A DNA stretch of 57,999 bases, filler included, from Basidiobolus ranarum (taxonomy: Eukaryota), in the NCBI GenBank assembly GCA_040143965.1. It is 5 parts of 5 records of this genome, joined end to end, with 100 filler letters (N's around TTAATTAATTAA, not from the genome) between each part and the next. Parts side by side here need not be neighbours in the genome. Positions count along the whole stretch, not along the records: positions 11,657 to 23,201 come from JASJQH010000605.1; 4 more parts are not named here. The stretch is one strand, 5' to 3'. The first letter of the stretch is position 1. The number at the start of each line of letters is the position of its first letter. Positions 1-57,999 of this stretch are shown here, one piece after another. A program made the translations under genes and the position numbers. Below the pieces are notes generated by a model, which searched no databases, was not told the DNA's origin, and saw only the letters and a program-made list of their open reading frames with translations.

Positions 1-364
1 CAGTATCAAATCGTTGATGCTTTAAGTTACCCTTCGAATGAAAAATCGTACCGATCGAACCACGTGAAGTGCTGAAGAGAAAGAATGTAATTCCAATGGT
101 GTTTATATATCTATTATTGTAGATAGACTCTTTAAAGACAATGATAAGCCACTACTTGTAGCTTGGGCATTCTATAGGCATATTTCCCAAGTTATCGAAG
201 TCAACAGAGTGTGTTGTCAATAGAGAATAATTGGGTGTTCATATGAGTTAGAAGAAATGTCAAGATTTAAGCAAGCAATATAGAGAATAATTGAATGTCA
301 GAGAGATATATATACGTTCAAGAAGAGATAGCATAGTAAGCTGATAAATGGATATATTATGGAC

Positions 365-2207
365 TCAAGTTTTCATTTGATACCTTCGAGCTTGTTCTTT
401 GCCTTCTTGGACATTGATTCCTTGGATGACCCATATTGGCATGAGTAATATGATTACAATGGGCCAGAAAGCGTACCTCAAATCTTGGGTAAAGTCAGTC
501 ACGGCTCCACAAATAAGAGGACCAATCCAAGCTGAACCTTTGTCGGTTACCTGATACAAGCTGAAGAATTCACTCTCCCTACCGGGTGGAAGAAGCTCTG
601 AATACATTACTCGACAAAAAGACTGTACGGCTCCAATAAGAATCCCAGTATAAATGCATACTCCCCACGCTTCACTTTGACGGCGGATCCCAAAAGGAAA
701 AATGAAGCCGAGAAGACCGTAGATAGGCAATATGATATACATAAAAAGTAACATTTGGATCATGAATTTGGTGGATAATTGAAATGTTCGTTGTATGTGT
801 AACCAAATGAAGTTTCCCATTCCAGCTGCGAGTGGAACTATGATACCTGCAACTAGAAGCTCCGCATGGCCCATTCCAAGAACGGTTTTACAAAATAAAA
901 TCGAAACAGAAGTGGTGGTTGATATGGCGTCAGAAATAAATATCCAACCAAGTAAAAATCGGAAGGTTTGAGTTAATTCCGAGATATGACAAATTGTATT
1001 AAACACTTTCTTCCACGAATAAAGTAAATAGGATTCGCTTTCTGGAAGAGGTGGCCCAGGTCGAGATTTCAACCATTTGTAGGGTAGATATGTGAAAGAA
1101 AACCACCAAAAGCAAGTAAAACTGCATGCAATTTGCATACTAAAATATGTCATTGTTTAGTGACTTTTTGTAGAAATCGCTGAACTATACGCTCTTACCT
1201 ATAATTGGACTGTCCCAAGACAAGAACTATAATGGCCGAGATGGCAAGAACCACCACACCAGCAAAGTACCCCCAAGCCATTCCTATACTTGAAATCGTA
1301 TTGGCAACTTTTTCTGTAACCCGAGCTATTTCTTCTTCATCCTTTTGTGAATGGACTTGAAGAACATCCGGGTGATAGCGAGTGATAGTGGGGATATAGG
1401 ACGTATAGAACATGTAGGACGCTCCAAAGCAAACACTTGTGATTACACTCAGTATCACGGCAAGCCACCAGAGTGATGGCTTGTAGACAAGCGGGAAAAG
1501 CATGCCCGAGAATGAGCCTAGTATTGCAAAGAGTAGTAGGAGTGCTTTACGCCATCCTAATAAAAGGTGATTCAGAATTGAGCGAAATGGACGTGGATCA
1601 AATCCATGTTGTTCACTTACTTCCATGATCAGCGATTGCACCACAACCGACGAACACCAATGCTTGGATAGCTACGGAGAGAGCACGAACATATAGCGAA
1701 AAACTGTTGGTGCCAATAAAAGTATCACCGATTTTGATGGCACAGCTATACTTTGGGATTGAGGTTTTACAAGGTGTGTGTTGATCAAGCTCATAGCCCG
1801 CTTCAGCCGCTAGTGATTCCAAGATGATCGGTATAAAGACACCGAGTGCAGATACTGAGAATGGCTCACACTATAATCAAGACATGATTAGCATGATGAG
1901 GATTTAATTTCAAGCAGTGTCAGAGGAAATGGAGAGATTATTTACAGCGAAGCTATATCCATACCAACCACGAAGTTCTTCCTTCGTAACCACTGGTGCT
2001 TTGCTATGATATTCCAAGTCATCAGGTGGCCCATTCTTGGTTAGACTATGAGTAACGTATCTATGGCCTGGGAATAGCGTATCATTGAGTTTGAAAATCT
2101 AAAGTGAAGAACATATAGATAATAAGAACTATACCACGATTGTCTCTTATTGTTTGATAGAGAGTTTTGAAGGGAGATGTGTGACCGTCCTTCCGGGAAA
2201 AGCCCAT
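365..2207 (-). CDS. ATG22: Autophagy-related vacuolar amino-acid efflux MFS transporter Atg22 (multi-exon)
   Basis: Spliced reading gives TKEELRGWYGYSFA near the N-terminus and GAVQSFCRVMYSELLPPGRESEFFSLYQVTDKGSAWIGP near the C-terminus, both typical of Atg22/UMF1. It has many TM segments. The ATG at 2207 is inferred from intron phase. Confidence 0.88.
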
Positions 2208-3063
2208 GTTGGATCAAATGGAACGGTAGATGAGCCGATCGTTGAATGACTCAGGCACAGGAAATGGTCACAACAGGTTAGTCGCTTTTTGGACGATGGG
2301 CCTTGAAAACCCTCGCTTTTTATTACTTCCACCAAGTATGCGGAAATATTGATTGAGTGATTTTGAGTAGTTTATTTATATTCTCTTTTATTATTGTTCA
2401 TCAACTTGCCACATGGAATATTATTCTTTTAAAGTTTGATATTTCCAAACTGTTTCGATATCTTCCTCCTCCATGCAACAATGTTGCCTTCTATTATTAT
2501 ATTATATATTAAATATTACTAATATATAGTGTACACAACAAGATTGTTTGTCAATATGTAGACCTGACTACCATCCGCATCAAACTGCTGCTTTATTAAG
2601 GCTCTGAAGGTTATCTGATCTCAACTGACATTTTTTTCTACATTGGTGCTTCAGGATCATTAATCAGTGGTATAGATTTCATTTAGACTTTTAGAACTAG
2701 TTTAACCCTATTATGCCCAGTCTATCAAACTGTTATGGTATTAACGATATATTCTTTTTTCTTTTTAAAAAATACATATTGAACAGTGTGTGTGCATTCC
2801 CGTTAAAGAAACTTATGAAAAGTAAGCTCAACCGTGGAAGGAAGGAGTTGGTAAATCGATCGTACTGTATATAGAGAGATGTATGAAATGTAAAGTGAAT
2901 AGAACCTGTCAGGAAAAGGATGGTTTGTTCTTCATTTCTTGCAGAGGATTTTTATAATGTTAACGGAGGAGAGGAAAAGTATATTCTGTCAAGACTAAAA
3001 TCGAGTCTACACTATGATCATAACATAGGTTGATTGGTCTATGATTATGATTGATACTGAAGG

Positions 3064-3312
3064 CTATAGTTTCTCGAATGATGGTCGCTTCCTATATAAA
3101 CATGCTCTTTAGACTCTGTAGTTACTTTTGAATAGAGTTTTAGGCCACTCTTACCTTGATTGTAGTAAATAAAATCTCTGTGTCCCATCTCGACGTCTAG
3201 CGCCTATCCATAGAGCAGCGCCACCTCCTCCTGGTCCACCAGGTGCAGTAAAACTAGTTGACCGGCTACGGAAAGATTTGACTACTTCTAATATTTGCTT
3301 AATTAAGGACAT
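3064..3312 (-). CDS. Putative 61-aa spliced microprotein of unknown function
   Basis: Exons 3312-3155 and 3091-3064 join in frame across a GTAAGA...TATAG intron to give MSLIKQILEVVKSFRSRSTSFTAPGGPGGGGAALWIGARRRDGTQRFYLLQSRKRPSFEKL*. Several candidate 5'-UTR introns lie upstream (about 3314-3580). Confidence 0.6.
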
Positions 3313-5054
3313 GCTATAAAGGAAAAGTGTTTTAGTATTTATATGCGAAGCTTTTTTTCGAAAGTAAAAATATATGATCAAGTGTTAGAAAAATAAATCG
3401 GTAACTTACGGTGAAATGAGAAATCTTTTATAAGGTTAGAGTTTAAAAAGAAGACCGAAACGGACTTCACTTACGAGGTGAAGCAAATATTGAATATGAA
3501 ATCAACGAATAAAAAGAGGAATTTCAAATTTCTGACAACGAAAATTAGTTAACTAGAAGATCAAACTTTCAAGACGTACTAGGAGATAAAATAATTGGTG
3601 GTGAAGTGAAAGAAAGTAGTTTGTAGTGTTGAAATGAGCGGAGACTAAAATAACAGTATATATGTTAGTATAAAATAGATCTTGGGTGAATAAGGTAACC
3701 CGAAGATTCAGTGAAAAATAGCAGTAACAGGAACAGAAAAGGTGGTCACACCTTCCTAACGTGAGAGGTTGAGCTAACCTTCATGTTGAAGATATATAAT
3801 GTGGGGAGGGAGAAAAAAGTCCCGAAAAACTTCACCCCAAACTAATTTCTTTTTGCCTCACTATAGGAATAGTCAGATACACGTGATGCATATCGGACTT
3901 TCCCGTATGCTGAGAGTAAATGAAATATGAGTATACTATGTATTTTTTCAAAGATGCTTCCGTATATATCCCTCTCAAGATCCTGAAAGCAATTGGATTG
4001 CTTGCGGTGAGGTAAAGAACGGTTGGTACATACGCAGTTCCACCTATGAAATTGAAGCTGTGAAATTCTGATCAATCAGGTTTACTCATGATCTTGAGAA
4101 ATTTCTGATCTATGCCTTCGATTGGTCCTACCAGTCTATATGCCTTTACCTAGTTTTCGTTTAGTTACATATGTTATTGAGTAATATTTAATCATCCAGG
4201 TTTACTAAGTGCATATAGAGTGACTCTATGCACCTTGTTTACAAGGCTATTTTAACATAAAAAGAGAATATCGCCAAGAAGCACCGACAGTGTGTTCTCT
4301 CATATGTAGAGTATAGAATGTACTAAGGTAGCTCAGAGGATAAACATGTGGAAATTCTGTCTGTGCGTTGTGCTGTCAGCAAGAAGTTATGTTTGAGTTT
4401 TCAAGGAACACATATTTCAGAGGAACCTTGACTGAGAACAGGTAATTGAAATAGTTTAGAGGACACATACATAGTCCTGTTCATGAGGAATTCGCTAGCT
4501 TATCTTCAAGCGTATACTTTGAGCGTCAACGCGGTCAGTGCTGCTTTGGAGAATTCCAATAATCTTAAAAGAAAATCTAGAAGCAATTTGTCTCATAATT
4601 AATGTGCTCACCCTCTCCATCGCACATACATTAATTAAGCTCCATATCTGGATTTAGACAGAAATTCCGTGACTTGCGTTTTGCAATGACGACATCACTA
4701 GTACTTGCAGATCAGTACCAAGCAGTGGTGGTATGTATACTTGATGTATCCTACGCTAGGGAATATGAGAAATTGGTCAAAACTAGACATCGCTTTATGC
4801 AAATCTCCCCTTTACTGAGGGGTAGGAGGAGAATAGAAGGGGGGAAGAGGCAACTTGATTCGTCGATAGTAAGCCACTCTGTTGTCTATTCAAAGGCCAC
4901 TTCTATGTTCTCCTAATTAAGATGCACGTCTCTCACACATTGGAGTGCGGATGTTGTCGAGTTCAATAACGATATAAAGCATCTCATCGACTCATACTCG
5001 AGAGCATAGATAGATTCATATTCGGCTAGAACGCATTCTAGAAAGCCAGATTCA

Positions 5055-6294
5055 ATGACCGTCGTCACATCAACTGCTTCCCAGTCACATGTTACTTCTC
5101 CTTCAATAGTTAACTATCGATCCTCTGAAGATACGAACAGTTTGTCAGACTTTCAAAATGTAACAGTCTTTGCACAAATCTTCCAACTTCAAAAATGGAA
5201 AGTGCCTAATCAATCATTGTGCAGCGGCGCCAGACGTAATCACCCTTTGTCTCTTTTCTGTGAAGCCGGTATGTATGGATGTTTTTATGTGCGATTACTG
5301 TGATAAAATTCATGTCCTAATCGGATTTTGTTGATATTTAGAACAACAACTTGCTGTCTCCGTCAAACTCCTTGAAAATGTTCGGGAGGTGAATTCGGAT
5401 GAATTTAGGAGGTTTATTGATAGAGTGCATCAACATCAAACTGAGCTGTTAAATACAATCTATCTCGTATACTCTGAGATGGATTCAGTGTTGAAATGTT
5501 CAAGAGGATATCGAAGATATTTATCTCAAGAAGATAGGGAGGAACTAGATCATGGATTTTCCGAAACTATCCTTTTTGCTGCTCAGGCACTTTCTAAAGG
5601 ATTTCAAATTCGAGGTATTGAATACTGTTCTGAAGAACTCCGTGGGCCAGCACAGAAACTATGTGCAACATTCGAGGCGTTACGTTATGTATTTCAATAC
5701 AAAGCTACTGAATATCCAGATAGTATTTCCTTGGTCGGTTTGTTCCCAGTAGTGATGGATTTTGACCAAGCTTGGGTTGATTTCGAAAAAGCGATTTGCT
5801 ATATATATTTCAATATCAACGGACGTCGCGCACGTGAACGAGAAAACGAGGAGATCAATGAACGGCGTTTGTGGGTCGGTTTAATGTGGGATACTTTGGA
5901 AGAAATTGTCGAGAAACAGATTGTTAGCAGCGATGCTATTAAAGAATATGATCCATCCATATTTTTTGCCCTCCCAAGGATGACCCTCCTGAGTCTTTTG
6001 AAAGTTCCTTTTGACTCGATCAAAAATTTAAAAGCCTTATCTTCGTACACTGACGAGATGAAACAAATTTGTGAAGAACTAGCAAACCTTACACCCACAG
6101 AACTGTTAACCTTGCAAAAGTGGCTTTGTGGTGAAGAAGTGAACCCAGCCATAGTAAATATACACCAAACTTTCACTAAACTCTGTGCAATAGTAGACCC
6201 ACTTCAATCAGGACCTTCAGCCAAATTCTTCCTAAGTGTCATGTCTAAAGTATTTCAGCGTCATATAGATAGAACCTCCGAAGAAAGTCATTAG
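5055..6294 (+). CDS. LST2/ZFYVE28 N-terminal-domain homologue lacking a FYVE finger
   Basis: An intron at 5269-5341 joins ORFs 5055 and 5389 in frame. Segments ETILFAAQALSKGFQIRGIE..SEELRGPAQKL, FDQAWVDFE and EYDPSIFFALPR resemble LST2 conserved blocks. There is no Cys-rich FYVE domain before the stop. Confidence 0.65.
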
Positions 6295-6639
6295 ATTTGT
6301 CATAGAAACATTAAACAAAAAAATGTATATTTGTTAAAAAAGCTACTAAATGCCCGAAGTATCGATTCGATCTAGTGTTTATTATTTGTTCAAATAACCA
6401 GAAAAACCGTTGACATGTGCGTGAAAAGTGTAGGGGAGGTGTTTGGATGGTTCATGATACAGGTGCGTTTAAAAGAAATGAAAAATTATCCATGGTAATG
6501 TAATCTTAAATAATCCAAAATTCATTAATTCTAAAGTTCATTTTTTATGTTTTGTGTAATTAAGGCAGTGTGATGCAAAGCGGTGAAGAAAATTAGAGGT
6601 TCACAATACGTCGTTGGCATTTGGCATTATTCCCTCAAT

Positions 6640-8631
6640 CTAAGCTTGGATTGAATGAGAAGCAGCTAATTTCTCTTGGATAACAAATCTCAACATTCCT
6701 TCAGCGCGGACTCTTAACCAGGAATCCTTAGGCATATCTTTGGCAACCTTAGCAACCTCACGCGCCTGAGCAAAACATCCGTCGATGTTGAGTGTTTGCC
6801 AATGCCATCTGGCAAGTGACCAACCAAGGGGAACAGTTTGTCTAGCATAGGCAGACTCGGCACCCTTGGGAGAATCAGGGCGATGTTCAAGATGATGAAG
6901 TACAACTTGGAATAGTTGAAGAAGTGATGTGGTGATTAACTTGAGGCGATTGGGGACAGAGTCAGCAGGCCATTGGATGGCATCAGTGGTCTCTGAGCTC
7001 TCTTCAGTGCTTACTTCCTTGGTTTCCTCAGATTTTTCTGATTCTTCCTTGACTTCTTCTTCCTTCTTTTCTTCTACAGGTTGAGGAGCGGGCAATTCGA
7101 ACTGTCCACAGTTACGGGTTAATTTATCATGAATACAGAAGTAACCAAGAAGAGCTTCGAAGACCATGTTAAGTTCGACAGTAGGGATCTTCTCGATATC
7201 TCCCTCAGCTTTCTCGAAAATCTTGTTGATGAAAGAACGGAACAAAGTAGTGGCATGTTCATGATCACCAATATTGTAGGAAACACGAGCAATCCAGAAA
7301 CCAAGAGGATCTTCATCATTTTGTAATTGCATTCCAAGTTTCTCACACAACCAATCAATAGGGGATGGCTGATCTTCGTTAATTTCAGGCACCTCCTTAA
7401 CTTCTCCATTCTCCTGGGGGTTAGTACTGAAACCCCATGGGAGTTTACCGTCAGGAGACCACCAATAACGTCCATATTCGTAGACATATTCAGATGCCTC
7501 ATCCTTAGTTCCGAGTTCCAAAGTAAGTTTGTATTGCTCACGGCCAATGATCTCACCAATCAACAAACGTGGTACAAAGCGTTCAGAATCGCGGGCCAAA
7601 GCTTTCTTCAGTAGCTCATCAGTAGCCTTGGATTCAGGGCCGTTGAGATGGAAGGAAATCAAAATTCTTGTATAGATGAATGCAAGGAATAGATCATCAC
7701 TTTCTTGCTCATCCTTGGGGCCGAATTTGCTATCCAAAAGATCTTGAGCTCCGTTGAAGTCTTGAGTATCGAGGAGTAACTTCAATTTCAAGAAACGAGC
7801 ACCGAATTTATCTTCAGTATCACAGGCAAGCATTTCATCCAATACTTCGTTAGCCTCCTTTTCATACTCGCCACGCTTTTCACTATCACGAGGTTGGTGT
7901 TGACGAATCTTGAGCAGACACTTGGCCTTAGCGTACAAGGCACGGAGATAAGGACGAGAGAAGATCCATGTACCGAAACGACCCATGTTAGTATCCCAAT
8001 GAGATACGAAGTCTTCACCCAAAGTGTCATCTACGCTGGTTTTCAATCCTTTGAGAACTTCCTTGCCCTTGGTAACCGCATCATTAAGGAGTGCTAATTG
8101 TTCTTCTAACTCTTGGTCGGATTTGCAGCTGGCTAGAGTTACACGTGCATCAATGCTGAGATCGGAAATGGCAAGGGCTTTGTTGGCTCCGGCAATACGT
8201 TCAGATGGGGTACCCTTATGGAAAGTCTCGTACATGACCTCTTGAGCCTCGAAATATTCGGATCCAGGGAAAATGGTAGTAACATCCTTGTCATTTTCCT
8301 TGTGTGCGTTGTAGTTAGCTTGCTCCATGGCAAAGATATCGCTGGCAGAGTTACCGGAACCATAGTCCATAGCGAATACGTCTACCCAAAATGGAGCATC
8401 GAGAGAAGTGTTGTGAACGGAGATAGAGCAATTACCAACGTATTCAACGTAAGCCTGTTTGATTTGTTTGAGGTTACAGAACATTCTCAATTTCACTGGA
8501 CTACGTTGAGCAATGGCATTATAGAGACGCATGAGATCTTCATTGGATAGGTCAGTGTTGGTGTTTTTCGCTTCATTTTTTTTGTTCTTGGAGCCAGATT
8601 TCTTGTTTCTGTTGTTACGCTTGTTGGCCAT
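6640..8631 (-). CDS. Intronless ST7-like/TPR-repeat protein (~663 aa)
   Basis: Long ORF with the first ATG at 8631. Motifs AQEVMYETF...ERIAGANKALAISDLSIDARVTLA, SRPYLRALY, EMLACDTEDKFGARFL and IYTRILISF resemble ST7 and bacterial ST7-like TPR proteins. Confidence 0.7.
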   Translation of the reverse strand: MANKRNNRNKKSGSKNKKNEAKNTNTDLSNEDLMRLYNAIAQRSPVKLRMFCNLKQIKQAYVEYVGNCSISVHNTSLDAPFWVDVFAMDYGSGNSASDIFAMEQANYNAHKENDKDVTTIFPGSEYFEAQEVMYETFHKGTPSERIAGANKALAISDLSIDARVTLASCKSDQELEEQLALLNDAVTKGKEVLKGLKTSVDDTLGEDFVSHWDTNMGRFGTWIFSRPYLRALYAKAKCLLKIRQHQPRDSEKRGEYEKEANEVLDEMLACDTEDKFGARFLKLKLLLDTQDFNGAQDLLDSKFGPKDEQESDDLFLAFIYTRILISFHLNGPESKATDELLKKALARDSERFVPRLLIGEIIGREQYKLTLELGTKDEASEYVYEYGRYWWSPDGKLPWGFSTNPQENGEVKEVPEINEDQPSPIDWLCEKLGMQLQNDEDPLGFWIARVSYNIGDHEHATTLFRSFINKIFEKAEGDIEKIPTVELNMVFEALLGYFCIHDKLTRNCGQFELPAPQPVEEKKEEEVKEESEKSEETKEVSTEESSETTDAIQWPADSVPNRLKLITTSLLQLFQVVLHHLEHRPDSPKGAESAYARQTVPLGWSLARWHWQTLNIDGCFAQAREVAKVAKDMPKDSWLRVRAEGMLRFVIQEKLAASHSIQA

Positions 8632-9543
8632 ATTTAGTACACTACGGATTATTAACAAAATATCAAGTAAAATTATGAGTTAACATTGTTTCGATAAAGA
8701 TGGCACAACACTGTCCTTGCAGAAAGCAACGGTCTATCATACACAAATAGTATATACACCGTTATGCAAGCAAAATACGAAAACTAACTCACCAAAATTA
8801 AGGGAGAGATAAGGAACGGAAGAGGTTACGGAGAGAAGTGAATTATGGGCCTGTAGAAGCTTAGATTGAAATATAAATACAAAGCATTAGTCAAAAATTT
8901 CGAGAGCAACACGATAAAGAGTTACTATTGGTTGATATCATAACTCCCACCATCCAAAATCTACACCTCGGACTCATTAATGAAGTAAGCAAATTACGAT
9001 CAATGAGAGTGCGCCACTTGTTAAGAGCACTCACCTAACTCGTCAAAGAACCAACTAAATTGGGAGACCCAATCATTGAGAAGATGGAACGCAACACATA
9101 GATTGATTTCCGAACGAATGCTTTGGACACAATGTCGACAAGTTTAACAGGGTAAATTGATGCAAATTAGGGTAAATCACTGCATTCCATATTCTTAGCT
9201 TAGGGCTAGCCACAAATTGGCCATACAAATCCCGATTTTAGTATCATTTCCTGCCCACCTGCTCTCTATTATCTGCCTATCAAATCTACGCTTGGAAAGT
9301 GTTGTTTACCCAACAATGATCGAGTTTCATCACTGACCATGTGATCAGGAAAGATTCCAATTGGATTCAGAATACATACAAGTAACCCACGTACATACTT
9401 AGCAACCCTAACCCCATATCACTTGATGATAATTATCGTGCTTTGTGCACAATGTGTACTATGCTTGGTGTTCAAAAATCCTTTAATAGATTAAATATGA
9501 TAGAATCAGAGTATCGCCTATAGGCGTTACAAACCAAGATTAA

Positions 9544-9744
9544 TTACTGAAGTTGAAACGCATCATGAAAGGTCCAAGCATCAGACAAGCCAGAGTGCGG
9601 GTTTGTTCTTTCTTTCTGTTTAGGATTAAATGGTGCCTGATTTACATAAATGCGGAAGAATTTGGGATATAAATCCAGTCCTGTCGCTTTGGATTCTTCC
9701 AGGATTTTGGCAAACTCGGGGATGGTTGTTACGGGATCTTTCAT
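9544..9744 (-). CDS. Putative 66-aa small protein of unknown function
   Basis: The ATG sits in an AACAAAATG context, with a TATA box (CTATATAAAA) about 80 nt upstream on the minus strand. The composition is protein-like and the ORF is isolated in a long intergenic region. Confidence 0.45.
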   Translation of the reverse strand: MKDPVTTIPEFAKILEESKATGLDLYPKFFRIYVNQAPFNPKQKERTNPHSGLSDAWTFHDAFQLQ

Positions 9745-10213
9745 TTTGTTCAGATTAGATTTAATAAAGTAAGGGATGGGTTAGGATAGGTTAATAGTTG
9801 AATTGAATGCCCTTTTCTACTTTTATATAGCCATAAACATACATAGGAGATTTATTTCGAAACAACCTGTTGCATTCGCTAATACCTCAGTGTTGTTATA
9901 CACCACATAACACTAATCTATCTTCGTTCATAATATATTGATTTATTGTTGTTCTGCTTCCTTCTTGCCTGTCATATGCATTCCAATCTTGGTATTCTAT
10001 AATAATTTAGTAATTAACTGGCATATAGCCGGTTTGACAATCAGCATTCTCTAACTTGAGTGTGCTACATAATGGCCATCATGGATATAAACATCAGCAT
10101 TAGTGATTAACATTGCAAGTGATGTTACATTAATAGTATTGATGTGTGTTAGTCAATCGAATTCCTGCCAAGTTTTAATTATCGAGACTACAGAACGCAA
10201 GACACGATGGACT

Positions 10214-10286
10214 GACCTCATAGCTCAGTGGATAGAGCGTCCACCTCCTAAGCGAAAGATCCCAGGTTCGACACCTGGTTAAATTA
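10214..10286 (+). pseudogene. tRNA-Arg(CCU)-like pseudogene or tRNA-derived repeat head
   Basis: GACCTCA-TA-GCTC AGTGGATA GAGC-G-TCCAC CTCCTAA GCGAA-AGATC-CCAGG TTCGACA CCTGG-TTAAATT. The D and T arms pair perfectly and the anticodon is CCT, but the acceptor and anticodon stems are mismatched. Confidence 0.75.
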
Positions 10287-10996
10287 CTTTTCGAACTCTG
10301 AACTTACTAAGCCAAAGTGGTTCTAGGTTGAATCGAGTAATCTAAAGGATATTAGTGAGTCAGAATATTTCTTATTAATGCTATATAGACCATATATTCA
10401 TTTTTGGACTTTTATCCATTGGAAATGCGCTATTGTAGTTATTATCGAAATGTAGAGCATATGGATTCTTAAAGGAATGTGCCCAAAAGTCGTGAATGAA
10501 CCCAGGAATCTTCAAAATACTCCAAAAACAGAAAATTTACACAGGTATAAAGGTTTATCTTAGTCTCCCCCTCCCATATTAGTGGTGGCCATAGCGAGTT
10601 ATAGATAAAGTTTGGAAGGTGCGACAAAGACCTTTCTGGTACTGTCCTGAAAAGAAGTAACATCTCATGAAACCGTTGATTATTGCTCTTCTATTTTCGA
10701 GTAGTTACTTTCTATTTCAAGCCCACAACGATGAAAGTCACTCAGAATTTGGTTATATTAAACCAAGAACCTGTTTAAATGGCTAAAATGAATATATCCA
10801 GTTAGTACTCGAATATAACCATCGAAAGTCTATATTCAAAAATCAACTCATTGGTATCAGTGTGTGACGATATTGTAAATGTAGAAACCACCTAAATCTG
10901 TCCAAAAGTCTTTACATATTTCTGTACTTGATGTGGATGTCCGGAGAGATTGACAACAGAAAGCTTAGATCCTGTTATACAACTTCAAGTAGATAC

Positions 10997-11556
10997 TGTT
11001 GAAACTAGCATTGCCTAAACACTTATATAGTCATATATAGCTTCACTAAGATATTACCCATTATTCCATATGGGAATTTACTTAGAAGTTTGAAGATATA
11101 TAGATTTTGATAACTAGTGCTAGAAGCACCCATTATTCCATATCGGAATTTACTTAAAGTTTGAAAATATATAGATTTTCAAACCTGTGCTAGAAGCTCT
11201 AAACTCTGTACACATGTTCCTAGGACTTTCTTTAACACATTACGCATGTTAGTTTGCTTATATCTTGACACAACTATGAATTTCAACTTTCTACTCCAGG
11301 TTAGGGGGATGAAAAGTGTTGAAATTAGCATTGCCTAAACACCTATATAGTCATATATAACTTAGTACTTAGCTATCTTATAACTCACTAAGATATTAAC
11401 AATTATTCTCAATCGGAATTTACTTAGAATATTTTTACCAACTTAGAAGTTCTCAGATATATAGATTTTTCAAACTTGTGCTAGAAGCCTCATACTTTGC
11501 ACACATGTTTCTAGGACCTTCCTCAACACATTCTTCATGTTAGTTTGTCTACATCT
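10997..11556 (+). mobile_element. Two tandem Ty1/copia LTR copies, the first with an internal duplication and the second running into the gap
   Basis: They start TGTTGAAA(C/T)TAGCATTGCCTAAACAC at 10997 and 11317, and a purine tract precedes 11317. They match the LTR that follows copia RNase H at 35033. Confidence 0.85.
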
Positions 11557-11656
11557 NNNNNNNNNNNNNNNNNNNNNNNNNNNNNNNNNNNNNNNNNNNN
11601 TTAATTAATTAANNNNNNNNNNNNNNNNNNNNNNNNNNNNNNNNNNNNNNNNNNNN
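11557..11656. other. Artificial contig spacer (44 N + TTAATTAATTAA + 44 N)
   Basis: The same 100-nt spacer occurs four times and the linker has stops in all six frames. Confidence 0.98.
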
Positions 11657-12536
11657 GTATTTCCCTACTCGGCTCATTATTTACGTATTATATTTCATCA
11701 AGTATGTCATTTTGTTTAATAAAAGTTACTTTTTGTGATTATTAACATCTTTGGTTTACGTTAGGCTATTATATTTCATGCACTGGACGTTTTTTATGGC
11801 CCATTGGAGTGACCTCTCTTGGTTATTTACAAACAACTCGAGGAAGTTTTCAAGAGTCTAAAGGCTTTTATCATTTTGTGTTAAATTGGGAATATTTAAG
11901 TTGATACATGGCATGTGTTTTTAACCGTAGAAAGAGCATTAGAGATTTAAGCTATTTCCAACTTGGCAGCAAGAATCTTACATACACTTATTATCTCTGG
12001 GATGATTTCAACATTCTTGCGTCGCATTCTCAAATCATAGGCCAAAGATGTTGCTTCAGTCTATGATACATGACACACTATTTAATAGAAATTTATAAGC
12101 ATTGAACAATAGCTGAGTGCTAAATAGATGTACAAGGGAGAGTTTATGATTAATCCTCTCTGACAATATAGCTGTGAGTAATGAGTACATAATTCGATTA
12201 TCGTCCACAAGATGTCACTCTACGTTCACTATAATGTAATTTAGAGATGAGTGTCACTTCATGAGAAGCAATCAATTCCTTTAAATCAGTATTATTGAGA
12301 AGATATTACTATGCCTACATTAAAGGATGAAATCAATTGTGGAAGTGTTGAAATACGTCAATGATATTTGTGACAATCTGATATGAATCAAATATTGAGT
12401 TCAAATATCCGGAAACATTATTAGAAGCAGTTAAGTGTCAACAAGAATACGTAAAACCTTAACCTGAAATAGCTAATATGGCGAGCATCCAATAGTGGAG
12501 AATGCACGGTTACTTACTAACTTTTTGGAAATAGGG

Positions 12537-13250
12537 CTATGTCCTTGGTGTCGGGGGACTATCAGTGGTAGGTTCACCAGTGAATACTTCTTCTTTCTCT
12601 CCAGTCACCAATCCTTTAGAGATAGGCAATGAGTTTTTCTTGTGCAAATGCTTCTTGATCTTCTTAAAAGTTGAGAGACGTCTAATTAGCTTCCTAGCCT
12701 TGATTCGACGCAACTGGCCTTCTTCGGGAGTGACGATCGCTTCTTCACTCAGTAAAAAGTTTGTAATGAGTGCGCCTTTCCCTAAATTAAGGAGAGAACT
12801 AAAGTCAGTGGCTGACACATTAGCACGAGTCACACTTTTACCGGCTCCACAATGAGCGAATTGTAAATGGTGACCATCAGTATCCTCTACCAGAGCCGTA
12901 TCTTCAGTAGCTGTCGTAACCATATCTGTGATCTCCACTGAATCTATGCAACAACTGTATTCCTGGGAATAGCGTCCGGGTCAGTTGTGGATTCTTATCA
13001 GGGATAGTAGTATCCTTGGTGATAGCGTATGAATGGGCAGAACACTCATTGCCTTTTCTTCAGTATCTAACCTTTTGGAAATGGGCAATACCTCCTTCTT
13101 CTGTGAGCACCTCTTGACTTTAGAAATTGATGCAGCAACTTGCCTTCTTCAGAAGTGCAGAAAGTTGGGAATGAGTATACCTTCTAAATTAAGTGGTGGC
13201 CAGAGTGAACATTAAGAGTGTACCAGTAATGGAGTTGATAATTGTTCAGG
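12537..13250 (-). pseudogene. Degenerate two-unit member of the cationic prepropeptide family
   Basis: The downstream unit is open (GALITNFLLSEEAIVTPEEGQLRR-IKARKLIRRLSTFKKIKKHLHKKNSLPISKGL...EPTTDSPPTPRT). The upstream unit is frameshifted but recognisable (LNLEGILIPNFL, TSEEGKL, KKEVLPISKRL, ESTTDPDAIPRN). No intact signal peptide was found. Confidence 0.6.
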
Positions 13251-13419
13251 AATTCGTTTACTGTGGCTGATTAAGCCATATAATTATATTATTCTCTAAT
13301 GAATCGTCTAATCAATTATTTCAATCAGTGAGCCCTGATTTTATTTCTTTATACTTTTGTCAGATAATATGAGATTACTGGCATATGATGAATCATTTGC
13401 TTCTTCATTAGTGAACAAT

Positions 13420-14009
13420 TTAACTAGAGCGATCACCACGACGACCTCTATCTCCTCGGCCACCTCTACCAGTTTTTCCACGATCTCCGCGACCACCTCT
13501 ACCGTTCTTCCACGTTCCCCGCGACCACCTCGACCACTTCTACGAGCTAACCCAGTTTCATCCAGAGATATGTCGTTTTCATTGTCGGCATATTCATCCA
13601 GGATCATATCCGCATCTTCGTCAGCTAAGACTTCATCCAATACTGGCCGGTTGGTGACTACCTCACCCACATTCACAATAGTTGTCACCCTTTCTCTTCT
13701 GGGAAAGATGACTCTCCTGCGTGGCAATCTGCCTCGTCGGAACCTCCTGAATGGGAACCGGCTAAACATGACTCCCAACCTGACACGACGAAGTTGAGCC
13801 TCTTCAGGGGTGAGGTCAATTTCTCCCTCAAGAATCTCCTCTGGGTATACCATGCCCTCTATGGCACCTACTTCAGCCCCATCTCTTGATACGGGCTCAA
13901 TTGAGTCAGGGGATACTTCATTGGCTGGCACATTCTCGATCTCGGTATGACGACCAAGAACTGCAGTGGCTAGTAGCAAGGCACAAGCAACAGAAACATT
14001 AGGAATCAT
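13420..14009 (-). CDS. Secreted prepropeptide with an Arg/Pro-rich core and a Gly/Arg (RGG/RGD) repeat core; 1-nt frameshift at ~13504
   Basis: TATA at ~14071-14080 and signal peptide MIPNVSVACALLLATAVLG. Acidic spacers end in QLRR and LARR. A 33-bp repeat shows that one base is missing at 13503/13504, and restoring it gives 196 aa ending RRGDRSS*. As sequenced, the ORF runs on to 13341. Confidence 0.7.
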
Positions 14010-14539
14010 AATGGCGAATATCTGATTGTAGTCCGAGGAATACTGATAACTGTATATCTTCAATGACCTGACTTATATAGTCTTTTCTTGGCTAATAGAC
14101 TCTGCTACATACTCATATAGTAGAGTGGTCAATTAGGGACCTGTGGGAGTAAACCTGAGTTCTTTACTTTGTTTAACTTTCTTTGTGTGAAGCGCTTAAC
14201 ATTGGACTTATCCCTTGAGGTAGGCTATTCTTTACTTTGTTTTGTAATTTATACATGGCGAGATTGGATGTGCCAAAGTGACGTTGGGCGATTATCTATT
14301 TGACATGGCAATACAGTCATCCCGGAAGTTAGAAATTCGTGGTCAGAGGGCATGGATAACTTGATATAGCTGGCTCTCATATCATACTTTCACATTGTGC
14401 CTGACTTACATTTGCGTAATACTCGATCAGCCACCACGCTATAAGCCTAAATGACGTGTTAATTGGATATCACAGTAACATTAATTAAATATAGACCTCA
14501 TTGACAAAATAGAGTCTGACACAAGTACTAATAGTCAAA

Positions 14540-15010
14540 CTCACAAATAATCCATATTTGTATGGTTGCTAATATTAATGATAATTCCAGAAGATTTAGC
14601 CATACAAAAATACCATGGCTGATTTCTCTTATTGTAGTCTGAGAAATACATATAACTATATTCCTCTTATGGCTAGAAACACATAGTATTTTCTTGACTA
14701 ATTGACTGTGCTATACAATCATGTTGTAGAGTAGTAAGTTATGAGCCTGTGGGAATACATCTAAGTACTTGACCTTGTTTAACTTTGTGGAATTGCTTGT
14801 CATTAGACATATTCCTTCAGGTAGTCTATTCTTTATTTTCTACATAAGCGCTTAATCACTACCGAAGATATATCAAATTTAGTTGTGACAACGACATGAC
14901 AATGCAAACATTCTCTCATATAACATACCTTCACTAAACTTACATGTGATCATCCACCACACCACAAGTTTGAGTAACATTGCTCATTTAATTCGTGGCA
15001 TTTACATTGA
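14540..15010 (-). pseudogene. Truncated duplicate of the promoter, 5'UTR and signal-peptide start of the 14009 gene
   Basis: 14689-14840 aligns by eye with 14083-14240 (offset ~605 nt). The 5'UTR motif GACTACAAT is retained, and an ATG at 14616 is followed by an early TAA and a LSLILAT remnant. Confidence 0.6.
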
Positions 15011-15321
15011 TTGTTAATATGTATCGAGCATATGTATTCAGCCGTAGTTCAATATAGCAAATTGAATCTATGTAAGTTTGTAGTTCTAGAGATATTTTAA
15101 AAGAATCATTGACAATTCTCAAATTTACCAACAACTCACCCAATCCTAGTTATTATATCTTCCGTACTTACCACGATTCAATTTTTTACTTCCACAACCT
15201 CTGATTACCTCTCAGCTTCTATTAGTAAAGTATTCAAATATCCTCTTCACCATCAATAAGCATGATTTTCATTGATTTCACTCAGAAATACAGTGTTAAT
15301 AATCGAAATTTATTTCTAGAG

Positions 15322-15642
15322 TTATTTAAGTAAGAATTTACGCCTCTTTGAAACAAACCCAAGTAAATTCCCTAGTTTACTTAACAACTTCTTGGATGAA
15401 CGTGGTATTAGTTTCCCAAGATTTAAGCGTAGTAATTGGAACTCAGTAGGGGTGAGATCAACCAAGTCATTCAACACAATGTTAGGAATCAAAATTCCCC
15501 CATTAGTTTCTATCAATACCTGTTCACTGAAAGGAAAGGTAGATATCAAAGTGCGAATAGTCCCTCCAGTTGATCCGACTTGATGTGCTGTAATTATTGA
15601 AGCTAGTAAGGTAGTACAGATAAGGGAAATTTTGAAAAACAT
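15322..15642 (-). CDS. Secreted prepropeptide (106 aa) with a C-terminal cationic amphipathic segment
   Basis: TATA at ~15713-15720 and signal peptide MFFKISLICTTLLASIITA. The family motif GILIPNIVLNDLVDLTPTEFQLLR is followed by LNLGKLIPRSSKKLLSKLGNLLGFVSKRRKFLLK*. Confidence 0.65.
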   Translation of the reverse strand: MFFKISLICTTLLASIITAHQVGSTGGTIRTLISTFPFSEQVLIETNGGILIPNIVLNDLVDLTPTEFQLLRLNLGKLIPRSSKKLLSKLGNLLGFVSKRRKFLLK

Positions 15643-16248
15643 AGGTAAAAGTGACAATGATATAGTGGGTTATTACAATGAAGATATAGGAAATTCATAC
15701 TAAACTCACACCTTTTATAATTCTATTCAAGTATCATTTAAAAATCAGTCACACAGGGACTTTCTTTAAAGACAGTCACTTTTATCGTGGTTGGGTATGT
15801 TTTCATTACTTTAACTTCTAAATGAATGATAAGTAGATATTCAACCGGAATTGATATTGGATGCACTTTGATGAATATAAGGAATCTAATCACTTTTATA
15901 CACTATACCAACTCCACTTGCTTATGTTTAGATAGTATTTTTAATGGAAAAATAGAAATCAAGGTAAACAATAACTCTACTAAATCATAAAATTGTCTTG
16001 GAGAAATAATAAGAAGAATCTAAAAAAGTAAAGAAAGCACTGACAACATTTGCAAATCCAACACGCATCACAAGGTAAAAGAAGGTCATATTGAGATGAT
16101 TATAAATGGAGATAATGACAAAATTGGAATGAGGAGTTATCTGGCATTGATTTTGTTGCTCAAACGATGAAACGTAGATCACCTTGAGTAAAGTACCCAA
16201 AAAGCGACTTGATATTACTAACAGACTCAGAATGCTTGCTACTTGGCC

Positions 16249-18687
16249 TTACGAATCTATCAGATTAGATTTACCATAGAACAGCAGATAGGCCAAACGA
16301 TCCGAATGCTCTGCAACCACTTCAGACTCAGGAATGCGAGTGATATTTGTGTCATCCATGTGCAACCATTCATCATTCTGTCGAAGGACATCGCAGGTAT
16401 AATGTCCACCAGCAGCCAACTTGCCATGATGGTACACAACTAGATAGATAGAATGTTAACGGATGTACAAAGTCAAATCTTTATATTTTGAATACCCTAC
16501 CTCCGAGCAATTTATAAGAAATCGGCTTAGAAACACCTTTGGAGGGAGATACAATTTCTGTCACGTAGACAAAGTATGTTAATAACACTCGTATTCATAT
16601 ATGTTTACTTTAGCACTGTTACCTGGGGCAACTTTGAGGTCAATAGGATATTCGATATGCTTGTGAACTTTTTGGATGCCACCAACGCTGTCATACTCGA
16701 ATCGTTTCAGGTGGAGAATCAGCACGGGGGGAAGAGTCTCAATTAGTGTTTGTCTCGTGGCTTCGACCTGTAAGAAGTAATGGTTACGAAATATCTCGAA
16801 TGAAGGAGTATATGATTTCGTCAATACCTGAATACCCTGACTAGTAGTAAAACCATCAATAAGATCAAGTTTGGTCACATTTAACAAAGCGTCTTCAATA
16901 GTATGTACTTCATCAGGCTGAATAGTATTAATAATTAAGATGCATTAGAAGGGCTCAGAAAATGTCACACTACAAATTGATCATTTTATCTTACCGCGAT
17001 ATCAAGCTGGAGGGCTTGGAATGGTTCAAGTGTGACCGAGTCTTTAGAGCCTGGACATCTCAGAATTGATCGAACCTGGCCACCAAAGATCTTCTTGATA
17101 GGGGTTTCCATAACTTCGGTCTAAAATCATGTGATAGTTGTTTAACAAAATAAAATCAAAAATACTGGTAGGTATTGGGAACATACTGCTCGTGTTATAG
17201 AAGTTCTATTGCGTGGGCCAACTTCCATCCATTCACTTGCTCCTTCTGTAACATTGGTACTGTCGTGATTGAGTTGATCAGAATCGTCTTGCAATTCCTC
17301 GATTTTAGGAAGAACTGGCGAACAATAGGAACATTAGTAATCAAAAATAAAAAAATACAATTGCAGCGCCTACGTACTTGACATAAATTCCTCATGCAGA
17401 CCATCCAGAAGGAATCCCAAGAACTCTTCAGCATCCTCTTGTCTTCCCTAAAAGTACGAATCCCAACAGTTAGAATATTAATGTACAATTATGTTTGCTG
17501 GAGGAAGACCTACTCTCATGGAATTGAAGCGTTTGAGACCGCGAAGAGCATCGTAAACATACTCGGGAACAAATGCATCTTCGTACTCAATGGTTCCTAT
17601 AATCATGAAGTCAAAATTAGAAATAGTTGGTTGCTTTCAAATGGCTATGACTAATTTACCTTTAGTTTCTACATCAGGGCCTTCTTGAAATTCATTGACA
17701 AACATCACTCTACGCAACAATCGTTAGTTTCAATAGAAATATAGCAGTACTAAAAATGGATCCTTACAATGAATCGATCAAGGGGGTTTTGCTTTTGAAA
17801 CTGTGAGCTACGTTCTTGCTGATCTCTTTAACAAGAGCATAAAAAGGGGAGATGTGTGCGAGTGGTTGCAAAATCTAAGTTGGACGAAGATATAGTAAAT
17901 ATCACGGAATACTATATTTTAATATCGAGAGAACATACCGCGTTCATGAAGCACATGTTACCGTTGTTGACCAAGCCTCTAGGTCGAATTAGCTTTCCAT
18001 CAAATGAAACCTTGTAATTGTGAAGGACGTCTGCGAAATGGGTAAGTTTACTGTTCAAGTAGCTATCAATTCAATCTTTGAAATGTTGCTTACTATCGAT
18101 ACCGTGTAAAATAGTGTGGCCGTTGGTTTTCGCTGATTTCGTGGTATCCTTCATAGTGCTTGCTTTTTTGGTCGAATCTTGATCTGCGGAATTACTTGAC
18201 TGAGAATTAGCGGCCGCCGCTGCAGCTTTGGCTTTATTCTGATTTTTTACCAAATCAGCCCAACTTTTGGCTACAGGTGGTATGGTTTCAGCAACATGAT
18301 TAGTTGTAGTAGTGGTATCTTGCGATAAGGCTATACAAAGAATGCGGAAGTTTCATTTAGTAGACCTTTATAGATTATAATTGTGTGTAAAATCCTTACT
18401 CGATGGATTTTGGATTTTCCAAGGTAGCTAACACGTGAATAATTGAAGGTAAGTAAAACTCTTAAAGGAATCACTATGCGAATAGAAAAACTACCGAAAA
18501 AGTAGCATAGTAGTCAACAACTTCGTTGATTTCTTCACGACTCAAGTCGCCAAGCGTGTAGTAAGGGTGTGAGATCTACAGATTGTATATGATTGCGATG
18601 GGTGGGGTTGGATTATAAAACAATGTTAGACATAAACCTCAAGAAAAGTATGGTTATAGAAGCTGATGAGATAATTACAGTTTTCAT
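16249..18687 (-). CDS. UBP3: Ubiquitin-specific protease Ubp3/USP10 (multi-exon)
   Basis: Cys box RGLVNNGNMCFMN, QEDAEEFLGFLLDGLHEE, LPPVLILHLKRF and His box YHHGKLAAGGHYTCDV. The N-terminus has LPW and KSWADLVK motifs. The start comes from a 9-nt first coding exon (MKT). Confidence 0.9.
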
Positions 18688-19424
18688 TGGTTGAAATTTG
18701 CGAAAAATAATTAACAGAGAAGGCGATGATATTAAAAAAGTCTAGCAGTTGAGATGTGTTGAATAGAACGATGTAAAATGCGAGTGATTTATAAGTTAGT
18801 ATGTGGTATGCAACATGCTCCAGTAGAGGAAGATCGATAGTGTAGGTATAGGCGAAAGTGTAACAGTAAATCCAAGGAATTGATTTGAAGGAACTTTCTA
18901 TGCTATTTAGGTCGATATTCTTTTCCAGTCGAAAAAAGTAACGAACTGGGATAATGCTTCCAAAATAAAACTAACAAGTCCAAAGATTGAACGAATTAGC
19001 GAGATTCGGCGAAATTGCGTGTTAAAGAATTTGCTAGCACGGTAATGATGAGCGAATTGATAGGTGGAATTCTAGATCCGACTTTTTTCTTTTTTTCAGA
19101 GTTTTGAATATTAGCTTAGCGTACATGCTTCATCAATTATTTAGTCACTACTGTGTGAACAATCAATTATTTCGGTTATTGATTTCGATCAATTATCTTA
19201 GTTAACGTAGTTTAGCAGTGACTCTTTTCTAATAGCTCAATCAGTTCCAATATCATTTAATGTGGAGTATAATGGCGTCAGCAAACTTATCGATTTTAGA
19301 TATAGATAGGTTCCATGAGAGCACCACGTTGAACCAACTCTCTCATTCTTCCCTCTAGCTAACGTAAGTGACTATTTAAGATGTACGATTGCCGTTCTTG
19401 TTATTAATAATTTGTTTCTAGAAT

Positions 19425-19631
19425 ATGGGTTACAGTGTCAACGACGTACTTCTTCTTGTCATTGGATTTTTCCTTCCTCCACTCTCTGTATTTGTTAAAC
19501 GTGGTCTCCACGCCGACTTTTGGATTAACCTTGGTCTTACTTTGCTTGGAGCTGTTCCTGGCATCATCCATGGTTGGTATATTGTCCACAAGTATCGCGA
19601 CTTTGGTGGCGATTATGAAGCCTTGCCTTAG
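19425..19631 (+). CDS. PMP3: Pmp3/Sna family plasma-membrane proteolipid
   Basis: FLPPLSVFVKRG...FWINLGLTLLGAVPGIIHGWYIV matches the UPF0057 pattern. There is a 5'-UTR intron just upstream. Confidence 0.92.
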   Translation: MGYSVNDVLLLVIGFFLPPLSVFVKRGLHADFWINLGLTLLGAVPGIIHGWYIVHKYRDFGGDYEALP

Positions 19632-20076
19632 TTAATGACCCTCCTGTCAAATACCTTTATTGATTACACTAATATCAAGTTGCAGATACCTTTATCATTT
19701 TCTCAATAGCTTTTGATAATCAAATATTAAAACATAACCATACCACACTTAAGTTCATTTTGAAAGCTTTAGATATCAGCTTACCTAGTTTCTTAATTTA
19801 TTACGCACAATATTATATGTTTCACATAATTGTTGTAGCAAAGTGAATGAGAAGGGAGAGAGGGTTTTGATTTGTGTTTCACCTGGAATGCTTATTTCCT
19901 GTTACAGGGAATAAATTGACTTCTATGACAGGGAAAAAGATTGTATGGAAGAAAGGTCTACATTTACACAAAGATGGTCAGCAGGCGACTTGTGTGTACA
20001 TGAAAAAAGAAATGGAATTGCAGCAAAGGAAGGCTTGGTGACGATTTGTGTGGTTAAATGGGTAAAATGCGAGGGC

Positions 20077-22057
20077 TTATTGTTGATTGCATTGGACGCC
20101 GGGACCCCCTCTGCCTTGCTCCTCATCATCTTCGTCATAGGCATTTCCCCCAGAGGAAGCAATAGAGCCAAACTATACAAATGAGTTGAGTGTTTTGCTA
20201 AAGGATCAAATAGGACATTGAGGTTATTACCTGTGAGATTTCTGACTCATGCAAGTGTATCTCATCAACGATTTCTGGATGAGCTGGCTCAGCAGGACGA
20301 GGTGGGAGAAGACTTTCCAAAGTCTAGAGCAGGACTTAGTATACAAACGTTAACTTGCTTTCAAGTAATCATTCACAAACCTTGTATTCAGGATTTGACA
20401 ACCATCCATTAGGAGGAAATTCAACATCGAATTGAACATAAAGGTTACCCTTATCGAAAGGTCTCTTGTATTGAGGCATACCTTCGCCCATAATGCACTT
20501 AATGTCACCTACACACAGCAATTAGTATTGAGAGAGAAAAGGAAACCATACATGATACACTTACCAGGTTTGATAACTTGACCTGCAGGCTGCTTCACAA
20601 CCAAGCCTCTACCGTCCAAGTGAGTTACAATACATTTGGAAAATCCACAAATAGCCTCAGTTAATGTAATTTTAACTTTGGTTAATAAATCAGCTCCTTT
20701 TCTTTCAAATGTATCGTTCTCTTGTTGTTTCAAGACCAAAACAACATCACCAGTCTCAATTCCAGGCTGTCAAAAGCACTCAGGTGAGAAATAAATTCCA
20801 TGAGCTAAATTCTGTTGTACCTTACCTCCTGATCACCTTCTTCCTTCATAACGATTTTTTGGCCATCTTTCATACCCTTTTCAATGAATACTTCGAGGAT
20901 CTTGCGTTCGTTGGTGACTTTCTTGCCCTTGCACTTCTTGCATCTATCCTTCTCTTTAATAATTTCACCCTTTCCATCGCCTAATCAATGTGTAAAATAA
21001 ATGGTTATATTCCGTAGAGATGAAACATAAAGAAATCAATAGGACTTTACATGAAGTACAGGCGACTTGCATTTGCTGCATCATACCAGGAGCAATCTGG
21101 CGCATGGTCATCTTAACACCATGACCATCACAGCTGGTACATTTTTTGACTGCACCAGATTTTCCACCCTTGCTGTAATCAAGAGAATAATATTTAGTCG
21201 ATGCTAAAGTATTTTCGTTTTCTATACAGTACTAACCCATGGCAATGTGAGCAGATGACGTTCTTTTGGAGAGCCATTTTGGTAGCTTTACCATTATAAA
21301 GATCTTCCAGAGTGACTTTAAGAGGGTGGACAATGTCTTCTCCGCGTTGCTTCCAAGAGCGAGGAGGACCTCCGCCTAAAAACTATGTTAATCAATTTGA
21401 AATAAGAAATAGGCATATGCGGAAGAGCGTACCTCCGAATGATGCGCCACCAAAGCCACCTCCAAAGAATTGAGCGAAAATATCTTCAGGATTCATTCCA
21501 TAATCACCACCTCCATTCATGCCTTCTTCACCAAAGCGATCATAATTCTCTCTATAAATATTTTGTTAATAATGATTACACTATGAGATAGATACATGAT
21601 TTCGGGCCAACCTCTTTTCAGAATCACTGAGTATCTCGTATGCATGACTAATTTCTTTGAACTATATAGTTATAAATTTCATATAAGTACTTGTATTAAA
21701 AATTCAATATTGAAGAACAAATGTACCTTTTCGCCTTCGTCAGGATTCTTGTCAGGGTGAAATTTCATGGCCTTTAAAGAGCAAAGAGTACATTAGATTA
21801 TATAGTGCACGATAATGTATTTCCATGTTAAAGATGTATATGAGAGCGAAATGGACTTCTACAGGACATGGTAGCCTTGGGCAATAAGTTTTATCTTCTA
21901 AAAAATACTAACCAGTTTGCGATAAGCCTGACGAAATGTAAAATAAAGTAAGTATTGATTTTAACCTCAAGAAGTTATTGAAGTCCAACAATACCTTTTT
22001 GATCTCAGAATCAGTGGCATCTTTTTCGACGCCTAAGATCTCGTAGTAGTTGGACAT
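20077..22057 (-). CDS. YDJ1: Type I Hsp40/DnaJ chaperone (Ydj1/Xdj1-like), multi-exon
   Basis: J domain [29 protein letters not shown], with a 15-nt exon at 21913-21927. It also has a G/F region, CxxCxGxG zinc motifs and a C-terminal CaaX PGVQCNQQ*. Confidence 0.9.
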
Positions 22058-22707
22058 AGTTTAAATGGAGATAACTATGAGTAAATGCGAAGGTATGTAT
22101 AGACCAGTAATAACCGCGCCTATTTTGTGAAGGTAACTTAATGGTAAAGAATACCCGAGCTAAAAATGAAGTACATAAGGACTCGCATCGTTTAATCAGT
22201 AGCCCTAGATCTTAAATTGTTTGTCCCTTGTAGAGTAACTCAAAATTTTCCCAATTTCGTATTTTATTAGATATTTCATTGATTTTTAAATCAACCATCA
22301 ACCACTTGATGACATCGGTTGAATAACCGAAAACGAATCACTCTGGAGTTTTTCTGATTCTTGGATTATATACGGTTGTGAAGTCTCTAAAAGGCAAATT
22401 GATTATTCGGTGATTTTGTCATTTCACTAGATGCATGCGCCATACAGAAGACCTGGACTTGGAGAGTGGAACCTTAATATGAACCAATATACTTCTTCCT
22501 TATCAAATGGATGGGATATTATCATGATTAAGACACAGAAACCCAAAAGACGAGTTTATTTATACGAGGAAGATGATTGTTAGTTAAGTTGCCAAGTCCA
22601 CGTGTGCCACCAACGATAGTCTCGACGTATGAGCACTTCTCATGGTTCTGTCAGTGATGCCGTAGTTGTTCCAACAATTGAGAGTGGATAGAGCACCTCA
22701 TCTAGAA

Positions 22708-23201
22708 GAATAAGCCTGACTATACCTATTTCACACGAAGAAAGTTAATCAAAGTAAAAGGCCTAAATGCATTCCCACAGATTGGCAATATACTATTCTA
22801 CTAACATGAGTAAGTAGCAGAGCCTATCAGCCAAGAAAAGATTATATAGGTCAGGTCATTGAAGATATACAGTTATCAGTATTCCTCGGACTACAATCAG
22901 ATATTCTCCATTACGATTCCTAACGTTTCTGTTGCTTGTGCCTTGCTACTAGCCACTGCAGTTCTCGGTCATCATACCGAGATCGAGAATGTGTCAGCCA
23001 GCGAAATATCCCCTGACTCAATTGAGCCCGTATCAAAAGATGGGGCTGAAGTAGGTGCCATAGAGGGCATGGTATACCCAGAGGAGATTCTTGAGGGAGA
23101 AATTGATCTCACCCTTGAGAGGCTCAACTTTGTCGTGTCAGATTGGGAACCATGTTCAGCCGGTTCCCGTTCAGGAGGTTCCGACGAGGCAGATTGCCAC
23201 G
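22708..23201 (+). pseudogene. Inverted, disabled copy of the 14009 prepropeptide gene with its upstream region
   Basis: Close match to the reverse complement of ~13720-14230. The start ATG is changed to ACG (22913-22915), there is a 1-nt deletion at ~23118 and QLRR becomes QLCR. The copy is truncated by the gap. Confidence 0.85.
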
Positions 23202-23301
23202 NNNNNNNNNNNNNNNNNNNNNNNNNNNNNNNNNNNNNNNNNNNNTTAATTAATTAANNNNNNNNNNNNNNNNNNNNNNNNNNNNNNNNNNNNNNNNNNN
23301 N
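23202..23301. other. Artificial contig spacer
   Basis: N44-TTAATTAATTAA-N44. Confidence 0.98.
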
Positions 23302-23714
23302 TAACTTTGGCATGAGAAAGATGTTCGAAGACAGAGTATACTTTCAGGTATATTGGTGTATGGTGGCTTAGTCATTGCATATGTTGCTTACACCATCTTC
23401 ACATGAAAGCATGGTTCTCGTGACTTTGAGTGTGACCTGGAGGCTATTTATAAAATTCACGTTTCCAATGATTATCTGTCTGAATTGATCTCATCTGGTA
23501 ATTGGAATGGCTTATACATATACATATCCTATGCGTCTAAATATTTAGAAAAAGCAAATCATCTGTACTCAGAATGGCTAATAGTATTAATATGAATTAA
23601 GGAGTACACAAAGTGAATTGAAGTCAACCCTGAAGTTCAAGAATAATGTTTATTTCTGGCAAGGGGATGAGTTGCTTTAAGCATATATGCGTCAAAATGA
23701 AAGACAAAGTAGAT

Positions 23715-24275
23715 TTAAGATCTAGGCTTCTCTTTCTTCTCCTTGTACAAAGCGAGGAGAGAGACACCAGAAACCTTGACAACCTTGAAACGGACACCAG
23801 GAATATCACCTACGGCACGTCCCTTACGACCGAAACCAGAGATAAGGACTTCGTCATTCTCTTCGACAAAGTTTAAACAACCATCGTTAGGAACGAAAGC
23901 AGTGATCTTTTTACCGTTCTTGATCAATTGAACACGAACACATTTACGAATGGCAGAGTTAGGTTGCTTGGCTTCAACACCAATCTTTTCCAAAACAATA
24001 CCCTTAGCATGGGAAGATCCACCGAAAGGAGATGATTTGAAAGCGGTACCAAGGGCACGCTTCTTGTATTGCTTGTCAGCCCAACGCTCTTCGCGACGAT
24101 GGTTACGAAGTTTACGAGCGGCTTGAAGACCTCTAGGCTTTCCCTTACCTGTAGTTATTAAAAGTTATTGAATGTTCATCTAATTGAAACGATGGCTGAA
24201 TCCGTTGCATATCACAAGTCCATCCATCCAGGATCATCGCTGTTGCTTATTCAAGTGTAAAAACCACTTACCCAT
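23715..24275 (-). CDS. RPS23: 40S ribosomal protein S23 (uS12)
   Basis: ATG G, then intron 24271-24149, then [15 protein letters not shown]...[28 protein letters not shown]...KEKPRS*. Confidence 0.98.
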
Positions 24276-24593
24276 ATTGGAAATAAGATATCAAACAGTT
24301 GAAAGAGGGGGTCCCTGTGCCCGTGTTAGTGAAGTTATTTATTTTGTGCCTAATTCGGTGCATACGATCATAAAAATTCTTCATCCAATTTCAAGCTAGT
24401 TAATTTCTTTCTCTGTGCACGTGATGGCTCATGAAATGTTTGCTCGAATATTTGGTCTAAAATTTATCTCAAAGTAATATCATGATCAGTAGCCAAATCA
24501 ACCAACATAATTTCATTAGATCTCAACCTTATAACTGCAACTAGAGCGTGTTGTTTTAATTGTTCGCGTTTCACATCCACTTAGTAGTTGAAC

Positions 24594-27292
24594 ATGACAA
24601 ACGAGGAATCAAGTAAACGAGTACTAGAGCAGACAGAAACCGACCACAAAGAGAATTCCGATTCTGACGGTAAATTTACCTTGACACTGTGTTACTATGG
24701 ATGTATTTACTAAGCAACCTATATATAGTGGATATCGGTCCTTTACCACCAAGCAGTGAGGAAATCGCCCCAAAGAAGAAGCGTAAAGGTGAGTTGAATT
24801 CGCAATCGAATATAGTACCTAAACCTTGTATAAATAACTCCATTCTCTCCTCGAAATTTAGTTTTAGCTCATGAGAAACTTTATCTGGATCAATTGCCAA
24901 GTGCGGATATGTATGAACGTAGTTTTATGCATCGCGATGTGTTGAACAATGTGGTTGTGTCCAGGTTGAGCGTAGTTACACTGCTTTCTTCCTAAACTAA
25001 ATTACTAACAGTCTATACGAAACAATTTTATTTCCTTTACAGTACCGATTTCTTGATCACCACTTCAGTCGATGGTCATTTAAAGTTCTGGAAAAAAACT
25101 GAAAAGGGTATCGAATTTGTGAAACATTTCCGCGCTCATTTAGGTAAAGTTGGTCAAATATACATTCTCTTGGGAGTAGCCTTCTAAAAATCTTCGATTA
25201 AATTAGGAGCCATTACTGGAGTTAGTATTTCAGCAGATGGCTTACTCTTTGCTACTATTTCTGTCGATAAATCTTTAAAAGTATTTGACGTTATCAACTT
25301 TGGTGAGCCTAATCTAATAATCTGTCGGTGCTTTTGTTGAGCATACACTAAACAAATTGCTCATAGACATGATCAATATGATCAAGCTAGACTATATTCC
25401 TGGATGTGTATGTTGGATGCATAAACGCGGACAAGCACAAGCGTTACTGAGTTGGTAAGCACATACACAACCTCACCCATCCTCACTTCAATTAATTAAT
25501 ACGGTTGTGGATGTCATTTCCAACAGTGCCGACCAAAACTCCAACAAAATTTACGTTTATGACGGAAGAGGCGCCAACAAAGCATTGAGCGTTATTACCA
25601 GTGTTCACGCTAATCCAGCCACCATCATGAAGGTAAACAGACAATTGAACCATGCCCACCAATCCTTACACTAACAGTTAACGCACAGTATAACGAAAGA
25701 TATGATTGCGTGGTATCTTCGGACAACGCCGGATTCGTAGAATACTGGAGTCCCGAAGCACCACATGACCTTCCCAAGAGTTTGGATTTCCAATACAAGT
25801 CCGAGACAGATCTATACGAGTTTAAGAAATCGAAAACTGTGCCCACCTCGATTAACTTCTCCCCAGATTTCTCGCATTTTGTTGTGTTAAGCATTGAAGA
25901 TAGACAAATCCGAGTATTTAAATTCTCTAGCGCAAAAATGATACGTAAATATGATGAGTCTCTAACGGTGGTTAGTGAAATGCAGCAGGTACGGCGGATG
26001 CAAGATTGATCATTCAACCCATGATATTTAATCCCCTTTATTAGGCTGGGACCGCTGTTTATAAACTGGATGACATGGAGTTCGGTAGAAGGTTGGCTGT
26101 CGAACGTGAAATGGAGAAAACTCCGCAAATCCATACAATGAATGCTGGTAAATAATCTTGACTCTGTCACTACATTGGTTAGCTTCTTATTTTCTTTTTC
26201 AGTGTTTGATGAAAGCGGTCACTTCATCATGTATCCTACTCTACTGGGAATCAAGGTAGTGAATATTCATAGCAATAGGGTCGTTCGGATCATTGGAAAA
26301 TCCGAGACCCACCGCTTCTTGAATCTATCGTTGTATCAAGGCGCACCTCGCAAGAAGGCAGCTATTTCTCTGGTATTTGTTAAATTAGTAAACTTCTCTG
26401 CTGTAATCAACCTGATCTTTGACATTGTTGTTAGGCTATGGCTGCTTCGGATAACCCCACAGTGAAAGATTCGGAAACTCTGGATCCCACTCTATTCTGT
26501 ACAGCTTACAAACGGAATCGGTTTTACTTATTCACTAGAAGAGATCCCGACAAGTAATTGACATTTCTTCCTTCATTAACTCACTGAAATACTAACGACT
26601 TTGTGTAGTGAGGAAAGCTCGAAGGGTGAGAGAGATGTGTTCAATGAAAAACCATCTAGAGAGGAACAGACAGTCGCCGTATCCCAGTCTAAGGCGGTAC
26701 TCAGTACAAGTGCTATATTGAGAACCACTATGGGTGACATACATTTGAGACTGTTCCCAGAACATGCACCCAAAGCAGTGGAGAACTTCATTACCCATAC
26801 TAAAAAGGGATACTATGATAATGTTATCTTCCATAGAGTTATTAAAGGCTTCATGATACAGACCGGAGACCCACTGGGTAAACCATAGACTCTCTTTACC
26901 TTACATCAACAAACGGACTTTAACTTTTGTACTCTTGTAGGTGATGGAACTGGTGGTGAGTCAATTTGGGGGAGCGATTTCGAAGATGAATTCCATCGGG
27001 AGTTGAGACACGATCGCCCTTACACCCTGTCTATGGCCAACGCCGGACCAAATACTAATGGTTCGCAATTCTTCATCACAGTCGTACCCACTGTAAGTAT
27101 ATTGTTCATATTACATGCAGTCATTTCGTAGACTAACCAGTTATTCAATAGCCATGGCTAGATAACAAACACACCGTGTTTGGAAGAGCAGTGGCGGGAA
27201 TGGATGTCATTCATGCCATTGAAAATGCCAAGGCGGACAAGATGGACAAACCCTTCGAAGATATCAAGATTCTGAATATCGAGATCCGTTAA
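24594..27292 (+). CDS. PPWD1: WD40-repeat cyclophilin PPWD1/Cyp15 (multi-exon)
   Basis: [15 protein letters not shown] and [10 protein letters not shown], followed by the cyclophilin domain [22 protein letters not shown]...[27 protein letters not shown]...[17 protein letters not shown]...[10 protein letters not shown]. Confidence 0.95.
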
Positions 27293-27368
27293 ATTGGCAT
27301 TAAAGTGGCGTTAAATTGACCATATTGCTATACAACCACGTTTATTGAAAAGCATAAATAAATGTACA

Positions 27369-28442
27369 TTAAAAAGACAAGTCAATGGAATCTTTGGTTG
27401 GTAAAATTAGTCTATCATTTCGCTTCCAGAACTCAAACAATGCAAGGGCTAGACGATCAGGTAAGTCTTCCTGTATAGCATGGCCTGACTCGGGCAAAAC
27501 TAGTAGTTGGAATTTGCCTTGCATCTGAGCTATTGTCAATTCTTTATCTAATCTATCTGTACCAGCTAAAATCAAGATTTTGGCAGTTGATGCATTCAAA
27601 AATCTCTTTGAAAGTCCAGTGAACCATTCTTCCCAATATTTCTCGGTGTCATAAAGGTTAATCTGCCACTTGTATCCTTTTGAAGGATCCTCTTTATCCA
27701 CCAATTCTAATAAAGAAGGTACTGAGACTTTAGCCGACTCGAGATTGTGTATGGTACCTGATCTTAAGTTCCATTCTATTGCTTTTTCAATAGTTGGGAA
27801 ATGAGTGGGTCTGGTTGCTAAATAGGCTTTCATACCAACTAGTGCCTCCAAAGCGGTACCTTCGACCACGTCAATAACTGCCAAACCAATCAACTTTTTG
27901 ATTTTCCTACTTTCAGCCAAATGAGTGACCACGGTACCACCCAAGCTATGTCCTACTAAAAGTATCTCAGCCTGGTCGATATCTGAATATACGGTATTCA
28001 ATACGTTCCATAAATCCTCAGAGAGAGTATTTAGAGTTAGCTCTTTGCCACTCTCATTGAGAGAACCACCGTGTGAGCGACAATCGAAACATAGTATGGA
28101 TAATTTATCGCTTAACTTGCGTAACTCTTTCACTAGAACTGCAAAAGAGAGTGAAGTTAAACCAGCACCATGGTGCATCACAAATATTGGACCAGCTTCC
28201 CCGTCTTTGTCCCTTTTTCCAAGACTTTCATAGACTCTAAACGTGTCTCCAGATATCACGATATCTCTTCTATTGTCAAAAAAACTACTCCACTCAGCTT
28301 GACCATAATCTCGTTTACGAGTAGACTTCGTGAGAGTTGGAACAATAAAATTATCCCCTTTGGTTGAAGTAGAATTCTCTGGAACTGGTGGTAATTGAGA
28401 TAAAGTAGCTTTCTTCAAGAGTGAACGTTGTAAATTAGACAT
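27369..28442 (-). CDS. PPE1: Protein phosphatase methylesterase 1 (PME-1), intronless
   Basis: HHGAGLTSLSFA, nucleophile GHSLGG, VIDVVEGTA and LAGTDRLDKELTIAQMQGKFQL...GHAIQED. Confidence 0.95.
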   Translation of the reverse strand: MSNLQRSLLKKATLSQLPPVPENSTSTKGDNFIVPTLTKSTRKRDYGQAEWSSFFDNRRDIVISGDTFRVYESLGKRDKDGEAGPIFVMHHGAGLTSLSFAVLVKELRKLSDKLSILCFDCRSHGGSLNESGKELTLNTLSEDLWNVLNTVYSDIDQAEILLVGHSLGGTVVTHLAESRKIKKLIGLAVIDVVEGTALEALVGMKAYLATRPTHFPTIEKAIEWNLRSGTIHNLESAKVSVPSLLELVDKEDPSKGYKWQINLYDTEKYWEEWFTGLSKRFLNASTAKILILAGTDRLDKELTIAQMQGKFQLLVLPESGHAIQEDLPDRLALALFEFWKRNDRLILPTKDSIDLSF

Positions 28443-28804
28443 AATTCAAGAAGGACAAGCTCGAGTAGTCAACAACTGAATTGATAATAAAGAGTATATT
28501 AATATGATTATGCATATATATACATCAGGATAGCGTAGATAGTTCTGTCCATCATTTAATTTATTAAACTGGAGAAATTTTGAATTATTTGAACGAATTT
28601 ATATGCTTCGGAAACAATTGTCGTTTATAATAACGAATATTTCTTTTAAAAATTTATATAATATAAACCATGAAGTTTTATTACTTTTCTTGAAACACTA
28701 ATGAGGTTGAACTGAACTTTCAAATAAAGAAAAAAAATGTATGTGCTTGCTTTTGCTTTCGCTTTCGAATATAATATGTAAAATAAAAACGCCTTCCAAG
28801 ATTA

Positions 28805-29689
28805 TCAATCAATCTTTTTAGGTTCGGCTAAATTTTCTTGTTCAAGTGTACTATTCTGACTATTGGTAAAACTAGATTGAACTAGTTGAAGTGAAATCAA
28901 TATTCTATGAACAACTCTTTGACAGATGAGGAACCAAAATAGAACACTCACTGAACCTAAATTTAGAGTATCGTTCAGTATTGAGGAGTAACCATTCAAG
29001 AAATAAAAATGACTCTACCTGTAGGTGCAGCTGGGTAGGAGAAAACAAAGGTGATGGGACTAAACCATCCTTGTGGAAGATAAAACATAGGTTCATATCG
29101 GTACCAAAGAACAACAAGAATTCGTGCTCCATACAATACTACACGTGAACCAATACTCATCTTCACTTCAAACCCAGTTTTATCGTATGCCAAGTCAGTA
29201 GCTAGAAGGAAATGCTCGTTAAATTAATATTCATCAGGATTCCATTCATACTTCCTATAAATTCCTCTTAACATACCCAATTTATCATATTTAGATGTGG
29301 CAGCATCCAACTTTCTTCTAATTCTTGCCCATTTGGCAAACTCATCCTATTTAAAGTATCAATGAGTAAGCAACTATATGTAAGAAAACTGAATACTCCC
29401 TGACTTAGACACTCACTTGTGAACTTGTTTGTCTTAACTTGGTTTTCAACTCGATGATCTCCTTTTTATACTTACGTAACTCTACTACACTGCTCTTTTG
29501 TATGGCAAGTTTATATAGTTTGTAACACTATGAAAGGTAAAAGGGGTCGGTAAATGGTTCGAGTACTTGAAGTTTATCTTATGCTTTTTCCTTCTTTCTT
29601 ACCTGGCTAACAAAATAGGAGTAACCAACATATTGAATAAGTTCACACGTTAGCGCTACTAAAAGAACCACAAGCGCAGCTTGTACCAT
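28805..29689 (-). CDS. GET1: GET complex subunit Get1 (WRB/CHD5), multi-exon
   Basis: N-terminal TM, then coiled coil TSSQ|DEFAKWARIRRKLD, and WYRYEPMFYLPQGWF. Confidence 0.9.
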
Positions 29690-30228
29690 GTTCACTGCTG
29701 AATATAACGAAAAGTAAAGGGTGAACTAGATATATGGAATGCAAGGTGCATAAGTATACGAATAGATGTTTATTTATTGATATGATATTCAATCAAATTT
29801 CAAAATCATCTTGTAATTCCATGAAACCAGTAAAAAAAGTGGACGCTCACGTGACTCATGTCTAAAGTAGAAAATGAAGTTCACTTTATTTACCAACAAA
29901 TGTAGAAAAAGTATATGTTAACTAGGATACACTAGGTCAATAGAAAAGCAAAATCACCTCATCCAACGCTAACTAAGATAATACCAAACTGTAAAAGAAA
30001 AAGTAGAGGGCAAAGCGAAAATAAAATAAAACCAAATAGACATTCTCTCGGGCCGTGGGTGTGGTATTGAGTTGGTTATGGTGACAGACACTGAGAAATC
30101 TCATAGGCAGAGATGATAAATGCGGAGGAAGATCTTAATATGGCTCTTTTCACTTTTCAGGTTAACCTCAATCGATCATACAATTACTTGATCTTGGCTT
30201 AGAAAACTAATGATTGAGGCTTCTTGAA

Positions 30229-31288
30229 CTAATCTCTAGGAGACCGGGATGGGCTTCGAGATACAGGGCGTGCGCTGGGTGAAGCTACTGGCTCTTCAGG
30301 TCTAGGTGAGCGAGAGCTCTCTTCATCACGTCTGGGTGATCTGGAGCGCTCCTCTTCACGTCTAGGGGATCTGGAGCGAGCTTCCTCACGTCTAGGGGAT
30401 CGGGAACGTCCTTCCTCACGTCTAGGTGATCTGGAACGTGCTTCATCACGTCTGGGAGAACGAGAACGCTCTTCATCGCGTCTGGGTGAGCGAGAGCGTG
30501 AGTATTCACGTCTTGAACGAGTGCGTTCTTCCTTGGGATCAGGGGAGTTGGAGCGGGGACGTGATCCACTACGCTTGGGGGAGCGAGAGCCATCATGTCT
30601 AGATGATCTTCTGCTGCTACGACGAGGAGATCTAGAACGAGAGCGTCTGCGATCTCTTCTAGGAGATCTTGATCTTGAGCGGCTACCTCTTCTACATAAC
30701 CATTAGATTAATTATCTTTACTATTATGCACGTCTTTATACATTCAATTACCTGGGGCTTCTGGAACCTTTTCTAGAGTTGCGGCAGTCACGAGCCCAAT
30801 GACCTGAATAAAAAATATCCAATGAATATGTGTATGCGAGCATGGTGGATTCTGATTTCTTACCTTCACGTCCACAACGGAAACATTCATTTTCGGTAGA
30901 GCGGCGAACAGCGCCTTTGGCGAATTCGACTACAATACGAGCACCGTTGAAACGCATTCCATCGCAACCACGGAGAGCATCTTCGGCATCACGTCTATCA
31001 TTATACTCTACGAAACCGAAGCCTATAGAGGAGACGGTTAGTGCCGTTTGAGAGTATTCAGAGTTAATTAAGCGAATACTTTACAATGTGTAGTTCCTTT
31101 CTTTTATGTACCAATCAAAAGAAGTAAAAGCGTTGTTTAGCGAAAATGAGCTGAAGTCGGGGAAATAAACTGTATAGCTTTACCTTCACATCGCATCTAA
31201 CGATCTTTCCATACTTGTAAAAAATATCCTCAAGCTCAGAAGCACGAGTTTCACTGGGTAGACGACCGACAAATAATTGAGTGCTCAT
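30229..31288 (-). CDS. SR splicing factor with RRM, CCHC zinc knuckle and RS domain (SRSF7/9G8- or RSZ-like)
   Basis: LFVGRL..ELEDIFYKYGKIVRCDVK, FGFVEYNDRRDAEDA and CFRCGREGHWARDC, then a long RS tail. The frame requires a 16-nt exon at 31085-31100. Confidence 0.92.
30296..30500 (-). repeat. 30-bp coding tandem repeat (RSRSPRR[D/E]Ex), about 6 units
   Basis: TCACGTCT(A/G)GG recurs with 30-nt periodicity in the RS domain. Confidence 0.9.
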
Positions 31289-31948
31289 TGTTAAGTTAGA
31301 TTCAAGAAAATTGGAAGATAAATATGAACTGGTATAAATAAATATAGCAGAGCAGTAAGGTAAGAGGGTTAGAATGAAAGCAAAGTATGTAGGGTGCTAA
31401 CTAAATAGTTAAAAAGAGAGAAAGAACCAATGCTTCATCAGGTTCGTACTCCAATTTCGTTGATTCTCCATCCAAATACAGGTACAATTTTTTTCATTTC
31501 ATAAATTTTCCAGTCACCCTTCGCGCATCTAGCTCAGATCATGAGATAATAACGCGTTGAAGTAAATCTCATTTAACGATCGGATTGTCTTTCGCAGATG
31601 ATAAAAATCGCTTCTTGCATAATTTATCGTCTAGACAAATATTAATGCGTCCAATGTAGGGAGAGGCGATTAAGCACAGTATAGCATGATTTAGGGTTAG
31701 ACTACAAATCAGTTTCGGGACTTGTTTTCTGCTCAGTTTCCAACCCTATCGAGGATATAAAGGATACCCATTTAGATTGTATGCTACGTCGAGGGCTATA
31801 TAAATGATGATCCAATTTCATGTGACGAAATAATTCCAAGTCTCGTATTTGTTCTCGAATTTGGTCATTAATATAGACAGTCTCTCCAATCACTAAATGC
31901 TTATTATCATATCATACTAAGGCTTTTTCTTGCATAATTCGTCTGGAG

Positions 31949-33808
31949 ATGGTGAAACGCCGTAAGAATAACAAGAGTTCCGAAAACCTCAAGAGCGAGG
32001 AAACTTCTTCCTCCCCCGACCATCTTCACGACAACCATAATGGTCATTCCAAGATAGAGGTAGTAACTGGATTTGCTTTCTTTCCGTTTATCTCGAGGCT
32101 TCCATATACTATAAAATATGGAGTGTTGTAATTTTTTCCCGGATGCATTCCATTTCTTTTACTGCATTGTTAACTTTATATTTCTAACTTTAGGAGCAAC
32201 CTGCTGTACTGTTGGCGGATCAAGCTATAGACAAGAAATGGAAGAACTGGTGGGTGAGAACCACTTGGACCCTTATCATGATTGCCGCCTTTTTTGTGAT
32301 TATTGCGGCTGGTCATTTGTATGTGGTAATGCTCGTTATGGTATTACAGAACCTCGTATATAAAGAAGTCATCAGCCTATCTCACGAGCCGAACAAAGAA
32401 AGAAAGCTCCCCTGGTTTAGAGCGCTCCACTGGTAAAAAAGTTCATATTCGAGTAACCCATTCAATGTATCACTGTAATGACCATATGTAATAGGTACTT
32501 TTTGTTAACCGCCAATTATTTCCTTTACGGCGAATCGATAATTTACTACTTCAAGAAATCGGTTCTTGTCGACGCATTCTTATTGCCACTTGCGACATAT
32601 CATCGATTCATCTCTTTTATGCTTTATTGCTTCGGTAACAATCAGAATTCAAGTTATTTGCACCGAGCTTTACCTAAACCTCTATTATTACTTAGGATTT
32701 GTTTGGTTTGTTACTAATCTCAAGAAGGGGCACTACAAGTTTCAGTTTAAGCAATTTGCATGGACACATATGGCACTACTCCTGGTTTGCTTCCAAAGTC
32801 ATTTCATCATTAATAACATATTCGAGGGAATGATTTGGTTCTTCCTCCCAGTTGCTCTAGTAATCTGCAATGACATCTTTGCATATATCTTTGGCTTTTT
32901 CTTTGGTCATACACCTCTAATCAAGTTGAGCCCTAAGAAAACTGTGGAGGGATTCATCGGAGGATGGATTTCCACACTCATATTTGCCTTTATGGTGAGC
33001 TTCTCGTATATCGCGTGCACACATGTAAACATGAATCTAAACCAAATCAATTTTTCGACAGTTCTCCATCGTTCTGATCAAATCCAACTACATGTGTTGT
33101 CCTGCAGAAAACTTCTCCACAAACGTATTTAGTGATATCTCATGTAACCTAAATCCAGCATTTATTCCTGTGGAATATAAGCTCCAGCCATGGATGGCTC
33201 GTTTGCTGTATCTTTTGGTAACTCTTTCCGTTGCGACATAACATATCCTCGATTATTTCTCAAACCAAGTTTAGTTCCGTACAGAGGTCCGCCAAGTTTA
33301 TATTGCTCCACTTCAGCTGCATGCCTTCTTGATGGCTTCATTTGCCTCACTGATCGCTCCCTTCGGGGGCTTTTTCGCAAGCGGATTGAAGCGTGCATTC
33401 AATATTAAGGTTCTATTGCTCTCGCAGGTCTTCATTATTTTAATATGTACTTAATTTTGGATGAATTTAATTTCAGGATTTCGGTCACTCCATTCCTGGG
33501 CATGGTGGAATCACTGATCGAATGGATTGCCAGTTCCTCATGGGCTTCTTCTCATACATTTACTATCAAAGCTTTATTAAGGTTTTCTAACATTAATATG
33601 ATGTTTGCTATCTTATATCGCATACTCACCATTCTTTCACACTCCTTAGAGCGTATCTAACAGCTCTATTGTTATTCTTCAAGATATCATCAATAACTTG
33701 TCGATCAATGAGCAACTTGATGTTTATACGAATCTCCAAGAATATCTTATCAATCAAGGACTATTGGCTGAGAAAGTCGCAGAGTGTATGCAGGCGCTTA
33801 TGAGCTAG
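31949..33808 (+). CDS. CDS1: Phosphatidate cytidylyltransferase (CDP-DAG synthase), multi-exon
   Basis: [47 protein letters not shown] and [29 protein letters not shown]. Confidence 0.96.
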
Positions 33809-34809
33809 AGAACACAACTACATCAATCCACTAGTAACCTTTTAAATTCTCCAAAAGTATTAGGTCGGATTTTATGTGAAATAGTTTCATGCGCTCTTTC
33901 AAAATCTCTATCAGTATATTATACTTGGGTTAAAAAAACCATTTTTGCATTCAATTTCCATTATTTGCTGCTGTAATCCATGAATACTTCAAGATATATC
34001 TAGTAACAAAGATCTCCTCCAAAGAAATTCATCGTAACTTTTACAGACCTGTTAATATGGTAAAGAGGCTTTAAGTTAGTTAGATTGGTATACTAAAGAT
34101 CACCGATATGCATCGAAAGATTCTCACAGCTTAGAGTGTTGGAACTAACCCGTCTTTGAAGTATATGTAAAGGAAGAGGAAAAATATAATTGTTGGGGGG
34201 AGGGTTATCAATAATTCCAACTCAAGCTTGCATTTATAATATCATTTGAAGATAAATCAGAGTATGTCAGAAGGATATGATGTATATATCAAGTTCTTAT
34301 TCAGATATGGAATATGACTGTATATTCATCTGTTTTATATCTAATGAGCCCTTGAGTCTTGTAGCTGTACTTGAAATTGGAGCGAGTTTATGACTAGTTT
34401 GATGAGGGAGTATTACAACAGTTGGAATGTATGTGAAGAGACCCGAGTACTCTGAACAGTTTGCATGAATTTGAACCAACGTAATACTAAATAAATAAAA
34501 ATACTAAGCAGAATATATTTTAATGGGTTAAGGATCATTAATTTCCAACTTGTTTGGAGTGTAATTAACGTAAATGAGAAGGGTTATTTTCCTCTCCAAA
34601 TTGAAACATACAATGTCGGACCAAGATCTTCAATTTCGAATAAGGTATAAAATACTATTAGTTAGAATGTGTTAATATTGCAGTAAATATATATATCAAA
34701 TCACCCACGACCATATTCTTGGTTTGCTATGTGGGAAAGAGAAAATATATTGGGTTTATCTTAATTCAATATATATATCAGTTTATCTTAATTCAATATA
34801 TATATCAGT

Positions 34810-34909
34810 NNNNNNNNNNNNNNNNNNNNNNNNNNNNNNNNNNNNNNNNNNNNTTAATTAATTAANNNNNNNNNNNNNNNNNNNNNNNNNNNNNNNNNNN
34901 NNNNNNNNN
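34810..34909. other. Artificial contig spacer
   Basis: N44-TTAATTAATTAA-N44. Confidence 0.98.
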
Positions 34910-35379
34910 GACTTATTGTTCTACAGATGACATGCTGGCTGATATATTAACCAAACCATTAGCTAGACAGAAATTTGAGAAATTTAGACCTTTATTAGGA
35001 TTAGTTTATATGACTATTTAGTTGAGGGAGAGTGTTGAGATTAGCTTTGCCTAAGCACCTATATAGTCATATATAGCTTAGTACTTGGTTATCTTATAAT
35101 TCACTAAGATACTATCAATTATTCTCAATTGGAATTTACTTACAATATTTTTACCAACTTAGAAGTTCTCAGATATATAGATTTTTCAAACTTGTGCTAG
35201 AAGCCCCAAACCTTGCACACATGTTCCTGGGACCTTCCTTAACATATTCTATATGTTAGTTTGCTTATATCTTGACAAAACTATAAATGTCAACTTTGTA
35301 CTCAACAAATCAATAAATCAAAACCACCAATTCCTCTAATTCTCCAAACCACTTCCAACAAGCTCCCAAAACTTTAACA
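34910..35379 (+). mobile_element. 3' end of a Ty1/copia retrotransposon: RNase H C-terminus, PPT and 3' LTR
   Basis: YCSTDDMLADILTKPLARQKFEKFRPLLGL* carries the copia ADxLTK motif. PPT GTTGAGGGAGAG is at 35021-35032 and the LTR runs TGTTG (35033) to TAACA (35379). Confidence 0.92.
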
Positions 35380-35387
35380 ACTTTAAC

Positions 35388-35640
35388 AATAGTTTTGTCA
35401 AAATGTGAACAAACCAATGTCTGGAATGTGTTAAGGAAGGTTGCAGGAACATTTATGGAAGGATTGTGGCTTCTAGTACAAGTTTGACAAGTCTGTATAT
35501 TTGAGAACTGATAGGTTGGTGTTGATATTCTAGCTATATTCCAATATCAAATAATGGGTGATATCTTGGTGAAGTTCAGGTTAACTAAATACTAAGCTAT
35601 ATATGACTATATGGGTGTTTAGATCATGACAACTTCAATA
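35388..35640 (-). mobile_element. Diverged, inverted partial LTR of the same copia family
   Basis: Reverse-complement match to the LTR (e.g. TACTAAGCTATATATGACTATA, GGAATGTGTTAAGGAAGG). Confidence 0.8.
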
Positions 35641-36165
35641 GAAACCCCATGTTTTGTACTAGAAGCAAGCATACAGATATTGGACATCATATAATTAGAG
35701 AGTTCACAGAGAATAAGCTTATTTACTTAACTTATTGTTCTACAGAAAACATGATTGCTGATATATTAACCCAACCATTAGCTTAGAATTGTTTATATGA
35801 CTATTTAGTTGAGTGAGAGTGTTAACATTAGCATTGCCTAAACATCTATATAGTCATGTATAGCTTAATATTTAGTTATCCTTTATTTCACTAAGATAGC
35901 ACCCATTATTTGATATCGGAATTTACTTAATATTGACACCAACTTAGAAGTTCTCAGATATATAGCTTTTTCAAACTTGTGCTAAAAGCCCCAAACTTTT
36001 CACACATGTTCCTGGGACCTTCCTTAACACATTCCACATATTGGTTTGTTTACATCTTGACAAAACTATAAACGTCAACTGAATACTCAATAAATCAATA
36101 AGTGAAAACCGCCAATTTCTCCAATTCTCCAAACCACTTCCAACAGGCTCCCAAATACTTCAACA
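35641..36165 (+). mobile_element. Second copia 3' fragment: degenerate RNase H, PPT and LTR (35820-36165)
   Basis: NPMFCTRSKHTDIGHHIIRE...YCSTENMIADILTQPL resembles copia RSKHIDIRHHFIRE/ADILTK. The LTR runs TGTTA...TTCAACA. Confidence 0.9.
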
Positions 36166-36777
36166 TTTACCTCTAGTGTTTAAAGTAACAAAAGATATTA
36201 AATGTGAAGCTCTGTGATATTTACAAGGCAAGAGTACTAGTACTGAGTTGCCACTGAAGCATAAAGTACTTCCTTTTCGAAGAATGTATATGACTAGTGA
36301 AAATGTGTGACATTGTTGCAACTTGGAGTTTTAAAGAAAACGAATCCTGCAGATACCATAGTCCACCAAATGAGTTTAGAAAGGTGTGTTGATTACATTT
36401 GGTATATATTTGAGGTGCTCTTTACTATGATGTAGATATTCATATCATAAAGTTTGTGGAAGGCTCATAACAGACGCTAGGTATTGGGAATTTACCTTTG
36501 ATAATGACACTTCATCCCTGAGCCAGTAGTAATTATGAGCTTAGTACTGCAAAGCGGCTCCACCACTAAGGTATTTACTTTAACCGTTGAATGATTTTTT
36601 TTATCCCATCACAACGGCCGATGTTCGCTTGAGTTGTTCTGGATTGATCGATATCAAATTGATTCGGAGTATTATATACCAATGAAATTCACCTAGAAAA
36701 ATTTAAACCCAGATATAGGTTACTTAAAGCAATAATCCTGAACATCAACATAACCACTTCTTTACAATCTCGAAGAT

Positions 36778-38717
36778 ATGGAAGAGAAGCTTAGAGTCGA
36801 AAATGCTGAACTCCGTAGAGAGTTGGAGATGTTGAAGCAGGAACTGACCCTCTTGAAGGAACAGAAAGAAACTACAAAATCAGATAACTCTAAAGCACAT
36901 GAATTCGACGGACTAACAAACCCAGAAATTCTTCGCTATGGTCGTCAATTGATTCTCCCAAGTATTGGTATTCAAGGTATTAGTCCACTTTACTTTAAAA
37001 TGAACATAGATCAGGCTGTATTAACGAGATATCCTAGGCCAGACAAAGCTCAAGAAAGCCTCTGTGTTGGTTGTTGGTGCTGGAGGTTTAGGCTCACCCT
37101 GTATTCTTTATCTGTCTGCTGCTGGAGTTGGTAAATATTGCTTTAGTAGATCTACCCTGAACATACTTCTTTTGCTAACATTTGACTATTAGGTCGACTT
37201 GGAATCGTTGATCATGATGTTGTTGACGAAACGAACCTTCATCGTCAAATTATCCACGATGAAAGTAGAGAAGGAACTTCTAAGGCGTTCTCGGCCAAGA
37301 CATCGGCCAATAAGTAAGCTGTAGTTACTAACTATTTTATCTGCTATAATGCTAACTAAAGCGAACTGCAGATTGAATTCATTTTGTCAGGTTGAGGTAT
37401 ACGATACCTTGTTTAACAGCACCAATGCTCTAGAGATCATTCAACAGTAAGTTATACTCGCCCCTCTCTATTGATACTCAAGCAATTAAATAGTCGTTGT
37501 ATGGCATGACAAGGTACGATGTGGTGGTTGATTGTACCGATAATGTTGCGACTAGATATCTTATCAATGATGCCTGTGTCTTAGCTGGCAAGCCCCTTGT
37601 TTCTGGAAGTTCAGTTCGTATGGATGGACAGGTATCTTTGAATTTGGGATAGTAAAACCGCTGGAGAAATACTGACCTTGTATGTATTTCAGTTGACTAT
37701 TTACAACTTCAATGGAGGGCCTTGCTATCGATGCTTGTTCCCCACTCCCCCTCCTCCCGAATCGGTTACTAACTGCAGTGATGGTGGTGTTTTGGGCGTC
37801 GGTAAGTAACTACGCACCTGCTCTTAATATGGTTATATCATCAAGCTAACACAAAACCATTATTTCGTCCAGTCCCTGGTGTTATTGGTTGTCTAGAAGC
37901 ATTGGAAACCATCAAGATAATCACCGGATTAAATGGTTTGTTTTCAACGAATCTACGTGTATGCAGAGATGAAATATTGAGCTGAATCTCCTTATTCGAT
38001 CTAGATGACTACAAACCTAGCTTGTTAATCTTTTCCGCCTCACACGCACCACCTTTCCGCTCCATCAAATTGAGAGGAAGGAAGAGTGATTGTGCCGTTT
38101 GCGGTGATAACCCTACTGTCACCGGTTTAATCGATTATGTGCAGTTTTGCGGAAGTAGCGCAATAGATAAGGTTTGTAATTGAAATTTGAACTTTGGATT
38201 GGAGTATTTATTAACGTTACTGGCATGTGTGTTACGCTAGACCCCAGCCTTGAACCTTTTGGATTCCTCTGAGCGTATCACTTGTAAAGAATATTCTCAA
38301 ATTGTGAATGAAAAGCAGCCCCATTTAATACTGGATTGCCGAGATAAAGTACAATTTGATATCTGTAGCTTACCCAACTCCAAACGTAAGTCGCCTCAAA
38401 AGACATTTATTCATTTGCCATTGAAAAAAATTAACGGTATTGATAAATCCGATAGATATTCCTTTAACTCAGCTAGAGAAGAAGATTGACGAACTCAATG
38501 AGTACGATCGAAACGCTCCAGGTTAGTTATTTTACATGGATTCAGAAGCAACAATATTCTCATAAAACATTCAGTGTATATTGTCTGTCGACGCGGACAA
38601 GATTCTCAAGTAGCTGTTCGTGTGTTGCAGAACCATGGTTGGACTAACGCTAAGGATATCATTGGAGGACTCCAGTCGTGGACCAAAGATGTTGATCCCA
38701 CCTTCCCATTATACTAA
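36778..38717 (+). CDS. UBA4: Adenylyltransferase/sulfurtransferase Uba4/MOCS3 (multi-exon)
   Basis: [45 protein letters not shown] and [17 protein letters not shown], then a C-terminal rhodanese domain VCRRGQDSQ...DPTFPLY*. Confidence 0.96.
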
Positions 38718-39949
38718 ACAGGTCACGTATTCACTTACCGTCGAGACTCATAGAGCATATGGAAGGAATAATTTGGAAACTTCTATACTGAGAGAGTAGT
38801 AAAGACAATAGATATTTGAAAGTTTTGTAGTATTAAGTGATATTGGTGATTCTTCTCACACTTCCTCCCTCTTTCAATGTCAATAACTTAGTTCTCGTAA
38901 TTAAACTTCAAAAAAACAAGCATGGAAGGAACTGAGCATCAGATATATTTTCTATGACTCGCAATCTACACAGTTACGGTTACCATCTAGAATAGATGCA
39001 CTACATTGTAGTTACTGTGCTCAACTACTTAGTAAGCAATGACTGTTAATGGGGACCCTTGTGTGCTGCTTTCATATATCGCCTCCATGTACCAGAGTGT
39101 TACAGAGGAAAGAATCTGTATCATTCACAATAACAATGATGCGCAATGATAGATATCGAGCCACCTCGATTGCCTACCAAACACATCTTTCTTCCGCAAG
39201 AATGAGATGATCTGTGTCCCAATCAACAGGTGATTTGATGATTAGGTGTTTCTTTGAACCCAGGTATCTCACGCTCTCACAATATGGCGATGTAGCGAAT
39301 GAGTGATCAGTACTTCAATCCGTGATTTACTATATGGAGCTCAGCATGGCTAGAGTACTTATATATATGGATGCTTGGGGTGGACTACTTTATTTAAGAC
39401 TCAGATCACATCTCCCGAGAAGCCGGCTGAGATACTCCAGATCAAAGTGATTTGCACTGTAAGAAACACGTTTCTCAACAGAATGAAAATGCTTGGAGAA
39501 CCAGTCGAGCCAAATATCAAAAAGATGCGAATGCCCCAGCTATGGTTTGAGTCACTAGGAACTATCCTGTGAAATGAGGTGAACCACAGATTCCCATACA
39601 ATGGCTGTCCGAAATGTTGATTAAAAAGATTGGATAGCACAGAATCTTGAGGTGTCACGTATTTAAATATTCGTTACACTGACACGCACCAAATAAAGTA
39701 CCACATATAGCCAGAGGATGTTATCAGTATGTTAGATTTAATCAAGGGAACTTTACTTTTTGGGCTGCTAGCGAGATAGCGTAAAAACAATCAGCTGTGA
39801 TGATAATGCATATGTACATGTCTTGGTGATGAGAAGTGTGCAGTCGCCTGCTCTTTTAGAAAGCGTTCTGAGCTTAGAGCAGAGTTATCATACCATATAT
39901 ATTACGGAGGAATCAATCCAACATTCACAATTTTGCTCAAGACTGGTTT

Positions 39950-41248
39950 TTATGATGTACGTGATAAATTGTAGTTACCAGCTGGTGAGCGCCCTGCCTC
40001 GATAAATGTGTAGTTAGTATCACTTACTCGTCGGGCCACTATATATGCTGAGGCAAGTCCAACGTAAAGCAATGCCCAGTTGATTCCAACAATGGCGGTT
40101 GGAACGACGGATGTTGCATCTAAATACCAGGAAATCGCTGTGCCTGCTGATTGAATTGCCTTGTAAATGCCAGCGTAGCGAGACAGAATCATTGCATTAT
40201 TGGTCAATGTGCCCATCATCCAGTAGCACCAAGTCTGGATCATGGCATCAGAGAAGCCCGAAAGAAGGAACAATACTAATAATGCCGCGTATTCGTCATC
40301 AAGGAGGTCTACCACAGAAAGCGTGTTATCAAGGTGCTTGATCTCAACAAACAGACAACCAATCCATGATGCAGTGTAGAACAGCACGATAAATGCGAGT
40401 CCCAGCACAGCCCGCTTCGAGCGAAGGAAAAGCGGATTGTCTAGAAACTGTCCAAACGTAAAGGCTCCCAACATTTGAGATGCCCAGTAGAATATGTTAT
40501 TGAAGGTACGTGTTCTTGGTGTGAAAAAGTCCCTAATCAGATCTCCAAATCCGTAGCTATAAAACCAATTAGAGTAAAGAAAGATGGGCCACAGTAAGAG
40601 GAGATTTCGGTTGGTAATGGCACCAACAAGCTGGCGTAACTCATGGGAAAGGCTAAATCCAGTCTTGGAAGTAACTCTCGACCCATCATCACGGATAACT
40701 CGTGCAGGAGAAACGAGAAAATAGACTAGTAATACACCAAGAACCATGAGACAGATGAAACTAATGGTAACGATCTGAAAGTTAAAATCAAGTAAAGGTA
40801 GAAACCCGCCGAAGAAAGCGCCTATATTAAATAGAATCCAAAAGATACCGAAAAAACGGCCTTTCTGGTTTTCCATGGGATATGAAGTAATGATCATGCC
40901 CGCAGCCGACCACAATAGAGCTGAGCCAAAACCGACAAACACAGCACCAGCAATGGTCAACTTGGTGTTCAATATCCGGGTATAGGTCCAAAGCAAGAAT
41001 ACATATATGATATACGTTAAACTAGCAACGATTATAGAGACGCGAGGACCGAGTAAATTGTTGATTGAACCCGCAAAAATTGCAGATATAGAGCAACTGG
41101 CATACAGCGCAATGTTTACACGTCGAGAGTCGTCAAAGCTCATTGTACCTAGGGTCCCGACTCCGTAGTAAACATTATATACACCTACAATGAAGCAGCA
41201 GATTAGGCCTAATATTATGAGTTGACTCAAAGGATTGTCGCATCTCAT
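39950..41248 (-). CDS. UNC-93-like MFS membrane protein, intronless
   Basis: Q-I-LGLICC, GSINNLLGPR, ALLWSAAGMIITSYPMENQKGRFFGIFW, YSNWFYSY, RTRTFNNIFYW and RYAGIYKAIQSAG are typical of fungal UNC-93/DUF895 proteins. Confidence 0.88.
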   Translation of the reverse strand: MRCDNPLSQLIILGLICCFIVGVYNVYYGVGTLGTMSFDDSRRVNIALYASCSISAIFAGSINNLLGPRVSIIVASLTYIIYVFLLWTYTRILNTKLTIAGAVFVGFGSALLWSAAGMIITSYPMENQKGRFFGIFWILFNIGAFFGGFLPLLDFNFQIVTISFICLMVLGVLLVYFLVSPARVIRDDGSRVTSKTGFSLSHELRQLVGAITNRNLLLLWPIFLYSNWFYSYGFGDLIRDFFTPRTRTFNNIFYWASQMLGAFTFGQFLDNPLFLRSKRAVLGLAFIVLFYTASWIGCLFVEIKHLDNTLSVVDLLDDEYAALLVLFLLSGFSDAMIQTWCYWMMGTLTNNAMILSRYAGIYKAIQSAGTAISWYLDATSVVPTAIVGINWALLYVGLASAYIVARRVSDTNYTFIEAGRSPAGNYNLSRTS

Positions 41249-43010
41249 GTTCCAAGAACAGGATATCAAGTGATAGCTTGACTGTTTGACAAAATAAGAA
41301 GCCTAGCCACTTCTAGAAAGCACAGCACTATCTAAACGATGAAGCTCGAAAAAGAGCAGAGTTATTGATAATTACCACCATGAACAGACTCGGGAAGGAT
41401 ATTTATAAGCCAGCTCAAAGCCGAATTTAGGCATTCACATCAACCAAGATGGCCATCATTGGCCCTTGGATGAAACATTTTTTCGAGAAAGTTAATTGGG
41501 ACTTTTCTAAATTAAACCTTGCAGGAGGCAAGATGTATGGTCCAGAAAAATTTTGATTTGCCCATGCTACATCATGTATGGAGCCATTGATCCAAGAGAC
41601 CTTGAGTAACCCCCTTTGCTCCTGAACAAAACAGGCTATTGTTCGAAGCTTTCTCATAAATGGCTGACTCCACTTGTACGGATTGTCTAGTGAAACTTGG
41701 CTTGTCACCTCAAGTACCACACTTCCGATCGCATGGTACCTATAGTCTACAGTAATTCAACGAGCATTTCCTTATATATCTAGCGAAATATCACACAGCG
41801 CGAGAGATCTGAACAAAATGAAACCAGCTTGACAAGAATGGCTGAGCATCTTTAATCGGATCGCACAGTCAATTATATTCAAGCACTTTGCTGAGCTTTA
41901 TCTGCCCTGCCCTACCCAGCGTAAATCATCATAAGTCACAATATTCCCTAATCGGTGTAGTATTCCAGAATCAGACAGTCGCAGCTGATGTTGCTGGATC
42001 ATCAGCAATGAAGGCTTCTCGGGAATTTTGCACCAATAGCTCCGGCTGTATCGAATACAGGTAGGTAGGACAGTGGCTGACAAACGAAGGTGATATGCTT
42101 TGATTCAAACTAACTTACCAACCGACAAGTTGTTCTCACAAGAATATGTCTCTGGGCGAAGCAACTACAATGGGCCCTCGCTGAGTAAGACAATGCATCA
42201 GGAATATTGTCAAGGAAATCAAGCTTGTCGCTTCTCTATCCTTATGGCTGGCGCCATCACTAACCAGAATCACCAAGTCGTCAAAGGCTCGCACACCAAA
42301 TTAGACACATGGATCAAGATCCCTTTTCTTTAGCAGCAAGGTCCGTAGTAGTAGAGACGTGCACCCTATTCAAGTAGGAGCAGCTTGTTTGCAACATGAA
42401 TCTAACATTGCCACTCAATCAAAGATATCAGTGCCATCACTTTGGATTGAGGTAATTTTAACACAACATGGGAGAAATATGATGTGGTTGGGATAATTGC
42501 AGTTAACACTTGTAATGATGCTCATAGTGCAGCTGTTTACAGGAATTCTAACTTGGTCATGATTGTAGATAAAGTATCTTTCTGGGCTTGAGCCATTGTA
42601 GGCTTCCAACCCATGCATTAAGTGTCTACTACAGTGTCAGTTTTTAAAATACCAAGAGCTTATTAGCTGTGCTTATAGAAGTCTGAGAGGATCTATCAAA
42701 CGTTAGACCCCGTCTTGACTCTGTTAATGTCAGTACTAAGCAACTCAACAATACAGCCTCATGGTCAAAGGTTAAAGACCTAGCTATACTAATTAGTGAA
42801 TCATTTGAACTGAGATCCTGCTATGGTTGGAATATCAGTCATATTAAACCTATTTCTAATTTTCTGCAATAGAATCAATCATTTAGGACGACTAATAGTA
42901 CCCTAATGGGGGCCTATCGGAAATGACTCATAGCATGCTGGAGAGTAGTGAGGATAGCTATTTCTCTTTTGATTTGAACTTAACACTCCATATACCTTCA
43001 AGTAGTAACA

Positions 43011-43667
43011 ATGGTGAAGCCTTCCACTTTTCGGGCAACTGCTTGGGATCCTTTGCTAATCATAAGCCAAATAGTCACTTTACAATGTCTTTGCTACTTA
43101 TCTGCTTCTCTCATCACTTTAATCATCGCCGGTCTCACTGGTGCTGACATCACTTTAGATAATCTATTCAATTTTAGAGAATATAGAGGAGACACCGTAT
43201 TTGGTTGGACACTTGCAGCTGGTTGGCTGGCAAATTCAGCATTCGGGTAAGATTTCCTTTCTAAAATATTTTGAACTTGACATCCCTTTAAGTTTAACGA
43301 TGGTTCTACATAAATAACTTATAGGGCATTTCTCTTGCTTCACATCGTTGAACGTGCCAAACTATGTTTGGATTTTACCCTTACCTTTCATTTCTTTCAC
43401 CTTCTTTTCACCTCTTTGTATTCGCAGCAAGTTCCTTCGCACATAATGTGGTGGACTCTAAATATTGTTTCTTGTTGCTTAATGAGCATTGGTGGAGAAT
43501 GGGTTTGCATGCATAGAGAAATGACTCCGATTCAACTAGGAGGCGGTTCTTCAAGCGAAGCTAGCAGTAGCCGTTCGAATTCCGATAGAAATAAGCGCAA
43601 AACTTCCTCGCCTACTTACGAAATGTTACCTCTGGAGGAAGTAGATGAAGGAGGAAGATCCTTATGA
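43011..43667 (+). CDS. SYS1: Golgi membrane protein Sys1
   Basis: FRATAWDPLLIISQIVTLQCLCY, intron 43247-43324, then IVERAKLCLDF and GEWVCMHREMTPI. Confidence 0.93.
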
Positions 43668-44094
43668 ACCTAAATCTCCTACTCCATTCCAAGTACTGTA
43701 TATATAGTGACGCTGAACTTGATTTTATACGTGTAAACTACTGTGCGAAGAGTAACTATACTATCTTCTTTCTTGTCTCACCTTTTCAACAATCTAAAAT
43801 GTCTTTGGGAAATCCAAACAACATAAAATGTAACTCATTTCTAACTTCTGCCAAAATAAATAATTATCACTACACGCATACTGTAGAAAGTGAAATTGAA
43901 GAGAGAAGGTGATGTCTTTTGGTATCAAGTGCTGTACTTACTGTTAGAGCTCTCTGTCCTAAGATGCATCCTTTAGTGATCTTTTAAGAATCGGTATTTA
44001 CGATTGGCAAGAGCATTGTTTTATTCTTGTTGTCTAATCTAGATTAATTGAAAGTAAATATGAAGATGCAGTATTAACACTTGTGGAGGAAGTT

Positions 44095-45030
44095 TCAGCT
44101 CCTTGATTTTTTGATGATATCTTCACATTTACGAACGATGTGAGCCAGCTTCATATTTGATATGTCTAGAATTTGAGTATTCTCATCAAGTGTGCTGAAG
44201 GTTTTACTAATTTTGTCGTGATGTATCAATCCATTACGAAGTTTTTCCAAGTCAATATTTAGATTCTTTGCTTTTGCTCTGCGCATCTCAAGTTTCATTC
44301 GGGTCTCTAAATCAGCCTGAAGGAATATTGAAACATCGCAAGGGGTCTGAAGTCTGGTCATATACGTTGAAAAAACCACCCCTTGAGCTTCATGCTCGCA
44401 GATAACTCTAGCGACTCGGTCAAGTAAAGCTTTCTGGACCGACGGAGTTTCTTGAAGTCGCTTTGTAATAGCTGCTAGTGGTTTTAAGCCAAGAGTTGCC
44501 GCTGTTATATCATCTCTATCAACGAATATTTTGTAGTCTAGTTTTGGATCATATATACACTCAATCTCAGTGTCTCGGATGAAGTTCAAAATTTTTTCAG
44601 GTTGCATCATATGTTTGTATGAAGGGGCCTTGTTGGTAGCCTAGAATTGGAGTTTGCGGTTAAAAAAGTTGTTCAGCTAAGAAGTGAATGGATTTATCTA
44701 CCTTGAAGACAATAGCTTTCAGTATTTCGAGTACAGGGATATATTGGTATTCAACCTTCTTGGCTAAAGCTCGGGCAATAGTACCACTTCCAATTCCCAA
44801 CGGGGCTTCTACCTATGAAGCACAAAGTCATTCTTTAGCAAATCTTCCTGAAGCAATCTAAATTGTAACCTTCTATGTACCTTTACTATGTGTGTAGTAG
44901 AGAGATAGTTGCTAGTAGAGAATAGTCGAGGTTGAATTCCCCTAAAGGTTAATATTCCTCTCTTTGCGACAAACATGAGTTTGATGAGTTTGCTTGTCAG
45001 AGTTGGAGCTATAAGCCTAGTGCTTATCAT
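44095..45030 (-). CDS. Bacterial-type cytidylate-kinase-fold protein with a mitochondrial presequence and degenerate catalytic motifs (~268 aa)
   Basis: Exons 45030-44881, 44812-44702 and 44640-44095 join in frame. IVKVEAPLGIGSGTIARALAKKVEYQYI, KIFVDRDDIT, VSIFLQADLETR and ILDISNM follow the Cmk motif order. Confidence 0.7.
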
Positions 45031-45480
45031 TTTAACTAATTCTGCTAAAAATCATTGTGGTACCCCGCAAAATTTTGAATCAAGTTTCTGTTAGATCCTT
45101 TAATTTATTATTCACTGCAAACATTTCGACTGCTCTAATAAGTGAATACATGAAATACCATGGAAGTTTGACTCCACATTTGGGTTACAGTAATTATCAT
45201 TGATATTCAACGCCAAATGAAAGCAAGCTGGAGTAATATATACTCGGATATCCAAAGTTGTTGGAGCTATGGTCACAACCTGGTATAAGGTATTCATGAC
45301 GTGAAATTGACTGAAGAATGCAAACTACAATGAGATCGATTTCGAAATGTCTATTAAAGTATATTTGAATATCTTTGTTTTTTTTCGATCGATGCTTATG
45401 CCGATTAAAAATATGAAGTACATGCAATGGAAAGAATGAGAGGAACATATATGGATAAAGGAGACGACACAAGAAAAGAA

Positions 45481-45941
45481 TTATTTTCCAAGACGCTTTC
45501 TCAAAGCACGAGTATTCTTTCTAAGCTTCTTGTACTTGTGCTTGTTCATCTTCAGTTTTCTCTTTCTCAATATACTGGTCATCATAATGGTCTCCTTGGG
45601 AGCCTCTGGAGTTTGATATTTCTGCTTGATGGTCTCTAGAAAATCAATAACTGTCTTCCGTTGATTCTCAACTTCAATGGCTCTTATTTTGGGAGCTTGG
45701 ATAGGATAAGTCATCAAAGGAGAGGCACTAATAGAAGTACATCCTATTTTCAAATGGATTTAGTTAAAGTATATTTAACTGTCAAATTCTTTATGCTCTT
45801 ACCTCTCTGAGAACCAACGACTTGGGCACCGGAAAATAAACTGACGGGCTTAACAGAAACAGTTGGAGTTGAATAGAAGACCTTTAATACTCCTTTCGGA
45901 GCCTGAGCAACACTCGAAAACGCACGGCTTAGAAGACTCAT
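45481..45941 (-). CDS. COX24: Mitochondrial small ribosomal subunit protein mS38/Cox24
   Basis: Presequence-like N-terminus, one intron, and C-terminal TSILRKRKLKMNKHKYKKLRKNTRALRKRLGK (DUF1713). Confidence 0.92.
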
Positions 45942-46406
45942 TTCCACGATATTCCAAATCTAATATACAGATGAGATAAGAGCAGGCCAGTTTCAACACA
46001 ATGTCAACCTCTGCAATGTACAAAATTTTCCCATGTCACTTGCAAATCACATGAACGGAAACACGTGACTTGGTTAATGCGTACCTGATCAATCCAAGAA
46101 TAAAAGGTATTTATACATAAAACTCAGGCGTGAGGTTAGATACAATATATTTATTGATTTATAGAAATATCACTGGAAAAGAATTAATCGTAGGAAGCAA
46201 AGCCGCAGATAGTTATGGCACAACTGACCCTTAAGAAACTTACTACTGATTAGTAGAATTTTGAGTCTGATTAGCAGTGTCGGCAACTGTTTCTGTAGCA
46301 GACTCTACTCTTGGATACACCCACTGATAGAATCGCTGAAGTAGATTAAAACCAAATTTAAAACTTTGGTAAGTTCCCACTCCTACCAAAGCTATAAAAG
46401 CTGCAG

Positions 46407-46506
46407 NNNNNNNNNNNNNNNNNNNNNNNNNNNNNNNNNNNNNNNNNNNNTTAATTAATTAANNNNNNNNNNNNNNNNNNNNNNNNNNNNNNNNNNNNNN
46501 NNNNNN
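46407..46506. other. Artificial contig spacer
   Basis: N44-TTAATTAATTAA-N44. Confidence 0.98.
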
Positions 46507-46580
46507 AAATTCTACCCGGGAGTCTAATTCTAGTCTTAATAGTAGAGAAGTATTATGAACTCGGCGGTAACTAGGTATCA

Positions 46581-46920
46581 TTATGATTTATTCTGGTGGC
46601 TCGAAATATGTGTACACCAAACAATCGGATTGGTTTTTGATATGACTACTCTACTCAAATTTCCATTTCCAAACAATATGTTACTAGGCTGTATTGATGA
46701 ACAAATGGAGGTATCTACACCTTTGCTTATCCTCGATTTCATGGTTCTTAAAGCACCGTGATAATTAATATATCCACCGACATGATAGCAATACATTGTT
46801 TTCTTACTATGGATACTGGCCAGACACTGATACAAGTAGAAGACTGCAATCACTGCATAGAAGTAATCTGGAAGTCACCTATAAACGTTCAAGTGTAGGG
46901 GCTTCAAAGCCGCAGTGTGT
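46581..46920 (-). pseudogene. Possible decayed protein-kinase fragment
   Basis: LYQCLASIHSK and IQPSNILF...RVVIS resemble kinase subdomains VIa-VII, but HRD and DFG are absent. Confidence 0.25.
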
Positions 46921-48250
46921 TCTAATATCAATGAGCTTGGAGAATCGCTTGTTCATGTATATGCATCTGCTACTGAATGGATCTATCAATATCTATCCAG
47001 AGTGTCACATTGACAGTAGCCCATATAGAGTTAGAGAGACCTTCAGAATTTCATTCATGGCCACGCAGCAACAACACCAGTTTAATAGAATCCATCAATG
47101 TAACTTAGGCCCCGGAGAATGTGTATTCAATCAGCGTTACGCTTGTGCATGGATCTGAGTATCTCTTCGTCAATTGCCTTCAGCATGAAGAACAAGTGAC
47201 ACCAAACGGGAACTGAAATCATGCAAATATTGCCGTCAAGAGCTCACTGTCTTATCTAGAGACTTCTAGAGGTGTTGAGCTCATGCTGAAGGCCTTCAGA
47301 GATGACTTGATCCGATTGCTTAATTCTAATGATCGTTTGCAGCACAGCCAACTTCCACGATCTTCAATAGAATAATCCATAGGAGGAATAGCGCTTATGA
47401 TGCCTATATATGGATGCCCTATGAGTCCGTGATAGACGCATTGGGACTCGATACTCTCGCTAAAACCTGTTCCTGCCGTATTGGGACTTATGAGTCAATA
47501 ATGTCTGTCTCGAGTCTGCTTTCAGTGACCTCTTAGGCCTATATTGAGTATGCTCCAGAACAATCTGCGTTAGGATTTGTAGTATATTAGGAATGGGATG
47601 ACGATTGGTATCTAGATAGATACCTTTTCGAACACCCTCACCATTTTGTCTCTCATTTCCTCGCCAACGTTGCTTTCTGAGATCAATCATGTATAGCTCA
47701 AGACCTTCTTACAAACTTTTCCAAGGAAAAACAGAATATCAACCATATACTTGCAACTCTCGCTATTTATCTTCAATATAACTATTTGCTTCGCGCGTCA
47801 ACTTTGCTAACCGATGTAGCCCGTTCCCCTCAATACCATCATCTTCGGTTAGTAATTGTAACACCTGCAGGCAAAAGCAGCTCTCACTGTGTCGTCAAAT
47901 TTCCAGACAAATAGATCCACCTGAGCTTGGTAATGTTGGGTTTTATATACTTTAGATTCACTTTAATATATACTTACGTTTTGGGCCATTAGCATCCATG
48001 TTTGAGGTTCGTTATACGATCTCGATGAATGCACCAATAGAATTTTCTGGACTGAGATATGATGGAGCACATTGATAAGATGACTAGTGTGCAATCTAAT
48101 TTATATTATTCGCAGAAAAGTATATATTCTAGAGCTTTCTCCTCCAGACTCTAGTATCAACTTCTCTTGTCACATACAAATCCCGTTTTACCCTCGTTAT
48201 CACATCTTTGGATTGAACCTCTTTGTGTCAAAGAAGCTAACAACGTGTAA

Positions 48251-49046
<796 letters not shown>

Positions 49047-51189
49047 CAACTTGCAAATTTTAGCTATATGCCATGTTCAACTGTTATCGCATTAGACTTT
49101 CTCACCTAAATCGCCGTCGATCAAACTTCCTATCAGTACTCCACCTTTGTTGTACGTTCTACTCAACACTGAAGCCTCAGTCTACAACTATACTTAACAC
49201 AAAAATTGGCTCTTTGGTGCTAACGGATTCATAGCTGGTATATGAAGGCAAAGCGGTGTTTATTATTCGCACTGATCAAGTAGACGTTTATGCTGTAATA
49301 TAGCCTTATCAACTATTCGTACCTACCCACTATTACTTTGAAGTGTATTGATTCGTTATAGATTTTGAAATTCTTAGGGTTAGGTTGGTATACTATTCAG
49401 GGTTGAATGATAACACCTTTCTCCTCATTTGAGCTTTCTCTTTGCTAATGGTATTGCCATATTTCGCTTATATAATTTCTAACTCCTGTACATATATTTA
49501 CACGATATACTTTGGTATTCTCCCTGAAGTCGGTCATTAATTCCACTCTATTCAGAGTGATATGGATTGAAAACATGTTTATTTCTCCAAACACCATTTA
49601 GTATCAATGAAGTCATCGACATGCCGCTCCTTAAACCTTTATACATCCTAAGATTAATACTAAACAAACCTGCATATCAAAAGCAAGCAAACATCCACAC
49701 GATTCAATACATCTCTTGGAGCCTTCAGAATCTTCCAAAACTACGAACTAGATGATCTTTTGCTAACGAAGAGGTTTATTTCTAATGCACCCTCAGGTTG
49801 GCCTGTTTTTGATTAGAAGAACGATTCGTGGTTTCCAATTTGTTCGTAGTAATATGGATACGTCCCAGTGGCTGAACCCATTCGTGTAGGATGCAGTATG
49901 TAATACAATAGATTAATTTCGGACGAAATAGGCAGATATCCAAGTCATTCAAGTTTCGTAAGTGCTGAGCCACGTAGTGATGAGAGCATCAATGAAATCT
50001 TTGGCTATAAATGAGTGTCTCAATATTAGGAGAATATGTTTCATTGCACGCCTATGGAATTCAGTAACAATGATATGAATGGTATTTACTATAGATATCA
50101 GATTAATTAATAGTCAGTAGATCCGATCTTCGTCAGTAATTATTCTCAAGTGGTACTCACAGTGTGTAGCCTCGATTGGCAAAACAATCAGCGTATCTTA
50201 ACTTTACATACAGTAAGCAAAACAGAGCTGATTATTGATATTGGATTAGCAAGTGAGTAGCTGAGGTTGAAATCTGGGTTGTAATTTCATACAAAAGCTG
50301 CTTAGTCCAGGTGACTTTAGATTAATACTCATGATCTAGTGCATTCGTAATCGAGTAGTTTCCTCATCCCTGCCACATCAGCCACCTAATTCCCCTATGT
50401 CTGGTGTTTCTTAATCCTTAAAAGACTAATGATACGATCATTATGAGATGCAGCTACATCAACCAAGCACTGTCACTGTCTTCAGTGCCGATGGAATGTT
50501 GAGAACTATGATGCTATTGAGCACGATTGGGGCTGAGAAGTATCTGGATATCGCTATAAAGAACACGTAACACTAGCGTCGGATACAGTTCATCGTGAGA
50601 TTTAAGGTTCATAAGACGATGTCGAAATGCTATATAGGAAGTGAGACTGATATCAGGGATAAAAGAGATTTCATGAGATGACGGTGGTCAATCCAAATTT
50701 CTGACACTATTCCCATTACATGCTGTATGAACTGATCTCGGGATTAAAAAAGACGATGGTCTATAAATCGCCGATACCCAGCTTTCCTACAGATTACACC
50801 AAATTCATTCTAACAACACTTAGTATAGTAATTCGCAAATATCGAAGGCTAAATCGGGATTCATTGCGCCTATTGTTTGATCTCGCCTCCGAAGGTGGTT
50901 GTTGAGAATGACTGAATGAGCACCAGTTGCTTTAAAGAGAGAAAAAGGTCGGATAATAGCTCTTGGGTTGCCATAATAATAACTCTCGCATTGCCTTCTT
51001 GGTTTACAATGAGATTTGATTACGTAACCAGAATTTTCCAAACAAAATTAGCCGTATTTTGGCAAAGCTTCATATGGTAATCCATAAATATCCCGAGACA
51101 AATCGGGACTTCTTAAGGTGTCCGAGTCCAAATCGGATTCGTACTCTTGGACAACTCTGATAGTGTTGGGAATTTCACATATTAAAACA

Positions 51190-51650
51190 TCGTATTCAAG
51201 AATTTAGCCATTTTCCTCTGATACGTTCTCTTTGTTAGATATCTTGACTGAACTCTCAGCATGTGTTGGGTGTGGAATTCTGTTGCCACTTTCTGGCTCT
51301 TTTGTTTGTTAGCATCAACGCCCTGGCGCCAATATCACTCCAATATTGTAGTTAGGAATTCTTTTGTCTGACTTGACTTGCTGTAAACGTATCAAAAAAG
51401 CAGCCACCATGGTTGCATTGCTGGTATTTTGTTGGATATGACAAGCCCAAATGGATTTAGAATTCTGTTGCCAACTCCTGGCTCTTTTGTATGCTAGCAT
51501 CAAGGCCCTTGAGTTAATATCACTCCAGTATTATAGTCAGGAGTTCCTTTTGCCCAACCGTACCTGCTGTAGACATATCAAAAGAGTAGTTGCCATAATT
51601 GCACTGCTTGCACTTGTTACTGAAATGAGACACTCGACTGAAAAAAAGCA
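51190..51650 (-). repeat. Diverged ~185-bp tandem duplication with residual coding character (probable pseudogene)
   Basis: GAATTCTGTTGCCA...CTGGCTCTTTTGT...TAGCATCAA occurs at ~51276 and ~51460. The units translate to related QCNxG..FD..TA..V.QK..LT.ILE*Y...G.DA..QKSQ..ATEF. Confidence 0.55.
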
Positions 51651-51762
51651 AGAGGCCACTGATTGAAAGTAAAGGGTCATTGGATTGCATTTATACTCCT
51701 CAATTGGATTAAGGTGGAGTGAATAAAGACCATAACTACTTTGAAGTATAGCCATGCTAATT

Positions 51763-52453
51763 TTGAAGTATTTTCGGAGTTTGTTGCAAGTGGCTTGGAG
51801 AACCAGAAGAATTGATGGTTGTCACTAATTGATTTATGGAGTAGAAGAGTGACACTTATAGTTTTGTCAAGAAGTAAACAAAAAAACACCTAGAATGTGT
51901 TAAGAAAGGTCCTAGGAACATGTGTGCAACTTTTGGGGCTTCCAGCACAGGTTTGAAAAATTAATATAACAGAACTTACAAGTAAATTCTGATTGAGATA
52001 TGGAATAACTAGGCTAGTATCGAGCTAACATACAGGTGAAGACATTGGACTGGATAACTATCCTTGCTAAACATCTAAGTAGACTTTTTTGAAGTGCTAG
52101 CAGAATTTAATTCTTCACATTGTTGTAGTATTTGTTAAAGTATTTTGGGAGCCTGTTGGAAGTGGTTTGGAGAATTGGAGAAGTTGGTGGTTTTCACTTA
52201 CTGATTTATTGAGTAGAAAGTTGACATTTATAGTTTTGTCAAGAGGCAAATAAAAAATGTGTGGAATATGTTAAAGAAGGTCCCAGGAACACGGATGCAA
52301 AGTTTGGGGCTTCTAGTACAAGTTTTAGAAATCTATTTATCTGAGAACTTCTAAGTAAATTCCTCTTGAGAATAGTGAAAAATTCAATATGGAATAACTA
52401 AATACTAAGCTACATATGACTATATAGATGTTTAGGCTATGTTAATTTCAACA
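51763..52453 (-). mobile_element. Two LTR relics of the same copia family (partial ~51763-52010; near-full 52133-52453)
   Basis: Reverse-complement matches to LTR 35820-36165, e.g. GGGAGCCTGTTGGAAGTGGTTTGGAGAATTGGAG, ending TTTCAACA. No clear target-site duplication. Confidence 0.85.
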
Positions 52454-53418
52454 GTTAATTACAGAATCTCACTCCTACAGTTTGATTTGTATACACACAC
52501 CAGTATCTTCAGTTTACGGTGTAGCAGCATTAATATTCAATTTATGCATATACCTATTTCATTCACAATACTCTAGTAAAATGGACCAGAAACTCTGGTT
52601 TAGGCATTTTCAGTCCTCAAGTTATAGTACTCAAATATATTCCATCATAACTCTTCAGTGGTGGATTAAAGCTCATTTAAGAGTTCAAGGAACTTTACTT
52701 TGAATGCAATACATCGCGTTCTACTTGATATCTCTTTCCATATATTTTTTGGCTTATGCGATAAATAGATTCCTACTCCGGCTCCATCTCTAGCAAGGGT
52801 ATTTTTAACTATGGTTACTAAAGAAAATAGCATTAACAATAAAAGTATCTCGGTGCCTTCAGCCTTTTATTTCATGAAAAGCACCTGGGCAAAGATGACT
52901 GAGGCCAAAGTAAGTTACTTTAAAAAATGAGTGTCTGAATTTCAAGACTTGAATATCTTCTGGATATAGTTACAGTTTTCATTACTTCTGTTGTCAAAAT
53001 AAACATCTGGTTGATATTTTTATGTATCCGTATCTAACCAAGATGGTTGCTAATAATTTCGATACTTGAGAAGTATTCATGGCCAAAGCTAAAGCATCTC
53101 GCGCCTAATGCTTCATAAGGTGTAAATATCCGATCAGAAATGCTACTACGGCAACAATCTTCACTACCACTGGTACGCTCAGTATCATAAGAGCAATCCA
53201 TTATTGTCCGGTTTTGAAACAACAAAATTTTACGATCACATGATGAGGCGATAAGTTCCAAATTTATCCAATTGACTCACGAATTCACAACAAAAATATA
53301 GGGAGCTGGAAATTGTTTGTGAGAAGATTTGTCGTAAACAAACTATGAGTTCTTAATAAAAGATTCGGGACGAAGCAGCATTTTAGTCTTCATTATTTCC
53401 CCTCGGAACTCGTCAAAA

Positions 53419-54482
53419 ATGCTCTCGATTGCCAAAGAAGAGAAATGTAATGCTAGCCAAGATTCTAATGAGAAGAAATCTAGCTTGGTGTTCAAATACC
53501 CTCACACTTTATACGATGGTCAACTACATGAAGAGTATCAATATTTAAATCTGGTCAACTTTGTCTTGGCAAATGGTCAGCATCGTGCAGATCGTACAGG
53601 AACAGGTACTCTATCCGTGTTTGCTCCTCCGCAAATGCGTTTCTCCTTGAAAGATGACAGCTTTCCTTTGTTGACCACCAAGCGCGTGTTCATTCGCGGC
53701 GTAATCGAAGAGCTTTTGTGGTTTGTACGGGGTGATACCAACGCACTTCATCTTTCGGAAAAGGGAATCAAGATCTGGGACGGAAATGGTTCCAGAGAGT
53801 TTTTGGATAAAGTAGGACTTTCTCATCGCCGAGAAGGTGATTTGGGACCAGTCTATGGTTTTCAGTGGAGACACTTTGGCGCTGAATATATCGATTGTGA
53901 CCATGATTATTCCAATGAAGGTGTCGACCAACTGAAAGAAGTCATTGATAAAATCAAAAATAACCCAACTGATAGAAGAATCATCATGTCTGCATGGAAC
54001 CCAGCTGGTATGTGTTTATTTCCAAGTGCTCACCAGTTGTTAATCTGGAATACTCACACTTTCCTTATTTGATAGATCTTAAAAAAATGGCCTTACCACC
54101 ATGTCACATGTTTTGTCAATTCTTTGTTTCTACGCCTACTCCCGAGGATCCCGTTCCCTATCTGTCGTGTCAACTGTATCAACGCAGTTGTGACATAGGA
54201 TTAGGTGTGCCTTTCAACATTGCTAGTTATGCCCTTCTCACCATCATGATAGCCCACGTTACAGGGTGTCAGCCTGGAGAATTCATCCACTGTATGGGAG
54301 ATACACACATATACAGCAATCATATTGAAGCCCTAAGAGAGCAGATTGGACGTGAGCCAAGGCCATTCCCCAAACTCAGGATCAATCGCCAAGTCCAAGG
54401 AATCGATGATTTCAAGTATGAAGACTTTGAGATTAGTGATTACAAGCCTCATAAGAACATTCAAATGGAGATGTCAGCTTAA
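53419..54482 (+). CDS. CDC21: Thymidylate synthase
   Basis: [22 protein letters not shown] and [13 protein letters not shown], then intron 54008-54075, MALPPCH and [19 protein letters not shown]. Confidence 0.98.
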
Positions 54483-55252
54483 ATTTACTTTTCCCGAAAA
54501 CGACCCATAGTTCTACTCGAACCCAAGCTAGTTCAATCCAGGAGTTCCAACTCCACCTTTAGAAACCTCAATGAATGTATCTTTTCAATCCTTAACTTAT
54601 CAGCTATAGCCTACCAATCCCGCCTCAGGGTTCCATAGGAAAAGTAGGAGGACAATAATCAGCTCTCAGCTACGCAGTTAAAATAAATGAATAAATTGAA
54701 CAATGGATGTTTCTACAGTAACCCATATTGCCCTAGATTGGAAGATTTGGGGATTGTCCTGATTGGTGATCATAAACAGTTGTTTTAGATGCGATAGAAA
54801 TCAACCACCGAAAATACCGAAGAGTGTGGACTCGGTGAATGAGCGAGAAGTTCCACCCGTCTAATACTATACCCAGCGTACAAAGGCAACTTTATCCAGC
54901 CTCTGGGTGACCGCCGCTCTAAATGGATGTAATGCATGCTTTTGTTTCAAAACAAGGTCACAACCATTTCCTTATGGATAAGATAGACTTTCTGTGCCAG
55001 CGACTAAAATAGATTGCAACCATTACTCACTGATAGATGATTGATTAGTGATGATTGGTAAGACAGCTTAGTCGAGATTGGCCCTGTGATTGGCTGTAAG
55101 TGCAGTGTTGTTGCACAATTTTTCGGGCATTCGTCACAAATCTTGAAAAATCGGCGGAGTTCCTGACTAGCTTCTTGGCAACATTTAGTCCTCTTAAAAT
55201 CATCGTTATAGCTAGTGACCTCTTACACTTCCGCTGTTTAAAACCACCATAA

Positions 55253-56597
55253 ATGGATTCTCTAGTAGCTTTGACACAAAAAGTCAACCCTTGGACTACA
55301 AAAATAGCCCAAAGCTTTGACAAAGCAAAACAAGTACGTCACCTTAATTATTCGAAATGTTGGAATCAACTTACAGCTTGATTTGTTCAACTCTAGTTTA
55401 ACTTCCCGATCCATATTTATTTAGATAGCACAAGTGAAGTTTGGTAATATTGAGATAACTCAACTTCCTGCCGAATATAATGAACTAGAAAAGGTCTCTT
55501 CCCTCACTCTTCTATGGCTTGTGAAACACTTACTAACCCAGTTTGGATATTTGTGTAGAAAGTAGATGCCATTCGTAACGCTCACCTTAATATGCTTAAG
55601 ATCACCAAGATCTATGGTACTGAAAACTACGATGTTCCCATGCAAATCCAAAACTCAGTAGTTGATTTCTCCCGTACTGTTGTTAAACGTGTCAATAGTA
55701 TGAGAGGCAGCGAAAAAGTTGAGAACGGAAACGAATCTAAACGCCCGAAAACTCTAGCACATGGTTTGGCTCGCGCCGCCGCTGAAGGTGCGGAAAAGAT
55801 CGGCACCGAGGAACCACTCGGTAAGCTTACCAATGACAATACTGCTTTGTTGTTACCCTATATTAACTCTATGAGTTTGATTGATTAGGTGCGGCTTTGT
55901 CCAAGTATGCAACGATTCAGGAAAATATTGGTGATGCCAGATTGACCATGGTAACATTCTTTTCATTCATTTGATGGTATAATATTACTAAACGTTATCA
56001 TGAACAGGATTCACAAATCGTTAGAAAATTCAACGAACCTTTCAATAACAATCTTAACTCGGCAATTCAGTTCTCTCTGGTTTGTTATAATTATTTGGTG
56101 AATGGGTATCTGATTTTAGTTCTAATCTTTACTGTCTTCCCCTGGTGTTAGAAAGCACGTCAACAAGTTAATACAGCAAGAATACATTTAGATGCCTGTA
56201 AAAACTCTCTCAAAACTGCCAAACCAGACAAAATCAACCAAGTACTTTTTGTTCTAAGAGCAATAATATTTGAAATATATGTCTAAGACCCTTAAACAGA
56301 TCAAAAGCGAAATAGAATCTGCCGAGGACCAATTTGTTGCAGCAGTCCAAGAGGCCATGGAGCTTATGAAAGCAGTAGTTGAAAATGTGGGTACTCTGAA
56401 ACAAATTTAAATGATAATGATTAATTAACCTGCTTTATTACAAATAGCCCGAGCCACTCCGCAATCTTTCTGATTTAGTGTCTTCACAATTAAACTTCTT
56501 CAAGGAAGCTTATGAATTGCTAACAGATGTCGCGCTTGATATTGACGAGATTCAGGTCACACAAGAAGCGACTTTTAGAAAAGGAAGGGAGGATTAG
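55253..56597 (+). CDS. GVP36: BAR-domain protein Gvp36-like (multi-exon)
   Basis: ITQLPAEYNELEK|KVDAIR, YGTENYDVP, PKTLAHGLARAA, IGDARL, ARIHLDACK and EIESAEDQFV. Confidence 0.85.
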
Positions 56598-57732
56598 AGA
56601 TGCCTGCCATCAAGTGAAATACTGTTGTATTGACTTTCATTTTAAATACTCTTTCTACGCATGAAATATCGCGCGATGAAGGATATATGTTTAAATCTCC
56701 TTGGTACCTGCATGTGCCAACTAAGGCTAAGAATGCAATCACTTTGGGAGAAATGTCGACTCAGCTCCTATGTACGGATCTTTTTTTTTCAATAAACGCC
56801 TCACATTGACACCAACTATGAAGAATATCCTGTGGCTGCAATATCAAATACAATTATGCTCAAAGAGTATATTATATTCAGGCAGTGTAGCAATTGTGAA
56901 GCTAGCAAACGGGAATGTCCACTCGATTCTCTTTCCAATCATTAAGAGCTAGGCCATGGAACAATATGAGGTGGGGTTACACATGACCTGACTTGACTCT
57001 TTCATATCCCAAGTTAATACTGTATCCCTGATGACCAATCTATTTTTGGTATATTCCACCCATCTGGCCTGTAACGACAAGATTATTAAAAATCTGTTCT
57101 TCCCTGTTGGAAAAGGTAGGGTCGAGCATTTGTCATGCACGATTGGGTTCATGGGGTGTGACAGTGGGCTATCCTGAAAGCAGTCGTGATTCAGCCTCAT
57201 GATGGCTCTTATGAGGCTCATCGACTACACCACACCGCCGTCAAGATGAAACTGTTGCCAAGCTATCAAGAGGGATTGGCTGGCGTGGGGGAAACATCAT
57301 CACAATGACCAGTAGCCCGCCAAAATTTTATGCAAGTTATCTGATCTGATCCCTCATGGTGTTACTTGCACAAGCCAAAAGGGTTTTAATGAAAACAAAG
57401 AAATCCCATTTCTGTTAGATGTAAACATTCTCTAGATAAATATGACAAGTTCGCGAATCAAAACCGACACACCAAAGAAGGATACCCACGATCCATGCCT
57501 AATATGAAACATACATGATCTTAACTCAATTTACCGACCACAGAAGAATTACCGTTGTTACCATTCCGCTTCCCCTTAGTACCCCCATGTTCACTGATTT
57601 ATTAGGATATATGTGATGGTAAGAAATCAGGAAGGAAGCGATAGTATTTAAGACGCGGTGCTAGCCTTTCAGCCATCATCTTCCATTTGGCTGGCTGACA
57701 ATCACTAAAGAACCCATTTATTTATCTTCCAA

Positions 57733-57999
57733 ATGTCCCAAGTTAGCTCTGATTTCCTTCAAGACGCTCATCGTTATTACGAAATTCTGTCTGCTCGTTC
57801 ACGCAGTCGTAGTGCACTCATGGCGAAGGACTCTAACAATCCAAGGCAGCCACGTTTACGTACTCAACGTAGTATTGAGGATGCGAAAGAATTCTGTTCT
57901 CGTAATAAATATCATCCAGTGATGTCCGAAGGCAAGCCCCGGATACGGCCTGTACCCAATGTAGGCGAGTTGAGTTCACGCCTGGAACGTTACCTACAA
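57733..57999 (+). CDS. 5'-partial ORF of unknown function, truncated by the window end
   Basis: TATTTAA ~85 nt upstream and a CCAAATG start. It is open for 89 codons (MSQVSSDFLQDAHRYYEILSARSRSRS...). Confidence 0.5.
   Translation, partial: MSQVSSDFLQDAHRYYEILSARSRSRSALMAKDSNNPRQPRLRTQRSIEDAKEFCSRNKYHPVMSEGKPRIRPVPNVGELSSRLERYLQ

Follow-up and report, generated by a model that had tools for sequence, protein, structure and literature searches.

A Basidiobolus family of predicted secreted charge-block proteins in a partly decayed tandem cluster, with a possible Kex2-type processing motif

Do three neighbouring ORFs of Basidiobolus, a fungal genus that inhabits the gut of amphibians and reptiles and is an occasional human pathogen, encode secreted precursors from which cationic peptides are cut? 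The ORFs (here called 14009, 15642, and 12938) lie in a window, the whole stretch of DNA analysed, of 57,999 nucleotides, which consists of five contigs from a Basidiobolus species with N spacers between them; a protein on a neighbouring contig has 79% identity to Basidiobolus meristosporus, against at most 50% for the second-ranked match. A sequence-only reading had proposed that they form an undescribed tandem family in which a conserved pro-region, ending in a dibasic site, is followed by hypervariable cationic cores that act as the payload.

The starting observations of this proposal are sound. All three minus-strand ORFs contain a common 24-residue block exactly as quoted, and the three basic segments that follow it were recovered letter-for-letter in our translations. 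Pairwise BLASTP connects the ORFs at E-values of 5e-7 (27%, 84 aa), 5e-4 (41%, 27 aa), and 5e-6 (37%, 63 aa). When a profile of the three was run against the 1888 six-frame ORFs of the window, it retrieved two pieces of a fourth copy (E 6e-16 and 2e-10), with the next best match at E 0.66. BLASTP and profile together bear out a real tandem duplication of signal-peptide-bearing genes; the original list of copies is correct for the three ORFs, but the cluster contains more, and deader, copies than it named (Table 1), and these lie on the same contig as the three ORFs. Signal peptides were judged by inspection and by Kyte–Doolittle hydrophobicity, which averages 2.69 and 2.32 over 10 residues for the N-termini MIPNVSVACALLLATAVLG and MFFKISLICTTLLASIITA, and 0.89 for that of 12938. 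By these measures 14009 and 15642, the two genes credited with signal peptides and TATA boxes, do have signal-peptide-like N-termini, and each is preceded by a TATA-like box that matches the consensus.

Table 1. Family members, their parts, and relics in the window
Feature	Position	Strand	Description
Gene 15642	15322–15642	−	106-aa ORF with signal-peptide-like N-terminus
TATA-like box TATAAAAG	15712–15719	−	~70 nt upstream of the 15642 ATG; consensus match only
Gene 14009	13341–14009	−	222-aa ORF (translation, BLASTP, alignment)
14009 signal peptide	residues 1–19	−	By inspection; N-terminal part also includes an acidic region
14009 block ending TPEEAQLRR	13785–13856	−	
14009 Arg-rich block, then acidic block	13695–13784 (Arg-rich)	−	
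14009 second motif LDETGLARR	13539–13565	−	Gene also has one RGG unit
TATA-like box TATATAAG	14072–14079	−	~63 nt upstream of the 14009 ATG
32/33-nt repeat array	13421–13544	−	Neighbouring frame encodes GRGGRGDRGKTGRGGRGDRGRRGDRSS-stop (three-frame translation)
ORF 12938	12537–12980 (stop-to-stop)	−	First ATG at 12923; 128 aa
Duplicate of the 12938 ORF 3′ half	about 12990–13195	−	Degenerate, indel-ridden
Orphan copy of the 14009 promoter and 5′ leader	14627–14839	−	75–80% identity
Inverted copy of the 14009 gene and promoter	22690–23201	+	Coding from 22913; cut by the contig end

The HMM search suggested for the motif was run with the family profile, exhaustively against 1.84 billion cluster representatives, and returned nine proteins at E <= 1e-3, three of which are the window's own. 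Three more are credible outside relatives (E 8e-19, 1e-8, and 1e-3; labelled P0124, P0125, and P0129), all of them uncharacterised Basidiobolus proteins whose N-termini match the signal-peptide-like ones of the window in the alignment; one B. meristosporus relative is ORX90058. P0126–P0128 (617–878 aa) were discarded as spurious, as their 6–7 internal repeats match a short part of the profile and the layout is absent. The exhaustive search was more sensitive than a word-index search, which missed P0125 and P0129: queried with the six-sequence alignment (8000 candidates), the latter had P0124 and the window's own three among the matches listed, and queried with the 222-aa protein (3047 candidates) it retrieved only that protein itself. 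The sequence-only reading had left room for the motif to map to a known family or a transposon ORF; Pfam assigned 0 families to the three window ORFs at E <= 1, and gave only sub-threshold matches for the outside relatives. A PDB profile search matched only Arg-Gly low-complexity stretches of ribosomal or RRM proteins, neither the 106-aa protein (best feature score 0.77) nor P0124 had a usable counterpart in the protein atlas, and none of 47 pattern matches in JGI metagenome contigs was confirmed. The family is also absent from the literature searched, although the supplements of PMC6339444 or a preprint on 19 Basidiobolus genomes (10.1101/2025.03.31.646025) might list members among secreted candidates or KEX2-processed repeat proteins (KEPs). 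The description as an undescribed family therefore holds, and by these searches it is a new protein family, so far found only in the genus Basidiobolus.

Alignment of six members gives the layout of these proteins. They start with a signal peptide, a variable region, and an acidic stretch ending in (T)PEExQLRR, directly followed by a conserved nonapeptide (hydrophobic-x-hydrophobic-G/R-x-hydrophobic-hydrophobic-x-R) with an invariant Arg. A Lys/Arg/His/Pro-rich block and an Asp/Glu/Thr-rich block come next, and then a second motif, PEE(T/A)EL-RR, and a tail of Arg/Gly/aromatic repeats, which are of the RYDYD, GRGRF, and RWGRG types in the outside relatives. In full-length relatives the acidic–RR–basic layout thus occurs twice per protein. 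Positive and negative charges (K+R versus D+E) are near-balanced in intact members, at 37/34, 31/31, and 39/29. AlphaFold2, run for 14009 with a shallow six-sequence alignment, returned a mean pLDDT of 49, a pTM of 0.20, and no domain; a low-confidence helix (residues 68–83) spans the proposed cut. Taken together, members are small, signal-peptide-bearing, predicted to be disordered, and built from charge blocks.

What the recurring motif does is the central question. Our preferred reading, held tentatively at a probability of roughly 0.4, is that of a secreted charge-block family, encoded in a tandem birth-and-death cluster, in which EExxL-RR serves as a Kex2-type processing motif. RR follows the motif at site 1 in five of six aligned members, and at site 2 in three of four. 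According to PMC8528282, Kex2 canonically cuts at RR and KR, and pro-domains usually lie at the N-terminus and lack structure; the survey in PMC6339444 cleaves in silico at KR or RR. In 14009, the RR is found at residues 74–75 of 222, preceded by a low-pLDDT segment (21–63), and a putatively disordered pro-piece ending in RR is also present in 12938, P0124, P0125, and P0129, though not in 15642. Of the proposed acidic–dibasic–cationic layout, the order of parts is confirmed, twice over in full-length relatives, and the dibasic element fails in 15642. Because the layout occurs twice in each full-length relative, a processing signal is favoured. Under this reading, the repeated acidic–EExxL-RR–basic unit would be a short linear motif that the secretory pathway recognises, most probably as a dibasic cleavage site of the Kex2 type. 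Until cleavage, the basic blocks would be kept neutral by the acidic ones; afterwards, cationic peptides would be free in the extracellular space. We consider such Kex2-type processing plausible. Should the motif prove to be a genuine processing site, this would be a new genus-specific fungal pro-peptide family in a barely studied lineage, which would provide an extended, conserved motif recognised by a fungal convertase, as well as natural Arg/aromatic repeat peptides as a testable source of new cationic peptides.

Alternatively, the proteins might never be cut. They could act whole, as unprocessed extracellular polyampholytes that are sticky or wall-associated, with a motif that is structural or binding; their blocks and Arg/aromatic tails would drive coacervation or bind charged wall polymers, for instance to attach conidia or build a matrix. 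Repeats that pair Arg with aromatic residues promote phase separation and adhesion. We consider this somewhat unlikely, although several features agree with it: charge is strongly segregated into blocks with near-neutral totals, disorder is predicted, and the tails carry repeats of just this kind (RYDYD, GRGRF, and RWGRG). Against processing, moreover, the conserved island runs nine residues beyond the supposed cut, and since both conservation and the predicted helix extend across it, a binding or structural motif fits equally well. The dibasic pair is not invariant either, as site 1 of 15642 reads QLLR, which is neither dibasic nor LxxR, and site 2 of P0129 reads WGR. Furthermore, P4 at site 1 is Gln, as opposed to the aliphatic residue that Kex2 prefers according to PMC8528282. 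On the other hand, the same RR-ending motif precedes both basic regions, as a processing signal would, two window ORFs do without the tail while retaining the signal peptide and the first module, and no Ser/Thr-rich glycosylated stalk, GPI signal, or wall-protein Cys pattern was seen in the aligned members. If they remain uncut, the proteins would provide a compact example of naturally secreted block polyampholytes.

Judged against the outside relatives, no window copy keeps the intact family architecture. A C-terminal profile built from only the three outside relatives matches 14009 at E 5.4e-10, and the repeat array of this gene has spacings of 33 and 32 nt, leaving one unit 1 nt short. This 32-nt unit takes the ORF out of the Arg-Gly frame, so that its last 57 residues are unrelated. 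An antisense ORF (13339–13797, plus strand) was not accepted as a gene, since it is the minus-strand frame that the outside relatives match. The 15642 protein, which is present in identical form in NCBI/UniRef as a predicted protein, has LR in its block (GILIPNIVLNDLVDLTPTEFQLLR) where the others read RR, continues with the nonapeptide LNLGKLIPR and a Lys-rich block, and ends after this first basic block, before any acidic block or repeat tail. The best match to a tail remnant downstream of its stop (15149–15211, E 1.4) is not significant. A candidate intron of 131 nt (15211–15341) was also noted here.

The other copies are in a worse state. The 12938 ORF is 57% identical to P0124, has acidic residues in the position of the signal peptide, which is absent, and ends with TDSPPTPRT, so that it lacks the acidic block, the second motif, and the repeats; this ORF is probably a pseudogene. 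The degenerate fragment next to it retains a TSEEGKLL motif remnant and, in another frame, a KKEVLPISKRL remnant. The orphan promoter copy has lost its TATA box, and the profile matched no family coding sequence downstream of it. In the coding part of the inverted copy (22913–23201), ACG replaces ATG, and codon 69, which lies in the TPEE motif, has lost 1 bp; the copy differs from 14009 at 18 of 290 columns (7 synonymous, 10 non-synonymous, and 1 deletion), and by these lesions it is a pseudogene. The apparent relics of the window are thus the 12938 ORF, the fragment, the inverted copy, and the promoter copy, and only 14009 and 15642, neither with an intact tail, could still yield a secreted product. 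As far as sequence can tell, the cluster is tandem, shaped by birth and death, and partly decayed. The locus documents rapid gene birth and death, and the genes behind the annotated models of 222 and 128 aa are probably damaged. Since every window copy departs from the intact architecture, the locus itself may be non-functional.

Taken to its end, this would mean that all window copies, 14009 and 15642 among them, are dead and that intact paralogues elsewhere perform the family's function, an explanation that overlaps with the other readings and that we regard as unlikely. Each copy contributes to it: the inverted copy without ATG and with a frameshift, the broken fragment, the promoter without a gene, the 12938 ORF without signal peptide and tail, the 14009 tail frameshifted within its own repeat, and the truncated 15642 with its lost dibasic pair. 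The pN/pS of 0.48 between 14009 and the dead copy, calculated from only 17 substitutions, has been counted in its favour, but a value below 1 also suggests some constraint on at least one lineage. In addition, 14009 and 15642 have kept their ATG, signal peptide, and TATA-like box, and their first module is open; by our estimate, DNA of 38% G+C is unlikely to carry an open frame of 222 codons without constraint; and the frameshift in 14009 might stem from an error of assembly.

If the motif is a Kex2-type processing site, as we prefer, the nature of the released peptides comes into question; they may be antimicrobial, signalling, or binding. The claim that each ORF switches to a different segment directly after the block was contradicted by the first nine residues after the motif, which are conserved. 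Hypervariability of the core does not hold in the closest pair, 12938 and P0124, either, with 15/27 positions conserved in the basic block compared to 19/32 in the part before the motif. Nor is the core a terminal payload: intact relatives have it as a basic block in the interior, with the acidic block, the second motif, and the repeats after it. The basic blocks consist of 40–48% Lys and Arg (12 K+R in the 30 residues after the motif in 14009), with a mean Eisenberg value of −0.5. Maximal 18-residue helical hydrophobic moments of the three cores are 0.63, 0.61, and 0.50, values reached by fractions of 0.29, 0.07, and 0.23 of 2000 shuffles and so not clearly above shuffled controls. In-silico digestion at internal RR sites would split the 14009 core into pieces of 1–14 residues. 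The idea of a hypervariable amphipathic core is weakly supported.

Known peptide systems offer partial parallels. Ece1 of Candida albicans is a secreted polyprotein that is cut at dibasic sites to release the membrane-active peptide candidalysin; its peptides are KR-bounded, and candidalysin forms a hydrophobic helix, whereas the basic blocks of the family carry far more charge. Searched against 1.84 billion representatives, the profile returned no such protein, and Pfam gave no match. Frog dermaseptin-type precursors and honeybee apidaecin multipeptide precursors pair a conserved signal and acidic pro-piece with a cationic product set off by a dibasic site. Their likeness to the family is one of layout and composition only, not homology, and in contrast to animal precursors with one peptide each, the family members are two-module block polyampholytes. 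The 14009 block with its Arg/Pro/Phe composition and P0129 with its RWGRG repeats are reminiscent of Pro-Arg-rich peptides. Both also recall the synthetic antimicrobial hexapeptide RWRWRW (PMC4999427). One might speculate that these two-module prepropeptides are the first peptide system of the host-defence type in a zoopagomycete fungus, used by gut-dwelling Basidiobolus against bacteria, which we find doubtful. Here, cuts after EExQLRR and PEExEL-RR would release a conserved short peptide plus the Lys/Arg-rich block, along with Arg/aromatic repeat peptides (RWGRG, GRGRF, and YDYDRY) resembling synthetic (RW)n antimicrobials, and the rapid gene birth and death would reflect an arms race.

That the proteins are instead host- or prey-directed effectors, with an Arg/Lys-rich block that is cell-penetrating or nuclear-localising in animal gut or insect cells, is highly improbable. 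In its favour, the charged, low-hydrophobicity blocks resemble nucleic-acid-binding or NLS-type stretches more than pore-forming helices, duplication, rapid turnover, and restriction to one genus are traits that the family shares with many effector families, and Basidiobolus is gut-associated. Against it, the AlphaFold2 model shows no folded effector domain, there is no known translocation motif, and the argument is entirely one of composition.

For Kex2-type processing, the closest comparisons are fungal. Kex2-processed pro-domain (K2PP) effectors of plant-pathogenic fungi (PMC8528282) likewise have a signal peptide and an unstructured pro-piece in the first half of the protein, which in this class may end in KR, RR, or LxxR. 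They release a folded mature domain (e.g. SnTox3), whereas the family is predicted to be disordered after the site, where the AlphaFold2 model of 14009 (shallow alignment) has no folded domain; there is no sequence relation, and the family has a second motif and module. KEPs (Le Marquer 2019, PMC6339444; Umemura 2020, PMC7329392) are secreted precursors with dibasic KR/RR sites, as the window family is predicted to be, and both are lineage-specific, often duplicated, and devoid of Pfam domains. B. meristosporus CBS 931.73 is reported as the KEP-richest strain, with 43 KEPs, in PMC7329392, and ORX90058 has 0 occurrences in three text supplementary files of that paper. The N-terminal signal peptide that defines KEPs is present, by inspection, in two of three window ORFs (14009 and 15642, not 12938). 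The KEP pipeline further asks for three or more similar peptides with KR/RR sites between them (PMC6339444), and in-silico digestion of the three window ORFs gave no set of at least three similar fragments. The conserved element of the family is the site with its flanks, as compared to the repeated peptide in KEPs. Unlike KEPs, the tails of P0125 and P0129 are not RR-punctuated; the P0124 tail would digest in silico to four near-identical [YH][DG]YDRYRR units.

The window carries three minus-strand ORFs, here called the 14009 gene, the 15642 gene and the 12938 ORF after their positions, that share a 24-residue block ending in QLRR or QLLR. All three ORFs and every peptide quoted from them are found in the translations, and their kinship lies above chance (pairwise BLASTP E values of 5e-7, 5e-4 and 5e-6). 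By inspection, the two genes encode putative signal peptides, as the sequence-only reading had held: the N-termini are short and hydrophobic with small residues at the end (VLG/RH in 14009 and ITA/HQ in 15642), with hydrophobicities of 2.69 and 2.32, versus 0.89 for the 12938 ORF. Both genes also have a TATA-like box 63–77 nt upstream of the ATG. That observation is thereby confirmed, and it is extended below; the accompanying interpretation, secreted prepropeptides in which a Kex2 cut separates a conserved pro-region from a hypervariable cationic core, is partly supported.

Scanning the window's 1888 six-frame ORFs (20 aa or longer) with a profile built from the three returned a fourth copy (E 6e-16 and 2e-10), on the opposite strand at the contig's other end and split over two frames, and no other match below E 0.66. 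This copy has ACG in place of the start codon and a 1-base deletion at codon 69, which falls within the TPEE motif; 18 of its 290 aligned columns differ (7 synonymous, 10 non-synonymous, 1 deletion; pN/pS 0.48). Together with the fragment and the promoter copy listed in the table, most of the extra copies are dead. The family copies come to within ~0.9 kb of one contig end and reach the other, suggesting that the assembly may have broken within additional copies. The window consists of five ~11.5 kb pieces in descending order of length, and no feature is to be read across the spacers since these join separate pieces. Its DNA is eukaryotic with short introns and encodes, among others, thymidylate synthase, ATG22, UNC-93/MFS, a ubiquitin hydrolase, DnaJ and Pmp3. 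On the third piece, a single-exon methylesterase shares 79% identity with Basidiobolus meristosporus CBS 931.73 and no more than 50% with the next hit, which places the organism in Basidiobolus provided that all five pieces belong to one assembly.

Positions of family copies and other features in the window
Feature	Position	Strand	Remark
Second piece	11657-23201		11,545 bases; holds the family cluster
12938 ORF	12537-12980	-	
Acidic segment of 12938 ORF	12875-12923	-	five acidic residues (MVTTATEDTALVEDTD) fill the signal-peptide position
Fragment	~12990-13195		indel-ridden duplicate of the 12938 ORF 3' half, between this ORF and the 14009 gene
14009 gene	13341-14009	-	
Antisense ORF	13339-13797	+	152 aa, Ser/Thr/Pro-rich, antisense to 14009
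Promoter copy	14627-14839		75-80% match to 14009 promoter and leader; no family coding sequence behind
Candidate intron region	15146-15341	-	131-nt intron; GTAAAT 5' site 15341, TACTAAT-like branch ~15222, AG 15211-15212
15642 gene	15322-15642	-	
Fourth copy including promoter	22690-23201	+	cut off at contig end
Spacers (four in all)	11557-11656, 23202-23301, 34810-34909, 46407-46506		N44 + TTAATTAATTAA + N44
Arg/Ser-rich frame	30229-30702	-	157 aa
Long frame	6640-8679	-	679 aa
Long frame	5335-6294	+	319 aa

Outside the window, an exhaustive HMMER search with a profile drawn from the N-terminal portions of the three ORFs against 1.84 billion cluster representatives gave nine proteins at E <= 1e-3, three of which are the window's own annotated proteins. 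The relatives are P0124 (KAK9674638; 204 aa, E 8e-19) and P0125 (232 aa, E 1e-8), both named 'hypothetical protein [Basidiobolus ranarum]', and P0129 (ORX90058; 213 aa, E 1e-3), a 'hypothetical protein [Basidiobolus meristosporus CBS 931.73]'. Three long matches (617–878 aa) were rejected as relatives, the match running through internal repeats. In P0129, 31 residues precede an internal Met that opens a stretch resembling a signal peptide (MIFKPSVLCSLLMATLAYG) and aligning with the N-terminus of the family; the start of this protein was probably annotated too far upstream. Pfam gave nothing for the three window ORFs, and no known family or transposon ORF was matched in Pfam, the PDB or the protein atlas. 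At the level of sequence the family is new and, as far as the searches reach, restricted to Basidiobolus. Family accessions and locus tags gave 0 literature matches, and the titles and abstract openings of work on Basidiobolus secretomes, antimicrobial peptides and small secreted tandem proteins describe no such family.

Alignment of six members yields the layout of an intact member: a signal peptide; ~30 variable residues; the block G-x-L-I-P-x-F-x-L-x-x-E-I-x-L-T-P-E-E-x-Q-L-R-R (P0129 lacks the portion ahead of EE); a conserved nonapeptide with an invariant final Arg (VRLGVMFSR, IRIRKLLRR, VNLGKIFAR, LKIGSMVKR, LNLGKLIPR, IKARKLIRR); a Lys/Arg/His/Pro-rich block; an Asp/Glu/Thr-rich block; a second motif (APEETELYRR, SPEETELRR, DPEEAELWGR; LDETGLARR in 14009); and a tail of Arg/Gly/aromatic repeats (RYDYDRYRR, GRGRFGRG or RWGRG). 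A C-terminal-half profile built from the three outside proteins only matched 14009 at E 5.4e-10, so the second module is common to this gene and the outside relatives.

The strongest hint is that one short motif closing in Arg-Arg recurs, two times in each protein, where acidic sequence gives way to basic, in proteins that otherwise share little, which points to a short linear motif that would be read by conserved secretory machinery, a Kex2-type convertase being the obvious candidate reader. The acidic blocks would mask the cationic products until cleavage; in intact members they roughly balance the basic blocks, as expected under such masking. We put Kex2-type processing at the doubled motif at a probability of about 0.4, because the site is not invariant and the conservation pattern also fits a binding helix. 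The proposed dibasic site stands in most members, with RR closing the first motif (site 1) in five of six and the second (site 2) in three of four, and fails in 15642, which has QLLR. According to PMC8528282, Kex2 nearly always takes Arg at P1, prefers Lys or Arg at P2 with some tolerance and Leu or another aliphatic residue at P4, and its sites are sought as KR, RR or LxxR. At site 1, P4 is Gln, and QLLR matches none of these motifs.

The contrast between a conserved pro-region and a hypervariable core found little support: conservation crosses the site, and the basic block does not stand out as variable. For the one closely related pair, the 12938 ORF and P0124, identity is 19/32 before the block, 16/24 within it, 6/9 in the nonapeptide, 9/18 in the remainder of the basic block and 17/27 after it. 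The proteins might act whole, as polyampholytes or in adhesive or wall roles, a reading we hold to be somewhat unlikely; the doubled motif at the charge switch is what speaks for processing. AlphaFold2 on the six-sequence alignment (mean pLDDT 49, pTM 0.20) places helices only at the signal peptide, at residues 68–83 (PEEAQLRRVRLGVMFS, spanning the site) and in the frameshifted tail, which is weak evidence for disorder since the alignment is shallow.

No copy in the window is intact. In the 14009 tail the 33-nt repeat period shortens to 32 nt once a single RGG unit has passed; translation in the neighbouring frame gives GRGGRGDRGKTGRGGRGDRGRRGDRSS-stop, while the annotated frame adds 57 unrelated residues, a 1-nt deletion that is either in the gene or in the assembly. 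The 15642 gene stops after the first basic block, its motif ending in LLR instead of LRR. The 12938 ORF (57% identity to P0124) ends ahead of the acidic block, and MLQLSFAGALLMATLAYG of P0124 is replaced by MVTTATEDTALVEDTD, whose acidity exceeds what simple random decay would suggest. A locus that is purely relic, which overlaps the other readings, is unlikely; 14009 and 15642 keep their signal peptides and may still give a shorter secreted product. If the candidate intron were used, the 15642 protein would end in QVIRGCGSKKLNRGKYGRYNN-stop, an Arg/Gly/Tyr-rich tail similar to those of the family; the profile match there is not significant (E 1.4), and two other introns read in the window span only ~62–67 nt versus 131 nt. 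The ORF antisense to 14009 was rejected as a gene, since it is the minus-strand frame that the outside relatives match; its openness is regarded as a side effect of low complexity in the coding strand.

In its presumed working the family is most like the KEPs (KEX2-processed repeat proteins), which are Kex2-dependent fungal precursors, and in layout it varies on pro-protein designs already known from fungi. KEPs are defined in PMC6339444 by at least three similar peptides set between dibasic sites, whereas in-silico KR/RR digestion of the window genes releases no such series. In-silico digestion of residues 155–204 of P0124 gives YDYDRYRR, HDYDRYRR, HDYDRYRR and YGYDRYRR, a tail of Tyr/Asp/Arg hexapeptides, each followed by RR, that is KEP-like in its repetition. 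Umemura 2020 (PMC7329392) reports 43 KEPs for B. meristosporus, the highest of all strains surveyed; ORX90058 is absent from three supplementary text files of that paper. Ece1, the candidalysin precursor, has no sequence relation to the family in the HMMER search of cluster representatives. In Kex2-processed pro-domain (K2PP) effectors a folded mature domain is expected, and the family, as modelled, appears to have none. A role as host-directed effectors is very improbable.

An antimicrobial role of the products, a further step based on composition, is doubtful; that composition includes the RWGRG repeats of P0129, which are reminiscent of RWRWRW, a synthetic hexapeptide (PMC4999427). In the test for an amphipathic helix, the maximal 18-residue hydrophobic moments of the three cores (0.63, 0.61 and 0.50) are reached by 29%, 7% and 23% of 2000 shuffles. 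Cutting the 14009 block in silico at every KR/RR leaves VRLGVMFSRFPFRR, FRR, GRLPRR, R and VIFPRR.

Elsewhere in the window, Pfam gave nothing for the two long frames at E <= 0.001. The Arg/Ser-rich frame consists of RSRSP/RRDEE repeats and resembles an exon of an SR-type protein; the opposite strand is also open over that span, a mirror artefact.
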